Source of the DNA: Candidatus Altiarchaeota archaeon
GTDB lineage: Archaea; Altiarchaeota; Altiarchaeia; IMC4; SCGC-AAA252-I15
Direction of reading: 5' to 3'
Assembly (NCBI GenBank): GCA_043813075.1
Contig: JBDRLL010000003.1
Span: 125,811 to 189,810, forward strand
DNA: 64,000 nt
Shown here: positions 1 to 64,000 of the stretch, in pieces
How the letters are laid out: the number at the start of each line of letters is the position of its first letter
Numbering within the stretch: position 1 is the first letter of the stretch
Position numbers and translations under genes: made by a program
Notes under the pieces: model-generated
What the model saw: the letters and a program-made list of their open reading frames with translations, nothing else
Told to the model about the DNA's origin: nothing
Database searches by the model: none

Positions 1-71
1 GCAAGAGTGAGATTGAAGGCATCAAGTTTCTCACGTTCATAGAGAATCTTGGCGGTGTCGGGGAATACCAT
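1..71 (-). CDS. Partial CDS running off the left edge (N-terminus MVFPDTAKILYEREKLDAFNLTL...)
   Basis: The minus strand has an ATG at 71-69 and stays open to position 1. Only 23 codons are visible and no motif is recognisable. Confidence 0.3.
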   Translation of the reverse strand, partial: MVFPDTAKILYEREKLDAFNLTL

Positions 72-74
72 AAG

Positions 75-842
75 GTGCCTGGGATAATAACCGAGACTGT
101 TCAGACTGGGAATAGGTTCCTAAGCGACATCATCGGATTCACTGGATACAATACCCTACTCGACACTGACCTGACGGAGAGGATTAAGAAGCGTTTTGAA
201 GGCCAGCGGCAGGTCAACATCTTGGACTCCGGATGCGGCAAGGGAAGTGCCTTGGCTGAGTTGGTCCAGAATCTGGATAAGGAGTGGGGCGGCCACACGG
301 TTTTGGATGAGGGTGGTGAGAAGATAGTCTTATTCCGGAACGGTAAGCGACTTAAACTAGTGGGTGTGAGCAGGCTGGAGTACAAGCCGCACCAGGATTA
401 CATAAATTACGTTGTTAGTGACATAAACCAAGCGCCACTTAAAGGACCCTTTGACGAGATATGGGACGTGTACGGGCCATTAACATATATTTTAGAGAAA
501 AAAGAACTGTTGGAGAAGTACTACCGACTTCTAAGGAAGGATGGGGACGGTGGCGAGGCAGGAGCAGTGAGGATAGCGACTAATGAGATGATAATACTGC
601 CCCCCAACCTCAATAAACCATTGGAGGAGCTGAATAGTGATGATGTTGAAGCTGGTGGAAGAGAGCTCTCGAGGAGGGTGGACGGCTTTGAATTGAAAGT
701 CATACGCAGACGGTCGTTGGCTATCGAATTGCGTAGGCTTCACGATCAGATTCAACTGCCACTTGGAAAAGGAGAACCAGTAGCGTATGGTGGGATATAC
801 GTCACAGGCGTTAGAGAGATATACAAGGTGGAGTCGGATTAG
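75..842 (+). CDS. Class I SAM-dependent methyltransferase-like protein
   Basis: Motif I-like ILDSGCGKGSALAELV, with a later LLEKYYRLLRKDG segment. GTG at 75 is the only in-frame start upstream of the motif. Confidence 0.5.
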   Translation: MPGIITETVQTGNRFLSDIIGFTGYNTLLDTDLTERIKKRFEGQRQVNILDSGCGKGSALAELVQNLDKEWGGHTVLDEGGEKIVLFRNGKRLKLVGVSRLEYKPHQDYINYVVSDINQAPLKGPFDEIWDVYGPLTYILEKKELLEKYYRLLRKDGDGGEAGAVRIATNEMIILPPNLNKPLEELNSDDVEAGGRELSRRVDGFELKVIRRRSLAIELRRLHDQIQLPLGKGEPVAYGGIYVTGVREIYKVESD

Positions 843-888
843 TAGAATGCTTCCAGACGTGATTCACATGTAGTTAGATTGGGGGAAT

Positions 889-1146
889 TCAGAGTATCTC
901 CGCCTTGGTGCCCAACGCCTGCCCGGGAAGCCCGTTCTCAAAATGGGCCACCACAGCCCCCTTCCCGCCGTGCGTTCTCGTTACTTCACCAGCCAGCTTC
1001 TTGCCTGAGGACGTCGTCCACTCGACCTTCTTGCCCAAGAGTTTCTCTGCATCCTCCTTGCTCTTCGAATCCGCAGGCTGGAGCACCATCTGCTTGTTGT
1101 TCTGCGTGCGCCTGCCGCCCCGGTAGCTTACGACAACTGCTTCCAT
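889..1146 (-). CDS. rpl35ae: Ribosomal protein eL33 (L35Ae)
   Basis: MEAVVVSYRGGRRTQNNKQMVLQ...GKKVEWTTSSGKKLAGEVTRTHGGKGAVVAHF is typical L35Ae. The listed ORF is trimmed to the internal ATG at 1146, because the upstream 60 codons look non-coding. Confidence 0.85.
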   Translation of the reverse strand: MEAVVVSYRGGRRTQNNKQMVLQPADSKSKEDAEKLLGKKVEWTTSSGKKLAGEVTRTHGGKGAVVAHFENGLPGQALGTKAEIL

Positions 1147-1245
1147 CTTAAAAGGTATATATATTGTGCAATCGGCCTTTAAAAAGAGGTTTCGACCATG
1201 GAACTGTTTTGTTTTTATATTATGCTTCTTAATTAAGAGGCACAT

Positions 1246-1779
1246 ATGAAGGAGGTTCGTTTCCACGGTCGGGGGGGTCAGGGTGCTGTGACTGCCGCCA
1301 TGATACTTTCTGTTGCAGCCTTCCATGACGGCAAATACACGCAGGCGTTCCCGAAATTTGGTGTGGAACGGAGGGGTGCTCCTGTGCAGGCTTTCACCCG
1401 TATTTCCGACGAGTTCGTGAGGCGTAAGAGCCAGGTCTACACGCCGGATTACCTTGTAGTCCTCGACAGCACGCTATTCGGCGCTGAAAATATCACTGAC
1501 GGTTTTAAGGAGGACGGCATGATCATAGTAAACACCAACATGAGTGCAGGCGACTTGGGGCTTAAGGGTTTGAACGTCAAGACCCTTGACGTCAGCAAGC
1601 TCGCTATGGAGGTCTTGGGCAGGGATATTGTGAATACCGCCATGCTCGGCGCCTTCGCGGGATTCACCGGCGAAGTGAGTCTTGAGGGGCTTCTGAAGGG
1701 TGTTGAAGGGCAGTTCTCAGGCGCCATAGCCGAGAAGAACAAGAAACTAGTTGAGGAAGTTTATAATCAGTCAAAATGA
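1246..1779 (+). CDS. porG: Pyruvate (2-oxoacid):ferredoxin oxidoreductase, gamma subunit
   Basis: N-terminus RFHGRGGQGAVTAAMILSVAA...FPKFGVERRGAPV. It is first in a gamma-delta-alpha-beta gene order and shares an ATGA overlap with the next gene. Confidence 0.85.
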   Translation: MKEVRFHGRGGQGAVTAAMILSVAAFHDGKYTQAFPKFGVERRGAPVQAFTRISDEFVRRKSQVYTPDYLVVLDSTLFGAENITDGFKEDGMIIVNTNMSAGDLGLKGLNVKTLDVSKLAMEVLGRDIVNTAMLGAFAGFTGEVSLEGLLKGVEGQFSGAIAEKNKKLVEEVYNQSK

Positions 1780-2075
1780 GCGTCGACTTGGGCAAGAAAA
1801 AACTGGCTGGAGTTGAGATAACCACAGGCTGTGTTCTGCCCAGCGACGGGAGCACTAAGGCTAACAAGACGGGCGGATGGCGTGCCATGAGGCCTGTCAC
1901 CGACCATGAGAAGTGCACTGCCTGCGGCATCTGCTGGGCCTACTGTCCTGACGCGTCGCGGGTTAAAGCCAAGGACGGGAAGTATGATTTTGACGAGGAC
2001 TACTGTAAGGGCTGCGGCATCTGCGCCGACGTGTGTCCAGTCAAATGCATTAAGATGGTGGTGGAAGAGAAATGA
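1776..2075 (+). CDS. porD: Pyruvate:ferredoxin oxidoreductase, delta subunit (2x[4Fe-4S] ferredoxin-like)
   Basis: Two cluster motifs, CTACGICWAYCPD and CKGCGICADVCP. Size and position are typical of porD. Confidence 0.85.
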   Translation: MSVDLGKKKLAGVEITTGCVLPSDGSTKANKTGGWRAMRPVTDHEKCTACGICWAYCPDASRVKAKDGKYDFDEDYCKGCGICADVCPVKCIKMVVEEK

Positions 2076-2134
2076 ATGTCATAATTATGTCTTGCCCAGT
2101 GCGGCTAAGCGAAGCGCATGCCGCACCTTTTGAT

Positions 2135-2154
2135 GAAACTTTTGCAAAAGTTTC
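2135..2154. promoter_or_regulatory. Perfect 20-nt palindrome gaaacttttgcaaaagtttc in the porD-porA spacer
   Basis: I read it directly; it equals its own reverse complement. It ends 12 nt before the porA ATG, just upstream of the gggggagg Shine-Dalgarno-like run. Confidence 0.5.
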
Positions 2155-2166
2155 GGGGGAGGAAAA

Positions 2167-3339
2167 ATGAGGGAGGTTATGGAGGCGTCTCACGCCATTT
2201 CGGATGCTGTTAAGGCGATTGAGCCGGATGTTATAGCCGCCTACCCGATTACGCCGCAGACTCACATAGTAGAGAGGATTTCCGAGTTCGTGGCTAACGG
2301 TGAGATAAACTCTGAGTACATTAGGGTTGAGTCAGAGTTCAGCGCCATATCAGCTTGTTTGGGCGCTTCCGCCGCAGGCTCCAGGGCGTATACTTCAACA
2401 TCATCCCAGGGCCTCGCCTTGATGCATGAGATCCTGTTCATAGTCTCGGGAATGAGGCTTCCAGTCTGTATGTCGGTTGTGAACAGGGCTTTGAGCGCGC
2501 CAATCAACATCTGGAACGACCATTCTGACACTATGGCAGAGAGGGATACCGGCTGGATACAGTTGTATGTGGAGACCGCTCAGGAAGGTTATGACATGAC
2601 GATAATGCAGCATAAGATAAGCGAGGACAAGAGGGTGCTTCTACCGTCAATGGTCTGCATGGACGGCTTCACCCTATCACACGTTTATGAGCCTGCTGAG
2701 ATACACTCCAAAGAGGAGGTGGACTCGTTCCTGCCTAAATTCAAGCCTGTTCACGCCGTATTAGACCCTAAGGAGCCGTTGACGCAGGGGCCGATAGGAT
2801 TCCCAACCCACTACATGGAGTTCAAGAAGGATTTAGAGGATGCCATGAGGAACTCGCTCCCAGTGATAGGGGAGGTTATGAGGGACTACAGCAAGAAGTT
2901 CAAGTGCGGCATCAAGTATTCAAGGCCAGAGAAGTATTATCACGTCGAAGAGTACAAGACTGATGACGCTGACGTGACCCTTGTTGCAATGGGTTCCGTG
3001 TGCGGCACGATAAAGGAGGTCATTGACCAGCTGAGGGAGAAGGGTGTGAAGGCTGGGTTGCTAAAGATAATAACCTACAGGCCGTTCCCCGCAAAGCTCA
3101 TAGTCGAGAAGCTGAAGGGCGCCGGCAAGGTGGCTGTTGTTGAAAAGGCCATGTCACCAGGATTCGGCGGGCCATTATACGGCGAAATCGCAGCAACCAT
3201 GTATGATTCGGATGAGAAGCCTGAGTTGAGGAACTTCATAGTTGGCTTGGGAGGGCGTGACGTCCGCCTGGATCATGTTGAGAGGATAATAGACATGACC
3301 CTCAAGGGAGAGGGGAAGAGGGAGGAGTGGATGTTCTAA
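2167..3339 (+). CDS. porA: Pyruvate:ferredoxin oxidoreductase, alpha subunit
   Basis: AISDAVKAIEPDVIAAYPITPQT...SEFSAISACLGASAAGSRAYTSTSSQGL is the characteristic POR alpha N-terminus. Confidence 0.9.
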   Translation: MREVMEASHAISDAVKAIEPDVIAAYPITPQTHIVERISEFVANGEINSEYIRVESEFSAISACLGASAAGSRAYTSTSSQGLALMHEILFIVSGMRLPVCMSVVNRALSAPINIWNDHSDTMAERDTGWIQLYVETAQEGYDMTIMQHKISEDKRVLLPSMVCMDGFTLSHVYEPAEIHSKEEVDSFLPKFKPVHAVLDPKEPLTQGPIGFPTHYMEFKKDLEDAMRNSLPVIGEVMRDYSKKFKCGIKYSRPEKYYHVEEYKTDDADVTLVAMGSVCGTIKEVIDQLREKGVKAGLLKIITYRPFPAKLIVEKLKGAGKVAVVEKAMSPGFGGPLYGEIAATMYDSDEKPELRNFIVGLGGRDVRLDHVERIIDMTLKGEGKREEWMF

Positions 3340-3340
3340 G

Positions 3341-4255
3341 ATGGCGATACTTGGTTTAGATGAGAAGGAGTATTTCGCGAAAGGCCATAGGGCGTGCGCC
3401 GGCTGCGGTGAAGCCCTGGCTTTAAGGCTCATAATGAAGGCTGCAGGCCCGAATACGGTCGTCACACAGTGCACTGGATGCATGGAGGTCGTTTCCACCC
3501 CGTATCCTGAGACTGCATGGGAGGTTCCATGGGTTCACGGCGCCTTCGAGAACAATGCGTCAATAGCGTCCGGTGTGGAGCGTGCGTTGAAGATGCAAGG
3601 CAAGGAAGACGTTAACGTCCTTGTTCTGGGCGGAGATGGTGGAACATACGACATCGGGTTCCGCGGGCTCTCAGGCGCATTTGAGAGGGGGCATAATATC
3701 ACTTACGTGTGCACCGACAACGAGGCCTACATGAACACTGGAATACAGAGGAGCGGTGCAACACCTTACGGTGGCTCCACCACCACTTCCCCTGCTGGAA
3801 AGAATACTATCGGAAAGGAAGAGTGGAAGAAGGACATAATCCATATAATGGCTGCGCATGGCTCGCCTTACGTGGCGACGGCTTCAGTGGGATACCATAC
3901 GGACCTGGTTAGGAAGATAAAGACTGCCCTCGAGACTAAGGGGCCGACTTTCGTGAACGTGTATTGTCCGTGCACTCCCGGCTGGAGGATCGATCCGTCC
4001 GCAACGATAAAGGTCGCTAAACTTGGTGTTGAGACTGGGGCTACCCCGCTCTTCGAGATAATCGGCGGCAAACACAAGGTGAACATGCCAAGAGACCCTG
4101 GCAAGCTGAAGCCTGTTGAAGAGTACTTGAAGCTCCAAGGCAGGTTCAGGCAGCTCTTCAAGCCAGAGGAGAAGAAGGAGGACCTCAAGTACATTGGAGA
4201 CAGGATACGGAAAAATCTTGAGACCCTTCTGGCTTACGAGGAGAAGGGCTTCTAA
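3341..4255 (+). CDS. porB: Pyruvate:ferredoxin oxidoreductase, beta subunit (TPP-binding)
   Basis: CAGCG Fe-S ligand region, TPP motif GGDGGTYDIGF...TDNEAYMNTG, and a start 1 nt after the porA stop. Confidence 0.9.
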   Translation: MAILGLDEKEYFAKGHRACAGCGEALALRLIMKAAGPNTVVTQCTGCMEVVSTPYPETAWEVPWVHGAFENNASIASGVERALKMQGKEDVNVLVLGGDGGTYDIGFRGLSGAFERGHNITYVCTDNEAYMNTGIQRSGATPYGGSTTTSPAGKNTIGKEEWKKDIIHIMAAHGSPYVATASVGYHTDLVRKIKTALETKGPTFVNVYCPCTPGWRIDPSATIKVAKLGVETGATPLFEIIGGKHKVNMPRDPGKLKPVEEYLKLQGRFRQLFKPEEKKEDLKYIGDRIRKNLETLLAYEEKGF

Positions 4256-4318
4256 GCTTCTACCGCCTATCGCCGGGTTTGAAGCCGTATTTTCGCGGCT
4301 GTTTCCCGTAATAATAAG

Positions 4319-6055
4319 ATGATTGGCAACAACAATCATGGGCGGAATTCTAGCGGAGCCGTAATCCTACCCAGCAGGGAAGAACTAGAGAAGGTTGGAC
4401 TGTTTTCCAGGATGAGGGAAAACAGGAAGAGGATAAGGACGGTTTTAGGGGATAAGGACGTAATGTACGTTTCATTCAGAATCGACGACAGGGCGCTTGA
4501 CGGAGTCTCCCTTGAGATAGATGAGTGGACTAAGGCCCTACACGGGATGTGCAAGAGCATCAGCTTCTTCTCAGGAGACACTAAGAACCCGGGATTCCTT
4601 GATGATAAGGACATGATCGAGCACCCGATATGCCATTTCACGAGGCCTGAGATACGGGGTATTACAGACGAGTGGTTTGAGAGGGATGATATAACCGGTG
4701 CGGAGGTTGAAGTGCTTACAGGATTTAGGAGTATAAGTGATGGCGCTTTCACTAGGCTGAAGCGTATTGGAAGCTATTTAGGGGCGGGCAGCCCAACTGA
4801 AGATGGCGTGCGCAAGCTCATCGGCGATGACGAGACAGGCAGTGAAGTGAGGAATCTTATGCGCGACACAACGGTTGGTGTAGAACAGGAAGACTTCATG
4901 CTGGGGGTGAAGAGGGCGACAGAGCTCGTGAAGCTCCTGGGCATAAAAAACCAGATTAAAGAGTATCTGCTAAAGGCAGCCAGGGAAAAGAAGACGGACG
5001 TCATGATAGTGGACAACGTGCTATGCTATCCAGGTAACATACCATTCTCTCTCGCAGTAGTTGAGGCAGCCAACCAGCTAAACAGGGATGGGGGGATGAT
5101 GGTTGTAAACCACAGCCACGACTTCTGGTGGGAGCAGGAGAGGTTCAACGCGAAAGGCCCTAACATGGAGACGCTGATGGAGTATCTCGCGACGGGGGTG
5201 GAAAACCAGAGTGTGGCTGTCATAAACACTCCTGCAAAGGAGGAGTTGGAGCGTAGGACTGGAGTAAAGGCTGTTGTGATGCCCAATGTCAGGGACTTCG
5301 ACAATGTTGAGGAGACCAGCCGGGACACGGTCAGAGGCTTCAGGCAGCTGGTGCTTGAAAGCGAGGACGACATAATGCTCCTACTGCCGGTTCGACCGGT
5401 AAGGAGGAAGAACCTTAGGCTATCCGTAGAGCTCGCTGATGAACTGCAGAAGAGGCTTGAAGAGCGGGGGGACAAGAGGAAGGTGAGGCTTGTGGTAACA
5501 CACCCGCCTGACGATGAAGGCGACGGATACCTCCGTAGCGTACAAGAGTATGGATTGCGGAGGGGGATACTGGTTATTGACGCCAGTAGATTAGTGAGGA
5601 AGACGAAGACCGGAATGGATGATGGAGTGGAAGTATCCGATATCCTAACATCAAATGGGAAGTCCGGTAGGATAGGGCCTGAAGCCGTGAGGGTCATGCG
5701 TGATGGAATAACGCTGGACGAAGCATATGACGCGTGCGACATGGTAGTATACAGTACTTCAAGGGAGGGTTATGGGAACGTGATACCAGAGGCTGTTAGA
5801 AAACGGAAACCATTAGCAAGCTCTGATTACCGTATAGCTAAAACAGACATACTACCTAATGGCTTTGACTTCATTATAATCCAGGGGGATGGTTTGAAGC
5901 CGTCTTCCGAAAAGATGGTTGATATGATATGCGACCCTGAGAGGAGGAGCGAGAATGTTGAGGGAAACTTCAGCAGGGGGAGACTGCACATGTCGTACGA
6001 CACCTTCTACGAGAGATTCCTCAGCCTAGTCGACAGCCTACAGACCGCGACATAA
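4319..6055 (+). CDS. GT-B fold (GT4-like) glycosyltransferase-like protein with extra N-terminal/inserted regions
   Basis: C-terminal E-x7-E-like motif STSREGYGNVIPEA and an N-lobe-like MYVSFRIDDRALDGVS. The start is ambiguous (ATG 4319, or 4463 at MYVSF). The family is not recognised. Confidence 0.45.
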   Translation: MIGNNNHGRNSSGAVILPSREELEKVGLFSRMRENRKRIRTVLGDKDVMYVSFRIDDRALDGVSLEIDEWTKALHGMCKSISFFSGDTKNPGFLDDKDMIEHPICHFTRPEIRGITDEWFERDDITGAEVEVLTGFRSISDGAFTRLKRIGSYLGAGSPTEDGVRKLIGDDETGSEVRNLMRDTTVGVEQEDFMLGVKRATELVKLLGIKNQIKEYLLKAAREKKTDVMIVDNVLCYPGNIPFSLAVVEAANQLNRDGGMMVVNHSHDFWWEQERFNAKGPNMETLMEYLATGVENQSVAVINTPAKEELERRTGVKAVVMPNVRDFDNVEETSRDTVRGFRQLVLESEDDIMLLLPVRPVRRKNLRLSVELADELQKRLEERGDKRKVRLVVTHPPDDEGDGYLRSVQEYGLRRGILVIDASRLVRKTKTGMDDGVEVSDILTSNGKSGRIGPEAVRVMRDGITLDEAYDACDMVVYSTSREGYGNVIPEAVRKRKPLASSDYRIAKTDILPNGFDFIIIQGDGLKPSSEKMVDMICDPERRSENVEGNFSRGRLHMSYDTFYERFLSLVDSLQTAT

Positions 6056-6102
6056 GCATGATTGATGGTGAAAACAGGGGGGCAGTCATTCGCGTGCACA
6101 CG

Positions 6103-6108
6103 TTTTTT
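6103..6108 (+). terminator. Oligo-T tract (T6) downstream of the 4319-6055 gene
   Basis: cacgttttttaag lies 48 nt after the stop. Archaeal terminators are typically oligo-T. Confidence 0.35.
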
Positions 6109-6195
6109 AAGCACTAGAATCTCATATTATACACGATTTAAACAAAATAAGTCAACCTTGAATTAGATTTTTTAAGGTGACGTGAGGGGTTAAAC

Positions 6196-7326
6196 ATGGA
6201 TTCGATAGTTCAAAACGCGATAAACAAGGCCGTGTCAGGCAGCGGAGGGACGCCTTCCAGGCCAAACGTTTCTGACTCGGACGAAGAGTTAAAGAGGATT
6301 GTTGAAGGTATAAAGACCTCCATAAAGGTTGTTGGATGTGGGGGAGCTGGGTCAAACACGATAGACCGTCTGATGGAGATGGGTGTTGAAGGCGGTGAGG
6401 TAATAGCCGTAAACACTGACGCACTTCATCTATTGTACTGTAAGGCCCCGATGAAGGTTCTTATCGGAACGAGCATTACCGGCGGGGTTGGTGCTGGAAA
6501 CGATCCGGAGATAGGGGAACAGTGCGCTGAAAGCGATGTGGACAAGATTTCAACGTCTCTTCAGGGCTCTGACATGATATTCATAACGTGCGGGCTTGGC
6601 GGCGGTACTGGAACAGGTAGCGCGCCGGTCGTTGCTGAAGTTGCTGAAGACCTGCAGGCGCTGACAATAGCCATAGTGACTCTGCCATTCAGTGTTGAAG
6701 GTAGGGTGAGGGCGACTAACGCGCTGCGGGGGCTTAAGAAGCTCAGGAAATACGCTGACACAGTAATCGTGATACCGAACGACAGGCTTCTGGACATAGC
6801 ACCTAACCTTCCGTTGAACGCCGCATTCAAGGTAGCTGACGAACTGCTTGCGAACGGCGTTAAGGGCATCACAGAGATGGTCACCAAGCCGGGGTTAGTG
6901 AACTTGGACTTCGCTGACGTGCGAGCCATAATGAAGGACGGTGGCACGGCGATGATAGGCATGGGCGCGTCGTCAAAAGACACTTCCATGGACGCCAGAT
7001 CAAGGGAGTCCGTAGAGAAGGCTTTGACGTCACCGTTGCTTGACACAGAGATAAACAATGCCACTGGCGCGTTGATAAACATTATTGGAAGCAGGGACAT
7101 GACGCTAGAGGAGGCTGAGGAGATTGTGAGGATCGTTTCCGAGAGGATAAGCCCTGACGCAGAGATAATCTGGGGTGCGCAGATAGACGAGACACTTGAC
7201 AGGAACGTCATAAAGACGCTTCTAATACTCTCAGGGGTCAGTGTCCCAGGATACGAGGAAGCCCTAGAGGAGAAGGTAGAGAGGGGCGGCGACGAACACA
7301 TGGACATAGGCTTAAAACACCTCTAA
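6196..7326 (+). CDS. ftsZ: Cell division GTPase FtsZ
   Basis: [13 protein letters not shown] and the tubulin signature [16 protein letters not shown]. Confidence 0.95.
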
Positions 7327-7337
7327 AACCCTTAATT

Positions 7338-7353
7338 CCCCCTTAACAGGGGG
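7338..7353 (+). terminator. Stem-loop ccccct-taac-aggggg followed by a T-rich tract after ftsZ
   Basis: Six-bp GC-rich inverted repeat 12 nt after the ftsZ stop, followed by atatccatttatttc. Confidence 0.4.
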
Positions 7354-7427
7354 ATATCCATTTATTTCATGTCTTAGTTTTAGACAGGGATTATTTTTAA
7401 GTTCTGAATCAGAAGTTTTAAGCCAAC

Positions 7428-7592
7428 ATGCGTCTAGCAAGTGCCTTAAGGGATACCAGGAGGATTTTAAGGCTCACCAGAAAGCCCAAGCAGTCCGAAT
7501 TCATGGAGACTGTAAGAGTCACCAGCATAGGGATAATAGTTATCGGACTGGTGGGGGCGTTAATATTCATAATATCGAGGATAGTCGAGTAA
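7428..7592 (+). CDS. secE: Preprotein translocase subunit SecE (Sec61 gamma)
   Basis: This 54-aa ORF is missing from the track because it is under 60 aa: MRLASALRDTRRILRLTRKPKQSEFMETVRVTSIGIIVIGLVGALIFIISRIVE. It has a basic N-terminus plus a single TM helix. It lies immediately upstream of spt5, the conserved position. Confidence 0.8.
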   Translation: MRLASALRDTRRILRLTRKPKQSEFMETVRVTSIGIIVIGLVGALIFIISRIVE

Positions 7593-7593
7593 G

Positions 7594-8103
7594 ATGCCGA
7601 TATACGCTGTTAAAGCAACCGCAGGACAGGAGCGCGTAGTAGCCGAACTAGTGTACCGGGAGGCGGTTAACAGGAGGGAGGAGATACTGCGCGAGGGAGG
7701 GGAGATATACAGCATACTCTACACCACAGGACTCAAGGGATACGTGCTTGTTGAAGCAAGCGGCCCCGGTGTTGTGGAAGACCTTGCCAGGAACGTGCCG
7801 AAAACGCGTGGACTTCTATTGAAGGAGAAGGGGAACCTGGATTCTGCTGGAGTAATACCTATCAGCGACTTGGAGAACACGCTATCCCCGAAGCCGATAG
7901 TGAACGACGTGTCCAGGGGAGACTTGATAGAGCTTATCGCAGGACCATTCAAGGGGGAGAAGGCTAGGATAGCCAGGATAGACGAGGACAAGAACGAGAT
8001 AACAGTCGAGCTGATAGAGGCTGCAGTACCCATACCCGTCGTAGTTAGCGGTGAGGACATAAAGGTCATCAGGAAAGAGGAGGATGGAGAGGAGAATGGA
8101 TGA
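7594..8103 (+). CDS. spt5: Transcription elongation factor Spt5 (NusG)
   Basis: NGN-like N-terminus IYAVKATAGQERVVA and KOW motif GDLIELIAGPFKGEKARI, in secE-spt5-rpl11 synteny. Confidence 0.9.
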   Translation: MPIYAVKATAGQERVVAELVYREAVNRREEILREGGEIYSILYTTGLKGYVLVEASGPGVVEDLARNVPKTRGLLLKEKGNLDSAGVIPISDLENTLSPKPIVNDVSRGDLIELIAGPFKGEKARIARIDEDKNEITVELIEAAVPIPVVVSGEDIKVIRKEEDGEENG

Positions 8104-8773
8104 GAGCATCAGCATACTTGTAGACGGTGGTTCAGCGACCGCGGGACCGCCATTGGGCCCCGCATTAGGTCCGCTTGGTGTTAACGCGCAGAAGGTTGTT
8201 GAAGAGATAAACAAGCAGACGAAGGACTACAAGGGGATGAAGATCCCAGTAGACGTTATAGTCGACACAAGCACGAAGGAATTCAGGATAAAGATAGGGA
8301 CCCCACCCACATCAGCGCTCATACTGAAGGCTATTGGATTGGAGAAGGGCGGCGGTAAAAACGAGTTTGTGGGCGACATCGGATTCCTGCAGCTTTTAGA
8401 TATCGCCAAGAAGAAGTCGGATTCAATGCTATCCATAGAACTTAGTTCAGCCATAAAAGAGGCTGCTGGAGCATGCCAGAGCCTGAAGATAACGATATCC
8501 GGGAGAAAACCCAAGCAATTGATAAAGGAGATAAACGAGGGAGTCTTCGACGCCGTGATGGCAGGGAAGAGCACGGAGATACCGGAGGCAAAGATAGTAG
8601 AGGAAAAGAAGGTAAAGATTATAGGCGTCAAGATAGAGGAGGAGGAAAAGCCGGTTGAGGAGGAGAAAACCGAAAAACCAGGTGAAAAGCCACTAAAATC
8701 AGGTGAAAAACCCGGAAAACCCGGTGAAAAACCCTCCAAATCAGGTGAAAAACCTTCAGACGGCAAGAAGTAG
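8084..8773 (+). CDS. rpl11: Ribosomal protein uL11 with a ~65-70 aa Lys/Glu/Pro-rich C-terminal extension
   Basis: GGSATAGPPLGPALGPLGVN core. The start is ATG 8084 or 8096. The canonical L11 ends near EINEGVFDAVM, and the rest is a low-complexity tail. Confidence 0.9.
   Translation: MERRMDESISILVDGGSATAGPPLGPALGPLGVNAQKVVEEINKQTKDYKGMKIPVDVIVDTSTKEFRIKIGTPPTSALILKAIGLEKGGGKNEFVGDIGFLQLLDIAKKKSDSMLSIELSSAIKEAAGACQSLKITISGRKPKQLIKEINEGVFDAVMAGKSTEIPEAKIVEEKKVKIIGVKIEEEEKPVEEEKTEKPGEKPLKSGEKPGKPGEKPSKSGEKPSDGKK
8681..8764 (+). repeat. Four in-frame 21-nt tandem repeats (ggtgaaaaRcc...) encoding GEKPLKS/GEKPGKP/GEKPSKS/GEKPSDG
   Basis: ggtgaaaa starts at 8681, 8702, 8723 and 8744, an exact 21-nt period, inside the rpl11 3' end. 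Confidence 0.85.
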
Positions 8774-8816
8774 GGTTTTTTAAGGCATTGATGCATAATG
8801 ATTAAAACCCGTTTCA

Positions 8817-8836
8817 CTATCCTGCTCTCAGGATAG
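8817..8836 (+). promoter_or_regulatory. 8-bp stem-loop (ctatcctg-ctct-caggatag) overlapping the rpl1 Shine-Dalgarno
   Basis: Perfect inverted repeat read directly. Its 3' arm overlaps aggagg (8835-8840), 8 nt before the rpl1 ATG. A T6 run (8776-8781) follows the rpl11 stop. Confidence 0.4.
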
Positions 8837-8847
8837 GAGGGCTTGAC

Positions 8848-9477
8848 ATGAATAAAGAGAACATAATAGCGAAAATAAAGGAATGCATCGAGAAATCACC
8901 TAAACGCAAGTTCAAGCAGAATATAGACTTGACTCTTAACTTCTCAGACGTCCAGATGGAGGGTGAACACAAGCTTAACCTGAACATCCTACTGCCCAAG
9001 GGACGTGGCAAGGACGTTGAGATAGGGGTCTTTGCCGACGGAGACATGAACCTCAAGGCGAAGGAAGTGTCAAAACACGTGTTAGACAAGAAGGAGCTTG
9101 AGGGCATGGCTAGCGACAAGCGCGGTATGCGAAAGTACGCTGGTGAATGCTATGGCTTCATAGCGTCATCAGACCTTCTGCCAGTCGTCGGTAAGAACTG
9201 GGGTGTCGTCCTCGGGGTTAGGGGTAAGATGCCACAGCCTGTGCCTCCGAACGCGGACGTTAAGGCCGCCATTGAAAGATCCAAGAACACTGTGAGGATA
9301 AAATCGAAGAAAAACCCTAACATACACGTTCCCGTGGGGACTGAGGATAACAGTCCTGAGGAGCTGTTCGAGAACATACAGGCAGTATACATTTCTGTCG
9401 AGCGTGTGATACATGAGGAGAAGATAAAGTCCGCGTTCATTAAGACAACAATGGGTTCGGCGGTGAGGTTATGGTAG
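8848..9477 (+). CDS. rpl1: Ribosomal protein uL1
   Basis: KRKFKQNIDLTLNF...LPKGRGK...FIASSDLLPVVGK..LGVRGKMP is typical L1. It shares an ATGGTAG overlap with the next gene. Confidence 0.9.
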   Translation: MNKENIIAKIKECIEKSPKRKFKQNIDLTLNFSDVQMEGEHKLNLNILLPKGRGKDVEIGVFADGDMNLKAKEVSKHVLDKKELEGMASDKRGMRKYAGECYGFIASSDLLPVVGKNWGVVLGVRGKMPQPVPPNADVKAAIERSKNTVRIKSKKNPNIHVPVGTEDNSPEELFENIQAVYISVERVIHEEKIKSAFIKTTMGSAVRLW

Positions 9478-10430
9478 CCACATGGAAGAAAGACCTGGCT
9501 AAGGAGATTACTAAGGGAGTTAAGGCAGCTAAGACCATAGGCGTAGTCAAGATTGATAACATACCGTCGAAACAGATGCAGCAGATGAGGAAGACCCTGA
9601 GGGGCAAGGCAAATCTGGTAATAGCGAAGAGGAACGTTTTGAAGCAGTCATTCAGCAAGGCAAACCTTGAGGGGTTGAGTGAATACCTTGATGGTTCTGT
9701 CGGATTACTCTCCAGCGACCTTGACCCATTCCAGCTGGAAAAGCTAGTCTACAGCTGCAGGACAAACGCCCCGGCAAAAGCCGGCGCAACGGCACCATGC
9801 GATATTATAGTGCCTGCAGGCGACACTGGACTGCCGGCAGGTCCGGTGATAGGTGACATACAGGGTGCTGGCATAAAGGCGAAGATACAAGGGGGTAAGA
9901 TAATAGTACAGCAAGAGTCTGTGGTGGTGAAGGAGGGGGACCCCATAAGCGAGGAGGTCGCGACCGCCTTGATGAGGCTCAAGATACAGCCCATGAACAT
10001 CGGCCTGGATTTGAAGGCTGTTTGGAACGATAATGTGGTCTATCCCTACGAAGTCTTGCACATAGAGGAGGCTGAGACCATCAGCAGGCTACAGTCAGCT
10101 CATGTTAAAGCATTCAACCTCGCATTCAATGCTGGATTATTCATGCCAGACACGGTTAGGTTATTCATACAAGAGGCGTTCTGCAACGCCAGGAACCTGG
10201 CCATAAACGCTGAAGTGATAAACAAGGATACCGTCGACTACTTCATAGGCAGGGCAGACGCTCAGGCAAAGGCCTTGAAGAGCGTCCTGCCTGATGATAT
10301 CAAGCCGGCTGAAGAACCTGTGAAGGAGGAGGCAAAGCCTGAAGAGGTTAAAGAGACGCCTGCAGAAGAGAAGAAGGAGACCCCTAGTGAGGATAATAAG
10401 GGGGAGGCTCCTGCTGAGGGGAAGGTATAG
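9471..10430 (+). CDS. rpl10: Ribosomal stalk protein uL10 (acidic protein P0)
   Basis: It has an N-terminal rRNA-binding domain (KQMQQMRKTLRGKANLVIAKRNV) and an archaeal insertion domain. It also has a helical spine region and a charged PAEEPVKEEAKPEE tail. Confidence 0.9.
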   Translation: MVATWKKDLAKEITKGVKAAKTIGVVKIDNIPSKQMQQMRKTLRGKANLVIAKRNVLKQSFSKANLEGLSEYLDGSVGLLSSDLDPFQLEKLVYSCRTNAPAKAGATAPCDIIVPAGDTGLPAGPVIGDIQGAGIKAKIQGGKIIVQQESVVVKEGDPISEEVATALMRLKIQPMNIGLDLKAVWNDNVVYPYEVLHIEEAETISRLQSAHVKAFNLAFNAGLFMPDTVRLFIQEAFCNARNLAINAEVINKDTVDYFIGRADAQAKALKSVLPDDIKPAEEPVKEEAKPEEVKETPAEEKKETPSEDNKGEAPAEGKV

Positions 10431-10437
10431 TAGATTC

Positions 10438-10443
10438 TTTTTT
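10438..10443 (+). terminator. Oligo-T tract (T6) 8 nt after the P0 stop
   Basis: tagtagattcttttttagtc read directly. Confidence 0.3.
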
Positions 10444-10473
10444 AGTCTTGTTCTTCCGCGTTCTATAAGAGAG

Positions 10474-12594
10474 ATGTCTAGGAACAGGACTCTAGAGTAT
10501 ATCAGGGGTAGGGAAAAGCTCGTCGCTAAACTCATTAGGGAGGGGGCTCCGTTACCCCGCATCATGGAAGAGTTGGGTGTGGACGAGTCTGAAGGCAGCA
10601 ACATACGCGCTGGATTCTCAAGGGCCATCACAACCCACCCTGAACTGTCTGGCGCACTGAAGGACAGGGTAGAGTCGATTGTAGAGCAAAACCGTAGGTC
10701 CGGCAGGAACACGTCTGTGAACGAGCTGGTTGAGGCCACCGGCGTAGGCTGGTATCCTATGAAAGCGTTCGTTCATGGGAAGAAGGGGCCTGGACAGTCC
10801 ATCAACCTGACGCCTTTAGGGGACATACATGCTTCAAGGGTGGAACGGATAAAAGCCGAGGCCGCGGGGCAGGGCGGTAGGGTGAGCATCAAATCCACTG
10901 CCAGGAAGCTTGGGACCGATGAGAAGACGGCTAGCAGGCTGGTGAAGGAGGCGGGGGTGGGGGATATGACCCCTGACGCCGCTAAGAGCAGTCAAATCGA
11001 GTTCCAGGCTAAGATACTGTCTGATATTCTATCGGAACATGCTGATGCCTGTGAAATTCCGGAAACGCGTAGGCTCGTGGAGTTGAATGAGGGCGAGAGC
11101 ACAACTCCTGCGGGAAGAAGGAAGCTGGTGAAAACCACGAAGAGGGAGATAACCGCCCGGCTGGTTGGGATGCTTGGCGAGGTCAGGGCGGCCAGGTCAA
11201 GCCAGGCGAGGTCTGTGTGGGAGGAGTTGAATGAAACACGCCAGGAGCTATACTCCCCTGACGTCTGCACTGCAAGAGCCCGGTTAAGCCGTGAGCTAGA
11301 GGAGATGGGGGAGGTTACTGAGGAACAGTTAGCCACCTCACTGCAGGAGAGGGTTAACCAGACATGGTTTGGGGGCAGGGAAGTGTGCCCTTACTGGCTT
11401 CCTGAGAGGCTGGTGCGCATGGACTTGTACGGTGACGCGGACAAGGTACTGCACCCGCAGGTGCCGACACCACAGACGCTTGATGATGTGAGGGACCAGC
11501 TACTGGATTATTCCAAGAGAACGCACGGGCGTAAGAGGTACAGGGTGATACATCAGATGAGCACGCAAGACATGTCGAAGGGTGCGCCATCATTCTATTA
11601 CCTGCTTAAGAGGAAGCTGCCTGACATGGACGCCCGCCAGATAACGCAGACTGCCATATGGATTCTGACTGGGGAGGAAGGCAGGACTTACGACAGGTAC
11701 TGGGATAAGAGGGGTGTGCGTGAGGATGCTGTGGTCGGCATGCTGGAGGAGGCTGGATGGGATCCAACCGGGGTGACGACAGGCGACCTGTCTAGGAAAG
11801 CCCACGGACTGCACATGCATTATAAGAGGCATGAAGGTTCAAAATGCCTGAGAGAGAGCCTCGTGATGGCTTTAAGGGAGTTCAGTGAACTCACGCCAGA
11901 GCAGGAGAGGTTCATACTGGCGAGGAGGAACAGGCCGATGCAGATGAGGCTGATACTCCAGCACCTTGACCCAGGCAGGTCGGTTGAAGAGTACGCTGGT
12001 CTAATGGGGATAGAGAGGACTGCAGCGTACAATGTGGTGCGGAGGCTTCAGAGGGAGTTGACTGACGCCGTAGACGGGGGGGATAGCGTTAGGGAAATTG
12101 CGGACAGGTATGGTGTGGGCGCGAGGGGGATAAGCAATCTCGGACTGCGAGAGCTTGAAAGGCCGGGTGGTATTATAAGGCTGGTAGGATATCCTGTCGA
12201 AGCGGGGGATGAGATGGCTGTTAGAGGGGATATGACGTCTTTGGAAGAGCTTGCCAGGGGTTTTAACGTGCACACTCATATGCTTCAGGGCATAAGCACT
12301 GGAAGGCAGAGGCCTTCAGGGAGGGTTGAGAGGAGCGCCGGCCTGAATCGGCTTGAAGAGCATTCTAGAATGCTTGTTCAGGCGTGCGGTAGGAGGGACT
12401 ACGACGGCATGGCAAGGCTTGCAGGGGAGATAGGATGCGATGTTGAGGGGGTTAGGAAGCTTCCTGAAGGAGAGAGGGGTGTGTCAGTCACCTCAAGGTC
12501 TGGTAACATGAGCATAAGATACGTCACAGACGCCAGGCTGGATGAAATGCTAAGCCTCGCTGGAAGCATAGCTGGTGAGGCAGAATTCAGGTAA
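10474..12594 (+). CDS. Hypothetical 706-aa Arg-rich protein with at least six to seven helix-turn-helix-like units (one sigma-70 region-4/LuxR-like)
   Basis: The long ORF is trimmed to ATG 10474 (alternative 10564). It has repeated S-h-x-E-h-A-x-x-h-G units. It also has LTPEQERFILARR...SVEEYAGLMGIERTAAYNVVRRLQREL. No enzymatic motif was seen. Confidence 0.6.
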   Translation: MSRNRTLEYIRGREKLVAKLIREGAPLPRIMEELGVDESEGSNIRAGFSRAITTHPELSGALKDRVESIVEQNRRSGRNTSVNELVEATGVGWYPMKAFVHGKKGPGQSINLTPLGDIHASRVERIKAEAAGQGGRVSIKSTARKLGTDEKTASRLVKEAGVGDMTPDAAKSSQIEFQAKILSDILSEHADACEIPETRRLVELNEGESTTPAGRRKLVKTTKREITARLVGMLGEVRAARSSQARSVWEELNETRQELYSPDVCTARARLSRELEEMGEVTEEQLATSLQERVNQTWFGGREVCPYWLPERLVRMDLYGDADKVLHPQVPTPQTLDDVRDQLLDYSKRTHGRKRYRVIHQMSTQDMSKGAPSFYYLLKRKLPDMDARQITQTAIWILTGEEGRTYDRYWDKRGVREDAVVGMLEEAGWDPTGVTTGDLSRKAHGLHMHYKRHEGSKCLRESLVMALREFSELTPEQERFILARRNRPMQMRLILQHLDPGRSVEEYAGLMGIERTAAYNVVRRLQRELTDAVDGGDSVREIADRYGVGARGISNLGLRELERPGGIIRLVGYPVEAGDEMAVRGDMTSLEELARGFNVHTHMLQGISTGRQRPSGRVERSAGLNRLEEHSRMLVQACGRRDYDGMARLAGEIGCDVEGVRKLPEGERGVSVTSRSGNMSIRYVTDARLDEMLSLAGSIAGEAEFR

Positions 12595-12595
12595 G

Positions 12596-12871
12596 CTAGT
12601 AAGCCCTTATTTCCGGCAGGGGATTAGATTCAGCCTTCTGTATCGCTTTTATTCCACCCGACTTCTTTGCGATATAATAGGCGTCGAATGCGGATATGAA
12701 GCTGAGCAGAATGTTGAGTGAGAAGGCGAGCGCATAGCTTACGGGAGTGAGCTCGACTGTGGCCAGCTCCATAATGAAGAAGAGTGCGGCCCGCCATAGC
12801 CTGCCCACATAGAGCTGACCCAACCCTGCTACAAGAAAGGACAGTATTGCCGCCAGCCAAGGCTTCTTCAT
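12596..12871 (-). CDS. Small membrane protein (2-3 TM, GLGQLYVG motif)
   Basis: MKKPWLAAILSFLVAGLGQLYVGRLWRAALFF. It is hydrophobic throughout and has an ATG start at 12871. Confidence 0.5.
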   Translation of the reverse strand: MKKPWLAAILSFLVAGLGQLYVGRLWRAALFFIMELATVELTPVSYALAFSLNILLSFISAFDAYYIAKKSGGIKAIQKAESNPLPEIRAY

Positions 12872-12909
12872 GTGGATATATTAAGAACACAGGGATTAAT
12901 TAAAATGAC

Positions 12910-13728
12910 ATGGAAGTCAGGATCGACCTGCGGAAGAGCATACCAGAGAACGCTGAGGCATACTATAATACGGCGAAGAAGTCCAAGCGTAAGATTAACG
13001 GTCTTGTGAAAGCGATTGAGGAGACTAAAGGCCGGCTGGAGGGGATGCCTGAAGCAGATTCGGAGCCCACCCAGCAGGTGATAAGGAAGAAGAAAAAGAA
13101 GAGGTGGTTCGAGTCCTATCGTTGGTTCACTTCAAGCGATGGCTTCCTTGTGGTGGGGGGGCGTGACGCGGGAAGCAACGAGTCGCTGATAAAGAAGCAT
13201 CTGGAAGACAGGGACCTGGTGTTCCACGCGGAGATTCAGGGCGCCCCATTCTTCATAGTGAAAAACCCGGATGGGAAGGAGATCCCGGAGAATACGATAC
13301 TGGAGGCTGCTGAGGCTGCTGGAGCATACAGCAAGGCGTGGGGTAGGGGCATGGGCTCATGCAGCGTATACTACGTGAACCCTGACCAGGTCTCAAAGAC
13401 GCCGCCCGCAGGTGAATACCTGCCTAAAGGGGCTTTCATGATATACGGGAGGAAGAACAAGGTACATGACGTTGAACTGAAGGTTGCCATAGGATTCATC
13501 GTTGACGAGGGCGTGGAGACTGTGGGCGGCCCGGTCTCTTCAGTGGAATCCAAGACAGGATACTATGCGGTAGTCGGTGTTGGAGACGTCAAATCCAGGA
13601 AGCTTTCAGAGGATGTTGTGAAGAGCGTCTTGAGAAAGACCCCTGCGGAAGCAGGGGCTTTGATAAAGAAAACGGGCCTCGATGAAGTCCAGAAGTGGAT
13701 TCCGTCAGGGAAGGGCAGGCTCCTCTAG
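12910..13728 (+). CDS. NFACT-R (DUF814) domain protein, a short Rqc2/FbpA-related protein
   Basis: RWFESYRWFTSSDGFLVVGGRDAGSNESLIKKHLEDRDLVFHAEIQGAPF is the DUF814 signature. It is only 272 aa and shows no NFACT-N domain. Confidence 0.7.
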   Translation: MEVRIDLRKSIPENAEAYYNTAKKSKRKINGLVKAIEETKGRLEGMPEADSEPTQQVIRKKKKKRWFESYRWFTSSDGFLVVGGRDAGSNESLIKKHLEDRDLVFHAEIQGAPFFIVKNPDGKEIPENTILEAAEAAGAYSKAWGRGMGSCSVYYVNPDQVSKTPPAGEYLPKGAFMIYGRKNKVHDVELKVAIGFIVDEGVETVGGPVSSVESKTGYYAVVGVGDVKSRKLSEDVVKSVLRKTPAEAGALIKKTGLDEVQKWIPSGKGRLL

Positions 13729-14771
13729 CGCCTCCTGCTTTTCACGAAAGACTTCGGGTCGCGGAGTATGATGTAGGATGCTGTCAACACTAATAGACCT
13801 GCAGTCAACGAATCCTTTAGCTGAAATCCGAGATGCCAGTGCATCAGGGCTATTGTTGAAGACGATAATGCGGGCGGGATTAGCTTGTACACCCCACTTA
13901 TCTCCGACATCTTGGAGAACAGGAATGCTAGGGGCAGCATGAGCAGTAGGAGTGTCGACGATGCGAGGAGCACGGTTATAGTGAACCATAGGAGCGCCTT
14001 CACACACCAGGATATGTTGGATTCCACTCCCGCGAGATTCCAAGGCTCCTCAGAGAAGAAGAGCATAAGCCATAGGATTATTAGGGTGAACAAAGTGCTT
14101 ATCGGATGAGTGTACAGGTTTTTGAAGGAGCCCTTGAAGTCTATGCTGCTGGGCGCGGCCCCGACCGCAAAACACATCTGCAGGTAGAGCATTATCCATG
14201 ATAATATACTCCCATAGTCCATGCTGAGGAAGGATGATGTCATGATGGATGACGTGTGGATGAATGCGCCGATGAAGTCCTCTGGAACGTTAAGCTGCAC
14301 CGAGTTGACAACGTTAACCAGGTCTCCGCCCTGGAGATAGTTTAGCATTATCATGAGGGAGCCGCACCCAAAGAAGGGGGCGAAGGCTATGACGAACTCG
14401 CGCAACACAATCCACTTGTCCAATGGAGTCCTATAGTTAACGTAGCCCAGCATCCCTGTCTTGGGGTTTGGCTTGAACAAGGACATCCCGGTTATGTAAC
14501 ATCCTGAGAACAGGGCCGCGAAAAAGTGGGATAGCTCGTGGAGTATTGTGCCTGGGGCCATGAAAACTATGAAGGGGTAGGAGCCGAACCTCATCCGCTT
14601 TAGGACGTAGTATTCTATGAGGTCGCTTAACAGCACTTGCACTGCGAAGAGTAGGGGTATGAATGACGCGTATGAGCGGATGTAGTAGCCGTCAAGATAC
14701 GCCCATAGACAGTAGGAGGATGCGAACAATAGTATGAGGGTGACAACCCTGTTGGACAGACCGAAAACCAT
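13725..14771 (-). CDS. Polytopic membrane protein with an HExxH motif (putative membrane metalloprotease)
   Basis: ILHELSHFFAALFSG lies within a multi-TM protein. The family is not recognised. Confidence 0.5.
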   Translation of the reverse strand: MVFGLSNRVVTLILLFASSYCLWAYLDGYYIRSYASFIPLLFAVQVLLSDLIEYYVLKRMRFGSYPFIVFMAPGTILHELSHFFAALFSGCYITGMSLFKPNPKTGMLGYVNYRTPLDKWIVLREFVIAFAPFFGCGSLMIMLNYLQGGDLVNVVNSVQLNVPEDFIGAFIHTSSIMTSSFLSMDYGSILSWIMLYLQMCFAVGAAPSSIDFKGSFKNLYTHPISTLFTLIILWLMLFFSEEPWNLAGVESNISWCVKALLWFTITVLLASSTLLLLMLPLAFLFSKMSEISGVYKLIPPALSSSTIALMHWHLGFQLKDSLTAGLLVLTASYIILRDPKSFVKSRRR

Positions 14772-14831
14772 TTTGTTTAAATATTTTTAGGCTATTGATT
14801 AATCTCAGTAAACCAATAATAACGTCATATA

Positions 14832-15908
14832 ATGGACTTGAGGGAGAAGATAAAGGCTATTGAGGAGGAGATAGAGAAGACCCCATACAACAAGGCCACC
14901 CAGCACCACATAGGGAAGCTTAAGGCGAAGCTTGCTAAGATGAGGGAGAAGGAGTTCAAGGCCTCTTCAAAGAAAGGTAGTGGCGTCGGCTTCGGGGTGA
15001 GGAAGACCGGGCACGCTACCGCAGTCCTTATAGGCCTCCCTTCAGTGGGCAAGTCCACCCTGTTGAACAAGCTGACTAACGCCGAGTCGGAGGTTGCAGG
15101 CTATGACTTCACCACACTGGATGTGATACCCGGGATGCTACAGCACGAGAGCCTTAACGTGCAGATACTCGACCTGCCGGGGATAATAACGGGGGCGGCC
15201 ATAGGGAAGGGGAGGGGTAGGGAAGTCCTGTCGATGGTGAGGAACGCTGACCTGGTGATAATAATGCTGGACGCTGGTAGGACGAGCGTTTTGCATGAGA
15301 TAAAAGACGAGTTGTATGACATAGGAGTCCGGCTGGACTCGAAGCCTCCTGAAGTATCGGTTAAAAAGAAGATAAGAGGCGGGGTCTCGCTGACTTCGAC
15401 CGTTAAGCTCAGGCGGATAGATGTTGAGGAAGTTAGGGCTGTGCTGAACGAGTATGGCGTACATAACGCTGACGTGGTGATAAGGGAGGACATGACAATC
15501 GACCAGTTCATAGATGCCGTGGCAGGGAACAGGGTTTACGTCCCGTCCCTAGTGCTCGTCAACAAGATAGACAAGGGAGGGGTGAAGAACCTGGATTTCG
15601 AGCATCTGCCCATATCAGCGGAGAAGGAGGTCGGAATCGAGGGGGTTAAGGACGCTATCGTTTCAAAGATAGATGTCATAAGGGTTTTCCTGAAGCCGCA
15701 GGGAGGGGAGGCTGACATGAACGATCCGCTGATACTGAAGAATGGATCTAGCATAAAAGACCTGTGCGAGAAACTCCACAAAGACTTCCTCAAAGGCTTC
15801 AGATATGCCCTGATATGGGGGGAATCCGCGAAACACCCCGGCCAACACGTGGGCTTGAAGCACGTATTAAAAGATAAGGACGTAGTAACAATAATAAAAA
15901 GTGGTTGA
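14832..15908 (+). CDS. DRG/Obg-family GTPase with C-terminal TGS domain
   Basis: G1 GLPSVGKSTLLNKLT, G3 DLPG, G4 NKID, and a C-terminal TGS-like ..GSSIKDLCEKLHKDF... Confidence 0.9.
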   Translation: MDLREKIKAIEEEIEKTPYNKATQHHIGKLKAKLAKMREKEFKASSKKGSGVGFGVRKTGHATAVLIGLPSVGKSTLLNKLTNAESEVAGYDFTTLDVIPGMLQHESLNVQILDLPGIITGAAIGKGRGREVLSMVRNADLVIIMLDAGRTSVLHEIKDELYDIGVRLDSKPPEVSVKKKIRGGVSLTSTVKLRRIDVEEVRAVLNEYGVHNADVVIREDMTIDQFIDAVAGNRVYVPSLVLVNKIDKGGVKNLDFEHLPISAEKEVGIEGVKDAIVSKIDVIRVFLKPQGGEADMNDPLILKNGSSIKDLCEKLHKDFLKGFRYALIWGESAKHPGQHVGLKHVLKDKDVVTIIKSG

Positions 15909-15909
15909 A

Positions 15910-16593
15910 ATGAATTACTGGAAGACTATACTATTGATGGCCTTTACGGCCCTGCTCAGCGGATGCATGTGCTGCGGCGGATTCGGCCCTGGAGGCGATG
16001 ATGGCTATGAAGACGTTGATGCCGGCAGCCAGTGCAGTCCGCCATACATGGTTTTCGGGAGCGGATGCTGTCTTGATGCTAATGTGAACAGCATCTGCGA
16101 CGATGATGAGATGACGACAACCCTCATGAAAGAGACGACGATAAAAACCCAGACAACCGTGCGCGTGGAAACGACAGCCAATGATGCCACGACGACAACC
16201 ATGATGGAGCCAGCGACAACAATTATGGAGGCGACAACCACGACCATCGCAGGCAAGACTCCAGTACAGTTATGCGTGGAGAAGGCAGGATACAAGTCAG
16301 ACACTCTAATATACGTGTACAGCAACAGGTGCGGTGTGACTGAGAAGACCAAACTAACAAACGACGGGTTTAGGAAAGGCAGGGAATACCAATACATCGA
16401 CATAGGCATACTAAGCGATCAGGAGAAGGAGGTCCTAGCATGCTTCTACGGCCCATACTACAAGGGCAACATGAAGTACTCCATGTGCCCCATGCTACTG
16501 TGCCCGACGACAGGGGCCCATGAAGCGCACACAGGTTATAGTTCCATAACAGTAATGGCCGCTAGGATGATTAGGGATTGCTTCGGTGAATAA
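15910..16593 (+). CDS. Secreted lipoprotein, paralog 1: lipobox, Cys/Asp loop, Thr-rich linker, glutaredoxin-fold-like domain
   Basis: Lipobox LLSGC, the loop CLDANVNSICDDDE, a T-rich tract, and a C-terminal domain alignable to the next two ORFs (CFYG...CP). Confidence 0.6.
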   Translation: MNYWKTILLMAFTALLSGCMCCGGFGPGGDDGYEDVDAGSQCSPPYMVFGSGCCLDANVNSICDDDEMTTTLMKETTIKTQTTVRVETTANDATTTTMMEPATTIMEATTTTIAGKTPVQLCVEKAGYKSDTLIYVYSNRCGVTEKTKLTNDGFRKGREYQYIDIGILSDQEKEVLACFYGPYYKGNMKYSMCPMLLCPTTGAHEAHTGYSSITVMAARMIRDCFGE

Positions 16594-17016
16594 ATGAGGC
16601 GGATGTTATTGTTGATGGCTTTGATAGCCCTCCTACAGCCGGCGGCAGGCGAAGAAGACATGATGTACGAGACCCTGACGGAAGCATGCGTCCAGAACGC
16701 GGGCTATAATCCAGGATACGTGGCCTACGTCTACAGGAACAGGTACAAGATGGGGGGCACAAAGCCGAAGATAATGGATGCCGGGAGGAAGACGGGTGTG
16801 GGAGTGCATTTCATAGAGACTGGAATACTGACAGAGGGGGAGGAGAGCCTACTAAGCTGCTTCTACGGCACGTATTCAGAAGAGAACAGGGAATACATGA
16901 AGTATCCGAGGATAATCTGCCTTAAAAACGGTGAAGTCAACAATATTAGGAGCGGCAGGCCGGTGACAGTGCAGGCCCGCGAGATGATGTACGAATGCAG
17001 GAGGAGTATGGGATGA
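16594..17016 (+). CDS. Secreted protein, paralog 2: signal peptide plus the same glutaredoxin-fold-like domain, no linker
   Basis: Signal peptide MRRMLLLMALIALLQPAAG. The domain ACVQNAGYNPGYVAYVYRNR...SCFYGTYSEE...YP aligns with paralog 1. The start abuts the previous stop. Confidence 0.6.
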   Translation: MRRMLLLMALIALLQPAAGEEDMMYETLTEACVQNAGYNPGYVAYVYRNRYKMGGTKPKIMDAGRKTGVGVHFIETGILTEGEESLLSCFYGTYSEENREYMKYPRIICLKNGEVNNIRSGRPVTVQAREMMYECRRSMG

Positions 17017-17585
17017 AGGCTATGATAATGAGTTTAACGGCATTGCTTGTCCTAAGCGGATGCCTGTGCAATATGGGGGCTGAAGACTGCCTTGACGCGG
17101 ACAGTAACGGTGTGTGCGACAATGAAGAGAAGGCGACTAGCACGACGGTAAAGACCACCAGCACGACAAACATGCCGACACTACCACCACTTCCCGCGGA
17201 CACCACAATAGAGACGATCACCACAACCCTAGGCCCTACAACCACCACATTATCTATGGCCGAGTGTGTGGGGCAGTATCAGGTACAGAGCAATGAGGTC
17301 ATATTCCTGTATACGACAAGCTGTTGCGCCAGCCTGCACAACACAGTCAACCAGCTGGGCTCATTGAAGTTCGAGAAGATGGAATTGACTGTCATAGATC
17401 CGAGGGAGAGGAATATTCTAGGGTGCCTTGGCATAACGGACGTGAAGGAAATATCGCTCGCACGATTGTACTGTCCGTTCAACAGTGAGAGCATGTACAT
17501 ACCAAAGGAAGAGTTCGCGGGCGCCAGGGACAGGATAAGGGATTTCACGCTGAAATGCAAGGAAGACTCGCTTAAAGATGCCTGA
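17013..17585 (+). CDS. Secreted lipoprotein, paralog 3 (divergent)
   Basis: Lipobox VLSGC, the loop DCLDADSNGVCDNEE, a Thr-rich linker, and the domain ECVGQY...IFLYTTSCC...GCLG...YCP. It shares an ATGA overlap with paralog 2, and aggagg lies upstream. Confidence 0.6.
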   Translation: MKAMIMSLTALLVLSGCLCNMGAEDCLDADSNGVCDNEEKATSTTVKTTSTTNMPTLPPLPADTTIETITTTLGPTTTTLSMAECVGQYQVQSNEVIFLYTTSCCASLHNTVNQLGSLKFEKMELTVIDPRERNILGCLGITDVKEISLARLYCPFNSESMYIPKEEFAGARDRIRDFTLKCKEDSLKDA

Positions 17586-18753
17586 AGTTGTTGAATTATG
17601 CCTTAACGGCAAGAAGGTTTATATCGTAGGTACCGCACACGTCTCCGACGATAGCGTCAGGCTGGTGGAGGAGACTGTCAGGGGGGTGAAACCGGACGCC
17701 GTCGCCGTTGAACTCTGCGAGCAGCGCTTCAAGGCATTGAAGAACGAGCGCGAATGGGATGAGACGGAGATAACAGAGGTCATAAAATCCGGGAGAACAT
17801 ACCTTTTCCTAGTCCAGATACTGATGGCCAACTTCCAGAGGCAGATAGGAGACAAGATAGGTGTCAAACCAGGGTCGGAGATGCTGAAGGCCATTGAGAT
17901 AGCGGAGGAGAACAAGTCGGAGATAGTCCTCATAGACAGGGACATAACCATAACGCTGAAACGGGCCATAGGCTTGACGACGCTAAGGGAAAAGCTGAAA
18001 CTCCTCTATGGATTCTTCAATGACGTGCTAAGCGAGGGGGAGATTGACGAAGAGCTCGTGGAGAAGCTGAAGGAGAAGGACATGCTCTCAGAGCTGATGG
18101 AAGAGCTTGCCGTGGAGACGCCGTCAATAAAGAGGGTGCTGGTTGACGAGAGGGATGAGTACATGGCGTTAAGCATAGCGTCCATCGAAGCCGAGAAGAT
18201 TGTCGTGGTCGTCGGCGCCGGACACGTTGACGGGCTTAGGAGGAGGCTTGAAGAACTTGAGGGATACGTTATAGTAAGGTACAAGCAGGGTATGGGGGAG
18301 CTCATGAAAGTCGAGAAAAAGAGGAGTGTGGTGGGATATGCAGGCTACGCCATACCCCTACTATTCCTCGTGATAATAGGTTGGGGTTTTATGAATCACG
18401 GAAGCGCTATGACTTTAACTATGCTGAAGGAATGGTTCCTGATAAACGGGACGCTATCCGCGCTCGGAGCAGCCCTTGCACTAGCACACCCCCTAACCGT
18501 GTTGACTGCATTCATCGCAGCACCATTCACGTCATTAAACCCCACCATAGCGGCGGGATGGGTGGCGAGCATAGTTGAATTCAAGATGAGGAAGCCAAGG
18601 GTCAAGGACTTCAAGAACCTGCTGAAGCTGAATAGCATGGGAGACTACTGGAGGAACAGGGTAACGCGGATACTCCTGGTGATAGTATTCGCGAACATAG
18701 GGTCCAGCATAGGCACATTCATAGCCCTACCATACCTGGCAAGCCTTATTTAA
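17578..18753 (+). CDS. TraB/PrgY (Tiki-superfamily) protein with C-terminal TM domain
   Basis: YIVGTAHVSDDSV, AVAVELC and VVVGAGHVDGL motifs, plus about four C-terminal TM helices. It overlaps the previous gene by 8 nt. Confidence 0.8.
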   Translation: MPEVVELCLNGKKVYIVGTAHVSDDSVRLVEETVRGVKPDAVAVELCEQRFKALKNEREWDETEITEVIKSGRTYLFLVQILMANFQRQIGDKIGVKPGSEMLKAIEIAEENKSEIVLIDRDITITLKRAIGLTTLREKLKLLYGFFNDVLSEGEIDEELVEKLKEKDMLSELMEELAVETPSIKRVLVDERDEYMALSIASIEAEKIVVVVGAGHVDGLRRRLEELEGYVIVRYKQGMGELMKVEKKRSVVGYAGYAIPLLFLVIIGWGFMNHGSAMTLTMLKEWFLINGTLSALGAALALAHPLTVLTAFIAAPFTSLNPTIAAGWVASIVEFKMRKPRVKDFKNLLKLNSMGDYWRNRVTRILLVIVFANIGSSIGTFIALPYLASLI

Positions 18754-18788
18754 AGCCATAAAAAGACATGCTTCAATAAGATTACACT

Positions 18789-19622
18789 ATGAGACTATAC
18801 TGTGTTGTGGGGCATCCGGTCTCGCACAGCATGTCGCCAGCAATGCACAACGACGCGTTCAAGAAGCTGGGCATGAAATTCAGGTACGAGACCGCTGACA
18901 TAGGACCGGAAAGGCTCAGGGAGTTCATGACCACTGCAAGGTTCACTTACGCTGGAATGAACGTCACAATACCCCATAAAGTCGCGGTCATCGAATACCT
19001 GGACGAGCTGAGCAGGGAGGCTGAGTTGATTGGCGCAGTCAACACAGTCAAGTGCGGAGACAAGATGGTGGGCTACAACACCGATGGAATAGGCTGCGTA
19101 CGCGCGCTATGCGAGGAAGGTGTTGAAGTGAAGGGCAAGAGCGTGCTGATAGTAGGCTCCGGGGGAGCGGGAAGGGCGATATCATTCCAACTAGCGCTTG
19201 AGGGAGCCTGCGTGACGCTGTCAGACCGCCTGATGGATAAGGCTGAGGAGCTTTCAAACGAGATAAAGACGAAGGTCGGTTGTGATGTGGGGGTTGCTGA
19301 CGCCGATGCCTGCTCGTTAGGGGAGGCTCTTAAAGACGCTGACATCCTGATAAACTCGACCCCAGTAGGAATGTCGCCAAACGTGTCCGAGTCGGTGATA
19401 GAAGCCGCACTGCTGCCCAACGACATCGTCGTAATGGACCTGGTCTACAACCCTCTTGAGACGAAACTGCTTAAGATAGCGAGGGAGAGGGGCTGCAAGA
19501 CAGTGGAGGGAGTCGGCATGCTAGTCCACCAGGGAGCCGAGTCATTCAGGATATGGCTGGACGTGGAGCCTCCAGTAGACGTCATGAGGAAGGCTGTCCT
19601 CAAAGGCCTTAATCAAGTCTAG
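18789..19622 (+). CDS. aroE: Shikimate dehydrogenase
   Basis: GHPVSHSMSPAMHN, NVTIPHK, GYNTDG and GSGGAGRA. Confidence 0.9.
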   Translation: MRLYCVVGHPVSHSMSPAMHNDAFKKLGMKFRYETADIGPERLREFMTTARFTYAGMNVTIPHKVAVIEYLDELSREAELIGAVNTVKCGDKMVGYNTDGIGCVRALCEEGVEVKGKSVLIVGSGGAGRAISFQLALEGACVTLSDRLMDKAEELSNEIKTKVGCDVGVADADACSLGEALKDADILINSTPVGMSPNVSESVIEAALLPNDIVVMDLVYNPLETKLLKIARERGCKTVEGVGMLVHQGAESFRIWLDVEPPVDVMRKAVLKGLNQV

Positions 19623-20515
19623 AGGGATCCCACCAGCTTACGGTAGTTTGAAGCTAGCCCCGCTTTGACCAAACCATCCATTTCCATGATACCTGCCAGA
19701 TCATCTGGCGTAACAATTCCTCCGGATATGTGAGACTCTGCCATCGACTTGATTTTCTCCCAGTACACTGCGTCCATGCGAACCAGACTGTCAGTGAACA
19801 AATCATCTAAACGTGATGCTATGGCGTTAAGGAATGATAGTGGCATTGAACCCAGACTCTCCTTCTCTTCCATGCCAGTGAGCGAGAGGAAGTTAACCGC
19901 CGTACCAGTAAGGCAGATGAACCCCCTGCAGACCCCGAGTTTAAGACCGTTCTCGTATAGAATGCACCGGCCGTCGTCATCAAGGAAAAAACACGCCCTA
20001 GCACTGCCGCCGCACCATAGCGGAGACTTCTCGCTCAGGAGGGGCAGATTGGATAGTAGTTCGCGCGATATTGGACTTGCAGGGTTAAGCGGGGTGTGGT
20101 ATACGTAGTCGACACCATCCTCGGTTGACACATAGTGGGATTGACTCTTATCGAGCCTAATTTTTAGGTCATCATCTGCCTCATCCAGTCTGGAGCGGAG
20201 GAGAGGTGGATAACATGACTCCAGTATAAACTCGTTGAGAATAGGGGTCATCACCTTGTCGACCACAACACCTTTGTCATTGTTGAAGAAGCAGCAGGCC
20301 TTGCACTCCCGGATACTGCATTCCGGGTGATGGACTATCTTCTCGATAAAACGGGTGATGGAATCGTGAACAACCAGCATATAGTCCCGCACTTTCCGCG
20401 CGGAGTCTTCATGGGGATCACGCTGTAAATCCCCTCTGCGCGAGTCGAACCATGATGCAAGAGCGCGCCTGGATTCAACCCACTGCCTGTATCTGCCGAC
20501 CCTTACTTCCCGCAT
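19619..20515 (-). CDS. Cys-rich protein with YkgJ/UPF0153-like metal-binding motifs
   Basis: CSIRECKACCFF and CFFLDDDGRCILYENGLKLGVCRGFIC. It overlaps the larC 3' end by 13 nt. Confidence 0.55.
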   Translation of the reverse strand: MREVRVGRYRQWVESRRALASWFDSRRGDLQRDPHEDSARKVRDYMLVVHDSITRFIEKIVHHPECSIRECKACCFFNNDKGVVVDKVMTPILNEFILESCYPPLLRSRLDEADDDLKIRLDKSQSHYVSTEDGVDYVYHTPLNPASPISRELLSNLPLLSEKSPLWCGGSARACFFLDDDGRCILYENGLKLGVCRGFICLTGTAVNFLSLTGMEEKESLGSMPLSFLNAIASRLDDLFTDSLVRMDAVYWEKIKSMAESHISGGIVTPDDLAGIMEMDGLVKAGLASNYRKLVGSL

Positions 20516-21564
20516 TTCACCAAGCCCTTAGCCATTCTAAAAGACATGCCATGCTTCAAGGCAAGCCGCCTAACGTCATCGTATTCAGGCTTACACCCCA
20601 CGCCAGAGTACTTCACGCCAACCTCCTCCAGGCAACCGTCCACATTAACCGAAACACTACCCATCATGCGACGAGCCTCGAAACGCCCTAAGACAGGCTG
20701 CCTACGAACGCCCAGAGTCCCAGTCTCCTCCATGATTATGCTTGAATGCTCTTCAGGCAGGTCTGACAGGACTCTTATCAAGTAGCCGAGCCTCCCCTTC
20801 TTCATCAGGCACGGTATTACATGGACGTCAATGGCGCCTGCACCCATCAGCGACTCGATCATGAAGGAGACGTGCTCTGGAGTGCAGTCGTCGACATTAG
20901 TCTCCAGGATGAACTTATCCCGAGACTCCACAGCCCTCAGAACGTTAGGATACTCCAGCATCATTGAGCCTGCGCCAACACCGGATCTGCCTTCCGGAAT
21001 GGTGCATTCATAGCGTGAGGCGATGACTGAGAGTATGGCCGCGCCGGTCGGCGTTGTTATCTCCCTGCCTGAAGTGTGCCTGACAGGCATGCCAGAAGAC
21101 CGGATTATGTGCATTGTGGCGGGAGCTATATAACCCACCGACACGGGAGTTGCAATAACCCCAGAGTCTAATGCACCCAATTCCTCCAACGCCAGTGATG
21201 TTGAGACAGCATCCACAACACAGTCAACAGCCTCGTGCAGATGCACTTTCTTGAGTGGGACTTTATGGGCCTTAGACTCCGCCCTAGCAAGCTGCTTCAA
21301 TATCTCCAACGAAATCTTCTCGCATTTACGGGAGAGTCGGAGTGACTTCACAACATTCACCAAGTCGACATACTCCCTCGACTTGGGAGCGAATTCCACG
21401 TCAAACTTCAATGCCCTCACGCCACGACGCCTGACCTTCCTGAAACCCACCACAGCAACCCTGCGGAGGACTTTCCGTATCCGCTCAGCATCAGCACCCA
21501 AATCAACGAGCGCTGCAACCACCATGTCTCCGCTAGCACCAGCAGAGCAGTCGAGGTAAATCAT
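20503..21564 (-). CDS. larC: LarC-family nickel insertion protein (DUF111)
   Basis: The N-terminus MIYLDCSAGASGDMVVAALVDLGAD is the LarC/UPF0272 signature. Confidence 0.85.
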   Translation of the reverse strand: MIYLDCSAGASGDMVVAALVDLGADAERIRKVLRRVAVVGFRKVRRRGVRALKFDVEFAPKSREYVDLVNVVKSLRLSRKCEKISLEILKQLARAESKAHKVPLKKVHLHEAVDCVVDAVSTSLALEELGALDSGVIATPVSVGYIAPATMHIIRSSGMPVRHTSGREITTPTGAAILSVIASRYECTIPEGRSGVGAGSMMLEYPNVLRAVESRDKFILETNVDDCTPEHVSFMIESLMGAGAIDVHVIPCLMKKGRLGYLIRVLSDLPEEHSSIIMEETGTLGVRRQPVLGRFEARRMMGSVSVNVDGCLEEVGVKYSGVGCKPEYDDVRRLALKHGMSFRMAKGLVKCGK

Positions 21565-22031
21565 TTGTCAAACAAAAGCCTCACTTCAAGGAACCGGAGG
21601 TCATTCGGGCAAGACTCCAAAACCCTCTGATACTCGACCTTAGCCTTGTCATACTCTCCAGTGAAATAATATAGCAAAGCGAGATTATACCTAGCCTCAT
21701 GGAAGTCGGGCTTCAAACGCAAAGCCTTCTTATACGCTCTAACCGCCTTCTTAACGCTATCCGAGTCTTCTGCGAGAGGCCCGTCCTCGGTGTGGTGGAG
21801 GCCCATATTGTAGAATATGTATGGGTTCTTAGGGTCCAATAGCATCGCCTGCTGCAACAGCATTCCGGCGATGGGGTAGTGCTGGCTTGTGGAGTACTCG
21901 AGGCAGCCTGCTATGTGGCTGAGCTCGTCAGCCATCGCCTCCCGGTCCTCAACCTGGTCTGAAAGCTTTAACGCCTCCAGTATCTTGCCATCCCCCAATA
22001 GCTTCTTGACTTCCTGTATCGTAGCCATCAT
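21561..22031 (-). CDS. TPR-repeat protein
   Basis: AYKKALRLKPDFHEARYNLALLYYFTGEYDKAKVEYQRVLE. It is trimmed to the ATG at 22031, which overlaps the larB stop (ATGA). Its own stop overlaps the larC ATG. Confidence 0.7.
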   Translation of the reverse strand: MMATIQEVKKLLGDGKILEALKLSDQVEDREAMADELSHIAGCLEYSTSQHYPIAGMLLQQAMLLDPKNPYIFYNMGLHHTEDGPLAEDSDSVKKAVRAYKKALRLKPDFHEARYNLALLYYFTGEYDKAKVEYQRVLESCPNDLRFLEVRLLFDK

Positions 22032-22684
22032 AACCTCGCTATCTGGTATGCCAGTACCGCAGCACCATAGCCGTTGTCTATGTTCACGACTGCGACTGGC
22101 GTGCACGAGTTGAGCATAGTGTTCAACGCAGCCCTACCGCCCTTGCCGACCCCGTAACCCACTGAAGTGGGGACGCCTATGACTGGCACGTCAACAAGCC
22201 CTGACACCAGGGCTGGCAGAGCACCCTCCATGCCGGCGACAACTATTATGGCCTTAACGCCAGACATCTCCTTTAGAGCTGGGAACAGACGGTGGACTCC
22301 CGCTATGCCGATGTCATAGCTTGACGTGACAATGCACCCTAATTCCACCGCAATCACCCTAGCCTCCTCCGCTATGGGAACGTCTGAAGTGCCTGCAGTG
22401 ATTATGCCTATCGAACCGGTTTCAGAGACAGTGAACCCCTTTTTCCTTGCGACAATAACCCTCGCCTTATCATGGTACACCACTTCAGAGCCCTCCAGGC
22501 CGACGCGTTTTATGAATTCTGATGCGGCAGCTCCGCTGACTTTCGTGGCAATGAACCTGCCCATCTTGCCGATGAAGTCATGGGCTATCTCAATCAGGTC
22601 TTCAACAGTCTTGTATTCCCCGTATACTACTTCAGGTATCCCGCATCGTTCAGGCCTGTCGTAGTCAGGAGTCACTATCTTCAT
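22028..22684 (-). CDS. larB: LarB (AIR-carboxylase-like; pyridinium-3,5-biscarboxylic acid mononucleotide synthase)
   Basis: RCGIPEVVYG..., IITAGTSDVPIAEEA and AGMEGALPALVSGLVDVPVIGVPTSVGYG. ATG at 22684, with GTG at 22687 as an alternative. Confidence 0.85.
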   Translation of the reverse strand: MKIVTPDYDRPERCGIPEVVYGEYKTVEDLIEIAHDFIGKMGRFIATKVSGAAASEFIKRVGLEGSEVVYHDKARVIVARKKGFTVSETGSIGIITAGTSDVPIAEEARVIAVELGCIVTSSYDIGIAGVHRLFPALKEMSGVKAIIVVAGMEGALPALVSGLVDVPVIGVPTSVGYGVGKGGRAALNTMLNSCTPVAVVNIDNGYGAAVLAYQIARL

Positions 22685-23360
22685 CACACAACAACCCCAG
22701 CATCGTTTTTAACTCGTCCACCGTCAACTGGCCTGGAGCAGACTCTTTCCCACGTTCAGCGCACCCGAAAGTCAGGTAGGAACCGTACATCGGAGCCATT
22801 AAGCGGGTTATGCTGCCCATAGCGCCCATCGACAATGCTATAGCCGGCTTCTTGCCCTTCCACCGGTCATCCCACTCGTACAACGCGTCCATCAGGTTAA
22901 GGACATCCTTCCGCTCCTTCGGCATGTACGCCACCTTACCTATGTCGGCGCCCACAATCATCTCCCTCTCAAGGGTCTTGAGTATCTCGATTATCGGTGG
23001 GGTGGACTCGAAATCATGGTGTGCGACAATCACCTTTACGCCAGCAGCCTTTGCCTTAGCGATAAGCCCTTCCCTTAGTTTCTCCTTGGTATCCAATTCT
23101 ATGGTGACATAGTCGGAGTGCTTTAGAGAAGACTCGAGTATCCCCATCCTAACATCCTCCAGGACCTTGCAACTGCCCCCCTCCCATGTAGGCATGCAAG
23201 TGGAGATGACGGGCTTCCGTATGCCAGCCAGCCCACTCAGGTCAGAAGCATCCCGCAGATAATCCAGGCGGACTTCAACCAAGTCAGAATCAACCCTATT
23301 CGCGACTTCCACGACATCCTTCAAATCCTCCATAGCCAGCGAGAGACATATCAAAGCCAT
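22665..23360 (-). CDS. aroD: 3-dehydroquinate dehydratase, type I
   Basis: DLVEVRLDYL, VIVAHHDFESTP, GADIGKVAYMP (catalytic Lys context) and ALSMGAMGSITR. ATG at 23360, where the track start was a TTG at 23369. Confidence 0.85.
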   Translation of the reverse strand: MALICLSLAMEDLKDVVEVANRVDSDLVEVRLDYLRDASDLSGLAGIRKPVISTCMPTWEGGSCKVLEDVRMGILESSLKHSDYVTIELDTKEKLREGLIAKAKAAGVKVIVAHHDFESTPPIIEILKTLEREMIVGADIGKVAYMPKERKDVLNLMDALYEWDDRWKGKKPAIALSMGAMGSITRLMAPMYGSYLTFGCAERGKESAPGQLTVDELKTMLGLLCDEDSDS

Positions 23361-23404
23361 TCTAATCAATAAGGTAAAGAATAATAGAATTTATATTAGA
23401 TATA

Positions 23405-24313
23405 TCAGAATTCAATCCTTCCGGGCGGTATCCTACCTGGCTTTTCGAGTATCTCGTAAACCATCTGGCGTACAGGCTTGTCCTCGGTCTTATGGCTGCC
23501 GTCACCGGTATAGAGGAATAAACCGTGCGGGTAGTATTCAGGATGCCTGCGCAGTTTAACGCCGAGACGGCCAGCGATTTCCTCGAACTCCTCGCAGGCC
23601 ACAATCATCGAACCGTCAACACCATCATATCCATAGGAGTTTATGTTAACCAGTCCGCCAGTCTTAACCACCCGCATCAACTCCTTAAGCATAGACCTGC
23701 GTTTAGCATGATCCTCAACATAGGATGCGACAGAGATTAAAGCCGCCTTATCCACCATGTCATCATCCAGCGGCAGGTGAAAAAGATTCGTCTCCATGAA
23801 CCGCACATTCGGGAGAGTTCCGCCAAGCTGCTTCACGTGCTTGAGGAAGCCGACTTCCTCAGGCATCTCGTCTTGACGGCCGGAGGCGACTAGAGGAAGT
23901 ACCGCCCTTAGGTTAGGCTTAGCCTCATCTATGTGGGATACGAGATGCTGGAATTCATTGGGGTGAGAGTAGGCTACTTGGGATAGTATCCTCCCGCAAG
24001 CGACTTCCTCAGGGTATGCGCTCAGACCGAGAGAATGCCTGACAGGGGTTATCTCCCCTGGCATGCCCAATCCAGCGAGGACAGTGTGCTCGCCCATGCC
24101 ATGCCCAACGTCAAGGAAAAAATCCGTTCTCTTCAGCTGAAGAGGTAGTAATGCTATATAGTATGATGTGCCAAGGCCAGGCCATCCTCCGACATGGTCA
24201 ATGAAGTCCCTGGTGATTTCCGCTGACGCAGGTAGTTTAGCGAACAAAGGCTCCCTCTCAAGCCCATGAACATCGGCCATCGGACCATCATATGCCCTCC
24301 TTGAAGTCGCCAT
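23405..24313 (-). CDS. Class I methyltransferase-like protein (weak)
   Basis: Motif I-like FFLDVGHGMGEHT and later LKELMRVVKTGGLVNI. There is a large insertion between the motifs, so the assignment is tentative. Confidence 0.4.
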   Translation of the reverse strand: MATSRRAYDGPMADVHGLEREPLFAKLPASAEITRDFIDHVGGWPGLGTSYYIALLPLQLKRTDFFLDVGHGMGEHTVLAGLGMPGEITPVRHSLGLSAYPEEVACGRILSQVAYSHPNEFQHLVSHIDEAKPNLRAVLPLVASGRQDEMPEEVGFLKHVKQLGGTLPNVRFMETNLFHLPLDDDMVDKAALISVASYVEDHAKRRSMLKELMRVVKTGGLVNINSYGYDGVDGSMIVACEEFEEIAGRLGVKLRRHPEYYPHGLFLYTGDGSHKTEDKPVRQMVYEILEKPGRIPPGRIEF

Positions 24314-24346
24314 AATACATTAATTATTGGGAATTCAATCAATAAG

Positions 24347-24724
24347 ATGACTAGTATGAGGGTCGTCAACAAGACCAGGAACAAGGTACTGAGCGAGGAT
24401 GCTGGAGTCAGGGAATCATTCCTTGGACGGCTGACTGGACTTATGATGCAAGACAGGAAGGACATAGTCATAAAAGTGCCGTGGGAGGGAATCCTAGAGG
24501 CCTCGATACACATGATGTTCATGAGGTACGGCATATCCGTAATATGGGCGGACTCTGACATGAAGGTCGTGGATGTGGAGAAGAATGCGAGGCCATTCAA
24601 CCCGTTTAAGCCTCGGACCTGGCGGACCTATAAACCATGCGGCCCTGCGAAGTACGTTGTCGAACTGGGAAAAGGCAGGTTAGGGGGAACCAGGCGGGGG
24701 GATGTCATCGAGTTTACCCACTGA
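24347..24724 (+). CDS. DUF192 family protein
   Basis: The size, together with ...RLTGLM..., SIHMMFMRYGISVIWADSDMKVVDV and AKYVVELGKG, is typical of DUF192 (COG1430). Confidence 0.7.
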   Translation: MTSMRVVNKTRNKVLSEDAGVRESFLGRLTGLMMQDRKDIVIKVPWEGILEASIHMMFMRYGISVIWADSDMKVVDVEKNARPFNPFKPRTWRTYKPCGPAKYVVELGKGRLGGTRRGDVIEFTH

Positions 24725-25469
24725 AACCCCTGCTCCTAAGGAGATATCCTATGCAGGCGCCTGAAACCATTGTTAACGCCAATGCTATGCCAATATCAAC
24801 GTAGGGTATCCTCCTCTCAGCGAGTATCCGGGGGGCCTCATCATAAACCAACTCGACTTCAGGGAATGTCGTTGAAGGCGCCGGCCCTACTGCAACATCC
24901 TCTTTCTTGTCCAAGTCAAGCCCATCCACTTCACCGGCTGCCATTATGTCTTCATACTCCATCATCCTATTTAGGGGAACATCATCCCGGCTTCGCCCGG
25001 CTTTTTTCTCAGCCTCCACGCCGGATTTGGCTAGTAAAAGCCCACCCCCATCGACAGGAGGGGCATCGCGTTTAGGCTCGCCAGCCTTAAATGACTGCTG
25101 GACTGCAAGCGGCTGTATGCTGACTATGTCTGCAAGGTGTGTGTGAAGGCTTATCATAGAGGCGCCCAACAGTAGGAGGCTTACACCAAGCATTATCCAC
25201 ACCTTGGTCTCAGCCGGGTTTAAGACACCCCTGCCCTTGTAAGTGAGCTTATAGTACTTCCACTTGGTGCCCCGCTCCACATGCTCTATCAGGCCGGCGG
25301 ACACAAGCTTGTCCAAATGCTCTTTTATGGTGGACGGGCTCATGCCCATCTCCTGAGCAAGGTCTGTGAGAGTCTTCTTATGGGACTCAATCCTCTTGAG
25401 TATCTCCACCCTAGTGTCGGCGGCCAACACCTTGAAGGTCTCCCTGTCTAACGTTATCTTGTCTGTCAT
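24714..25469 (-). CDS. ArsR-type winged-HTH regulator fused to a two-TM membrane module
   Basis: LAADTRVEILKRIESHKKTLTDLAQEMGMSPSTIKEHLDKLVSAGLIEHV is followed by a TM helix. About 130 non-hydrophobic residues and a second TM helix come after that. It is trimmed to the ATG at 25469. Confidence 0.7.
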   Translation of the reverse strand: MTDKITLDRETFKVLAADTRVEILKRIESHKKTLTDLAQEMGMSPSTIKEHLDKLVSAGLIEHVERGTKWKYYKLTYKGRGVLNPAETKVWIMLGVSLLLLGASMISLHTHLADIVSIQPLAVQQSFKAGEPKRDAPPVDGGGLLLAKSGVEAEKKAGRSRDDVPLNRMMEYEDIMAAGEVDGLDLDKKEDVAVGPAPSTTFPEVELVYDEAPRILAERRIPYVDIGIALALTMVSGACIGYLLRSRGFSG

Positions 25470-25578
25470 ATTCCAAGATGATACAACAACACTGTTATGT
25501 TCACGAACAGCAACAAAACAGCGACATACTCCCTCATAGATAAATAGAAGGAGGACGTATTTAAAGCAGTTTCGGTTT

Positions 25579-25598
25579 GTTTCGGCCAATGCCGAAAC
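25579..25598 (-). terminator. 8-bp stem-loop (gtttcggc-caat-gccgaaac) abutting the srp54 stop codon
   Basis: Perfect inverted repeat read directly. It touches the first base of the srp54 stop (25598-25600). Confidence 0.4.
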
Positions 25599-26911
25599 TA
25601 GACGCCGAAGCCCATCTTCTTCATCATCCGCTCCATCTTCCGGCCTCCACCCATCCCCTTCATAAGCTTCTTCATCTTCTTGTAGTAGTTCAAAAGGTCG
25701 CGGACGTCTTCTGGCCGCGTCCCGCTGCCGGACGCAATCCTGTCTATGCGGGTGCGCTTGATTGCGGACGGGTCATCCAACTCGTCACCGGTCATTGAGT
25801 CCATGATGACCTGGTACATCACGAGCTTGTCCTCCTGGAGGTCCATAAGCTCCTTGGGTATCTTAGCCTGGAAGGGGAGCATCTCCATCAGCTTGCTCAT
25901 GGAACCCATATTGCCCATCTGCTCCAGCTGCTGGTACAAGTCCCTCAACGTGAACTGGCCCTTCATCATCCTCTTGGCGGACTCCTCGTCGAAGTCGACT
26001 TCCATCGCCTTCTCCAGCAGGCCCTCGATGTCTCCCATACCTAGGAGGCGGGAGACGAACCTCTTGGGGTCAAATGGCTCTATGTCTTCAATGTGCTCGC
26101 CAACACCTATGAAGTAGACTGGCGCATTGGTTTCAGCGCAGGCTGCTAGAGACCCGCCGCCCTTGGCACTGCCGTCAAGCTTTGAGATGATGACCCCGTC
26201 TATGCTGCACGCCTCTGAGAAAGCCTTTGCCTGGTCGCCTGCACCCTGACCGATGGTGCCGTCCAGGACTAGGATGGTCTTGCTAGGTTTGACTTCCCGG
26301 TGTATCCTGTTGATGTCGTCCATAAGCTCCTTGTTGAGCTTGTGCCTGCCCTCCGAGTCTATGATCACGAGCCCCTCATTCTTGAACTGCTTCATACCCT
26401 GGTTGATTATGTTCAACGTGTCTTTCTCATCGTTCTCGCCGTAGAATGGGACGTGTATCTCCTCAGCCAGCTGCTTTAACTGGTCGTATGCCGCCGGACG
26501 GAAGGTGTCAGCGCATATGAGGCGCGGATTCAATCCCTTCTTCTTCACGTGGGACGCGAGTTTTGCGGCGGTAGTCGTCTTACCTGAACCCTGGACGCCA
26601 ACAAGGAGTATTCTGTCGCCGTCCTTCAAATCCAGTTCTACCCCAGCACCAACCAGGTCCACAAGCTCCTCATAGGTTATGCGCACGAGGTTCTCAGTCC
26701 TGTTGAGCATGCCTGGAGGCTTCTCCAGCAGGCCGCGCTCCTCAATCCTCTTCGACAAGTCAAGGACCAGCTTAACGTTCACGTCAGCGGATAACAGCGC
26801 CTTCTGTATCTCCTTAGTATACTCTCTGATGGTCTTCTTGTCCACCACAACCGCCTTCCTGAGGGTCTTAACCGCACCCTGGAGGCCGTCCTTGAGTTTT
26901 TCGAACGCCAT
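25598..26911 (-). CDS. srp54: Signal recognition particle protein SRP54
   Basis: GVQGSGKTTTAAKLA, DTFRPAA, and a Met-rich M domain with a C-terminal MGGGRKMERMMKKMG. Confidence 0.95.
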   Translation of the reverse strand: MAFEKLKDGLQGAVKTLRKAVVVDKKTIREYTKEIQKALLSADVNVKLVLDLSKRIEERGLLEKPPGMLNRTENLVRITYEELVDLVGAGVELDLKDGDRILLVGVQGSGKTTTAAKLASHVKKKGLNPRLICADTFRPAAYDQLKQLAEEIHVPFYGENDEKDTLNIINQGMKQFKNEGLVIIDSEGRHKLNKELMDDINRIHREVKPSKTILVLDGTIGQGAGDQAKAFSEACSIDGVIISKLDGSAKGGGSLAACAETNAPVYFIGVGEHIEDIEPFDPKRFVSRLLGMGDIEGLLEKAMEVDFDEESAKRMMKGQFTLRDLYQQLEQMGNMGSMSKLMEMLPFQAKIPKELMDLQEDKLVMYQVIMDSMTGDELDDPSAIKRTRIDRIASGSGTRPEDVRDLLNYYKKMKKLMKGMGGGRKMERMMKKMGFGV

Positions 26912-26965
26912 TTTACATCCTTGCTAGTGGAGTATTTAGGGTTAAATGGAATATAAGTGGGGTTT

Positions 26966-28237
26966 CTACTTCTCCCATATGTTTATGTTTTCCTTCCTCT
27001 TGGAAAAAGGATTCAACTCCAGTATTAGGGGGGTTATGAAGGCTATTAATGCCATTATGGAGTAGGGGAAGAAGAAGAATATGGCCAGCAGATGCCTCCA
27101 TGTTATCCTAGTCCACCTTAGGATGGATAGTAGGTTATAGGATAGGCCAAGTAGGAATGACGTGAAGCAGAATATGAAGACTGTGGTCATCGGGTACACG
27201 CCAGTGAGTGTGTTGTAGGAGTATTCAACCATCCCGTAGAGGGATATCCACCCGAAGAAATACTTGAGTACGCTGAATGAGAGGTAGTCGCTATATTTAG
27301 CGAAGTATATTATGTATCCGTTGGTTATCTGGTATAGAGAGATTGGAAGTGCTATGAAACCGTGTATGAACCAGTATAGTTGGGTTGGTATCCCGTAGAA
27401 TCCTATTGCCCCGTACTGGGGGTTGAATGGGACGTCCGAATGTTTTTTAACAACCTGTATCGTACCCCTTCCCCAACGGAACCTCTGGCGTAAGAGGGAC
27501 TTTATGTCCTGAGGCACGTGCGTGTACATGACTGCGTCAGCCATCAGCATTCGGTAGCCGGCCTTCCTCAGACGCAGGCCAACCTCGAAATCCTCTGAAA
27601 GCGTATCCCTTGTGAATCCGCCGATCTCTATTAGAGCGCTCTTTCGGAATGCTGTGAATCCTGGAAGCAGGTAAGTGGAGTCCAGCTTATCGCATATGAG
27701 ACGCCATGTCGAGGACATCAAGTACTCCAGGTCCTGGAACCAGACCAGAATGTTGTTGTTTACGATAGCCCTTATGACGCCGGAGACGGCGCCAACACGC
27801 TCGTCTGAGAATGGTGCCACCAGTTTGACCAGGGCGTCCGCGTTGAGCTTCGAGTCCGCGTCGACTACGACCACTATCTCGCCCTTAGCCTCGTTCAGGG
27901 CAGTGTTTATCGCATTTGACTTTCCACCGTGATCTAGGCTGATGAGATTCAGTCGGCTGTCGGAGGACATCACTTGCTTGACTAATGCCGCGGTATCGTC
28001 TGTCGAACCGTCGTCCACCACGATAACCTCCTTGACGCCGTCATAATCGGAGTCCAACGCATTCTGGATGGATTCCCTGATTATACCCGCCTCGTTGTGG
28101 GCTGGGAGTATTACTGAGACTGGGGGGAATATTGGTTCCGCTGGAGCTCTTCTCCGAGGAGTGAAGAAGAGGATTAGCCATGAGGAATATAGCACTATCA
28201 TGAATGAAAACAGCACTAGAAGTATCTCCTCAATCAT
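26966..28237 (-). CDS. Processive family-2 glycosyltransferase (membrane-embedded synthase)
   Basis: LPAHNEAGII, VVDDGSTDDT, DADS, SEDFEVGLRLRKAGY and QRFRWGRG (QxxRW), with N- and C-terminal TM helices. Confidence 0.85.
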   Translation of the reverse strand: MIEEILLVLFSFMIVLYSSWLILFFTPRRRAPAEPIFPPVSVILPAHNEAGIIRESIQNALDSDYDGVKEVIVVDDGSTDDTAALVKQVMSSDSRLNLISLDHGGKSNAINTALNEAKGEIVVVVDADSKLNADALVKLVAPFSDERVGAVSGVIRAIVNNNILVWFQDLEYLMSSTWRLICDKLDSTYLLPGFTAFRKSALIEIGGFTRDTLSEDFEVGLRLRKAGYRMLMADAVMYTHVPQDIKSLLRQRFRWGRGTIQVVKKHSDVPFNPQYGAIGFYGIPTQLYWFIHGFIALPISLYQITNGYIIYFAKYSDYLSFSVLKYFFGWISLYGMVEYSYNTLTGVYPMTTVFIFCFTSFLLGLSYNLLSILRWTRITWRHLLAIFFFFPYSIMALIAFITPLILELNPFSKRKENINIWEK

Positions 28238-28262
28238 GTTCTATTATCGCCTCCAACGCCTA

Positions 28263-28943
28263 TTAATCACAGATGGACAGGTTGCTTGTGCTGCACAGTA
28301 TCTCGGTCATCTGCTCCCTGTCGAGCAGGCTGCAGTGCGCTCTGTCACCGACAACAACACACGGGTACTCTGTCACATTGTATATCCCAAGCAGGACGTT
28401 GACTGAAGGCAGGTCCAGGTCCGCGTCAAAACTGAATACCGCTATCTCAGGGTCTATCTTCTGGTTGAAGTAGTTGAGCACGTAGGACTGCTTGTCGCAG
28501 TCCGGGCAGAATTCGCTCCTACGGTAGAAGTAGAGTATCTCCGTCTGGTTCATGTCGCACTGTTGCTTCATCTCCTTCAGCAGGGACAGGTATATGACTT
28601 CCTGCCGGTTGAACTTCTTCTTCTGGATGTTGTAGTATGGGTCGTTCATATATTCCCTGGTCAGCTCGCGGTAGGAATCTATCTTCTCGCCCATCTTCCA
28701 TATCTTGGTGTCTAAAAGCTTTATGTTGGTCTCCAATGCTATGCAGCTCGCGTTCTCGCCGAAGACGCGCATCATTGTGGTCAACGCCTGCATCTCCTCA
28801 AAATCCTCGAGTATCTCTGCCATGCGCTCGTCCAGAGACTCCTCGCGCATTGAGTTAAGGTAGACGTTCAGCGAATAGACGCTCGCGAATATTATCAGTG
28901 TTATCACAAAAGCCTTCAGGAATATGGACTTGCCTACCTCCAT
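28263..28943 (-). CDS. Membrane-anchored thioredoxin-fold protein with a CPDC active-site motif
   Basis: An N-terminal TM helix and a helical region are followed by ILYFYRRSEFCPDCDKQS...EYPCVVVGD. That segment carries a CxxC motif and a candidate cis-Pro loop. It overlaps the upstream GT2 gene by 10 nt. Confidence 0.55.
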   Translation of the reverse strand: MEVGKSIFLKAFVITLIIFASVYSLNVYLNSMREESLDERMAEILEDFEEMQALTTMMRVFGENASCIALETNIKLLDTKIWKMGEKIDSYRELTREYMNDPYYNIQKKKFNRQEVIYLSLLKEMKQQCDMNQTEILYFYRRSEFCPDCDKQSYVLNYFNQKIDPEIAVFSFDADLDLPSVNVLLGIYNVTEYPCVVVGDRAHCSLLDREQMTEILCSTSNLSICD

Positions 28944-30181
28944 TTTACCTCTTTTCTCGTCAACACGCTGTAGAATGAGTTAAGCCAGAACATCTGGTAG
29001 AACACGAAGAAGAACACGAATCCTATGAAGCCTAGTACATTCTCCCTTATCCTCCTGCCCAGCGTATTGAAGCTAAGTTTGGTGAGTATCACGGTGATGC
29101 ATATCATCGTGAAAGCCATTGTGGTGAATATGTCTATGGACAGTGGATCCAACTCCAAGACGAAGTTGAAGTGGCTTAAGTCGAAGTTCACCAGACTCAG
29201 GTAGTTTATGTTCTTCAGAATCTTTGATGAAAACAGGTAAATGGAGTAGATGAAGAGCATCATGCCCATTGTTATGAGAGAGTAGTTGAATGGCACGTAA
29301 ATGCCGAAGAGCCCCATCTTGCGGTTGAACATCATGTCCTTGTGCTGCCAGACAGTCAGAAGCGATCCGGAATACCACCTCTTCCTCTGCTTGAAGAGGG
29401 ACTTGATGCTGGAGGGGACTATCGTGGACACCGAGGTTGAAAGGCAGAATGACAGCTTATAGCCGGCCTTCTGTATCCTGAAGGCTATCTCAAGGTCTTC
29501 GGTTATGTTCGTCTCGTCAAAGCCGCCCAGCTCTGTGAGAACGCTCTTACGGTATATGCTGAAAGGCCCTGGAGTCACGTGCATTATGTTGAGGAAGGAT
29601 AGTATCTTCAGGGAAATCGACAATCCAACGACGTATTCAACGTCTATAACCTTCTCAAGGAAGTTTTTAGGCTCACGGACGTTAACCCTCACGCTCACAG
29701 AACCCATCTTCGGGTCGCTGAAGTAACCGACCGTCTGTGAGAGTATGTCAGGCTTTACTAGGCTATCCCCGTCCATGCAGGCGATGAGTTCTCCGGAAGC
29801 GCGTCTTATGGCCTCATTTAGGCTGTAGCTTTTACCCTGATTCTCCACCCGATCTATGAATACAATGTTCAGAAACCTGTTTTGGGATATGAATTCCTTG
29901 ACTAGGGCGCTGGTATTGTCAGAAGACCCATCGTTTACCACTATGACCTCATATAAATCCTTCGGGTAGGTTATATTGGATAAGGAAATCAGAGCTGGTA
30001 GTATACCCTCCTCCTCATTGTATGCTGGCAGTATTATGCTTACCTTGGGTTTAGCCTCCTGACACCCCACTTTGGCGAATAACTGCCTCCTCTTCTCGAG
30101 GATTATGAGCAATACAGTCACCACAAAGAAGGTGGACATGAACCAGACGGTGAGGACCATTGTGGAGTAGATTACGTTCAT
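28934..30181 (-). CDS. Processive family-2 glycosyltransferase (second paralog)
   Basis: LPAYNEEEGI, VVNDGSSDNT, DGDS, TEDLEIAFRIQKAGY and KQRKRWYSG, with flanking TM helices. Confidence 0.85.
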   Translation of the reverse strand: MNVIYSTMVLTVWFMSTFFVVTVLLIILEKRRQLFAKVGCQEAKPKVSIILPAYNEEEGILPALISLSNITYPKDLYEVIVVNDGSSDNTSALVKEFISQNRFLNIVFIDRVENQGKSYSLNEAIRRASGELIACMDGDSLVKPDILSQTVGYFSDPKMGSVSVRVNVREPKNFLEKVIDVEYVVGLSISLKILSFLNIMHVTPGPFSIYRKSVLTELGGFDETNITEDLEIAFRIQKAGYKLSFCLSTSVSTIVPSSIKSLFKQRKRWYSGSLLTVWQHKDMMFNRKMGLFGIYVPFNYSLITMGMMLFIYSIYLFSSKILKNINYLSLVNFDLSHFNFVLELDPLSIDIFTTMAFTMICITVILTKLSFNTLGRRIRENVLGFIGFVFFFVFYQMFWLNSFYSVLTRKEVKWR

Positions 30182-30229
30182 CGTAAATCGGCCTTATTAG
30201 ATAGGATACCTCCATTTATATAATACAGT

Positions 30230-30817
30230 ATGGCGTTAAAAGGGCTTAAAACCAGGGAAAACAGGCTGGAACTGCGCAGGCAGTTGGTTCATATGACGGG
30301 GGGAGTGCTTATCAGCATAATGGCCTATCTGATGAAGCCGCTGTTGGGCTGGCTCATCGTATTCCCTGTCCTGGGGGGCCTCGCCTGGTTCCTGTCCGCA
30401 CCAAAGCTCTTCCCCAACCTCAAGGACTCTAATTCCATACTATTCCACTTCGAGCGTGAAGAAGACGTGAGGACACTACCCTACAGGGGGGCGATATACT
30501 TCGGGTTCGGGATGCTTATACCCCTGGCTCTGCTGCCTACAGAACCTGCCTGCGCGGCGATAATAGTATTGAGTGTGGGGGACGCACTATCCACAATAAT
30601 AGGAAGACTCTACGGTAGGGTGAGGATAGGAGGCAAGAGTCTTGAGGGATTCGCGGCCTTCGTGATTTCAAGCTTTATCGCTGCACTAGCATACGTCGAC
30701 CCTAAGACAGCGATCGTTTTCGCAGTGATAGGGGGTGTGGTGGAGTTAATACCGCACGCCAACGACAACATATCAATACCAGCCGCACTGACCCTGGCAT
30801 ACAAGACACTACTTTAA
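30230..30817 (+). CDS. CTP-dependent polyprenol (dolichol) kinase family membrane protein
   Basis: SVGDALSTIIGRLYGRVRIGGKSLEGFAAF matches the cytidylyltransferase/dolichol kinase family signature. The protein is multi-TM. Confidence 0.7.
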   Translation: MALKGLKTRENRLELRRQLVHMTGGVLISIMAYLMKPLLGWLIVFPVLGGLAWFLSAPKLFPNLKDSNSILFHFEREEDVRTLPYRGAIYFGFGMLIPLALLPTEPACAAIIVLSVGDALSTIIGRLYGRVRIGGKSLEGFAAFVISSFIAALAYVDPKTAIVFAVIGGVVELIPHANDNISIPAALTLAYKTLL

Positions 30818-31420
30818 AACGCGCACGCGCCGGCCATCAATCCGGAGCTTACCCTCGACAAACAACTTCACGGCCTCAGGATAGGCCTTATGCTCCTGCT
30901 CTAGTATGCGGGCGGCCAGGGATGCCTCATCATCGCCTTCACGGACTTCAACAACCTTCTGGATTATTATTGGGCCATGGTCTACTTCATCGTCGACGAA
31001 ATGGACTGTGCATCCGGTAACCTTCACCCCGTATTCAAGGGCATCCCTCTGGCCGTGCAGTCCTGGAAATGACGGTAGTAGGGCGGGATGTATGTTTATG
31101 ACACGGTTCTTGAACTCGCGGACAAAATAGGAGGATACTATCCGCATGTAGCCAGCCAACAGCACCAACTCCACGCCACGCTCCCTTAACTCCCGGACAA
31201 TCTCCCTGTCGAAATCATCACGAGAAGCATGGCTGGAGGGGTCTATGAATACCGAGTCTATGCCGTGTTTTCTAGCCCTCTCCTGGGCGTAAGCATCTTT
31301 CTTGTCCACTATGAGGACTACTATGCTGGCATCACGAACGTGGCTGGACTCAACAGCGTCTATCAACGCCTGGAAATTGCTCCCACGACCAGAAGCAAGG
31401 ACACCAATCTTCACAACCAT
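30809..31420 (-). CDS. purN: Phosphoribosylglycinamide formyltransferase
   Basis: VLASGRGSNFQALIDA, NIHPALLPSFPG and VHFVDDEVDHGPII. Confidence 0.9.
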   Translation of the reverse strand: MVVKIGVLASGRGSNFQALIDAVESSHVRDASIVVLIVDKKDAYAQERARKHGIDSVFIDPSSHASRDDFDREIVRELRERGVELVLLAGYMRIVSSYFVREFKNRVINIHPALLPSFPGLHGQRDALEYGVKVTGCTVHFVDDEVDHGPIIIQKVVEVREGDDEASLAARILEQEHKAYPEAVKLFVEGKLRIDGRRVRVLK

Positions 31421-31476
31421 GTTATTGATTAATATTCTATGGAAAAAAATGATGTATCTAAGCTTATGAGGGTGAA

Positions 31477-32709
31477 ATGGACTCTTGGATCTTGTTTTTC
31501 ATAATAATGGGGTCAAGCTTCCTGCTCCCGGAGATAACCCGGAGATTCCACATACCATACGTGACCGCGCTCATGGTGGCAGGCATAATAATAGGCCCGC
31601 GGGGCATGGGAATCATCGAAGTCGACGACACGCTGAGATTCCTCGGGGAGATAGGGGCGGTATTCCTCATGTTCACCGCAGGACTTGACGTGTGGCTCAG
31701 CAGCCTCAAGAAGATCAAGACGAAGATAGTAACAGTCTCCATGCTGAATGGCATAATGCCGTTCATAATCGGATACGCGATAACACAATACCTGGGTTAT
31801 GGCTTCTACCAGTCGCTGGTGATTGGCATACTATTCATATCCTCTTCAGTGGGCATCATAATACCGACGCTAAAGGAAGTCGGACTGATCTCAAAGGATT
31901 TGGGGAAGACGATACTAGCGGCAGTGGTGTTTGAAGACGTTGGAAGCCTCCTCCTGCTCACGCTAGTACTCCAGAAGATAAGCCCTAAAAGCTACCTGCC
32001 GCTCCCCATATTCATAACACTGGTAGTACTGCTGTTATACGTCATGATAAGAATACTACCCAGAATAGAGAAGTACTACCTCAGCCTCTGCCCGACGTGC
32101 ACCGGAGAAGATGACGTGTTCGAGAGGGAACTCCGCTTTGTAGTGATGATACTCGTAGTCACATCCATACTATTCGAAGCACTAGGATTCCACGCGATAA
32201 TAGCAGGCTTCTTCCTTGGCCTCATACTCTCAGACATAATAAAACACCGGCAGGTATTCCACAAGATACATACCATAGGATACGGCCTCTTCATCCCAGT
32301 ATTCTTCCTTGTAATAGGAATGCAGACCAACATCAACGCAATATTAGATTCTAAAAGCCATTTCCTGGTGACATTCGCCATCGTCTCAGGCCTCTTAGCC
32401 AGCAAGGTGCTGAGCGGCGTCTTAGCGGGTTTTATGACCGGATTCGATGCGAAGGATAGCATCGTGATGGGGGTCTCGAGCATACCACAACTCTCCACCA
32501 CAATCGTAACGGCATTCGCAGCCTTCACATACCATGTGATAGACGAAGTCTTACTAGGCAGTGTGATAGTGTTGTCCATAGTGACAAGCTTTCTAGCACC
32601 CATCCTGGTGGGGATAGCATGTCATCCAAAGAGGAGGCTGGTGCGCAAGGGCCTTAGGAGGTACGAGAGGAGGGAGTACATAGACGAGTCTGATGAATTC
32701 ATCGCCTAA
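31477..32709 (+). CDS. Cation:proton antiporter (CPA family, Na+/H+ or K+/H+)
   Basis: About 12 TM helices. N-terminal LPEITRRFHIPYVTALMVAGIIIGP and FLMFTAGLD are typical of the family. No KTN domain is present. Confidence 0.8.
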   Translation: MDSWILFFIIMGSSFLLPEITRRFHIPYVTALMVAGIIIGPRGMGIIEVDDTLRFLGEIGAVFLMFTAGLDVWLSSLKKIKTKIVTVSMLNGIMPFIIGYAITQYLGYGFYQSLVIGILFISSSVGIIIPTLKEVGLISKDLGKTILAAVVFEDVGSLLLLTLVLQKISPKSYLPLPIFITLVVLLLYVMIRILPRIEKYYLSLCPTCTGEDDVFERELRFVVMILVVTSILFEALGFHAIIAGFFLGLILSDIIKHRQVFHKIHTIGYGLFIPVFFLVIGMQTNINAILDSKSHFLVTFAIVSGLLASKVLSGVLAGFMTGFDAKDSIVMGVSSIPQLSTTIVTAFAAFTYHVIDEVLLGSVIVLSIVTSFLAPILVGIACHPKRRLVRKGLRRYERREYIDESDEFIA

Positions 32710-33515
32710 CGCATCACTATCCGCCCAATCAGGTCCAGAGCCTCGCGATTCTCCCTCACGTCATGGACGCGGACCAATTCCACGCCATGGGAGACAAGAT
32801 ACGCGGTAACCGCGACAGTAGCGTTCACCCGCTCGCCCACAGGAAGATCCAGGGTCTTGCCTATGAAAGACTTGCGGGAATGGCCAACCACCAGCGGGTA
32901 ACCGAGGTCCTTGAACTCGTCGATGCGTCGGAGTATCTCGAGGTTGTGTTCGACGGTCTTGCCGAACCCTATGCCAGGGTCAACTAGGATGTTTTTCGCA
33001 TCAACGCCCTTGGATTCCGCATACCCGGCCTGCTTCCCCAAGAAGGCCTTTATTTCGCAGACGACGTCATCGTACTCTGGATTATCCTGCATGCTGCTTG
33101 GGGAACCCTGCATGTGCATGATGCATACGGGGACGCCATGCCCTGCTACGAGTTCGGCCATTCCAGGAGTCCGCAGGCCGTTGACGTCGTTGACCATGCT
33201 GGCGCCAGCATTCAATGCGGCCTTGACGACATCAGGCTTGTATGAGTCTATCGACACGGGAATATCGTATTCACCGGTAATCTCCTTGATGGCAGGGAGG
33301 ACGCGGCCCAACTCTTCCTTAAGACTCAATGATTTCGCGCCAGGACGCGTGCTCTCACCACCAACATCTATTATGTCAGCACCCTCACCGATCATCTTGC
33401 GCGCGTGGCTGAAAGCCTTAGCAGAATCATAATGTTCTCCACCATCACTGAACGAGTCGGGGGTGACATTGAGCACACCCATCAAACGCGTCTTGTCTCC
33501 GAACCTTACCCTCAT
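32706..33515 (-). CDS. folP: Dihydropteroate synthase
   Basis: GVLNVTPDSFSDGG and DVGGESTRPG. The ATG at 33515 overlaps the folC stop (ATGA). The track start at 33536 is a TTG. Confidence 0.9.
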   Translation of the reverse strand: MRVRFGDKTRLMGVLNVTPDSFSDGGEHYDSAKAFSHARKMIGEGADIIDVGGESTRPGAKSLSLKEELGRVLPAIKEITGEYDIPVSIDSYKPDVVKAALNAGASMVNDVNGLRTPGMAELVAGHGVPVCIMHMQGSPSSMQDNPEYDDVVCEIKAFLGKQAGYAESKGVDAKNILVDPGIGFGKTVEHNLEILRRIDEFKDLGYPLVVGHSRKSFIGKTLDLPVGERVNATVAVTAYLVSHGVELVRVHDVRENREALDLIGRIVMR

Positions 33516-34810
33516 AAAACACACTCCCTGAACCAAAACCGCCTGGCCTCCCCAACCAGGTAGATACTCCCCGCCACCAGCACCATATCACCCCTGCCGG
33601 CAAGCCTTAAAGCCTCAACCAAAGCACTCTTAACGGAGGGGAAAGCCTTTGAGTTAGTATACTTACCCGCCTCTCTTGAAATAACACCAGCATCCAAAGC
33701 CCCCGCATAACCAGACTCCACAGCCAACACCATCTCAGACATGCCCGCTATCCGGGGTATCATATCCATGTAGTCCTTAGTCCTGGTGAACCCCAACACA
33801 GTGAAAAGCCGGTCGTATTCAAACGACTCCATCGTCTTTAGCAGCGAGTCGAATCCTGAGGGATTATGAGCTCCGTCAAGAACAGTCAACGGCCTCTTCC
33901 GCACCACCTCCATGCGGCCAGGCCACACAACCTTGCTTAAACCGACTTCAGTGTCGTCGACGTTAACCTCAATCCCAGACGAATCCAATTCTTCCAAGGC
34001 CGCTATAGCTGTCGCCGCATTGACCACCTGGTGGCCGCCCAAAAGCTTTAGCGTTAGGTTGTATGAATTGCGGGCGTCGACGAGCGCATTCTGCGCGTAG
34101 TCTACTATACCAAGGTCCTTGTATTTAACGTCAACACCAACCCTCACAAGACGGGAATTCTTTTCAGCGCAAACAGCCTTGAGAACATCCAGCGGCTCCT
34201 GCTTTGATTCAGCAGTGACTAGACATGTGTTATCAGATAGTATCCCTGACTTCTCCCTTGCGATGTCAGATAAAGCCTGCCCCAGATACTCCATGTGATC
34301 GAAGTCAACGTTCGTGACGACGGAAAGACTCCCAGGAACCGCGTTAGTCGAGTCGAGCCTGCCCCCCATACCAACCTCGAGGACCATCACTTCGACGCCA
34401 GACTCCTCAAGATGCTTAAGACAGACCGCAGTCGTGATTTCAAAGAACGTGGGGGAGCCGGAAGAATACTTCATACCATCGACAAAATCCACGACCTCGG
34501 ACGTTAATGCGGCAAGCCTCTTCCGGCCTATCGGCCTGCCTGACACGAAGACACGGTCAGTGAAATCCATTAGCTCGGGGGAAACATAGAGTCCAGTGTT
34601 CATGTCCTGACCCCTTAAGACCCGCTCCATCATCGCGGACACACTACCCTTCCCGTTGGTGCCTGCCACATGCACTACGACACCTTCATAATCGAACCCC
34701 AACTCGTCCAGAATAAGCTTAGTATGCTCTATGCGAGGCTTGATACCCTGTGACTTGAACGAATTCAGATAGTCCACTGCACCAGCATAATCCACGGAAG
34801 AACACCCCAA
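33512..34810 (-). CDS. folC: Folylpolyglutamate synthase / dihydrofolate synthase
   Basis: VHVAGTNGKGSV P-loop and Mur-ligase-like architecture. The start is non-ATG (TTG 34810 or GTG 34795). Confidence 0.85.
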   Translation of the reverse strand: MGCSSVDYAGAVDYLNSFKSQGIKPRIEHTKLILDELGFDYEGVVVHVAGTNGKGSVSAMMERVLRGQDMNTGLYVSPELMDFTDRVFVSGRPIGRKRLAALTSEVVDFVDGMKYSSGSPTFFEITTAVCLKHLEESGVEVMVLEVGMGGRLDSTNAVPGSLSVVTNVDFDHMEYLGQALSDIAREKSGILSDNTCLVTAESKQEPLDVLKAVCAEKNSRLVRVGVDVKYKDLGIVDYAQNALVDARNSYNLTLKLLGGHQVVNAATAIAALEELDSSGIEVNVDDTEVGLSKVVWPGRMEVVRKRPLTVLDGAHNPSGFDSLLKTMESFEYDRLFTVLGFTRTKDYMDMIPRIAGMSEMVLAVESGYAGALDAGVISREAGKYTNSKAFPSVKSALVEALRLAGRGDMVLVAGSIYLVGEARRFWFRECVL

Positions 34811-34854
34811 TATGATGGTATATAACTAAATACTGTCGTTAATTAACCTAAACC

Positions 34855-35652
34855 ATGGCGAATATAAAAATCCGTCTCAGTGACAACGCCAACAGGCCGA
34901 GAGAATCCTACGTCTCAGAATCCCAGTCCATGGACTCTGTGGAACACGGGGAGCCGATGAGGTACGGCCTGTTCAAGCGTCAGAGCGGGCTCATAGACAT
35001 AAACAGGCCAGGAACCATAGTCGCGAGCATAAGCCTGGGGCCTCACTGCGCGAATGACGGGAGCAGGGGGTTCGAGTTCGCGAAGGAATTGTTCCACAAG
35101 ATGATGGACGCTGACTTCATAGCTGAAAGCCCTTTCACAGTACGGCCAGGTAGAAGCCACAAAGACATATTCCCCGCGGGGGAGGAGTCACCCATTAGCC
35201 TGGCTGTGATAGGCGATGGGGGCTTCAAAGGATCGACTGCCATGGGAGACTCTGAATTCGGGCTGGCGTACATAATTGACCCGGCATATGTTGAGGGGAA
35301 CATAGATTCTTTCACGTTCACTGGAAGCGCGGCAGACTCTAGTTTCCCGCAAAAACACATACTAGACGTGTTGCACGGAACCCCCCAGGGGATGAGGATG
35401 CTGGAGGGAAGTGGGATTGTGCTGCCTGACTCCGCCATACTGGACAAAAAAGCAGTTTTAAGCGAAGCAGTAGTCGGAGTGGTAGCAGGCATCGAAAGCG
35501 GATGGTGGATGCCACAGGAGATGAAGAAGAGGCATGATGAAGGAAGGAAAACCCTGCCACTCTACTCCGTGAGGGGGGACATTCTCTGGCACCAGGATTT
35601 CCCGGAAGGCCTGAGCAATAGCAGAGTAATAGAGATGACTAGGAGATACTAG
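34855..35652 (+). CDS. Hypothetical protein (265 aa), no recognisable motif
   Basis: It is a clean ORF with an ATG start, wedged between folC and fhs. I could not assign a family. Confidence 0.5.
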   Translation: MANIKIRLSDNANRPRESYVSESQSMDSVEHGEPMRYGLFKRQSGLIDINRPGTIVASISLGPHCANDGSRGFEFAKELFHKMMDADFIAESPFTVRPGRSHKDIFPAGEESPISLAVIGDGGFKGSTAMGDSEFGLAYIIDPAYVEGNIDSFTFTGSAADSSFPQKHILDVLHGTPQGMRMLEGSGIVLPDSAILDKKAVLSEAVVGVVAGIESGWWMPQEMKKRHDEGRKTLPLYSVRGDILWHQDFPEGLSNSRVIEMTRRY

Positions 35653-37307
35653 AACAAGCCGGATACCTTACCTTCATCATCTATGTCAATCGCCTCGGCA
35701 GCGGGCTTCTTGGGCAAGCCAGGCATTGCGATGATTTTCCCTGCCATAGCCACTAGGAATCCAGCGCCCGCTGACGCAGTAACCTTCTTGACTGTTATCT
35801 TAAAACCCTTGGGCCTTCCCAGAAGGCTGCCGTCATCTGAAAACGACTTCTGAGTCTTGCTCATGCATATCGGGAAGTTCCTGAAGCCAAGTTCCTCAAG
35901 ATGCTTTATGTCATGCTCCGCGGACTCTGTGTAGTCCACTCCATCAGCGCCATACATTTCAACGCAAATCCGTCCTATCTTCTCCTTGACGGTCGAATCG
36001 TCGCCATATAGGAACTTGAAACTGCCTTCAGACTCCAGAGCCCCCACAACCTTCTCAGCCAGCTCTATCCCTCCATCACCACCGCGGGTGTGGACGTCAG
36101 ACAATGCGACAGGAACCCCAAGCTCACCGCACTTCTCCAAGACAAAACCGACCTCGTCTTCAGAATCAGACTTGAAACGATTCAATGCCACGACAAATGG
36201 GACGCCATACTTGCCGACATTCTCTATGTGCTTCTCCAGGTTAGGCCAACCGCGCTCTACTGCTTTAACGTCCGGCTTGTCGTATTCCGTGACGCCGCCG
36301 TGATGCTTCAAAGCACGCACTGTCGCGACTAGGACTATTGCACTGGGCTTCAGGCCAGACGACCTGCAGAATATGTTGAAGAACTTCTCAGCCCCAAGGT
36401 CCGAACCGAATCCCGCCTCAGTCACGACTATGTCGGCCAGCTTTAAAGCTATCTTAGCGGAGACGACGCTGCTGCAGCCGTGCGCTATGTTGGCGAACGG
36501 TCCGCCGTGTATGAACGCTGGAACCCCCTCTAGGGTCTGGACCAGGTTGGGGTTGAACGCGTGCTTCAATAGCGCAGCCATCGCACCCTCAACCTTCAAC
36601 TGTTTTACGGTGATGGGCTTCCCGAAGATGGTGTATGCCACAATAATCCTGCCTAAACGCTCCTTAAGATCGTGGTAGCTTTCAGCCAGGCATAGTATGG
36701 CCATGACTTCACTACTTGCTGATATGTCAAAGCCGTCTTCCCGAGCGATAGCGGTGGTGTCGCCTATGCCTATGAATATCCGGCGCAGCGCCCTGTCATT
36801 CATGTCAACCACCCTCCGCCACAACACCATGTTGGGGTTTATCGCCAACTCGTTGCCGTGGTATATGTGATTGTCCAATACCGCGGAAAGCATGTTGTGG
36901 GCTGCGCTCACTGCGGGAATGTCCCCAGTGAAGTGGAGGTTTATGTCTTCCATAGGCAACACTTGACTGTATCCGCCGCCCGTAGCCCCTCCCTTAACCC
37001 CCATGCAAGGGCCCAACGAAGGTTCTCGTATGCAAAGCGTAGCCTTCCTGCCAATCTTGTTCAAAGCCTGTGTCAGGCCGATTGTCGTGGTGGACTTCCC
37101 CTCGCCAGCGCGAGTCGGGGTCATTGACGTGACCAAGACTAGTTTACCGTCAGGATTGTCATTCAGCTTACCGAGTATCTTGACGCTCACCTTGGCCTTA
37201 TACCTGCCGTAATGCATTATGTCTTTATCTGACAGACCCAGCTTTGACGCTATCTCGTCTATGGGCTTGAGCTTCACGCCACCTGCTATTGATATGTCAG
37301 ACTCCAT
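35649..37307 (-). CDS. fhs: Formate-tetrahydrofolate ligase
   Basis: PTRAGEGKSTTTIGL and full-length similarity to FTHFS. Confidence 0.95.
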   Translation of the reverse strand: MESDISIAGGVKLKPIDEIASKLGLSDKDIMHYGRYKAKVSVKILGKLNDNPDGKLVLVTSMTPTRAGEGKSTTTIGLTQALNKIGRKATLCIREPSLGPCMGVKGGATGGGYSQVLPMEDINLHFTGDIPAVSAAHNMLSAVLDNHIYHGNELAINPNMVLWRRVVDMNDRALRRIFIGIGDTTAIAREDGFDISASSEVMAILCLAESYHDLKERLGRIIVAYTIFGKPITVKQLKVEGAMAALLKHAFNPNLVQTLEGVPAFIHGGPFANIAHGCSSVVSAKIALKLADIVVTEAGFGSDLGAEKFFNIFCRSSGLKPSAIVLVATVRALKHHGGVTEYDKPDVKAVERGWPNLEKHIENVGKYGVPFVVALNRFKSDSEDEVGFVLEKCGELGVPVALSDVHTRGGDGGIELAEKVVGALESEGSFKFLYGDDSTVKEKIGRICVEMYGADGVDYTESAEHDIKHLEELGFRNFPICMSKTQKSFSDDGSLLGRPKGFKITVKKVTASAGAGFLVAMAGKIIAMPGLPKKPAAEAIDIDDEGKVSGLF

Positions 37308-37372
37308 TCCACCACCAGGTATAAAGATTGAGTAGGGGATTAATAAAAACCCGGGAGAATGAATAAGTAGGG

Positions 37373-38224
37373 ATGAAGATACGCTTAGACGTTAAAACAG
37401 AATACGGTACTCTCCGGGATGCGATAATTGGGCTGCCTAACACATTCAACCAGACTGGAAGGCTAACGCCGATAAACGACACCGAAGAGTATTATTTTAA
37501 CGGGAGGGAAGCGCCTAAAAGGGGTCTGCTGACTGATGAAGTGCATGCGCTGGCTAGGGTGCTGAGGGAACACGGGGTAAAAGTCCACTACCCGAAACCC
37601 CTTAGGGGGACTATAGACCAGCTGACGCCAAGAGACCTGGGCTTTGTGATAGGAGACACATTTGTGATATCCCACATGGCATACAGGATAAGGGAGAGGG
37701 AGGAGAAGGGCATACTAAAGTACGTGAAGCACTTTGACGGGAGGGTTATTAAGGCCCCTAGCAACGCCGTAATCGAAGGGGGGGACATACTGGTGGATGG
37801 ACATGACATATATGTGGGCGTCGGACAGAGGACTAACAAGGCGGGATACGAGTTCATTAAGAGCAGATTCGGGGGGGAGTATAAGGTATGGCAGGCCAGA
37901 CATAATGCACTGCACTTGGACTGCGTGTTCAACATACTCGGAGGGGGCAGAGCACTCGTCTATTCCGGAGGATTCAAAAACAAGCCAGGTAAGATGCTTG
38001 AGAGATTCAGGAAGATAAGGGTGGGTGGAGAAGAGGCCGCTATGCTTGCCACAAACACGCTCTCAATCTCGGAGGACACTGTGATATCGCGCAAGACGTG
38101 CGTTAGCACCAACAGTAAGCTGAGGAGTAGGGGTTATGATGTCATTGAACTGGAATTCAATGAAGTCAATAAGACTGGAGGCTCGTTCAGGTGCTGCACA
38201 CTACCGCTCTCCCGCGGGATTTAA
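37373..38224 (+). CDS. Guanidino-group-modifying enzyme superfamily (amidinotransferase / DDAH / arginine deiminase-like)
   Basis: GGDILVDGHDIYVGVGQRTN, HLDCVFN, and a C-terminal catalytic-Cys context GGSFRCCTLPL. Confidence 0.7.
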   Translation: MKIRLDVKTEYGTLRDAIIGLPNTFNQTGRLTPINDTEEYYFNGREAPKRGLLTDEVHALARVLREHGVKVHYPKPLRGTIDQLTPRDLGFVIGDTFVISHMAYRIREREEKGILKYVKHFDGRVIKAPSNAVIEGGDILVDGHDIYVGVGQRTNKAGYEFIKSRFGGEYKVWQARHNALHLDCVFNILGGGRALVYSGGFKNKPGKMLERFRKIRVGGEEAAMLATNTLSISEDTVISRKTCVSTNSKLRSRGYDVIELEFNEVNKTGGSFRCCTLPLSRGI

Positions 38225-38247
38225 CGAGCTAAATTCATTATCATAAT

Positions 38248-39615
38248 ATGGACTACACTGCCCTGGAGATGAACGCCGGATGGTGGGGCGTCTCCACAGA
38301 AGAGCTTATGGAGAACGCTGGACGAGCAGTAGCAGGAGAATGCAGCGGATTCATGAGGATAGCCGTGTTCTGCGGTCCAGGCAACAACGGGGGTGACGGA
38401 CTAGTAGCGGCAAGACTGCTGAGCGAGAAGGGTGTTAGAGTAGTAGTCTATTACGTTGAGGGTAGGAAGACTGTGTTGAACGAGAAGAACCTTGACAGGA
38501 TTCCTAAGGAAGTTGAAGTGATAAGAATACGGTCTGGTGAGGATATCGGAGAGTTAAAGGGATTTGACTTGATAATAGACGCACTAACAGGCACAGGATT
38601 CAAAGGCGAACTACGGGAGCCAATGAGGGGGATAATAGAGAGGATAAATGAGGAGGATGTGGAAAAACTCTCTGTGGACGCTCCGAGCGCCGGGAAAGTC
38701 GAGGCAGATGCGGTAGTATCATTCCATGAGGCTAAGGTGCCGGGCGCAGTTGTCGTGGACATAGGAGTGCCTGAAAACGCGCGGCTATATTGCGGTCCTG
38801 GAGATGTCTACCTTGCACTGCCAGAGAGGAGGGAGGTATCACATAAAGGAGACTACGGCAGGCTCATAGTCTTGGGTGGCAGCAGGGACTACGTTGGCGC
38901 GCCCACACTGGTGGCGCAATCCGCCTTCAAGACAGGAGTTGACTTGGTTACCGTGTGCGTGCCCCAGTATGTCGCAGACAAGATGCCTTTCGACCCAAAC
39001 CTCATAGTGAAACCGCTCGAGTCTACTGATTACATCATGGAGGGGGATGTTGAAGACGTTCTTGGGCTGAAGTATGACGCCATCGTGGTCGGCAACGGGA
39101 TGTCAAGGGAGAAACCCTCCGTCAGGGCGTTGGAGAAGCTGCTGGAGTCGGTTGAAAAACCAGTAGTAGTTGATGCTGACGCGATAAGCGTGATGAAGAG
39201 GGGATGGGTCAGGGGGAACATGATTCTAACACCACACGCAAAGGAATTCGAGAGGTTGTTTGGGGAGTACGATGAGGAGAAGAGGGTTGAGTTGGTGGTT
39301 AAACACGCGGAGGAGACGGGGGCTGTGATAGTCCAAAAAGGGGCTGTGGACGTGATAAGCAATGGTAGAGAACTGAGGCTCAACAACACCGGCAACCCTA
39401 AGATGACTGTAGGCGGCACTGGAGACGTGCTTGCGGGGGTTATAGGAGGCCTATTAGCCCAAAACAAGGACGCTATGACATCATCCTGCGCGGGGGCCTT
39501 CATAACAGGGCTCGCCGGAGACATAGCGTTCGAGAGGCTGGGCGTGTCGATGACTGCGACAGACGTGATAGAGGAGATACATGAGGCCATAAAACATTCA
39601 ATGGGATTCAGATGA
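38248..39615 (+). CDS. nnr: Bifunctional NAD(P)H-hydrate repair enzyme (epimerase + ADP-dependent dehydratase)
   Basis: GPGNNGGDGLVAAR (YjeF-N). GGSRDYVGAPTLVAQSAFKTGVDLV and GTGDVLAG (YjeF-C). Confidence 0.9.
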   Translation: MDYTALEMNAGWWGVSTEELMENAGRAVAGECSGFMRIAVFCGPGNNGGDGLVAARLLSEKGVRVVVYYVEGRKTVLNEKNLDRIPKEVEVIRIRSGEDIGELKGFDLIIDALTGTGFKGELREPMRGIIERINEEDVEKLSVDAPSAGKVEADAVVSFHEAKVPGAVVVDIGVPENARLYCGPGDVYLALPERREVSHKGDYGRLIVLGGSRDYVGAPTLVAQSAFKTGVDLVTVCVPQYVADKMPFDPNLIVKPLESTDYIMEGDVEDVLGLKYDAIVVGNGMSREKPSVRALEKLLESVEKPVVVDADAISVMKRGWVRGNMILTPHAKEFERLFGEYDEEKRVELVVKHAEETGAVIVQKGAVDVISNGRELRLNNTGNPKMTVGGTGDVLAGVIGGLLAQNKDAMTSSCAGAFITGLAGDIAFERLGVSMTATDVIEEIHEAIKHSMGFR

Positions 39616-40028
39616 TAGGATTGATTTCAAACATACGGGAGTTGAACGAACACGCAAAGAAATCAGGGAAACAGTACAAGCAAGCGATAATAGAGTACTA
39701 TAGGACAATCGGCGAAAGCCAGGGATTCACTACCGCAGAAAACTCCAGCGTGATAAACAACACCGTGAACTACGGGAACATAGACTTAGTGTGGATAGAG
39801 CCTAACATAGTCTTTTGCATAGAGTTCGGACTGCTGGATGACATATACAAGCATTTTTTCAGGCTCATACAATTGAGGCCGAGCCTCAGCGTGCTCATCC
39901 TATCATCGAACTCCAAATGCAGGCCAGACAAGGTTGAGGAGATAATCAAGAAAACGCCGGAATTGAAGTTCCTAAGGGATAAGACTGTGATAGTTGATGT
40001 CAACGAATGCAGTGTGACAAAAACATGA
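39612..40028 (+). CDS. Hypothetical 138-aa protein translationally coupled to nnr
   Basis: ATGA overlap with the nnr stop. The segment NIDLVWIEPNIVFCIEFG is faintly PD-(D/E)xK-like, but no Lys completes the motif. Confidence 0.45.
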   Translation: MIGLISNIRELNEHAKKSGKQYKQAIIEYYRTIGESQGFTTAENSSVINNTVNYGNIDLVWIEPNIVFCIEFGLLDDIYKHFFRLIQLRPSLSVLILSSNSKCRPDKVEEIIKKTPELKFLRDKTVIVDVNECSVTKT

Positions 40029-40583
40029 TCACTTTGAGGATATCTCGTATATCTCCACACGCGTTATCGGCATTATGGACTTGCATCTCTTGTATACTTC
40101 AGTGCCCATCTTGCCGAAGAGTGTCAGCTGGACGGCGTGATCGAGCTTGTCTGACTGATGAGCCTCCAGGACGCCGTCTATCTCACGGTATAAAGCAGTC
40201 TTCTGGTCGTCGCTTATACCACTCCGCGTTAGTATCATCAGCTTGAACCTCGCCTTACCCTCCTTGAACTTGAGTTCCTTTATATAGTCAAGCTTGGACG
40301 TGCCCTTACGGACCTTAGACCTTAGGTATCCGGTTGGTATGAAGAACTTCTTGAACTTGGTTAAAACCGTGTCCCCCTTGACCTCGCTTATCTGGAAAAC
40401 CAGCTTCAGATACTGCTTACCCCTGTCGCCCACAATACTGCCAAGGGAAGTGTCCACAGTACGGCCGATCATGCTCTCAGGCTTAGACGATATCGTCTCA
40501 CCCAACTCCTTACCCTCGAAATTATCTGGAGCCAGTATTGTGTACCTCTTCTTGCTCTTCCATGATGAAACAGTCTTAGCCAT
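40029..40583 (-). CDS. rps3ae: Ribosomal protein eS1 (S3Ae)
   Basis: MAKTVSSWKSKKRYTILAPDNFEGKELGETI... is typical of S3Ae. Confidence 0.9.
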   Translation of the reverse strand: MAKTVSSWKSKKRYTILAPDNFEGKELGETISSKPESMIGRTVDTSLGSIVGDRGKQYLKLVFQISEVKGDTVLTKFKKFFIPTGYLRSKVRKGTSKLDYIKELKFKEGKARFKLMILTRSGISDDQKTALYREIDGVLEAHQSDKLDHAVQLTLFGKMGTEVYKRCKSIMPITRVEIYEISSK

Positions 40584-40584
40584 T

Positions 40585-40803
40585 TTACATTAACTCTTCC
40601 GATGCCATCTGGCACCTTAACAAATCATCGAGTGTGCCAAGGAGCGTCTCGACACTAGCGCACTGTATTCTCGTCTCAACAAGGCTTCCGCAGGCAGACG
40701 AGCTCACCAGTAGGCCGTCCATAGGCACGTTATCCACTTTGACTGCGTCAGCCACAGCACCAGCGTCCTTCGACTCCGTCGACAAAACTGCGTTAATCCT
40801 CAA
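40585..40803 (-). CDS. pcc1: KEOPS subunit Pcc1-like protein
   Basis: It is 72 aa, with ...AGAVADAVKVDNVP... and ...ETLLGTLDDLLRCQMASEEL resembling Pcc1. It sits between rps15 and rps3ae. TTG is the only available start. Confidence 0.5.
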   Translation of the reverse strand: MRINAVLSTESKDAGAVADAVKVDNVPMDGLLVSSSACGSLVETRIQCASVETLLGTLDDLLRCQMASEELM

Positions 40804-40806
40804 CTC

Positions 40807-41259
40807 CTACACCCATAGCTTAGCTTTCTCAGGATCGTACCGCCAATCCTTAGGCAGGACGCCCTCCTTAAGGTAATACTTTGAGAGTCTCCGTATCTTA
40901 GACTCGATGAGATAAAGACCCCGCTTGTTGTGAAGGTCCTTACCATGCTTTTCAATGTGATCACGAACCTTCAACGCCCTCTTTATAAGATTCCTCAAGT
41001 CCTCAGGAAGATCATGGCACAAACCATTATCCTTAAGTATCTTGGTCAGCTTCACCCCAGTTAATAGTTGAACGTCTGGTATCCCGTACTGGTCTCGGAG
41101 AATCAATCCTATCTCGCTCGGAGTCTTATCGTCCTTAGCCAGCTTGACTATTATCTCCTTAACCTCCTCGCTACTGTATGAAACCCACTCTGGAGGCTTA
41201 TCCCTATTCGGGTTGCTGGAACCTGACTTGCCCTTCTTTCGAGCATGTATTCGAGCCAT
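40807..41259 (-). CDS. rps15: Ribosomal protein uS15 (S13e)
   Basis: [17 protein letters not shown]...[12 protein letters not shown]...[11 protein letters not shown]. It is trimmed to the ATG at 41259. Confidence 0.9.
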
Positions 41260-41368
41260 TCTAGTTGAAAATAGTCTTAAAACCCGGTATGGGCCAGAAA
41301 TAATCCAACCCATCCAGAATAAAAGCGTAGGATAATATAAGGAATACCTTATATAAATACGCTTGTTT

Positions 41369-42775
41369 CTAGGATACCTGCCCTCCAAAGGCCTTATTGA
41401 CGGAATCCAGGAATTCAACCAGCTTTTCCCCAGGTATACGGGCCCCTGCGGCTATGTCGTGACCCCCTCCTTCACCGTCAAACTCCTTGCTACAGTCCCG
41501 CATGGCCTTCCCCAAGTGTATGCCCCTGCGCACAAGCCCCCAGTTCGCCCTGGCAGACACCTTCAGCCTGGTGCCGTCATCACGGTCCACGGCAAAGCCG
41601 AGTATGGGCTTGTCCGCGGTCATCCCAGAGACCCCTGCCCCGTACGCCATGCCGGCAACAACCCCGACCAGGCTCTCCTTTATGGCGTCCCCAGCATTGA
41701 AGTAGTAGAGATTATCCAGCTCAGTGACGCCATTATCCTTCAGGAACTCGATGCCCTTCCGCAGCATTGAACGATGCTTCTCAAGCATACCCTGCGCCTT
41801 CGACCATTTGACGCCCCTATCGCCCAAGCAGACTTCAACGCCAAGCTCCGGCTGCTCCTGCCTCCCGCAAGCATTCAAGACGGTAGCGAACTCCTTAGCG
41901 TCCCTGAGCTCGCTCTTGAACTCCTCCTTCACAAGAGTATACACTTCCCCCACCATGCCCTGTATTATGAACTCTGGCGTGTTTGACTCCAGCAGATGTA
42001 TGTAGAGCGACTCCAGCAGCTTCTCACGCTCTTCAGGGCCGAGCTCCACATAACTCCTCCAGGAGCCGTCCGGATTCTTGACTTCAATCCCCTTAGACTG
42101 TAGGAACTGGGCGGATGCTTGAGGATTACCAGACAAACCTGGGAGAACAGGCTCTGAAGAATAGGCCAGCATCTGGGCTATAGTCCTGCTCTGACGCCCG
42201 AATAGGCGGATGTCATGCTCCACGTGAAGCAGTCCCTGACCCACCGCGTCATCGAGTATCAGACGGTTCAGTGAGAAAAGCCGTCCACGACTATCCTGCA
42301 TGTCGCCGACAGCCCCGACAACCGCGATGTGCGCGGTATCAGTCTTTCCTAGCGCGCGAGACACAAGATAGGCCATTCCAGCACCGCTGACGTCTATACC
42401 GCCGTCATATCCATAGAAGTGGGGGTTAATCTGACGTTCATCCTCCCTCTCAGGCGGATGATGGTCTATTATGTAACAGTCTTCTATACCATGCTCTTCA
42501 ATCAGGGAAAGGTGGCCGCTGCCGAAGTCCGTGAATACGATGCACTTCTCCTTATGAGGCTCTATGTGCTTTACGGTAGTGCTGTCCAACTGTTTGATGC
42601 ACTTGAACGCCACGTCCTTACCAAGTGACCGGAGAAGGCTGACTGTTATCGCGCATGAGCTTATGCCGTCCGCGTCATGGTGCCCTACCACAAAATAATC
42701 GTCTTGCGCCACGACCCTCTTTGAGAATTCCTGTATATCCCCCCAGAATTCATCGCTCATTGGTTTGTCTTCCAT
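41369..42775 (-). CDS. DHH/DHHA1 phosphoesterase, archaeal RecJ/GAN (Cdc45-like) family
   Basis: [24 protein letters not shown] and [10 protein letters not shown]. It is adjacent to rps15, as in many archaea. Confidence 0.85.
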
Positions 42776-42849
42776 CTTATGAAGTGTTGAATATGGTATT
42801 GCGTAATAAAAAAAGAGTTTTAACCAGGTCCGCTAAATAGAGAATAAGT

Positions 42850-43581
42850 ATGGACTTCAGGATAATACCGGCAATAGACATAATGGGCAAACGGTGCGTG
42901 CAGCTGGTCGGGGGAAGACCGGAGACTATGGTGGACTATGGAGACCCGGTTGAGAAAGGCAGGATATGGAAGAAGCTTGGGGCGGAGATGCTGCATGTTA
43001 TAGACTTGGATGCCGCGTTAGGAAGGGGGGAGAACATGAAGACCATACTTAACGTTAAGAAGGCTACTGGACTCCCCATTGAAGTGGGAGGGGGCATAAG
43101 AAGCGTTGAACGGGCGGAACAGATGCTTGATGAACTAGGGCCTGAAGACAGGGTGATACTCGGCACGCTCGCGTTGAACGACTATACGAGCGGCTTCAGC
43201 ATTCTAAGGCATTTGAGCGAGAGGTACGGTGAAGACAAGGTTATAGTCGCTGTTGACAGCAAGGATGGTTTTGTCTCAACAAAAGGATGGACAGAGAAAT
43301 CCATGTTCAAAGCCACTGACCTCATGAAGTCTTGTGAGGAATACGCATGGGGGTTCCTGTACACCAACGTTGACGTTGAAGGTAGGATGGGGGGGATTAA
43401 TGTGGATGCCATCAAGGAAGTTCTGAATGCGACAGACAAGCCGGTCATCATATCTGGGGGTGTCTCGGGAGAAACAGACATAGAAGTTGTTAGGGGTCTC
43501 GGAGCATGGGGCGTAGTCCTTGGGAAAGCACTGTATGAGGGTAAGATAAGCCTTAAAGACATCAGACAAGATGGAAATTAA
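42850..43581 (+). CDS. hisA: HisA-type (beta/alpha)8 ProFAR isomerase
   Basis: IIPAIDIMGKRCVQLVGG, VAVDSKDGFVSTKGW and ISGGVSG. Confidence 0.8.
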   Translation: MDFRIIPAIDIMGKRCVQLVGGRPETMVDYGDPVEKGRIWKKLGAEMLHVIDLDAALGRGENMKTILNVKKATGLPIEVGGGIRSVERAEQMLDELGPEDRVILGTLALNDYTSGFSILRHLSERYGEDKVIVAVDSKDGFVSTKGWTEKSMFKATDLMKSCEEYAWGFLYTNVDVEGRMGGINVDAIKEVLNATDKPVIISGGVSGETDIEVVRGLGAWGVVLGKALYEGKISLKDIRQDGN

Positions 43582-44794
43582 AGGGCATTTCATGATAGTA
43601 GCCTCAGTGCTGTATATTACGCTAATGCTGATAACGCCGCAGGGCAGCACGCACAAGCGGTCATCCAGCACAATCGGATTGCCGGATAACGTGTTCGGCG
43701 ACGGGATATACTACGTTCACCTGACGCGCGCGATAGCTGAAAAAGGACGTTTAAGCGTATACGAGAACGTCTCTGAAGTGGGTGGATGGTACGTCAACAC
43801 GGGCGGATACAGCATGGGACGGGACGGTAGGATATACATAGCCTTCTCGCCCGGATTCTCGCTTATCGCATTGCCATTCTACATAATCGGGGGGATGCCA
43901 GCGGCATACCTGATGAACGTGATAATCGGGCTTGCTACCATATACTTCATGTACAAGACATGCAGGCTCTTCGTGGATGAGGATACCGCGGCTAAGACCG
44001 CATTGATATTCGGCTTCTGCACCACAATATTCACATACTCTCAAGCATACTATCCAGACACGCTAAACAGCCTCCTCGTGATAGCATCCTTCTACCACCT
44101 GACCCTATGGTCCAAGAAAGGGGGGCAGCGAAACATAATCGCTTCAGGAGCGATAGCAGGACTCACACCCCTCGTAAGGCCGACGCTCCTCCTGGTCGCA
44201 TTAGCCTACTTCTCGGTATTGTGTGTTAGGGGGAGGCGTCTAGGGGCTGTAATGTTTGCCGCCTCCATGATTCCGGGATTGCTCTTGTTCATGGCATACA
44301 ATACTGTAGCATTCGGCAGCCCATTGTCGACGAGCTATTCAAGCCAGTTCGTGATAAACAATGGTGGGGGTGTGGAGTTCAAAGACCAGGTTGGGCTGTC
44401 AGCGTGGGGCAACAACTTGGTTAAGGCGTTCACCGTCAGGATGATACTGTTGTGCCTCACCCAGCCGGTGATATTAGCTTCTATCGTTGGACTGATACGT
44501 GAGAGGGATTCGCATGACATCAGGGTAATAGCGGCGACAAGCATGCTCATGCTACTGACATACAGCATGAGGGGCAACCCGCTGGGGATATGGTGTTGGA
44601 GCGACCGGCTTGCGACAGGCATAATCCCGTTGCTAAGTGTTCCGTTCGCGATTACCATGAGGAAAAAACAGGTGGCATGGGGATTGCTGATGGTATTAAC
44701 ATACGCTTCATTATACCTTACTATAATGAGCCTGGACACTGGAAGCTGGTACTTGTTCAGCCAGTTCCCACTGGTTGAATGGATCATGGAGTAG
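43571..44794 (+). CDS. GT-C fold membrane glycosyltransferase (ArnT/PMT-like)
   Basis: About 10-12 TM helices, a first-loop acidic motif FGDGIYY, and PGFSLIALPFY. The call is tentative. Confidence 0.5.
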   Translation: MEIKGHFMIVASVLYITLMLITPQGSTHKRSSSTIGLPDNVFGDGIYYVHLTRAIAEKGRLSVYENVSEVGGWYVNTGGYSMGRDGRIYIAFSPGFSLIALPFYIIGGMPAAYLMNVIIGLATIYFMYKTCRLFVDEDTAAKTALIFGFCTTIFTYSQAYYPDTLNSLLVIASFYHLTLWSKKGGQRNIIASGAIAGLTPLVRPTLLLVALAYFSVLCVRGRRLGAVMFAASMIPGLLLFMAYNTVAFGSPLSTSYSSQFVINNGGGVEFKDQVGLSAWGNNLVKAFTVRMILLCLTQPVILASIVGLIRERDSHDIRVIAATSMLMLLTYSMRGNPLGIWCWSDRLATGIIPLLSVPFAITMRKKQVAWGLLMVLTYASLYLTIMSLDTGSWYLFSQFPLVEWIME

Positions 44795-45553
44795 GTGTGG
44801 GAAATGCTTGTTGACGTGCACTGCCATATAGACTACAGGGATTACGACAAGGACAGGGACAATATTATAAAAGAGTGCGCTGAAAACAACGTGCTAATCG
44901 TTAATTCCACGGTGGATCCATGCAATCTTCTCGGGCTTACGCTCGCTGAAAAGCATGATAACGTATACTGCACCATAGGCATGAGCCCCAGCAACCTGGA
45001 CAAGGAAGACTTTGAGAAGACAAAAGGACTGATAAGAGAGCATGAAGACAGGATTGTGGGTGTCGGCGAGGTCGGGTTAGACTATTACTGGGTGAAAGAC
45101 GGTGAAAAACAGGATGTTATGGAAGAACGGTTCAGGGGATTCATAGAGTTAAGCACGAAAATCAGAAAACCATTGGTGATACACTCGAGGGATGCGGAGG
45201 AAAGAGTGATAGAAATCATTGCCGAATACGGGATTAAACCCCTGCTACACTGCTTCTCAGGGAGTGTGGAGCAGGCATTGGAGGCTGTTGAACTAGGATG
45301 CCTCATATCAATACCCACAAGCATAGCATACTCCAAACCCAAAAAAAAGCTTGCTGAAGCCATACCCCTTGACTCCATCGTTTTAGAGTCTGACGCCCCC
45401 TTTCTAGCCCCTAAACCGGGGGCAAGAAACAATCCAGTGAATATAAAGGAGTCCGCCGTATTACTTAGTCTTTCAAAGCAACTAGTACTGGAGGACGTCA
45501 TTGAAACAACCTCCAGGAATGCCATCAGTTTTTACGGGTTGAAAGTTGGTTAA
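44795..45553 (+). CDS. tatD: TatD-family metal-dependent hydrolase
   Basis: VDVHCHIDY, GEVGLDYYW, VIHSRDA and ESDAPFL. The start is GTG 44795 or ATG 44804. Confidence 0.85.
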   Translation: MWEMLVDVHCHIDYRDYDKDRDNIIKECAENNVLIVNSTVDPCNLLGLTLAEKHDNVYCTIGMSPSNLDKEDFEKTKGLIREHEDRIVGVGEVGLDYYWVKDGEKQDVMEERFRGFIELSTKIRKPLVIHSRDAEERVIEIIAEYGIKPLLHCFSGSVEQALEAVELGCLISIPTSIAYSKPKKKLAEAIPLDSIVLESDAPFLAPKPGARNNPVNIKESAVLLSLSKQLVLEDVIETTSRNAISFYGLKVG

Positions 45554-46184
45554 AGCAGTCTTATTCGACTGGGACGGGACGCTCTACGACATATTCGACT
45601 TCATGGTAACCACATACACCGAAGTCATGAGAGAAAGGGGTGTGAGGACCTGGACCAGAGAGGAATACAGGAACAACTTCAGGATAGAGTGGAGGGACAT
45701 GCTGGAGGAGATGGGGCTGAAGGACGATGAGGAATTTCTAATAGAAAAATGGAGGGAGAACATGAAGACGCTAAAGGAAAAACTAAGGCTCCATGAAGGC
45801 GTGATAGAGACACTCGAAAAACTAAAGGAGAAACACTCACTAGGGATAATAACCTCAGGCCCGCGGAAGGCATTGAATGCGGAGATGAAGCGGCTTGGAG
45901 TGAAAAGATTCATGGACATCACCGTGGCCGGCGGGGAGGCGGGCAACGGGAAGCCAGAGCCTGACCCTCTCGTCTACGCCATGGAGAAACTAGGTTTAGA
46001 TCCAGTGGAATGCGCCTACGTCGGGGACATGATAGAGGACGTGCAGGCTGCGAAAAAAGCTGGGATGCACTCGATAGCAGTCTCATGGGGCCTGCATAAC
46101 AGGAAAAAGCTTTCACTGGAAACACCAGACTTCATTGCAGACGATTTAAACGAGATGGTTGAATATATAGAAGGCATTAAATAG
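45546..46184 (+). CDS. HAD-superfamily phosphatase (phosphoglycolate phosphatase-like)
   Basis: AVLFDWDGTL, ITSGPR, GKPEPDP and VGDMIEDVQAAKKAG. The start is TTG. Confidence 0.8.
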   Translation: MVKAVLFDWDGTLYDIFDFMVTTYTEVMRERGVRTWTREEYRNNFRIEWRDMLEEMGLKDDEEFLIEKWRENMKTLKEKLRLHEGVIETLEKLKEKHSLGIITSGPRKALNAEMKRLGVKRFMDITVAGGEAGNGKPEPDPLVYAMEKLGLDPVECAYVGDMIEDVQAAKKAGMHSIAVSWGLHNRKKLSLETPDFIADDLNEMVEYIEGIK

Positions 46185-46199
46185 TTTATGTGAGCTCCC

Positions 46200-47234
46200 A
46201 TGAAGGAAGATGATAAGAAGCCAGACACGTACGCGAAGGCGGGTGTAGACTTCAGGAAAGAGGACAGGGCCATAAAATCCATCTCCAGGTGGGTTTGCAA
46301 GACATTCAAGTTCAGGGAAGGCAAAATCGGGTGCGTTATGGAAGACCTGGGGCTGTTCGCCAACCTCATAGACATGGGAGAATTCGCGCTAGCAGTATGC
46401 ACTGACGGGGTGGGCAGCAAGGTGCTTGTCGCCCAGGAGATGGAGAAATACGATACCGTGGGCATAGACCTCGTTGCCATGAACGTCAACGACCTCATAT
46501 GCATCGGCGCCGAACCAGTGTGCATGGTAGACTACCTGGCCATGCAAAACACCAACGAGGAGATGGCGAAGGAGATATCCATAGGGATATACGAGGGTTC
46601 CAAACAGGCGGAGATATGCATTATAGGGGGCGAGACCGCATCCCTCCCGGAGATAATAACAGGTGTGAAGAACCGTGGATTCGACCTGGCTGGGACTGCG
46701 ATAGGCGTCGTGAAGAAGGAGGCTGTGATAACAGGGAAGAAAATACGCCCAGGAGACGCTGTGTTGGGTTTTGCAAGCAGTGGGATACACAGCAACGGGC
46801 TCACACTAGCAAGAAAACTACTGCCAAGGAACATGTGGATGAACCTGCTAGTGCCCACCAAAATCTACGTGAAGGAAGTAAAAACGCTTCTAAGCGAATT
46901 CAAGATACTCGGCCTCGCCAACATAACCGGCGGGGGAATGCTCAACCTGACGAGGATAACGAAACACGGCTTCCTTCTTGACAACATGCCTGAACCCCAG
47001 ATGGTGTTCAAGAAGATGCAGGAACTTGGTAACATCAGTGATGAAGAGATGTACAAGACATTCAACATGGGGGTCGGATTATGCGCGGTAGCCAGGGAGG
47101 AGGAAGCTGACAGGATAATAGGGAAATACGGGAGAGAAATGAGGATAACGAGGATAGGGACTGTCGTCCCAGACGCAGGAGTCAAACTTGTGCTGGATGG
47201 CAGGGAAGTGGTTCTAGAACGCTCTATGTACTGA
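46200..47234 (+). CDS. purM: Phosphoribosylformylglycinamidine cyclo-ligase (AIR synthetase)
   Basis: YAKAGVD, CTDGVGSK, and NDLICIGAEP. Confidence 0.9.
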   Translation: MKEDDKKPDTYAKAGVDFRKEDRAIKSISRWVCKTFKFREGKIGCVMEDLGLFANLIDMGEFALAVCTDGVGSKVLVAQEMEKYDTVGIDLVAMNVNDLICIGAEPVCMVDYLAMQNTNEEMAKEISIGIYEGSKQAEICIIGGETASLPEIITGVKNRGFDLAGTAIGVVKKEAVITGKKIRPGDAVLGFASSGIHSNGLTLARKLLPRNMWMNLLVPTKIYVKEVKTLLSEFKILGLANITGGGMLNLTRITKHGFLLDNMPEPQMVFKKMQELGNISDEEMYKTFNMGVGLCAVAREEEADRIIGKYGREMRITRIGTVVPDAGVKLVLDGREVVLERSMY

Positions 47235-47278
47235 TTTATATACCTAATGCTTAATCCTTAAACCTAAAGGTGGTTTAA

Positions 47279-48196
47279 ATGCCGATAACAAAGACAGACA
47301 AGATTTGGATGAACGGGTCCATGATAAGCTGGGATGATGCAAAAATCCACTTGCTTACGCACGCCCTCCACTACGGTTCAGGAGTCTTCGAGGGGATACG
47401 CTGCTACAAGACAGTGAAAGGGCCCGCCATATTCAGGCATAGGGAGCACATGGAGAGGCTGGAGAATTCAGGTAAAATCTACTACATGGAGCTGCCGTAC
47501 ACCATAGACGAGCTCATGGAAGCCTGCAGGGAACTCATAAAAGCCAACAAACTGGATGAATGCTACATACGGCCGATAGCATACAGGGGCTATGGTGAGA
47601 TGGGCTTGAACCCGTTGAACGCGGTGGTGGACGTCGCGATAGCCGCATGGCCGTGGGGCACCTACCTAGGAGAGGAAGGATTGAAGAGGGGTATAAGAGT
47701 GAAGATAAGCAGCATAGAGAGGATAAGCTCCAACGTGATGCCGCCAGCCGCGAAGGCGACGGGACAGTACATAAACAGCATACTAGCCAAAGTAGAGGCC
47801 TTGAAGGCAGGATACGACGAGGCTGTTATGATGGATAAGAGGGGCATGATAAGCGAAGGCCCTGGAGAGAACATCTTCCTTGTTAAGAACGGGATGTTGT
47901 TCACCCCACCATCACACGCCAGCATACTGCCTGGCATAACGAGGGATAGTCTGATACAGATAGCGGGAGACAATGACATACCCGTCTGCATGACGGACAT
48001 AGACAGGGGCATGCTACTTCAGGCAGACGAGCTGTTCTTCACAGGAACCGCCGCGGAAGTGACTCCCATACGGGAGGTTGATGGCATAGAAATAGGGAAA
48101 CCAGGGCAGATAACCAAGAAACTGCAGGCCAAATTCTTTGACATAGTGAAAGGCAAGAACAAGGAATATGACGGCTGGCTGGACTACGTGAAATAA
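47279..48196 (+). CDS. ilvE: Branched-chain amino acid aminotransferase
   Basis: IWMNG..ISWDDAKIHLLTHALHYGSGVFEGIRCY, KATGQYINS and GITRDS. Confidence 0.9.
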   Translation: MPITKTDKIWMNGSMISWDDAKIHLLTHALHYGSGVFEGIRCYKTVKGPAIFRHREHMERLENSGKIYYMELPYTIDELMEACRELIKANKLDECYIRPIAYRGYGEMGLNPLNAVVDVAIAAWPWGTYLGEEGLKRGIRVKISSIERISSNVMPPAAKATGQYINSILAKVEALKAGYDEAVMMDKRGMISEGPGENIFLVKNGMLFTPPSHASILPGITRDSLIQIAGDNDIPVCMTDIDRGMLLQADELFFTGTAAEVTPIREVDGIEIGKPGQITKKLQAKFFDIVKGKNKEYDGWLDYVK

Positions 48197-48206
48197 GTCG
48201 GCCAGA

Positions 48207-48623
48207 CTATTTTTTATTTTTCATGAACAACAGCATCAGGGTGAACGCCAACGCTATGAAAATAGGGTATATGAGCATGCTAGAACCATCTTCATGCTTT
48301 GCTCTACGTGCTGGACTTATGGTAGGGCCTACCCCACCCAAAGAAGCATTAGAGTAATCTGATGACCCATTCATCTTCTCGCGTATATCCCTCAAGAGCT
48401 TTGAAGCCTCAACCGAACCGGACGCATAAGGACACTCCCCGTAAGCTCGGCTGGCGTTCACCGCATACTCCCTGGCGAGAGCATAATCCTCTTGCACGTA
48501 ATACGCCCGAGCCTTGTTAAGCAGGTCGTCCGAAGTCTGGACGCAGTTTACTTCTGCGCCAACAATGATGGGTGATAGCAGAGAGATTAAAACAGTCAAA
48601 CAACACACATGCTTGTATTCCAT
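48207..48623 (-). CDS. Hypothetical secreted/membrane-anchored protein
   Basis: An N-terminal signal-like segment, a TPR-like ARAYYVQEDYALAREYAVNASRAY, and a C-terminal TM helix. The ATG is at 48623. Confidence 0.45.
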   Translation of the reverse strand: MEYKHVCCLTVLISLLSPIIVGAEVNCVQTSDDLLNKARAYYVQEDYALAREYAVNASRAYGECPYASGSVEASKLLRDIREKMNGSSDYSNASLGGVGPTISPARRAKHEDGSSMLIYPIFIALAFTLMLLFMKNKK

Positions 48624-48625
48624 CG

Positions 48626-49303
48626 TCAAGTGGTGACTGTCGTGCCAGAGAACCCGGAACCCTCAATGCACATGCCTATGTTATCCAGGTCACGGCCGTC
48701 CAGTATGATCGTCCTTATACTGCTCCTCCGGATTATCTTAAGGGCTACTGGATCCAGTAGCGGGTACTCTCCGGCATTAACACCCTCATTGTCGAGCAGT
48801 CTTGTTAGCTCAGTTATTGTAATCGTCTTAAGAGGCTTCGCGTCTTTGAACTGCTTCGGGTTCTTGTCGTAGACCGCGTCAACGTTACTCGCGTTGAGGA
48901 ACATGTCTGCCTTAACCCACTCCGCCAACAGCGCCGCCACCGCGTCCGTCGAATGCCCAGGCTCTGTACCACCCATCACCAACACCCTATCTCCGCTGAA
49001 GGAGTCCGCAGCCCCCTTAAGGGTCTCGGGTATGCCAAAAGCCTTGTCTCCCATGGCCTTAAGTAGCACCCCAGCGTTTTCACGGGTGGCTAAGATACCT
49101 TCATAATCGCATTCCGCCTCGCTAGCCCCGGAATCCCTTACTTTAGCTATGCGTCTGCGGGCCGGCTGGCCGCCTCCGACAACAACGGCGATAGAATGGT
49201 TTTCCAGTAGTTTTTCCAGGAAGGAGGATAGTTTCTGGACGTATTCCGCATCCACTTTATCTGGCGCGATGACGGATCCGCCGAAACTGAAGACCAACTT
49301 CAT
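48626..49303 (-). CDS. pyrH: UMP kinase (archaeal type)
   Basis: MKLVFSFGGSVI..., VVVGGGQPAR and GHSTDAVAALLAE. It is trimmed to the ATG at 49303. Confidence 0.85.
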   Translation of the reverse strand: MKLVFSFGGSVIAPDKVDAEYVQKLSSFLEKLLENHSIAVVVGGGQPARRRIAKVRDSGASEAECDYEGILATRENAGVLLKAMGDKAFGIPETLKGAADSFSGDRVLVMGGTEPGHSTDAVAALLAEWVKADMFLNASNVDAVYDKNPKQFKDAKPLKTITITELTRLLDNEGVNAGEYPLLDPVALKIIRRSSIRTIILDGRDLDNIGMCIEGSGFSGTTVTT

Positions 49304-49349
49304 CAGTCGTTTAATTAAACGACGATGTAAATAAATTACTGGTGGTTGG

Positions 49350-50249
49350 ATGAGTAATCTTGACCTTTTAGTTTTTGGGGATACTGCCATAGACAACTTC
49401 TATGAAGTCGGTAAACTGCCCTCCCTTAATGAGGCTAGCGACGTCTCCAAAAGCCATAGATTCTACGGTGGAATGGGCGCCAACACCGCGGTGGTGGCCA
49501 GGACCCTTGGGCTTGAAGTGGGGTTGGTAAGCGTTATCGGAACTGACGCGGAAGACTACAGGAAGTATATGGAAGGTATGGGCATCAAGCTGCTGTTGAA
49601 GGGAGTCTTCGGAGACACAACAAAAAGCATGTTCTTCAAGGAGAACGGAAATCAGATAAGCTTCTTCTACAAGGGCGTCACAGAGATGCTAGACAACCTG
49701 GATCCTGAGGAAGAATTTGGCAAAAGGTTGAACCGTAAGACAAAGGCAGTGTACATGGCAAGGACATACCTTGAGATGCAGAGGAAGGTCGTTAAGATGT
49801 ATAAGGACAGTTTCACAGTCTACAATCCAGGGTATGGTGTGTTCAAGTTCGACAGGATACCGCGCCTGTTCAAGGCCATCGTAAGGGAGTCTGACGTGCT
49901 TGTGTTAAACCACCACGAGCTGGAGCACTTGAATAAACTGGGCTTCAAGGTAAGGATGGGCGTTAAACCAAGGGTATTCATAGTGACGCGGGGTGAGAAG
50001 GGGTGTAGGGTTCACACAAAAAACACGTCAATAGACGTTAACCCCTACAAGACCAAGGTGGTAGACACGTCAGGAGCGGGCGACGCATTCAACGCAGGAT
50101 TCCTTGCAGGAATGATAAAAGGACACGACGTCTACCAGTCAGTCGCAATAGGGAATGCTGCCGCCTCATTCATAGTGGAAGCATGGGGATGCCAGACCAA
50201 CATCCCAAAATGGCCGCAAGTCATTGAGAGGTACGATAAGATAAGATGA
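49350..50249 (+). CDS. PfkB-family carbohydrate/nucleoside kinase
   Basis: DTSGAGDAFNAGFLAG and an N-terminal GDTAIDNF. Confidence 0.8.
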   Translation: MSNLDLLVFGDTAIDNFYEVGKLPSLNEASDVSKSHRFYGGMGANTAVVARTLGLEVGLVSVIGTDAEDYRKYMEGMGIKLLLKGVFGDTTKSMFFKENGNQISFFYKGVTEMLDNLDPEEEFGKRLNRKTKAVYMARTYLEMQRKVVKMYKDSFTVYNPGYGVFKFDRIPRLFKAIVRESDVLVLNHHELEHLNKLGFKVRMGVKPRVFIVTRGEKGCRVHTKNTSIDVNPYKTKVVDTSGAGDAFNAGFLAGMIKGHDVYQSVAIGNAAASFIVEAWGCQTNIPKWPQVIERYDKIR

Positions 50250-51244
50250 AGAACGCTGATAAATGGTATGCGATAGACGCGCTGGGGGAGTCCTTTGACA
50301 GGACTAGGAAGCTGCTGTTCGAACCATTTGACATAGGTTTCTGGGCTAAGCTGGCGCTGATAGCATTCATAGCTGGGATGGCGAGCAACGGCAACTCCCA
50401 ATTCAACTTTGACGGTTCAGGGGGCGGATTCCAGAACATGCCAGACCCTGCAATAATCATCACGCTGGCAGTGATGATAATAGCGTTCGTAATAGCCCTC
50501 ATGTACCTGTCTTCAGTAGCCAGCTTCGCGTTCATACAATCCCTGTCAGAAGGCAAGGTAGAGGTTATAAGATACTTCAAGGATAACAAGTGGCTTGGCC
50601 TCAGACTATTCGTACTGCAGGTAGCCATGATTTCAACCATCATACTGTTGACCATACTGTTTATCACCGGCCTCGTGTTCAAGGGATTCGGAAACATGGG
50701 GGGGGCTGACGTCATAGCAATAATAATCATGGTGCTGGTGATATTCGCCATGATCTTCGCATTCATGCTCTTCATGCTGTGGGTGAACGACCTGGTCGTA
50801 CCCATAATGTATGCGAGAAACTGCGGGGTAATAGAGGGTTTCTCACAGTCAATCAGTATAGCCCGTGCCGAGGCCATGCAATTCCTAGTCTACATCCTGG
50901 CTAGGGTCGGGCTTGGCTTTATGGTGGCCATCATAACGCTGTTCATCAGCATACCATTCATGATAATAATGTTTTTCTTCGCAATCAGCGGCGTGATACT
51001 ACAGGCCCTTTCAACACCACTGGCACTGGCATTCATGATCGTGGTCATAATGGTGACGGTGATGGTTTCATACATAATCACGTTAATAACACTGCCTTTG
51101 AGCGTTTACGTCAGGTGCTACAACCTGTTCTTCCTGCAGCACACGAGAGGGGGGCTCAAATTCTTCGGCAGTAAGGGTGCTGGAAACGCGGCTGCCACCG
51201 CGGAAAAGCTTATAAACAATGAAGACGAGATAAAAGTGTATTAA
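50246..51244 (+). CDS. Polytopic membrane protein, unknown family
   Basis: Six to seven TM helices. It shares an ATGA overlap with the pfkB-like gene, and argC starts 2 nt after its stop. Confidence 0.5.
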   Translation: MKNADKWYAIDALGESFDRTRKLLFEPFDIGFWAKLALIAFIAGMASNGNSQFNFDGSGGGFQNMPDPAIIITLAVMIIAFVIALMYLSSVASFAFIQSLSEGKVEVIRYFKDNKWLGLRLFVLQVAMISTIILLTILFITGLVFKGFGNMGGADVIAIIIMVLVIFAMIFAFMLFMLWVNDLVVPIMYARNCGVIEGFSQSISIARAEAMQFLVYILARVGLGFMVAIITLFISIPFMIIMFFFAISGVILQALSTPLALAFMIVVIMVTVMVSYIITLITLPLSVYVRCYNLFFLQHTRGGLKFFGSKGAGNAAATAEKLINNEDEIKVY

Positions 51245-51246
51245 AG

Positions 51247-52218
51247 ATGAAGGCGATTATCGTAGGAGCGTCAGGATATACGGGAAGAGAATTGTTGAGG
51301 ATACTGTCACAACACCAGGAAGTAGAGTCTCTCGCCGCAACTTCACGAAGCCATAAAGGCAAGCACGTGTCAGAGGTTCATAAAAGCCTTTCAGGAGTGG
51401 TGGACTTGAAGTTCACAAACTTTGAGTTGGAAGGCCTTGACGCAGACCTGGCTTTCCTCGCAGTACCCCACACTGAGGCGATGAAATACGCGGAAGGCAT
51501 CCTGGAGAAGGGCATTAGGATTGTGGACTTGAGCGCCGACTTCCGCCTTAAAGACGAGGAAGCGTATGAAAAGCATTATAAGGTAGAGCACTCATGCCCC
51601 GAGTTGATTCGGGAGGCCGTCTACGGGCTCCCAGAGTATTATAGGAAGGATATCCGAGGCGCACGCCTGGTAGCTAACCCAGGCTGCTACCCCACAGGAG
51701 CGATACTAGCCTGCAAGCCGCTTGCCGACGGCTTTACGGTGGACGATATCATAATCGACAGCAAGAGCGGTGTTTCAGGCGCAGGAGTTAAGAAGGAGGA
51801 TGCTATGATGAAGTTCGTGTCTGACGAGAACCTGAAGGCTTATAGGCTGACAGACCACCAGCATACTCCAGAGATAATCCAGGAGCTCGGGCGAAACGTA
51901 TTCTTCACCCCACACATAGCCCCACTGAACCAGGGGATATACACAACAGTGCACGCGCTGACTGACGCGGACGCTGGTGAAGTCATCGAAGCCTACATGA
52001 GGAAGTACGGGGTTGAGCCATTTGTGGAAGTCGTTGACGAGACAGACGTCCTTAGCGTGCGAAACACCAACAAATGCACTATAGGTGGATTCAAGTCCGA
52101 TGGAAAGAGAATGGTGATAACATCAGCGATAGACAACCTGATAAAAGGAGCTAGCGGCCAAGCAGTCCAAAACATGAACATAATGATGAGATACGAGGAG
52201 ACGACAGGACTAGTGTAG
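51247..52218 (+). CDS. argC: N-acetyl-gamma-glutamyl-phosphate reductase (ArgC/LysY family)
   Basis: GASGYTGRELLRIL and the catalytic NPGCYPT. Confidence 0.85.
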   Translation: MKAIIVGASGYTGRELLRILSQHQEVESLAATSRSHKGKHVSEVHKSLSGVVDLKFTNFELEGLDADLAFLAVPHTEAMKYAEGILEKGIRIVDLSADFRLKDEEAYEKHYKVEHSCPELIREAVYGLPEYYRKDIRGARLVANPGCYPTGAILACKPLADGFTVDDIIIDSKSGVSGAGVKKEDAMMKFVSDENLKAYRLTDHQHTPEIIQELGRNVFFTPHIAPLNQGIYTTVHALTDADAGEVIEAYMRKYGVEPFVEVVDETDVLSVRNTNKCTIGGFKSDGKRMVITSAIDNLIKGASGQAVQNMNIMMRYEETTGLV

Positions 52219-52293
52219 AATCAATTATTACGACTGAACAAAGCCGCCTATTTTTCGTCCACATGAATCGGAGATTCCTAAAGGGGCCAAAAA

Positions 52294-55161
52294 TCACCTT
52301 TTGCCTTTTTTCTCCAGGTTAGTCTCCACTTCTATGATTTTTTTCTGGTAGTCAGTCATCAACTCGTGATACATCTCCTCAGACAGCTCGCGCTTATGAT
52401 ACTTCTCCTTTGCCTTGTTTATCATCCTCATTAAATCCGACCTCTTCCCCAGAAGCATGCTTAGTTCAGAGACGACTGGCCCCCCATCATCGCCGCCTTG
52501 ATTCGTTTTCAGGAAATTATTTATGTCATCCCACAATTTGGAGTATAACTCACGCTCCCCGCTGTCCATCAGCTGGCTCCGAGCCTGAAGGAACCAGGGT
52601 ATTATCGAAGACTTCCTGTTGGACAAGACAGACACGAAATCATCCATGCCAACAGGCCTTTTCAATCCAGACTCCATTGACTCCTTCCAGGGTATCTCCG
52701 ACGCCTCGTCGCAAATCACTTTTATGTCCGCAGATGAGAAGCCGGCCGTCATCTCTGCAAGCATCACGAAATCGATTTCATCTGACACTGGTTTGCCCTT
52801 AGAGTGCAGTTTGAATATATCCACCCTACTCTCCATGTCTGGGGAGGGGATGTATATCTGGTCGCTGAACCTGCCAGCACGCCTCAATGCAGGGTCGATA
52901 TCCCAAGGAGCGTTAGTCGCACCCAGTATCATGACTCCCTTCCTCTTCTCGAACCCATCCATCTCAGTCAGCAGCTGATTCACAAGCCTCCTCTCAGCAC
53001 CCTTCTGGCTCACACTCCTCTTGCTTGCCACCGCATCAATCTCGTCGAAGAATATTATCGAAGGGGTGTTTCTAGCCGCCCGCTCGAAGATTGAGTGGAG
53101 CCGCTTCTCGGTAACACCCTCCTCATGGGACATCAAGTCGGTTATCTTCACATTGAAGAAAGAGGACTCGCATTCGCCAGCACTGGCACGGGCGAGATAT
53201 GTCTTACCGCAGCCCGGCGGCCCGTATAGGAGTATTGCGCCGCCAACCTCCCTGCCGTACTCTTTGGACAGTTCCGGATTCTTAAGGGGGTAGACTACCT
53301 TGACCTTGATTTCTTCTTTTACGTCTGATAGCCCGCCAACGTCAGAGAAGTTAAGTGAAGGTTTTATGGACTGATTTATCCCACCAGCCCTTTTAAGAAC
53401 GTATTCCGCGAGTTCAGGATACACGTCTTCCTCGCCGCTGTCGCGAATCTGCTTTTCAGCCACACGCAACCAGGGTATTATTGTGGACTCCCTCTGGTCT
53501 ATGACCATGCGGAAATCACGGAGAGTGATCTTGCGTTTCGCACCCCCGTGAATCGTCTCACCCCAAGGTATCTGAGACGACTCATCGCATATCGCAGTGA
53601 TGTCTGCTGAAGAATATCCTTCAGTGATACGGGCTAACTCCCCGAAGTCCACGTCTTCAGACAAAGGCCTGCCCTTAGTGTGTATGTTGAACAAACCCAC
53701 CCTCGCCTCATTGTCTGGTGGCGGCACGAACACTTGAAGCGTGAACCTACCGGCCCGGCGTAAAGCAGGGTCAATATCCCATGGAGCATTCGTCGAACCG
53801 ATGACAAGCATGTTCTCGTTCGACGCATCAACACCCTCCATTTCAGCGAGGAACTGGTTGATTACTAGGCGTTCAGCACCCTGCGTACTGCCCCTGGCTC
53901 GGCCGAGAGCATCCAGCTCGTCGAAGAAGAGTATGGAAGGTACCCCATCACGCGCCTCCTGGAAGGCCTGGTGGAGTTTGCTCGCAGCCACCTCAGGATT
54001 GTCCCCCATGATGTCCTGTATGCTGAAACTGTAGAAGTTGTATCCGCACTCGCCGACCGTAGCACGGGCGATATATGTTTTACCGCAGCCCGGCGGCCCG
54101 TAGAATAGCACGCCACCACCCGCTTTCCTCCCGAATTCCTCGGACAAGTGCGGGTGGGTGAGCGGGTAGATTATCGCCTCCCGTATATGCTCTTTCAACC
54201 TGTTCATGCCGGCCACATTGGAGAAGTTAATGGCCTCAGACTCTACGGGTATTGAATCCAACCCATAGCCCTTAGTGCCGAGAGTCAGGGTCTTAACCGC
54301 CTTTTTGTTGGGATACTCCCATAGGGTGTTGGACTTTTCTATGCAGGGGAGGTATTTCACTTCAACATAGTCTTCTCCGCCAATCAGGTAAGTGCACTCG
54401 AGGAAAGGCATGTATACTATCTCCTCGACAGTAAGCTTGCATGTGAACAGCTGGGACAGGAGTATGGCTATCTTGTCTGGAGTGTGCCGTATCGGCATCT
54501 TATGGAATGAATCCTCGATGTAGTCGACTTCAAGAAGCCCTGAGGAGATGTCATAACCCTTGCTGGTAAACTTGGGTGCTGTGATCACCGGCTTGATGTA
54601 GTATATCTTGGTGATGATATCCCAGTCGGTTATCTCCCGCACAAGTGTCTTCAGGGTAGACTCGTTCTCTGTGGGGGAAAAGACGACAGCCATCTTCTTT
54701 CCGACAATCTCCCTCGCAGCATCCTGCTGGTTTATATCCAGCATGTCGAACTTCGTTGTACCGTACTCTATCAGATACCCCAGCATCTTCATCGCGGGGG
54801 GGGAGAGCTTCAAGAGTTCGACTAGTATGTTACTCTTGTTCAGAAACGTGTATTCAACATATTGCTTGTCAAAGAATTTCTTGAACTTACCCTCAACATT
54901 ATGGGCGGTCCGATAGTACAACGACAGGTCGGTCAAGTCAACATGAAGAGTATTACTTACCCCAGTCAGAATCTTTTGACCCTCAACCTCCTTGTGCTGG
55001 CTCGCCCGCATCTTAAGGACGGGAGCGTACTTACCCTCTATACGGAAGTTCTCAGACGCGCCAATCCTAGCCTGTATGCCAGCCTTTACGTCATATACAG
55101 CCTGCTGCATCACGTCACTGGCAATCGCGTAAGCCCGGGTCTGTACTTTATTGAACCTCAT
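52294..55161 (-). CDS. Tandem AAA+ ATPase (two classic-clade AAA modules) with an unrecognised N-terminal domain and a coiled-coil tail
   Basis: Each feature occurs twice: Walker A GPPGCGKT, Walker B FFDE(L/I)DA, and NAPWDIDPALRRAGRF. The first ~320 aa match nothing I know. Confidence 0.85.
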   Translation of the reverse strand: MRFNKVQTRAYAIASDVMQQAVYDVKAGIQARIGASENFRIEGKYAPVLKMRASQHKEVEGQKILTGVSNTLHVDLTDLSLYYRTAHNVEGKFKKFFDKQYVEYTFLNKSNILVELLKLSPPAMKMLGYLIEYGTTKFDMLDINQQDAAREIVGKKMAVVFSPTENESTLKTLVREITDWDIITKIYYIKPVITAPKFTSKGYDISSGLLEVDYIEDSFHKMPIRHTPDKIAILLSQLFTCKLTVEEIVYMPFLECTYLIGGEDYVEVKYLPCIEKSNTLWEYPNKKAVKTLTLGTKGYGLDSIPVESEAINFSNVAGMNRLKEHIREAIIYPLTHPHLSEEFGRKAGGGVLFYGPPGCGKTYIARATVGECGYNFYSFSIQDIMGDNPEVAASKLHQAFQEARDGVPSILFFDELDALGRARGSTQGAERLVINQFLAEMEGVDASNENMLVIGSTNAPWDIDPALRRAGRFTLQVFVPPPDNEARVGLFNIHTKGRPLSEDVDFGELARITEGYSSADITAICDESSQIPWGETIHGGAKRKITLRDFRMVIDQRESTIIPWLRVAEKQIRDSGEEDVYPELAEYVLKRAGGINQSIKPSLNFSDVGGLSDVKEEIKVKVVYPLKNPELSKEYGREVGGAILLYGPPGCGKTYLARASAGECESSFFNVKITDLMSHEEGVTEKRLHSIFERAARNTPSIIFFDEIDAVASKRSVSQKGAERRLVNQLLTEMDGFEKRKGVMILGATNAPWDIDPALRRAGRFSDQIYIPSPDMESRVDIFKLHSKGKPVSDEIDFVMLAEMTAGFSSADIKVICDEASEIPWKESMESGLKRPVGMDDFVSVLSNRKSSIIPWFLQARSQLMDSGERELYSKLWDDINNFLKTNQGGDDGGPVVSELSMLLGKRSDLMRMINKAKEKYHKRELSEEMYHELMTDYQKKIIEVETNLEKKGKR

Positions 55162-55232
55162 CTAGTCTCTTTTAAAGTAATCCATGTGAAAGCTTTTATA
55201 TCCTGACTCACATCCATTATACAGTAGATAAC

Positions 55233-55721
55233 ATGGTTAACGCAAGCAAGGTCTTGATACCTTCATTGATAAGCGGTATTGCGCTGGGCCTAGTGGGCAG
55301 CATAGGGGGCACTGTAATAGGGATGATCCCGTGTATAGGCTGCGCCAACTGCCTGCTGTGTTTCCTATGGCCGATACTCTCAGGCATGCTTGGTGTTTTC
55401 CTAGTCTCGAATAAACAGCCGGTCGACAACAGGGATGGTGTATTGATAGGCGCCATGTCAGGGGCTTTCGGCGGGATTACCTCGGCAATCGTGGGTGCGA
55501 TAATATTTGCCTTAAAAACAGTATTCGGTATAGGGGCTAGCTTAGTCATGCCTGCAGCAAACATGAAGAGTAGCATGAAACAAGCAGGTCTAGCAACTTT
55601 GGTTGGCGGCCTGGTCGGAATACCCCTGATGATAGTGACCTCTTTCCTGACATTCTGCTTCTGGATCATCATGGGCGCCTTAGGCGGCATGATTGGCGTC
55701 ATGGTTTTCGGGAAGAAATAG
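55233..55721 (+). CDS. Gly-rich small membrane protein (about 4 TM)
   Basis: The hydrophobic, Gly-rich sequence is chosen over the co-extensive Pro-rich antisense ORF (55217-55702). Confidence 0.45.
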   Translation: MVNASKVLIPSLISGIALGLVGSIGGTVIGMIPCIGCANCLLCFLWPILSGMLGVFLVSNKQPVDNRDGVLIGAMSGAFGGITSAIVGAIIFALKTVFGIGASLVMPAANMKSSMKQAGLATLVGGLVGIPLMIVTSFLTFCFWIIMGALGGMIGVMVFGKK

Positions 55722-55732
55722 AATCCCGTAGA

Positions 55733-56221
55733 ATGAATACTGACGTGGCAGTCTACACGGCTTTTCTCTCTGTCGCAGCAGGCATTTGCGTTCTACTGGT
55801 TGCCGCACCATACTTGACGTATTCAGGCCACATCTTCCTCGGAGGGTATGTATACAATTCTTTCTCAGGCCTGTGCCATCAGCTGCCTGAAAGGTCTTTC
55901 CACCTGTTTGGGAATAAGCTCGCTGTTTGCGCTAGAGATACTGGAGTATATTTCGGACTGCTTTTCTCAACGCTAGCATACCCGCTCGTAAGGAAGTTGG
56001 GCGACAGGAGCATACCCCCCAGATGCTGGTTCATAGCATGCATACTCCCACTGGCGGTGGACGGCACAACCCAGTTGCTAGGGCTCAGGGAGAGCAACAA
56101 CACACTTAGGGTTGCGACAGGACTGTTGTTTGGCATGATAATACCGTTTTATCTGATACCAATGTTCTCAGAGATAGCGGACGTTTTCATGGGGGAGTTC
56201 AGCAAGCTGCGGGGGGGGTAA
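55733..56221 (+). CDS. DUF2085-family membrane protein
   Basis: CHQLPERSFHLFGNKLAVCARDTGVY. Confidence 0.65.
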   Translation: MNTDVAVYTAFLSVAAGICVLLVAAPYLTYSGHIFLGGYVYNSFSGLCHQLPERSFHLFGNKLAVCARDTGVYFGLLFSTLAYPLVRKLGDRSIPPRCWFIACILPLAVDGTTQLLGLRESNNTLRVATGLLFGMIIPFYLIPMFSEIADVFMGEFSKLRGG

Positions 56222-56222
56222 C

Positions 56223-57020
56223 CTATTTCTTTTCAACCAGGCCTATCGAATACGCCTTTCCGCCACGGTCCAGTATGGAACACAGCAGTATGTTGAGGGC
56301 TTGATCCACGGCAAGCTGGCTGGTTCCAGTGAGCTCTAGAAAAAGGTTTCTTGAACCCTCAGTAAGCCGGGTTAGCTCGCCGTTTATTATGGGAGGGAAC
56401 GACAGGACACTGCCTTTCTTATCCACAAAAAGCGGGTATTTGCTGGCACCATCAAGAGTCCACGCATAATCCCTGCCCTTGGGATGCTCTAGGAGGATCT
56501 CCCTAAGGGAAAGCTCCTCAGTCATGTCCAATGGCACGAAACTAACGGAGTCAGGGTCAACAGCCGTATAAGTGAATGGCGGCTCAACCCGGTCCAAATC
56601 ATGGACGCCTATAGCCACCTTCACCCTGTTGCGACCGTGAGTCAGGTGAAGCTTCTCCTGTATGCTCATCAGAGACTTGACTGAATAATCATCCAGAACA
56701 ACATCCCGGACAACAGCCCCCGCACAGAACGGCCGGACGTTCTTGACAGACTTATCGACGTACAACACAACGTCGGAATCCCCTAGACGGTATTCCACGA
56801 AACCTTTCTCAACACCCAGGAAACCCTTCAAGGCCCTTGCAAATCCTTCGATGCTAAGCATGTCAGGACGGTCTGGGAAAACCTCCAACACTATCCTCCG
56901 CTCGTCAATACTCTCCAAGCCGACGCCAATCATCGGTATCCATCCTTCCAGTTCCTGCACGCTAAAATCACGGCCTAAAAGACCCACCAGGTCCTGGAAT
57001 TCATATTCAACAGAAGGCAT
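56223..57020 (-). CDS. pheT: Phenylalanyl-tRNA synthetase beta-subunit N-terminal fragment (B1 + B3/B4 domains only)
   Basis: I aligned it by eye to the archaeal PheT N-terminus. Matching segments are PDRPDMLSIEGFARALKGFLG, VKNVRPFCAGAVV, VAIGVHDLD and SFPPIINGELT. It ends after ..LDRGGKAYSI at 265 aa, whereas a typical PheT has about 550. Confidence 0.75.
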   Translation of the reverse strand: MPSVEYEFQDLVGLLGRDFSVQELEGWIPMIGVGLESIDERRIVLEVFPDRPDMLSIEGFARALKGFLGVEKGFVEYRLGDSDVVLYVDKSVKNVRPFCAGAVVRDVVLDDYSVKSLMSIQEKLHLTHGRNRVKVAIGVHDLDRVEPPFTYTAVDPDSVSFVPLDMTEELSLREILLEHPKGRDYAWTLDGASKYPLFVDKKGSVLSFPPIINGELTRLTEGSRNLFLELTGTSQLAVDQALNILLCSILDRGGKAYSIGLVEKK

Positions 57021-57080
57021 AATTGTTTTAATTAAGTGAACGAATCTAATAAATTCACATAATCTAAAAGGAGGTTTCAA

Positions 57081-57473
57081 ATGAAGGTATTAATCATAGG
57101 TGGAGGGACTATGGGACGCCACATAGCCTTGAATCTGCCGGAACACGATTTGACTATCATCGAGATGAACAGCAACAAATGCCATAGGATAGAGCAGGAG
57201 ATAAAGGCAAAGGTTGTGGAAGGCGACGCAAGCAAACTATACGTCCTGAAGAAGGCAGGATTCAAAGACAATGACGCTATAATAGCGGTCACAAGCAACG
57301 ATGAGGTTAACCTCTTTCTCGCGCTATTAGCAAACAAGGAGGGTAAACAGACGGTGGCGAGAGTCAAGGAGCCGGAATACATCCCATTGTTCAACGAGCT
57401 TGGAATAAAGAACATAGTATCCCCAGAGCAAAGGGCCGCCATGGACATAGCTAAAAAGCTTACCTGGAGTTAA
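57081..57473 (+). CDS. trkA: TrkA-N (KTN/RCK) NAD-binding domain protein
   Basis: MKVLIIGGGTMGRHIA Rossmann motif. It is 130 aa, the N lobe only, and lies upstream of trkH. Confidence 0.8.
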   Translation: MKVLIIGGGTMGRHIALNLPEHDLTIIEMNSNKCHRIEQEIKAKVVEGDASKLYVLKKAGFKDNDAIIAVTSNDEVNLFLALLANKEGKQTVARVKEPEYIPLFNELGIKNIVSPEQRAAMDIAKKLTWS

Positions 57474-57485
57474 GCTGTATTACTG

Positions 57486-58979
57486 GTGGGTCATATGAGT
57501 AGCGTGTTTTTCAGCATAGGGTTAGACGACATTAAGATATCGCTCAGAGACCTCGCAGCGATAATACAGATGCTTTCAATAGTAATGCTCTTCCCGCTGG
57601 TGGCCACCATAGCGTACAGCAGTCAAGTTAGTCTATTGGGGAGGATAGGGGAGGCTTCCGCGTTCATACTGCCATCACTCATCCTCTACTCGTTCTACAA
57701 GACCCTTAACATGTTCAGGGTGGAGACCCGCACCAAAACCAAGCACATAATGATTACAGTGGGCCTAGCATGGATTATAATGTCGCTAGTCGGGTCCATA
57801 CCCTTCATGATGAGGGGGACTTTAGGTCCCCTAGACTCCTTCTTCGAGAGCATGAGCGGTTGGACGACCACCGGATTCAGCATGATAGAGGACTTTGAAG
57901 GCACCGACAGGGACATTCTAATGTATAGGGGGATAATGCAGGCCACTGGAGGCCTTGGTGTCATCTCCCTGGGCATGATGGTTCTGCTACAGGGAAGCAG
58001 TCCAGGGATAGGCTATGCTGACATAGGGATACAGAAGATTAAGCCGGGCATAAAGAGCACGATAGTCGAGACTTGGAAGATATACGGGTTATACATACTG
58101 ATGGGCATCGTGCTCCTTAACATCGCGGGCATGGACTTGTTTGACGCAGTAAACCATAGTTTCACTGCCATGGCCACCGGAGGATTCAGCACCCACAGTA
58201 GCATAGGATACTACGACAACGCCTTGATAGAGATAGTACTCATCTTCCTGATGATAGTGGGGATGACCAGTTTCATACTCCACTACAGGCTGTTCAACGG
58301 CGACAGGAACGTGTTCAAGAGCGCTGAAGTGAGATACGGCTTCGGGATGATAGCCATAGCGATACTCGCGTTCAGCGCAGTGATATGGGGTACGCCAGTT
58401 GAGGGTGTGGACACTAACTCGGTGTTTGACGTGATAAGGCAGAGCAGCTTCCAAGTGATAGCGGGCGCGAGCACATGCGGGTACAATACGGTGGACTTCG
58501 GGAAATGGCCTGACTTCGCTAAGACGTTCATGATAGGTTTGATGTATGTCGGGGGGATGAGCAGCAGCACCGCAGGCGGGATAAGGATAGTCAGGTTCAT
58601 AATAATACTAAAGGCAATACACTACAGCCTTAAGAAGCTTGTCCTACCAAAGAGCGCTCTGATAATAATGAAGGTGGATAAGAAGGCCGTCCAGGAGGAC
58701 ATAATAACTGTGGTGGGATACTGCGGGGTATACTTATCCATCTGCGTAATACTCTCGTTAAGCCTCATGCTGGTGGGATACCGTTCAGTAGATAGCATAT
58801 TCACCATAATGTCTGCGATGGGTAATGACGGGCTTAACGTTTTTTCAGGAGGGGACTGGTACCACATGAACCCGATAGGAAAACTGACCATAATACTTGG
58901 TATGTGGATAGGGCGTGTTGAGATATACCCAGGGCTTCTGATACTAAGGAGTTTTATGATAAGACTGAGGCTTCTATAA
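57486..58979 (+). CDS. trkH: TrkH/KtrB-family K+ transporter
   Basis: A polytopic protein with repeated MPM-like units (SGWTTTGFS, MATGGFSTH, STCGYNT, AMGNDGLN). The start is GTG 57486 or ATG 57495. Confidence 0.85.
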   Translation: MGHMSSVFFSIGLDDIKISLRDLAAIIQMLSIVMLFPLVATIAYSSQVSLLGRIGEASAFILPSLILYSFYKTLNMFRVETRTKTKHIMITVGLAWIIMSLVGSIPFMMRGTLGPLDSFFESMSGWTTTGFSMIEDFEGTDRDILMYRGIMQATGGLGVISLGMMVLLQGSSPGIGYADIGIQKIKPGIKSTIVETWKIYGLYILMGIVLLNIAGMDLFDAVNHSFTAMATGGFSTHSSIGYYDNALIEIVLIFLMIVGMTSFILHYRLFNGDRNVFKSAEVRYGFGMIAIAILAFSAVIWGTPVEGVDTNSVFDVIRQSSFQVIAGASTCGYNTVDFGKWPDFAKTFMIGLMYVGGMSSSTAGGIRIVRFIIILKAIHYSLKKLVLPKSALIIMKVDKKAVQEDIITVVGYCGVYLSICVILSLSLMLVGYRSVDSIFTIMSAMGNDGLNVFSGGDWYHMNPIGKLTIILGMWIGRVEIYPGLLILRSFMIRLRLL

Positions 58980-59113
58980 CGGGACGTCGTCCTTGCCCTT
59001 CTTCCTGAAGCTAGAGCACTTGTCTTCAGGAGTCATGAATTCCCTGAGCGTGCACCGCTCATACCAGACGCACAGCCTGCACTCCACAATAGGAATAGGA
59101 ATACGGGGTATAA

Positions 59114-60331
59114 TTAAGTGTAGTCGGTTATCCTCCTCTGCTTCAACAACTCTGACTTGGCCACATAATCGCCGACAGGTATTAGAAGCCGCTCGTTAAC
59201 GTCATCCAATGCGGCACGCAAGGTGGTGAACCTGGAGGGCTTTGACTGCATAGCCTTCCTGACGTTCTCACGCACCTCCCACACCCCAACTGGCATCACG
59301 TAGCTGTCATATATCTCGCGGAAGACGACGACCCTAGCCTGCCTGCGCATGCCATCGAGCGCTTCAGCGACAGCAAGCCGGGACGCATAATACCCACCAC
59401 CCTCCTTGAATGCATAATCCTTCCGCCCCCTATAGTATTCACTCTCCAACTGTATCACAGGCTTGTCGTAGGATAGCGTCCATAACGTCCTCGGCGCCCA
59501 TGCCTCGAACTGCTCGAACTCCCATGAGCCAGGGATGAGCAGGACTTCAAAATGGTTCTCAAGATAAGTGTTGTGATAAACCATGAAGTCAGTGACTTCA
59601 GGGTAATCACGTATCTGGGATAATAGCGTCTTACCCAGCATGTCGTCGACAGCGGTTATGCTCCACCTTGTGGGGACCATCTTCCTGGAGTCCTTCATGC
59701 CGAGGACTCCTGATGCGAGTATGTTTGTGATATAGTATACGTCATGACCACACCCATATAGTTTAGACATTTGGGTTGTCGACTTCAAGTCGTCAGACAC
59801 GATGTAGTCGACCTTACGAGGAATCCTAGGATTCTCTGTTATAGTCATCCTGTCCAAGACTCCGGAAGGCCCCATCGGCTGGCTTATAGGAGAGAAAGAG
59901 AGCGAGTAGGACGGCTTACTCTTGAATAATGTCTCCACATCAACAGGCTTGACTGACAACGCAAGCTCCCGCATTCCTTCCACGAACCTGGACTGCTCCC
60001 GCACGTTATGCTGCTGCTTCGAACGCACCAGCATGGACCGCATCTGTATGATATCGTCAAAACCCTTACCATACCATTCCCCAGGATTATCAAGCAGACC
60101 AGGGTCTTCAGCATCCACCGCAGTCATAGGACCCGCAAACACGCGCGGATAATCTTTCCATCCGACAAACACGGATGTGCTAGGCCCGAACATGTGGTCT
60201 GAAAGGCTATCTGACACCGGATGCTGGAGACTTATCTTCCTAAGCAAGGGACATGAGTCGTGGCCACAGAGAAGCCTACCACCCTTACATTGAAGACACA
60301 TCTGCCTGCTCATAGGCCGTGCAGAATACAT
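59114..60331 (-). CDS. Archaeal Nre-family (DUF650/DUF651) DNA-repair-associated protein
   Basis: The N-terminal MCLQCKGGRLLCGHDSCPLL is a Nre-like zinc motif. It is trimmed to the ATG at 60331 to remove the overlap with nrdD. Recognition is from memory of the family. Confidence 0.6.
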   Translation of the reverse strand: MYSARPMSRQMCLQCKGGRLLCGHDSCPLLRKISLQHPVSDSLSDHMFGPSTSVFVGWKDYPRVFAGPMTAVDAEDPGLLDNPGEWYGKGFDDIIQMRSMLVRSKQQHNVREQSRFVEGMRELALSVKPVDVETLFKSKPSYSLSFSPISQPMGPSGVLDRMTITENPRIPRKVDYIVSDDLKSTTQMSKLYGCGHDVYYITNILASGVLGMKDSRKMVPTRWSITAVDDMLGKTLLSQIRDYPEVTDFMVYHNTYLENHFEVLLIPGSWEFEQFEAWAPRTLWTLSYDKPVIQLESEYYRGRKDYAFKEGGGYYASRLAVAEALDGMRRQARVVVFREIYDSYVMPVGVWEVRENVRKAMQSKPSRFTTLRAALDDVNERLLIPVGDYVAKSELLKQRRITDYT

Positions 60332-60350
60332 TGCCTTGAGTATCTCGCAC

Positions 60351-62588
60351 CTAGGGTTCTCCCAGGATTGATGCTTTACTTGACGAGGCATCGTACTTAC
60401 CTATTATCTTCAGCTGCCTTTTAGTCAACTTCACCCTCCTGCCTGAAGCATCATAACGTACCCTAGAGGCAAATTCCTTTATCTGGCTTGGAGTCCATTT
60501 CGACACATTCTGGTAGTGCCCGGTATCCCTTGAGAACAAACCAACCTTGCTTGACTTGCATTTAACGCACTTGCTGACTATTGAGGGGTTAACGTGACCG
60601 CACTTGCCGCATATGGTAAGATCCCTTGTGAAGAGTGTGAAGTCACACCCCTTTGTGAATATGACCTTACGGATTGTCTTATGTAGTTCATCAGGGTTTA
60701 CCTGACCTTCAGACAAGTATATGTGGGTCAGATTCCGGGAGTTAAGCGCCTGATTCATGCTGGATTCAGCCCGTATTCTCGAGCTTAAACGTCCGGAGCT
60801 CACAGTATGGTCCTTAGAATAGTAGTAGGCTCCTTCGCCACCTGACGTAGAAGCCTTTAGATTATACCTCACGTTGTCGAGCATCGCAAAACGGGTGTAG
60901 CACAATCCCTTCGGGGTTCCAGACAAAAGGAAGTTGAGTTCACTCTCACCCCGGAATTTCTCCACCGTCTTGGTCATGAAACGCAACACCTTCCTGCCAA
61001 AAGACGCGCCACCCCTATTCGACAGGTCGTAGCCAGTGAACTGACGGGACAGCTCATTCAACCCGACATAGGATATCATGTACTGCTGTTTGTCTGGATT
61101 AAGATACCTGCCCCTACCCACAGACTGCCTCATGAAGGGGAGCATGTTCCGGTCGATGTTCTTTGAGATAATCTTCTTCTTGAGCAATAGGACTTCACGC
61201 GCCTTCTTAAGCCGGTTCTCCAGCACAGAATACAATTGGGAGAGGGAGGTGCTGTTATAGCCTGCCTGGGGAAGGTTGATTGTGACATACTGCATTATAC
61301 CCCTGCCAGCACCATACAACTGCCGTCCGCTCGTGTTATAGTAGGGTGTCCCGAACTTGGCTGACAGCAGAGATAACTTGTATAACAATCCCTCATCAAT
61401 CTTCTTGGACAGGTTTACCTTAAACTTCGGGAAGACAAAAGGCTTCCCGATATAATCACCACCAGTGTACACGTCAACCATAGCATCCAGTATCCTATCA
61501 GACTCATCAGCGAAATCAGCGTAGGTAACATTACTACTGACCTTGCCTCCTGGGCGCACCGCGGGGAGAGCCTTCAAATGACCGGGAATGCATGAATCAC
61601 AGTTAAGGGAGGAATAAATCGCCTGACCGCCATTACCGACAGAAGTCTGAGAAACCTCATAAAGCACCATCTGCACTAGCTGCTTCACCCACTTATACTG
61701 CAAGCCCTCAACGTATGGGGCGAGTATTACGTTGAAATGCTCTATCATCTGCTCCCTAGAACACTCCGTAGAACCTGCTACAAGCAACTTGACCGCATGC
61801 ATGAAAGCAGCCTCCGGATTCTTAGCTGGACCTGCCACAGCAGTGTATTCCCCGGTACCGTCCACCCGGATACCATTAATGAGGAATGAACGCATATCAT
61901 GGGAGAATGTGGTGGGCCTCAACGGGAAATAGTTCAAGTCATGTATGTGTATCTGACCGTACATGTGGGCGTCCGCCAGGTCTATTGGGAGTATGTTTAT
62001 GAGGGAGTATTCCCGGGTTATCTGATCCGACATCAGCTTGTGTATCGCCTCTGGACTATACTGTTGTATGTCGCGCGTACCGTCCTCTAACAGGTTTTTT
62101 ACGTCGTACACTGGCATACCAAGCCTTGTGTAACGGGCGCGGACGGATTCCATGCCGTGCTCGAGGAGCTTTACGTTGACTATCTCGCGTATCAGTGGGG
62201 CGGTAACGTAATTCAAGCGCATTCTGCCAAGTTCCTTCTCCACGGCAAGCGCTATGGTCTCCGCAAAAGAAGAGTCGACTTTAGTCTCCTTAACCAGCGA
62301 GTCGATTATCTTGCGGGAATTGAATCCTTCAAGGGAGGTTCTAGAAGTCCTCACCCTCATGCGGGAACGATAGACATACTGCTCCGCTATTGAAGGGTCT
62401 ATTTGGCATAATTTATCGTATACTATAGAGCGGATTTCATCGGTTGTCGTTCCTTCCCGTATATCACGACGCACTTCAGAAGCTAGCTTAGAGGCTATTT
62501 TAAGAGGGGCTCCCGCAGTCATGCAGGTCTTGACTATCTTGTTTCTGTCAAACTTTACCAAGATATTGCTCCTCTTGCGGATTTTCAT
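60351..62588 (-). CDS. nrdD: Anaerobic (class III) ribonucleoside-triphosphate reductase
   Basis: An N-terminal ATP-cone (VKFDRNKIV...) and a C-terminal Zn ribbon CGKCGH...CVKC. This is followed by a glycyl-radical-like SRDTGHYQNVSKW. Confidence 0.9.
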   Translation of the reverse strand: MKIRKRSNILVKFDRNKIVKTCMTAGAPLKIASKLASEVRRDIREGTTTDEIRSIVYDKLCQIDPSIAEQYVYRSRMRVRTSRTSLEGFNSRKIIDSLVKETKVDSSFAETIALAVEKELGRMRLNYVTAPLIREIVNVKLLEHGMESVRARYTRLGMPVYDVKNLLEDGTRDIQQYSPEAIHKLMSDQITREYSLINILPIDLADAHMYGQIHIHDLNYFPLRPTTFSHDMRSFLINGIRVDGTGEYTAVAGPAKNPEAAFMHAVKLLVAGSTECSREQMIEHFNVILAPYVEGLQYKWVKQLVQMVLYEVSQTSVGNGGQAIYSSLNCDSCIPGHLKALPAVRPGGKVSSNVTYADFADESDRILDAMVDVYTGGDYIGKPFVFPKFKVNLSKKIDEGLLYKLSLLSAKFGTPYYNTSGRQLYGAGRGIMQYVTINLPQAGYNSTSLSQLYSVLENRLKKAREVLLLKKKIISKNIDRNMLPFMRQSVGRGRYLNPDKQQYMISYVGLNELSRQFTGYDLSNRGGASFGRKVLRFMTKTVEKFRGESELNFLLSGTPKGLCYTRFAMLDNVRYNLKASTSGGEGAYYYSKDHTVSSGRLSSRIRAESSMNQALNSRNLTHIYLSEGQVNPDELHKTIRKVIFTKGCDFTLFTRDLTICGKCGHVNPSIVSKCVKCKSSKVGLFSRDTGHYQNVSKWTPSQIKEFASRVRYDASGRRVKLTKRQLKIIGKYDASSSKASILGEP

Positions 62589-62715
62589 GAAAGATTATGT
62601 GTCTGGATTCTATTAAACCGGAGAGCATGCGACAGGAAAATATGCGATAAGAGAAAGGGTTATATTCTATAAAACACATATAATACCGCTCTCTGGGGTT
62701 GGTGTCGAGGGCACG

Positions 62716-63918
62716 ATGCTAGAGTATCTGGCGCTAACCATTATAGGATGTCTGATGGGGGTGGTAACAGGACTAGTGCCTGGAGTCCACGTCAACACGG
62801 TATGCCTGTTGGGATTGACACTGTACCCTAGGCTTGGAGTTAACGTTGTCGAGTTCAGCGTCATCATGATCTCGATGAGCGTGACCCATACTTTCCTGGA
62901 CTTCATACCCTCCATATTCATAGGAGTCCCTGAAGAGGGAACCGCATTGAGCGTGCTACCAGCACACCAGCTTGTAATGAATGGAAAGGCCCTTGAGGCT
63001 GTGAAATTAACGGGTTATGGTAGTCTTATGGGCCTGTTATTCTCGGTTCTGATGGTCATACCAGCACTAGTGATACTACCAATGGCATATGAGAAGACTA
63101 GGAACGTCATCGTCTATGTGGTCGCCGCCTCCGCACTACTACTCATGCTAAGGGAAAAAGGAGTCAGCGGAAAAGTGAAGTCCCTCATCATATTCACGGC
63201 CGCAGGCGCTATGGGAGCTATTGTATTGAACATGAAGGCCATCTCAGAAACCCACGTGCTCTTCCCAGTGTTTGCTGGACTGTTCGGGTTAAGCAACCTG
63301 GTTTACTCCTTGAGGAGCAGGGTCAACAATATCCCGCAAGAGAAGTATGTGATAGTCAAAACAGATCGTGGAATGCTGTCCAGCGGACTGCTCGGCTCTG
63401 TTGGGGGGATGGTTGTCGGACTGCTGCCTGCCATGAGCCCGTCACAGATAGGGATAATCATGTCGGAGATATTCGGCGGCAGCGTACAACGATTCCTAGT
63501 GTCAGTTAGTGCGATAAACACTGCAGACAGCATATTCTCATTAGTGTCATTATACTCGCTCGGGAATCCACGAAATGGTGTGACTGTGATGATGGACAAG
63601 ATACTTGAAGTTGGAGCCCACCACTTCATGATGTTCACTGGAGTTGTATGCCTGACAGCCCCGATAGCATTAACCGCACACACGTTCATCGGGCGACAAG
63701 CGATGAGATACTTCAGTAGAGTGGATTACAGTAAAGTGTCGGCCGCCATAATCATATTCATCACGCTACTCGCTTGGGTTATGGAGGGGGGCCTCGGGGT
63801 TTTCATAATGTTTCTAGCGACAGCCATAGGCATTCTGCCGATAACAGCAGGAGTGAGTAGGACGCATCTTATGGGAGTCCTGATACTGCCGACCATACTA
63901 TTATACGCCAGCATATGA
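62716..63918 (+). CDS. TctA/DUF112-like polytopic membrane protein
   Basis: About 10 TM helices with N-terminal GVVTGLVPGVHVNT. The family assignment is tentative. Confidence 0.5.
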   Translation: MLEYLALTIIGCLMGVVTGLVPGVHVNTVCLLGLTLYPRLGVNVVEFSVIMISMSVTHTFLDFIPSIFIGVPEEGTALSVLPAHQLVMNGKALEAVKLTGYGSLMGLLFSVLMVIPALVILPMAYEKTRNVIVYVVAASALLLMLREKGVSGKVKSLIIFTAAGAMGAIVLNMKAISETHVLFPVFAGLFGLSNLVYSLRSRVNNIPQEKYVIVKTDRGMLSSGLLGSVGGMVVGLLPAMSPSQIGIIMSEIFGGSVQRFLVSVSAINTADSIFSLVSLYSLGNPRNGVTVMMDKILEVGAHHFMMFTGVVCLTAPIALTAHTFIGRQAMRYFSRVDYSKVSAAIIIFITLLAWVMEGGLGVFIMFLATAIGILPITAGVSRTHLMGVLILPTILLYASI

Positions 63919-64000
63919 AAGACGAATTTTTGGGTTATAGAGCCTTTAGCACCAGAATTCTTTGGTTTAAAAAAAAGGAATAGCCCTGAAAAAAATAGCA

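Follow-up and report, generated by a model that had tools for sequence, protein, structure and literature searches.

What does a thioredoxin-like protein do between two membrane-embedded glycosyltransferases? The question is raised by a locus of an uncultured Altiarchaeota archaeon where, in the window of 64,000 nucleotides that was analyzed, three minus-strand genes code for two glycosyltransferases of the GT2 type (GT2-A and GT2-B) and, between them, a Trx-like protein with a CxxC motif. A sequence-only reading had described the trio as a dual-synthase operon next to a polyprenol kinase, in which a thiol-disulfide oxidoreductase could either link the export of a polymer to oxidative folding or serve the synthases as a redox switch.

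Organization of the locus

An ORF check of the window confirmed the three genes (Table 1). GT2-A and the Trx-like gene overlap by exactly 10 nt, the latter is separated from GT2-B by 25 nt, and a further gene, DK, is transcribed divergently from GT2-A at a distance of 48 nt from its start. Everything that the sequence-only reading had stated about the letters themselves holds, including gene coordinates, motifs, the overlap and the divergent neighbor. The trio is embedded among housekeeping genes and is syntenic across Altiarchaeota, the arrangement recurring in every related locus of the phylum examined.

Table 1. Genes and protein features of the locus (window coordinates)
Feature	Position	Strand	Description
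GT2-B	26966..28237	-	423 aa; diverged paralog of the same synthase type as GT2-A
Trx-like partner	28263..28943	-	226 aa; predicted single TM helix, three-helix stalk and thioredoxin-fold head; 8 Cys
Thioredoxin-fold head of partner	28266..28556	-	residues 130-226; predicted beta-alpha-beta-alpha-beta-beta-alpha; cis-Pro194
CPDC motif of partner	28497..28508	-	residues 146-149, N-terminus of helix alpha-1; from translation
Three-helix stalk of partner	28557..28859	-	residues 29-129; AF2 helices 5-61, 64-98, 102-129
TM helix of partner	28860..28922	-	residues 8-28, FLKAFVITLIIFASVYSLNVY; from translation
GT2-A	28934..30181	-	415 aa; predicted membrane-embedded inverting GT2 of the HAS/NodC/IcaA/BcsA type
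QRKRW motif of GT2-A	29375..29389	-	residues 265-269, on interface helix; from translation
DK	30230..30817	+	195 aa; polytopic membrane protein, remote member of the CdsA/dolichol-kinase (CTP-dependent) superfamily

The designation of DK as a polyprenol kinase survives in part. In profile searches it shows no Pfam or NCBIfam match reaching threshold; JGI labels its homologs "dolichol kinase" or "diacylglycerol kinase (CTP)", PF01148 is matched by 3 of 23 of them, and the DK family profile matches CdsA (4q2e, E = 6e-3) with the GD..A..G..GR...KSLEG signature aligned. It is this remote similarity to the CdsA/dolichol-kinase superfamily, and only this, that makes DK a putative kinase. Its linkage to the module, as proposed earlier, extends across Altiarchaeota, with a co-directional GT2-TRX-DK operon in L100, L102, L104 and L105, and DK was not found in the Patescibacteria loci.

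The GT2 proteins and their predicted fold

As the sequence-only reading had it, both GT2s carry a synthase-type motif set: DGDS/DADS, TED/SED and KQRKRW/QRFRWGRG were verified in the translations of GT2-A and GT2-B. Across 103 GT2 sequences the catalytic motifs do not vary, and neither do Q, R, R and W of QRKRW in alignment A5, whose numbering is the true GT2-A residue number minus 1. Both proteins match Pfam GT2 families with E between 1e-23 and 1e-32 (GT2-A, 7e-31; GT2-B, 7e-32). Their best NCBIfam match is PgaC_IcaA (163 bits for GT2-A and 142 bits for GT2-B, both far below the equivalog cut-off of 422 bits), and further matches are to NodC and HpnI/CruG and to Pfam GT21 (ceramide glucosyltransferase type).

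The AF2 model of GT2-A (pLDDT 93.4, pTM 0.90) predicts a membrane GT2 that folds like hyaluronan synthase (HAS), BcsA and PcManGT. In Foldseek searches the best full-length matches were the class I HAS proteins CvHAS (7sp7, TMq 0.72) and XlHAS1 (8smn, 0.68) and BcsA (about 0.6); PcManGT (PDB 6yv7, TMt 0.76) and Chs1 also matched. The GT-A domain, the interface helices and QxxRW are common to GT2-A, HAS and BcsA; however, GT2-A lacks a PilZ domain, identity to these proteins is about 15-23%, and it has only 3-4 membrane helices versus 6 in HAS and 8 in BcsA: one TM helix at the N-terminus, ahead of the GT-A domain and the interface helices, and another 2-3 at the C-terminus.

Conservation of the gene pair

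The Trx-like gene is present in 13 of 13 high-quality Altiarchaeota genomes, and within the phylum the module is nearly universal, family f9 being a lineage where it is missing. It is also found in Patescibacteria, with a patchy spread (3% of the phylum, 36% of one order). There, 78 of 80 loci have the GT2 gene followed by a co-oriented Trx-like gene, with gaps mostly from -10 to +20 nt, and the same order holds in all Altiarchaeota loci examined. Many Altiarchaeota lineages (L100-L106) have a single GT2 with the partner. GT2-B, which shares 25-33% identity with GT2-A and groups in a clade of its own with a long branch (1.96), comes after the Trx-like gene where the trio occurs in Altiarchaeota and was not found at Patescibacteria loci. 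Hence, the bracket of two synthases is real as an arrangement in Altiarchaeota but is not the core: GT2-B is a diverged lineage-specific add-on, and the conserved core is the previously undescribed pair of GT2-A and the Trx-like gene, common to Altiarchaeota and one Patescibacteria lineage and thereby kept across two domains of life.

Gene fusions were also recovered. The GT2 and Trx-like proteins are joined in one 717-aa ORF (P0178), known from a single contig, with a Lys-rich junction that matches the basic C-tail of the pair GT2s (net +2 to +3.5) and the Lys-rich N-terminus of the partner. P0096 and P0108, encoded 2 nt after the GT2, combine the Trx-like protein with a PIG-L GlcNAc de-N-acetylase domain whose PHxDD is intact, while in L092 a TM-anchored PIG-L gene adjoins the pair. 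Such deacetylase linkage is rare (2 among 150 listed representatives; 1 of 80 loci) and was not found in this genome. A GlcNAc product is hinted at by these PIG-L fusions and by the best NCBIfam matches of the GT2s, PgaC_IcaA and NodC.

A thioredoxin fold on a membrane-anchored stalk

The AF2 model of the Trx-like protein (pLDDT 88.1, pTM 0.78) bears out the earlier suggestion of a thioredoxin fold that a helical stalk connects to a membrane anchor. Thioredoxins are matched by the model in Foldseek at TMt 0.65-0.83 with an rmsd of about 2 A, and the family profile matches thioredoxin 3ul3 (E = 2e-4) with CxxC and cis-Pro aligned; the segments ILYFYRRSEFCPDCDK and EYPCVVVGD are both present in the translation. 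The family numbers 1,419 representatives at 50% identity, and the cis-Pro persists throughout. In Pfam/NCBIfam-type profile searches the protein scores below the cut-offs of every oxidoreductase family, its only family matches being weak ones to TraF (18.9 versus 23 bits) and TrbB (17.4 versus 132).

The TM helix displays one conserved face (F8, A11/F12, I14/T15, I18/F19), in which Thr15 reaches 99% conservation (4.3 bits) over the Altiarchaeota and Patescibacteria sequences together. The stalk has invariant K108 and E115 and, at its membrane-distal end, C67 and C129, which are invariant in all 142 sequences of the combined alignment. The cysteines of the head fall into the pairs 146/149, 195/204 and 217/225, the latter two occurring in this subfamily: C195 and C204 are both present in 50 sequences, both absent in 6 and never found one alone, and C217/C225 covary 54/1/1. 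This all-or-none covariation suggests that the head lies extracytoplasmic and is disulfide-bonded. A DsbA-like gene, which this genome possesses and which neighbors the pair at 20 of the 80 Patescibacteria loci, agrees with such disulfides. An outside topology is weakened by the weak charge bias flanking the TM helix and by the PIG-L fusions, as PIG-L enzymes are usually cytoplasmic.

Alternative functions of the module

If the Trx-like protein were an active oxidoreductase, its CxxC could serve oxidative folding or switch the synthase in the manner proposed by the sequence-only reading. The motif does have the canonical active-site geometry, being placed at the N-terminal end of helix alpha-1 and facing an invariant cis-Pro, and C-x-D-C is found in 85 of 85 Patescibacteria orthologs and most Altiarchaeota copies, diverged ones included. 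Moreover, the DsbA-like gene next to the pair at the 20 Patescibacteria loci and the TraF/TrbB matches, weak as they are, point the same way. However, while C149 is invariant among the 141 orthologs, C146, normally the nucleophilic N-terminal Cys, is the variable one: CxxC is retained in 126 of 141, with C146 in all the Patescibacteria and 41 of 56 Altiarchaeota sequences, whereas in the 15 remaining Altiarchaeota the N-terminal Cys is shifted three residues upstream to C143, giving C-x5-C, with C143 and C146 mutually exclusive. The motif is gone altogether in L103 (SxS, in the sole copy of that genome), in L116 and in type-C paralogs, which still pair with a GT2; these losses arose independently, at least three times, in several Altiarchaeota lineages and paralogs. 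Further, a conservation check showed that the extracytoplasmic portions of the GT2s contain no conserved Cys as a possible redox target, and the oxidoreductase-family scores all fall short. The sequence-only reading had itself named a CxxC that is not conserved among orthologs as grounds for rejecting it, which is half the case here. Given the C-x5-C variants and independent losses, the data do not support an obligatory role as oxidoreductase or redox switch; the CxxC is ancestral but dispensable, and we regard an active oxidoreductase as unlikely.

The product, rather than the partner, could also differ. Since diglycosyl archaeol dominates both Altiarchaeum membranes and mono- and triglycosyl forms are minor components (PMC4460559), the two GT2s have an obvious alternative job: GT2-A might make monoglycosyl archaeol and GT2-B add the second sugar, with DK a CTP-dependent archaeol or prenol kinase of the same lipid pathway and the partner assisting at the outer leaflet. 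This would fit the near-universal presence of the module among housekeeping genes, the fact that the genome encodes no full-length membrane GT2 of the QxxRW type besides GT2-A and GT2-B, the matches to the lipid-acceptor families GT21 and HpnI/CruG, the lipid-kinase-like gene in the operon and the few TM helices, which leave no obvious channel; the archetypal PIG-L substrate, too, is a GlcNAc-lipid. Against it stand the many lineages with one GT2 and the partner only, the patchy occurrence of the pair in Patescibacteria and the stronger sequence and fold matches to PgaC/IcaA, NodC, CelA and HAS than to lipid-acceptor GT2s; moreover, we know of no precedent for an outer-face protein partner of glycolipid synthases. 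We consider glycolipid synthesis rather improbable. A far smaller chance attaches to non-processive extension of a dolichol-phosphate-linked glycan, in N-glycosylation or at the surface, with DK supplying dolichol phosphate. Its model would be PcManGT, an archaeal (crenarchaeal, Pyrobaculum) minimal membrane GT2 with no known thioredoxin-fold partner, which from its entry title we take to be a non-processive mannosyltransferase of N-glycan synthesis. PcManGT is the top sequence and Foldseek match (E = 5e-24 and 8e-18), and the minimal membrane domain and dolichol-kinase-like gene agree with such a role; yet the sequence alignment covers the GT-A domain only, ending before the QxxRW helix, and QxxRW, TED and PGPFS-x-YR resemble the motifs of polymerizing enzymes. 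AglB, flippase or other N-glycosylation genes are not adjacent within the window, and the Patescibacteria loci lack DK.

A proposed two-component synthase with a new accessory subunit

We tentatively favor, with confidence a little short of even, the view that the pair makes up a membrane glycan synthase of two components, comparable to IcaA/IcaD, PgaC/PgaD or BcsA/BcsB, in which the Trx-like protein is a new accessory subunit. In its favor are the conservation of the pair, the P0178 fusion, the conserved face of the TM helix, the predicted structures, the cysteine pattern and the GlcNAc hints. The poly-beta-1,6-GlcNAc synthases IcaA-IcaD and PgaC-PgaD likewise have a GT2 close to 415 aa long that shows D, DxD, TED, QRxRW and about 4 hydrophobic helices, a small membrane-protein gene directly after it and an occasionally linked surface GlcNAc deacetylase; IcaA (412 aa, 4 TM segments) needs IcaD, encoded right after it, for full activity, and IcaB is the surface deacetylase (PMC7674160). 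The partner here is, however, unrelated to IcaD/PgaD, having one TM helix where those have two, and in addition an ectodomain of 200 residues made of the stalk and the thioredoxin fold; PIG-L/LmbE, not CE4, is the type of the linked deacetylase; and PgaA, PgaB and IcaC equivalents were not found in the window. BcsB is also a single-TM partner with its bulk on the outer face, but differs from the stalk-and-thioredoxin fold seen here. The extracytoplasmic proteins TraF/TrbB of F-type conjugation, ResA/CcmG/TlpA and BdbA share the N-terminal membrane anchor, thioredoxin fold, CxxC and cis-Pro, while the three-helix stalk, invariant C67-C129 and variable N-terminal Cys set the present family apart. 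A GT2 is combined with a Trx-like gene in the sublancin glycocin operon sunA-sunT-bdbA-sunS-bdbB; SunS, however, is a soluble S-glycosyltransferase of a bacteriocin cluster, unlike the housekeeping-embedded membrane synthase here.

In the favored two-component synthase, GT2-A would be an inverting UDP-sugar-dependent enzyme with its catalytic domain facing the cytoplasm and a minimal hyaluronan/cellulose-synthase fold in the membrane. The partner, a predicted single-pass type-II membrane protein, would pack its conserved TM helix against the synthase within the membrane, the stalk holding the head on the outer face (the periplasm in the double-membraned Altiarchaeota), where C67-C129, C195-C204 and C217-C225 disulfides may staple it. 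It may be needed for activity, for handling the product leaving the membrane, or both, with the CxxC an ancestral feature, probably a redox-sensitive or structural disulfide, that is not essential to the partnership. The product would most likely be a PNAG- or chitin-like beta-glycan with GlcNAc, to which GT2-B, joining in Altiarchaeota only, may add a second sugar or linkage, and from the linkage of DK a step on a lipid phosphate, for instance a primer or an anchor, is suggested. GT2-A may work processively and export its product; against this, its 3-4 membrane helices are too few for a HAS/BcsA-type channel alone, and NodC, which shares this architecture, releases short oligomers intracellularly. 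That the pair occurs in both Altiarchaeota and one lineage of Patescibacteria suggests a so far undescribed type of accessory subunit in the synthesis of envelope glycans (or glycolipids).

Gene organization of the locus

The locus comprises three genes on the reverse strand, namely those for two membrane glycosyltransferases of the GT2 type (GT2-A and GT2-B) and, between them, that for a thioredoxin-like protein (the partner), along with a divergently transcribed kinase-like gene (DK) that begins 48 nt from the start of GT2-A. The GT2-A and partner genes overlap by 10 nt, and a gap of 25 nt separates the latter from GT2-B. The gene coordinates, overlap and DK spacing agree with those of a sequence-only reading of this region, and every motif quoted in that reading was found in the translations. 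The cluster is set among housekeeping genes (SRP54, purN, folP/folC and a Na+/H+ antiporter). The locus is a real, conserved feature, for which we present a predicted functional role below.

Bordering the cluster is SRP54 or an ORF of about 437 aa without a label, presumably the same gene. An SRP54-type flank is seen in the related loci L001, L002, L103, L107, L111 and L112, and in many Altiarchaeota loci it is kept despite rearrangements within the cluster. Also encoded in the window is an ArsR-type HTH protein (PF01022, E 3e-11), whose hydrophobic segments and long stretch of acidic or Gly/Pro-rich sequence suggest a membrane-tethered regulator.

Coordinates of the genes in the window and of features in related loci (L) and on contigs of the source genome (C)
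Feature	Location	Strand	Length
ArsR-type HTH protein	window 24714-25589	-	
SRP54	window 25598-26911	-	
GT2-B	window 26966-28237	-	423 aa
Thioredoxin-like partner	window 28263-28943	-	226 aa
GT2-A	window 28934-30181	-	415 aa
DK	window 30230-30817	+	195 aa
Fourth GT2 type	L107:3704-5026		
Fourth GT2 type	L109:1744-3006		
Fourth GT2 type	L110:1626-2882		
Fourth GT2 type	L112:3808-5085		
Extended thioredoxin-like protein	L101:3100-4335	+	411 aa
Partner fused to PIG-L/LmbE domain	L098:4001-5428	+	
Separate PIG-L gene	L092:5627-6514	+	
DsbA-like protein (PF13462)	C32:16236-16691	+	
DsbA-like protein (PF13462)	C27:8701-9189	-	
DsbA-like protein, Patescibacteria	L061:2833-3543	-	

The partner is a membrane-anchored thioredoxin-fold protein

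The AF2 model of the partner (pLDDT 88.1, pTM 0.78; input alignment of 141 sequences) has a long helix at residues 5-61, whose transmembrane (TM) part (8-28) runs into a stalk, two further stalk helices (64-98 and 102-129) and a head with a beta-alpha-beta-alpha-beta-beta-alpha arrangement. In Foldseek searches the head alone finds matches, and these are to thioredoxins (TMt 0.65-0.83, rmsd 1.7-2.5 A over about 94 residues); profile searches with the family likewise recovered the thioredoxin 3ul3 (E 2e-4), with both the CxxC and the cis-Pro aligned. The core topology, the CxxC at the N-terminus of helix 1 and the cis-Pro loop before strand 3 are all those of the thioredoxin-fold superfamily. 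The model, the Foldseek matches and the match to 3ul3 together bear out the earlier proposal that a helical stalk joins a thioredoxin fold to its membrane anchor.

The partner reaches the threshold of no curated family: the scores are 18.9 bits for TraF (PF13728; cut-off 23) and 17.4 bits for TrbB (TIGR02738; cut-off 132). The homologues of the protein come almost entirely from Candidatus Altiarchaeota metagenome-assembled genomes, which assigns the window to this phylum. An exhaustive profile search collected 1,419 cluster representatives (1,110 with E<=1e-10). This is a sizeable, nameless family without a Pfam or NCBIfam model. In G007, a complete-looking Altiarchaeota genome (L101 in the table), the protein has 10 cysteines and runs on for about 190 aa more at its C-terminus.

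The GT2 proteins are related to membrane-embedded polysaccharide synthases

Both GT2 proteins match Pfam GT2 families (E 1e-23 to 1e-32) and have PgaC_IcaA as their best NCBIfam match, with scores (163.5 bits for GT2-A, 141.6 for GT2-B) that fall below the 422.3-bit cut-off of the PgaC/IcaA equivalog TIGR03937. They share the D, DxD, (T/S)ED and Q(R/Q)xRW motifs, which are invariant across the 103 aligned family members (D83, D136-x-D138, E227-D228 and Q264-R265-x-R267-W268; positions are from the alignment and the AF2 model of GT2-A, both without Met1, so that the true residue is +1). In Foldseek searches with that model (pLDDT 93.4, pTM 0.90), the best full-length neighbours were the hyaluronan synthases (HAS) of Chlorella virus (CvHAS, TMq 0.72) and Xenopus (XlHAS1, 0.68), BcsA (0.57-0.64), PcManGT, which is archaeal and minimal (TMq 0.65, TMt 0.76), and Chs1 of yeast (0.61). 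These neighbours place GT2-A structurally in the membrane-embedded synthase group, and its interface helices, with QxxRW on IF2, are followed by TM helices as in that fold.

The sole defining feature of a processive exporter that we looked for and did not find in GT2-A is a self-contained channel of 6-8 TM helices: as modelled, its one N-terminal and two to three C-terminal membrane helices are too few to form a HAS/BcsA-type channel alone. Such a channel would need the TM helix of the partner or oligomerisation. Hence, the processive-synthase resemblance proposed earlier holds for the motif set and for the fold shared with HAS and BcsA, and does not extend to the channel. IcaA similarly has few TM segments and a small membrane protein encoded downstream: it is a 412-aa protein with four predicted TM segments, whose full activity needs IcaD, encoded directly after it (PMC7674160).

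The conserved core is a pair shared by Altiarchaeota and Patescibacteria

The trio of GT2-A, partner and GT2-B recurs across Altiarchaeota even where the middle protein is just 43-70% identical, confirming that the three genes are syntenic in related genomes. The partner gene is present in 48 of the 61 genomes of the phylum, including all 13 of high quality, and is missing solely from one deep family (none of its 8 genomes has it). A distant branch of the partner family, 23-28% identical, belongs to Patescibacteria (Paceibacteria/Parcubacteria), where a genome scan with a Patescibacteria-only alignment confirmed 348 loci, of which 80 were kept for analysis. A full-length GT2 gene lies upstream on the same strand in 78 of these 80, usually at a distance of -10 to +20 nt, and its product is 28-33% identical to GT2-A and nearer to it than to GT2-B. 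Neither GT2-B nor DK was found in the 80 loci. The pair is patchily distributed in Patescibacteria (9/301 genomes phylum-wide and 54/151 in one order) and is found there next to rpsB, tsf, pheST, prfA and rpoD.

In a maximum-likelihood tree, the GT2 clades that are followed by a thioredoxin-like gene form one radiation (ALT_A, the 'DK-operon' type, type C and PAT_A), and GT2-B has a long branch (1.96). None of the GT2-B genes is followed by a thioredoxin-like gene belonging to it; where there is a trio, GT2-B comes after the thioredoxin-like gene. The tree, along with the Patescibacteria loci that are without GT2-B, indicates that the conserved core is the pair of GT2-A and partner. We therefore reject the trio as the ancestral unit, and the two-synthase bracket that the sequence-only reading had taken as the unit is, from the tree and gene order, an Altiarchaeota elaboration to which GT2-B was added later. 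Some genomes encode an additional inverted pair of a CxxC-less partner and a type-C GT2 (L002, L113, L114). In some Altiarchaeota the thioredoxin-like gene adjoins a GT2 of a fourth type, which is very divergent (branch 3.09; 140-166 bits with the family profile), is often in divergent orientation and sometimes lies beside a GT2-B-type gene.

Predicted disulfides and membrane topology

The cysteines of the partner behave as disulfide partners in that they covary in an all-or-none fashion. C67 and C129 are invariant in 142/142 sequences of the combined alignment, including a CxxC-less paralogue; in one diverged copy, L110, a Gly is aligned with C67. Fifty sequences have both C195 and C204, six have neither and none has just one (the counts for C217/C225 being 54/1/1), and C143 and C146 are mutually exclusive. 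In the model, the membrane-distal end of the stalk holds both C67 and C129, and the beta3-beta4 hairpin brings C195 opposite C204; the pairing is drawn from covariation and from secondary-structure positions in the model. We also considered whether C67, C129 and the CxxC might make up a four-Cys metal site. This is disfavored as, in the model, C129 precedes strand beta-1 and the CxxC follows it, which should put them at opposite ends of the strand, and as the CxxC-less paralogues retain C67 and C129.

Family-wide charge counts of the GT2s place two segments outside, namely the N-terminus, which has no K/R, and loop 319-351 (net -2.2 to -0.2), and four inside, namely those after TM1 (+1.6 to +2.3) and before helix 291 (about +1.8), loop 370-382 (+2.2 to +2.7) and the C-tail (+2.0 to +3.5). 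The last helix, being flanked by basic residues at both ends, may lie in the plane of the membrane like IF3 of hyaluronan synthase, which may leave the GT2 with three true TM helices. A cytoplasmic GT2 C-terminus is consistent with the Lys-rich N-terminus of the partner and the Lys-rich junction of a natural fusion of the two proteins (see below), and would place the stalk and head of the partner outside. The cysteine pattern independently supports an extracytoplasmic head; the charge bias flanking the partner's own TM helix is weak.

The source genome encodes two DsbA-like (PF13462) proteins, on contigs C32 and C27, one of them within a 637-aa ORF, and no VKOR was found in it; this combination bears on periplasmic disulfide formation in an anaerobic archaeon. 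In 20 of the 80 Patescibacteria loci a divergent DsbA-like gene lies just upstream of the GT2 (in L061, PF13462 with E 1e-17 and also PF01323), and its product may be the oxidase that forms the disulfides of the partner.

A proposed synthase with a membrane accessory subunit

Several observations bear on a joint function for the pair. The tight coupling of the GT2 and partner genes is kept across two domains of life. In one among the family representatives listed (P0178, 717 aa) the two proteins are fused without interruption; this fusion, coming from a single contig, is supportive rather than decisive. Further, the TM helix of the partner is no generic anchor, having one conserved face (F8, A11/F12, I14/T15, I18/F19, with Thr15 99% conserved). 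We hence tentatively favor, at somewhat less than even confidence, a GT2 synthase working with the partner as its membrane accessory subunit. Closest in their manner of working are the IcaAD, PgaCD and BcsAB systems, in which a GT2 synthase is coupled to a membrane accessory subunit encoded next to it. The partner resembles IcaD and PgaD in gene order and tight coupling, without homology in sequence or architecture: those proteins have two TM helices, whereas the partner has one and an ectodomain. Neither the partner nor the GT2s are members of the Ica, Pga or Bcs families, as the accessory architecture is new and the GT2s fall below the PgaC/IcaA threshold. That architecture, as modelled, would consist of a TM helix, a three-helix stalk and a disulfide-stapled thioredoxin head.

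A more specific mechanism, which we rate as quite unlikely, is that the partner's TM helix completes in trans the pore that a minimal HAS-like synthase forms only in part, with the disulfide-bearing head being a redox-sensitive cap that takes up the glycan as it emerges into the periplasm, or gates it. The helix would then sit where TMH5 follows IF3 in HAS, a placement compatible with the P0178 fusion. A glycocin-type cluster, in which a SunS-like GT2 is combined with a BdbA-like thioredoxin, was considered and rejected given the membrane-embedded GT2, the housekeeping context and the lack of a precursor peptide or transporter. In the literature on Altiarchaeota and Patescibacteria that we searched, there was no prior description of the pairing of a GT2 with a thioredoxin-like protein, and the papers citing PcManGT offered no particulars of its membrane helices.

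Contextual hints to the product and the lipid-kinase-like neighbor

Two of the listed representatives (P0096 and P0108) carry a PIG-L/LmbE domain, the fold of GlcNAc de-N-acetylases, joined to the C-terminus of the partner and with an intact PHxDD motif; a spacing of just 2 nt from the upstream GT2 is kept by the fused gene. A separate PIG-L gene comes after the partner gene in L092; its product is Lys-rich at the N-terminus and has a TM anchor. The two fusions and this gene have in common a C-terminal cysteine pair, RC-x8-10-CEV. These links, along with the best matches of the GT2s to PgaC/IcaA and NodC, hint at a GlcNAc-containing product that may be modified on the outer face, by analogy with the action of IcaB or PgaB on PNAG. 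The PIG-L link is rare. The genome of the window has no PIG-L gene and just one CE4 gene, unlinked on another contig, and no CE4/PgaB-like deacetylase was found among the immediate neighbors of the pair in the 80 loci.

The DK protein itself matches no family model. Its homologues carry the automated JGI names 'dolichol kinase' or 'diacylglycerol kinase (CTP)', three of 23 match PF01148 (best 1.7e-5), and the family profile recovers CdsA (4q2e, E 6e-3) with GD..A..G..GR...KSLEG aligned; a second PF01148-type gene is present elsewhere in the genome. The linkage of DK to the module is real: in L100, L102, L104 and L105, the GT2, partner and DK genes follow each other on one strand with overlapping ends, in L103 the partner and DK genes are adjacent, and, among 20 further Altiarchaeota loci, at least 10 have DK next to the module. 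Thus, of the earlier description as a polyprenol kinase, the linkage and a remote similarity to CdsA and the PF01148 superfamily, that of the dolichol and CTP-dependent prenol kinases (COG0170), stand, and DK is best described as a putative CTP-dependent lipid-kinase or cytidylyltransferase-superfamily protein.

Alternative functional interpretations

The sequence-only reading had cast the partner as an active thiol-disulfide oxidoreductase. Consistent with this, the CxxC occupies the canonical position, the cis-Pro is invariant and the motif is present in 126 of 141 orthologues, i.e., all 85 from Patescibacteria (as C-x-D-C) and 41 of the 56 from Altiarchaeota. However, the always-conserved cysteine is the C-terminal one, and in the remaining 15 Altiarchaeota orthologues the N-terminal cysteine, the nucleophile of catalytic oxidoreductases, has shifted to give C-x5-C. 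Moreover, the CxxC was lost independently in L103 (S-x-S, in the sole copy of that genome), L116 and the type-C paralogues, all of which still adjoin a GT2; and the outward-facing parts of the GT2s contain no conserved cysteine. The persistence of the pairing where the CxxC is shifted or lost indicates that it does not depend on redox chemistry and weakens the idea of an active oxidoreductase, which we now regard as unlikely; we consider the CxxC more likely to form a redox-sensitive or structural disulfide than to serve an obligatory oxidoreductase.

The strongest rival to the accessory-subunit reading concerns the product: if the GT2s were glycolipid synthases, the module would alternatively supply the long-missing genes for glycosyl-archaeol headgroup synthesis. 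Both membranes of Altiarchaeum consist mainly of diglycosyl archaeol, with mono- and triglycosyl forms being minor (PMC4460559), the genome has no full-length membrane GT2s of the QxxRW type other than GT2-A and GT2-B, and there is a lipid-kinase-like gene in the putative operon. Against this, many lineages have just one GT2, the pair is patchy in Patescibacteria and the similarity to polymerising enzymes is stronger, leaving this a serious, if rather unlikely, contender. That the GT2s are PcManGT-like transferases acting on dolichol-linked glycans is possible, in keeping with the Foldseek match to PcManGT, and as the less supported proposal strikes us as very improbable.

Biological implications

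What defines a synthase-dependent glycan system (those for cellulose, PNAG, alginate and hyaluronan being examples) is a GT2 with its accessory subunits. We know of no earlier description of an accessory family built on the thioredoxin fold, and the present one comprises over 1,400 sequence clusters. The Altiarchaeota are biofilm-forming and have a double membrane; to our knowledge, envelope biogenesis is essentially unknown both in them and in the Patescibacteria order with the pair. The occurrence of the module in both groups is a clear case of inter-domain gene sharing between co-inhabitants of groundwater. As the pair is small, with two genes, and self-contained, its function is directly testable by heterologous expression. 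Were the product a PNAG- or chitin-like polymer, it would be a candidate for the biofilm matrix of Altiarchaeum; were it a glycolipid, the module would comprise the headgroup synthases for the dominant membrane lipid of this organism. Pore completion by the partner, if true, would represent a new architectural class of synthase-dependent glycan secretion in double-membraned archaea and ultra-small bacteria.

Follow-up and report, generated by a model that had tools for sequence, protein, structure and literature searches.

The window analysed here is a 64,000-nucleotide stretch of a Candidatus Altiarchaeota archaeon contig (JBDRLL010000003.1, positions 125,811 to 189,810), and the gene described below lies on its reverse strand (Table 1). 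The gene encodes a protein of 955 amino acids composed of an N-terminal domain, here called domain X, two AAA modules (D1 and D2) and a helical tail, an architecture that we refer to as X-AAA. The N-terminus agrees with that of the orthologues, M1 being invariant. The convergent neighbour is argC (51247-52218, +), and a small membrane-protein gene (55233-55721, +; 162 aa) is the divergent neighbour, with a 71-bp spacer between it and the AAA gene. The gene had been predicted to be monocistronic, which is the case in the source genome but not in relatives, where a one-module paralogue follows downstream with a 4-bp overlap. Housekeeping synteny around the gene is kept among relatives whose proteins are about 40% identical; because conserved synteny is general in the order, these neighbours say little about function. 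None of the RNA runs contained the gene, which was present in DNA metagenomes only, and no publication on the X-AAA family was found in a literature search.

Table 1. Features of the X-AAA gene and protein (positions are those of the window)
Feature	Residues	Positions	Strand	Description and basis
Whole gene	955 aa + stop	52294..55161	-	domain X, AAA D1, AAA D2, helical tail; ORF list and translation
Domain X	1-305	54247..55161	-	~305-aa order-specific N-domain; profile search and AF2 model
AAA module D1	313-600	53362..54225	-	Pfam AAA (4.4e-36) and AAA_lid_3
D1 Walker A	355-362	54076..54099	-	GPPGCGKT; alignments
D1 pore-loop 1	386-393	53983..54006	-	GDNPEVAA; alignments
D1 Walker B	410-415	53917..53934	-	ILFFDE; D414 and E415 invariant
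D1 sensor 1 and second region of homology with Arg fingers	457-473	53743..53793	-	TNAPWDIDPALRRAGRF; alignments
AAA module D2	601-890	52492..53361	-	Pfam AAA (5.8e-42) and AAA_lid_3
D2 Walker A	647-654	53200..53223	-	GPPGCGKT; alignments
D2 pore-loop 1	678-685	53107..53130	-	SHEEGVTE; HMMER alignment to p97 and multiple alignments
D2 Walker B	702-707	53041..53058	-	IIFFDE; D706 and E707 invariant
D2 sensor 1 and second region of homology	749-765	52867..52917	-	TNAPWDIDPALRRAGRF; alignments
C-terminal tail	891-955	52297..52491	-	low-confidence linker, then helical hairpin

The presence of two complete AAA modules, as originally predicted, was confirmed by Pfam, which places two PF00004 AAA domains and two AAA_lid_3 domains on the protein and leaves residues 1-312 and the final 108 residues without a match. 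The PF00004 score (263 bits for the whole protein, over two stretches; 124.6 and 143.7 bits per module) and the second region of homology, TNAPWDIDPALRRAGRF in D1 and D2 alike, are those of the classical AAA clade. According to the alignment columns and the secondary structure of the model, each module consists of an ATPase core, a lid and a three-helix extension that carries two invariant tryptophans (W533 and W564 in D1, W825 and W856 in D2). The residues of ATP binding and hydrolysis are kept in every family module, namely Walker A and B, the sensor-1 Asn, the RRxGR Arg fingers and the DG inter-subunit motif. In the family alignment no variation is seen at N458 and N750 of sensor 1 or at the Arg fingers R468/R472 and R761/R764, and R760 is nearly invariant. 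The suspected internal duplication is equally clear, with 50% identity between D1 and D2 across 273 aa (E 2e-110), a range that includes the helical segment past each lid. The identity of the Walker A DNA was also reproduced, as a 23-mer found at 54080-54102 and at 53204-53226 with 0 expected by chance, but it was not taken as gene conversion since the stretch encodes an invariant peptide. In a Foldseek comparison, the D1-D2 cassette could be superposed on protomers of p97 with an E value of 2e-49 and about 32% identity. The pTM of the AF2 monomer is only 0.57, so the placement of the domains relative to one another is uncertain.

Domain X itself is modelled with confidence (pLDDT 90.9, pTM 0.86) and comprises a basic alpha+beta part A (1-110), an acidic, winged-helix-sized helical middle (111-185) and an alpha+beta part C (186-305). 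It had been described as unlike Cdc48-N, MIT or PAN domains, and neither Pfam nor the searches of PDB folds and PDB sequence profiles gave a match to it; the viral fold search gave no significant one. The model is not that of a double-psi barrel: Foldseek against a PDB library with many p97 structures returned no match at E<0.1, and among the families listed in the Pfam scan there was no match to CDC48_N or CDC48_2. In the middle part, the order of secondary structure elements and the pattern L..L...G....L....L...GL fit a winged helix-turn-helix, and the part superposes only on unannotated phage proteins of ~70 aa (TM 0.62-0.69, E about 0.6). The acidity of this part (pI 5.0) makes a DNA-binding winged helix less likely. 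No duplication inside domain X was detected by hhalign (probability <1%), which aligned only the starts of Y-x-P hairpins. An exhaustive profile search retrieved 123 representative proteins, with domain X also standing alone or occurring as Mrr_cat-X and Mrr_cat-X-PAP2. Genes with domain X occur in pairs, either in tandem or overlapping, and one genome has Mrr_cat-X immediately ahead of X-AAA. The source genome encodes an X-only protein of 277 aa and a Mrr_cat-X protein of 478 aa. By its model and its distribution, domain X is a new, predicted autonomous and confidently folded module that is reused in several architectures.

At the other end of the protein, the helical tail that had been proposed was modelled as two helices of ~27 residues (896-922 and 928-954). 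Its family motif, K+Y..(G)E(I/L).E..Y..L..DY(E/Q)KK(L/I)IE(L/V)E, is kept in forms with one, two and three modules. A penultimate Tyr (HbYX-type motif) is not conserved in the family, whose C-termini vary. For SHOCT (PF09851) as the identity of the tail there are sub-threshold matches only: 3/9 tails, all three from relatives, match in this way, the best reaching E 0.002 and 18.2 bits against 27 over the full profile length, and the tail of the 955-aa protein itself has no match.

X-AAA family matches were obtained only among proteins labelled Altiarchaeota. Domain X is present in 48/49 genomes of the source order and in 0/12 of the sister orders, and the X-AAA and Mrr_cat-X lineages each occur almost universally in this order, which is Altiarchaeales by the names that the sources give to the homologues. 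Hami are restricted to stream-adapted Alti-1 (PMC4975002), and a hami-specific role was discarded for a family that is order-wide. The general architecture is domain X, one to three classical-clade AAA modules and the helical-hairpin tail. In a module tree from a quick ML search that left out PAN, FtsH and Vps4 outgroups, Cdc48 D1 and D2 split from all family modules with 100% SH-aLRT support. The D1 and one-module forms group at 97%, D2 and D3 at 95%, and D1, D2, D3, the one-module forms and a set of archaeal TPR-AAA proteins together at 97%. The third module was derived from D2 at least three times, and one-module forms also exist. A derivation of the tandem from Cdc48 is contradicted by this tree, which shows instead that the tandem arose apart from Cdc48/p97, by duplication in an archaeal single-module AAA lineage. 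The ranking of PDB chains against single modules is uninformative here because whole-chain scores add both tandem modules.

The pore loops differ from those of related AAA proteins. The register assumed in the original prediction held, HMMER placing SHEEG of D2 opposite the TMWFG motif of p97 D2, so that E680 and E681 sit opposite W551 and F552; a multiple alignment pairs GDNPE of D1 with the same p97 motif. The D1 loop has N388 at the aromatic position and P389 at the hydrophobic one, and it is without the Gly of the motif. The aromatic-hydrophobic-Gly signature that a classical translocase has in pore-loop 1 of at least one ring was thus found in neither, D1 reading GDNPE and D2 SHEEG. That both rings are non-aromatic proved to be a family trait: across 185 modules from 99 family proteins, F, W or Y was never found at the canonical aromatic position (0/185), and F, Y or W occurred at the second paddle position in 14/185. 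The corresponding loops of outgroup AAA proteins are SKW[VL]GESE, SKWYGETD and DMY[VA]GNTE, where the family reads GDxPE and SPEEG. The alignments show that the aromatic paddle has been lost from every family module, though the closest relatives keep it. The paddle positions rank with the most variable columns of the family and are mostly Glu or Asp in D2/D3, while the scaffold of the D2 loop is conserved. Aromatic pore-1 residues act in substrate grip in AAA motors, and the metazoan p97 D1 ring, which is without them, serves assembly or regulation rather than gripping (PMC7226402). Loss from one ring is not decisive, since eukaryotic p97 still threads through D2 with a D1 devoid of aromatics. 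Pore-loop 2 of the family retains Arg/Lys, which could still touch substrate.

A new N-domain, intact hydrolysis motifs and the lack of pore aromatics together point to a probably non-standard mode of target remodelling. On balance we favour an order-specific, ATP-hydrolysing double-ring remodeller that would engage its target through domain X and not by canonical threading. The variability of the paddle columns speaks for this reading, as does the canonical Cdc48 that the source genome has besides. The protein is predicted to form a p97-like double-ring hexamer in which ATP would be hydrolysed in both rings, and polypeptides would not be gripped or threaded by aromatic paddles. Domain X would be the putative substrate- or partner-binding element to which nucleotide-driven ring motions are relayed, giving a segregase or remodeller, and the tail hairpin may aid oligomerisation or docking. 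As targets, the best candidates are a membrane-proximal complex or the Mrr_cat-X, Mrr_cat-X-PAP2 and X-only proteins, whose occurrence in the order is near-universal. A bolder version, to which we give rather little credence, is a hexameric motor that hydrolyses ATP, has abandoned threading altogether and acts through X on a network of X-domain partners, possibly at the membrane. If it held, this would be a self-contained, lineage-specific remodelling system without counterpart elsewhere and an example of a classical AAA ring that works without pore-loop paddles.

Threading may also have been retained in another form. Spastin and katanin bind the acidic tails of tubulin with basic pore loops, and the pores of the ATAD2 family engage histone tails; similarly, the Glu-rich D2 (and D3) loops might engage a specific substrate by tails or linkers rich in Lys/Arg, making X-AAA a charge-selective translocase. 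An acidic residue is present at the aromatic position of 63/90 D2/D3 modules, with a median loop charge of -3. Conservation of the scaffold is strong at its Ser, Gly and last Glu (0.69, 0.21 and 0.15 bits), SPEEGVTE is identical in 15 modules whose host proteins are only about 50% identical overall, and the hydrolysis motifs are all intact. The acidic bias of D2 could mean a specific preference for basic substrates rather than a loss of function. However, the two paddle columns of these loops belong to the most variable ones (1.9 and 2.8 bits) and also admit K, V, A and T. The D1-type loops vary along their whole length (mean entropy 2.19 bits vs 1.26 overall) and follow no conserved pattern whatever, and no candidate basic substrate was found. 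We regard such selective threading as possible but improbable.

The distribution of domain X suggests a further reading, by analogy with NTPase-centred conflict or defence systems, in which X would be a homotypic adaptor tying the ATPase to X-bearing effectors (the Mrr_cat nuclease-fold and PAP2 phosphatase proteins) that it assembles or activates. The fusion of X to an NTPase, a restriction-endonuclease fold and a membrane phosphatase, its occurrence as a free-standing protein, the paired genes and the near-universal occurrence of both lineages would all be consistent with this. Yet the PADLOC matches amount to generic similarity to the AAA core and to Mrr, with none to X. Both loci are embedded in housekeeping synteny that is conserved, not in variable islands, and the genes are near-universal, not patchy. 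Moreover, the Mrr_cat motif seems degenerate by eye in some members, and the acidic middle of X is not an obvious DNA reader. We consider this homotypic-adaptor role unlikely. Less likely still is a divergent Cdc48/VAT paralogue carrying out ordinary protein unfolding, possibly to supply the proteasome, which we think very improbable. In the PDB, p97/Cdc48 is indeed the best match by both sequence and fold, some homologues are labelled 'VCP-like ATPase' or 'transitional endoplasmic reticulum ATPase' by the sources, and PAN is apparently absent from the genome. Against this, the protein reaches 425.7 bits with the CDC48 model (TIGR01243, cut-off 802.65), lacks the Cdc48 N-domain, an aromatic pore loop in either ring and an HbYX-type motif in its variable C-termini, and its modules are separated from Cdc48 D1 and D2 at full support in the tree. 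The source genome also encodes a canonical Cdc48, whose loops are KFYG and MWVG and which already supplies ordinary unfoldase activity.

The X-AAA family bears on the study of classical AAA ATPases, which is built on a model of hand-over-hand threading with aromatic pore-loop residues gripping the substrate. With ATPase residues constrained, pore aromatics dropped and the closest relatives keeping them, it is a natural experiment on paddle-less rings. It also represents an independent origin of the two-ring architecture, with the three-ring form arising repeatedly. It also defines a new domain of ~300 aa for which no structural relative was found in the PDB or viral fold searches, and which is joined elsewhere to a nuclease fold and a phosphatase. 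Finally, it would mark a core function that defines the lineage of the Altiarchaeales, abundant but uncultivated carbon fixers of the subsurface.

Among known systems, several resemble X-AAA in part. The anti-phage ATPase IetA/IteA scores 183 bits on the X-AAA protein against an NCBIfam IteA cut-off of 510, and it needs an adjoining partner protease, whereas the X-AAA neighbours are housekeeping or membrane genes. A known defence system was accordingly rejected, the PADLOC matches being generic and the IetA matches spanning the AAA core only. PAN (TIGR01242) has a single module behind a coiled-coil and OB N-domain, and X-AAA reaches 374 bits against its cut-off of 500. Neither PAN nor CdvC was found above cut-off in the source genome.

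The affinity to Vps4/katanin (meiotic-clade) enzymes that had been read from the signature was not borne out. X-AAA shares with Vps4, CdvC and katanin the 'N.PW..D.A.RR' flavour and a post-lid helix, and the CdvC model aligns to near its own C-terminal end. However, the score with that model (NF041006) is 359 bits against a cut-off of 650, and per module (158.8 and 197.2 bits) it ranks last among the four main classical models, behind CDC48, FtsH and PAN for both D1 and D2. No match to MIT or Vps4_C was detected by Pfam at E<=0.1 in the 955-aa protein. In contrast to the meiotic clade, the Arg-finger region of X-AAA keeps the non-meiotic G-R (RRAGRF), and there are two modules and no aromatic loop.

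The nearest tree relatives of D1 and D2 are the archaeal TPR-AAA proteins and small single-module AAA proteins (~295 and ~385 aa), which are ~47-52% identical to D2. They share with X-AAA the NAPW.(I/V/L)DPALRR.GRF signature and a post-lid helical extension with 'IPW'. Unlike X-AAA, they have one module, a TPR, weak MIT-like or no N-terminus and an aromatic pore loop, and neither domain X nor the tail motif is present in them. These families are unnamed, and one TPR-AAA copy lies in the source genome.

A parallel in overall build is Cdc48/VAT/p97, in which each chain likewise stacks two classical AAA modules after a large N-domain, and the Walker A and B, sensor 1, Arg fingers and lid are the same. 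The Cdc48 N-domain is a double-psi barrel with a beta-clam (PF02359, PF02933), absent from residues 1-312 of X-AAA, which in turn has a three-helix extension with invariant Trp residues past each lid, a hairpin tail and no HbYX-type C-terminus. Cdc48 always keeps an aromatic D2 pore loop, whereas X-AAA is without an aromatic in any ring. Besides p97 D1, NSF D2 and Pex1/Pex6 D1 are type II AAA rings without pore aromatics that act in assembly or regulation and not in gripping; in each of these enzymes the partner ring threads with canonical loops. In X-AAA, every ring is without aromatics, and all of them retain the hydrolysis residues.

The 955-aa protein contains two complete AAA modules (D1 and D2), as the original prediction had it: Pfam recognized two AAA and two AAA_lid_3 domains, each module with its own Walker A motif (see table). 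No Pfam match was obtained for residues 1-312 or for the last 108 residues. The proposed internal duplication was confirmed, D1 and D2 sharing 50% identity across 273 residues (E 2e-110), a stretch that takes in the helical segment behind each lid, and the identical 23-nt DNA of the two Walker A sites was located at 54080-54102 and 53204-53226. A three-helix extension holding invariant Trp residues follows the lid in each module. The gene is also monocistronic in this genome, as predicted, since argC is convergent with it and a small membrane-protein gene is divergent.

None of the curated subfamily models reached its cut-off with this protein: CDC48 scored 425.7 (cut-off 802.65), PAN 374 (500), CdvC 359 (650) and IteA 183 (510). 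An affinity with the meiotic clade (Vps4/katanin) had been suggested and was not borne out, CdvC not being preferred in the per-module NCBIfam scores (D1: CDC48 199, FtsH 186, PAN 162, CdvC 159; D2: CDC48 226, FtsH 224, PAN 214, CdvC 197) and neither Vps4_C nor MIT being matched in the modules. Almost all named homologues with full-length coverage are labelled Altiarchaeota. The family, here X-AAA, comprises proteins of about 600-670, 950 and 1,210-1,270 aa with one, two and three Walker A motifs, respectively (spacing roughly 292 residues in the largest), and the N-terminal region, domain X, and the tail are common to all three classes. The gene was found solely in DNA metagenomes (biofilm, groundwater), and no RNA data were found.

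A profile of domain X, run exhaustively with HMMER against 1.84 billion representative proteins, retrieved 123 of them, the named carriers again being Altiarchaeales. The domain is present in 48/49 genomes of this order, with one to six copies each, and in 0/12 genomes of sister orders of the same class. The X-AAA(1-3)-tail family is near-universal in the order and specific to it. Domain X also occurs alone (about 260-300 aa), behind Mrr_cat (about 390-480 aa) and in Mrr_cat-X-PAP2 membrane proteins (about 580-680 aa). In the window's genome, an X-only/Mrr_cat-X gene pair is flanked by acetolactate synthase and UPF0020-type methyltransferase genes; by eye, the nuclease motif of its 478-aa Mrr_cat-X protein looks degenerate (VIRASQS versus LIEVKRNK in a relative). 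Another contig has two Mrr_cat-X genes in this slot, and G048, a third genome, from the same taxonomic family, has a Mrr_cat-X gene with a one-module X-AAA gene directly behind it, whose product sits on a long branch of the module tree. PADLOC models gave generic AAA-core and Mrr matches only, and none for domain X.

An AlphaFold2 model of domain X, built from an alignment of 44 N-terminal regions, has a mean pLDDT of 90.9 and a pTM of 0.86. The N-domain had been described as unlike Cdc48-N, MIT or PAN, and this held: Foldseek found no solved structure, double-psi-barrel or other, at E<0.1 (TM about 0.1). The sequence profile had no match in the PDB and viral models gave no significant match, a few unannotated phage proteins of ~70 aa superposing non-significantly on one compact part. 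Homology between the two alpha+beta parts is undetectable, only their conserved Y-x-P hairpin starts aligning. Median charge is +7 in part A, which is basic, and -4 in the middle part, whose acidity (pI 5.0) counts against its being a DNA-reading winged helix.

The full-length model (pLDDT 81.5, pTM 0.57) bears out the helical C-terminal tail, which forms a hairpin (896-922 and 928-954) after a low-confidence linker. The tail motif is kept in all X-AAA size classes. SHOCT (PF09851) gave sub-threshold matches in the tails of 3/9 relatives and no match in that of the 955-aa protein. In two relatives, P0064 (L007 8001-11390) and P0059, a C-terminal DUF835 follows the helical tail.

Features of the X-AAA locus, its protein and compared loci
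Feature	Position	Strand	Remarks
X-AAA gene, 955 codons	52294-55161	-	ORF list and translation
Walker A GPPGCGKT, D1; D2	residues 355-362; 647-654		
Domain X, part A	residues 1-110		AlphaFold2 model; alpha+beta, long helix and long beta-hairpin
Domain X, middle part	residues 111-185		AlphaFold2 model; helical, winged-helix size
Domain X, third part	residues 186-305		AlphaFold2 model; alpha+beta, again helix and long hairpin
DUF7544 multi-pass membrane protein, 332 aa	50246-51244	+	between PfkB-family kinase gene and argC
Gly-rich membrane protein, 162 aa	55233-55721	+	no Pfam match; divergent from AAA gene, 71 bp between
Stand-alone PheRS beta N-terminal half, 285 aa	56223-57080	-	B3_4 domain
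TPR-AAA paralogue, 524 aa	own genome, C17 (L002) 1012-2586		DMYAG pore loop intact
X-only (277 aa) and Mrr_cat-X (478 aa) genes	own genome, C18 (L027) 2064-4326		8-nt overlap
Mrr_cat-X (383 aa), then divergent one-module X-AAA (647 aa)	G048, C73 (L028) 3007-6032		same slot as preceding pair
Two-module X-AAA, then one-module paralogue (638 aa)	L006 8001-12781		4-bp overlap

The aromatic-hydrophobic-Gly motif of pore-loop 1 touches the substrate in proteasomal ATPases, Cdc48, FtsH-type proteases and Hsp104 (review PMC7226402). In a HMMER alignment to p97, SHEEG of D2 lies opposite TMWFG of p97 D2, and GDNPE of D1 falls in the same columns of a multiple alignment with Cdc48 and other AAA modules; therefore the motif is absent from both rings, as originally read. 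Across 99 family proteins an aromatic residue (F/W/Y) occupies the canonical position in 0/185 modules, and the next position in 14/185. Every outgroup still has the motif: SKW[VL]GESE in ~385-aa proteins, SKWYGETD in ~295-aa proteins and DMY[VA]GNTE in TPR-AAA. In P0033, a 1,303-aa TPR protein that carries three AAA modules, D1 alone has lost the aromatic (GSDPGETE).

All modules keep Walker A, the Walker B Asp-Glu, the sensor-1 Asn, the RRxGR Arg fingers and the DG inter-subunit motif, conserved if not invariant. In D2/D3-type loops the scaffold is strongly conserved (Ser 0.69, Gly 0.21, last Glu 0.15 bits) and the two columns of the paddle, the gripping aromatic of related motors, are among the most variable (1.92 and 2.80 bits); Glu/Asp takes the aromatic position in 63/90 modules, with a median loop charge of -3. 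D1-type loops vary along their whole length (mean 2.19 bits versus 1.26 for all aligned columns). Because the paddle columns are variable and the hydrolysis motifs conserved, these alignments indicate that the gripping residues are under relaxed constraint, with an acidic bias in D2, and that ATP hydrolysis is still selected.

The origin of the tandem was addressed with a maximum-likelihood tree of 86 AAA modules (quick IQ-TREE search, LG+G4, SH-aLRT support), midpoint-rooted and without PAN, FtsH or Vps4 references. Family D1 modules group with those of the one-module paralogues (97%), D2 with D3 (95%), and both groups with TPR-AAA (97%), the nearest relative of the family modules; the ~295-aa and ~385-aa single-module archaeal proteins branch just outside. 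D3 joins D2 from the sub-lineage it belongs to at three distinct points of the tree, giving at least three origins for the third module. Derivation of the tandem from Cdc48 is opposed by the split of Cdc48 D1 and D2 from everything else at 100%; the tree therefore makes the type II architecture of the tandem an independent invention. What is shown for the family is an origin separate from that of Cdc48, hydrolysis motifs that are intact and pore loops that lack aromatics.

Gene order at the locus (split PheT N-half, small membrane proteins, AAA gene, argC, DUF7544, PfkB, amino-acid kinase gene) persists in genomes with orthologues that have diverged to about 40% identity. Gene neighbourhoods are widely maintained across this archaeal order, so that this one speaks only weakly for a functional link. 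In two distant genomes, homologues of the 162-aa membrane protein (150-162 aa, 27-29% identity) are likewise divergent neighbours of the AAA gene, and one distant relative has the DUF7544 gene in the place it takes here. The stand-alone PheRS beta N-half is the split pheT described as a hallmark of Altiarchaeales (PMC4975002); distant relatives, too, carry it close to the AAA gene. A one-module paralogue overlapping the two-module gene, as in L006, where its module is of D1 type, is found in some genomes and suggests mixed assemblies or rings there; the window's genome lacks it.

We propose that the protein would assemble as a p97-like hexamer of two rings, hydrolysing ATP without threading substrates by canonical paddles, with domain X as a putative target-binding element and a tail that may aid assembly or docking. 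A charge-selective translocase acting on basic segments would suit the acidic D2 loops, the D1 loops being variable throughout; we consider it unlikely. Somewhat less probable still is an adaptor network in which Mrr_cat and PAP2 effectors are tied to the ATPase through domain X, as its fusions might suggest; the PADLOC matches were generic.

That the protein is an ordinary Cdc48 paralogue is very improbable in view of the module tree. The window's assembly (1.8 Mb, 89% complete) encodes a canonical Cdc48 (721 aa, pore loops KFYG and MWVG), the sole canonical unfoldase found there, and neither PAN nor CdvC was found above NCBIfam cut-offs. Also encoded are a small degenerate AAA protein and the 524-aa TPR-AAA, which has the NAPWDID...RRAGRF signature in common with the 955-aa protein.

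We found no paper on the X-AAA family. What is new here is a classical AAA ATPase with a novel N-domain fold, a multi-ring architecture that evolved independently and a family-wide loss of the pore-loop aromatic. The D1-D2 cassette of the model superposes on p97/Cdc48 protomers with E down to 2e-49.
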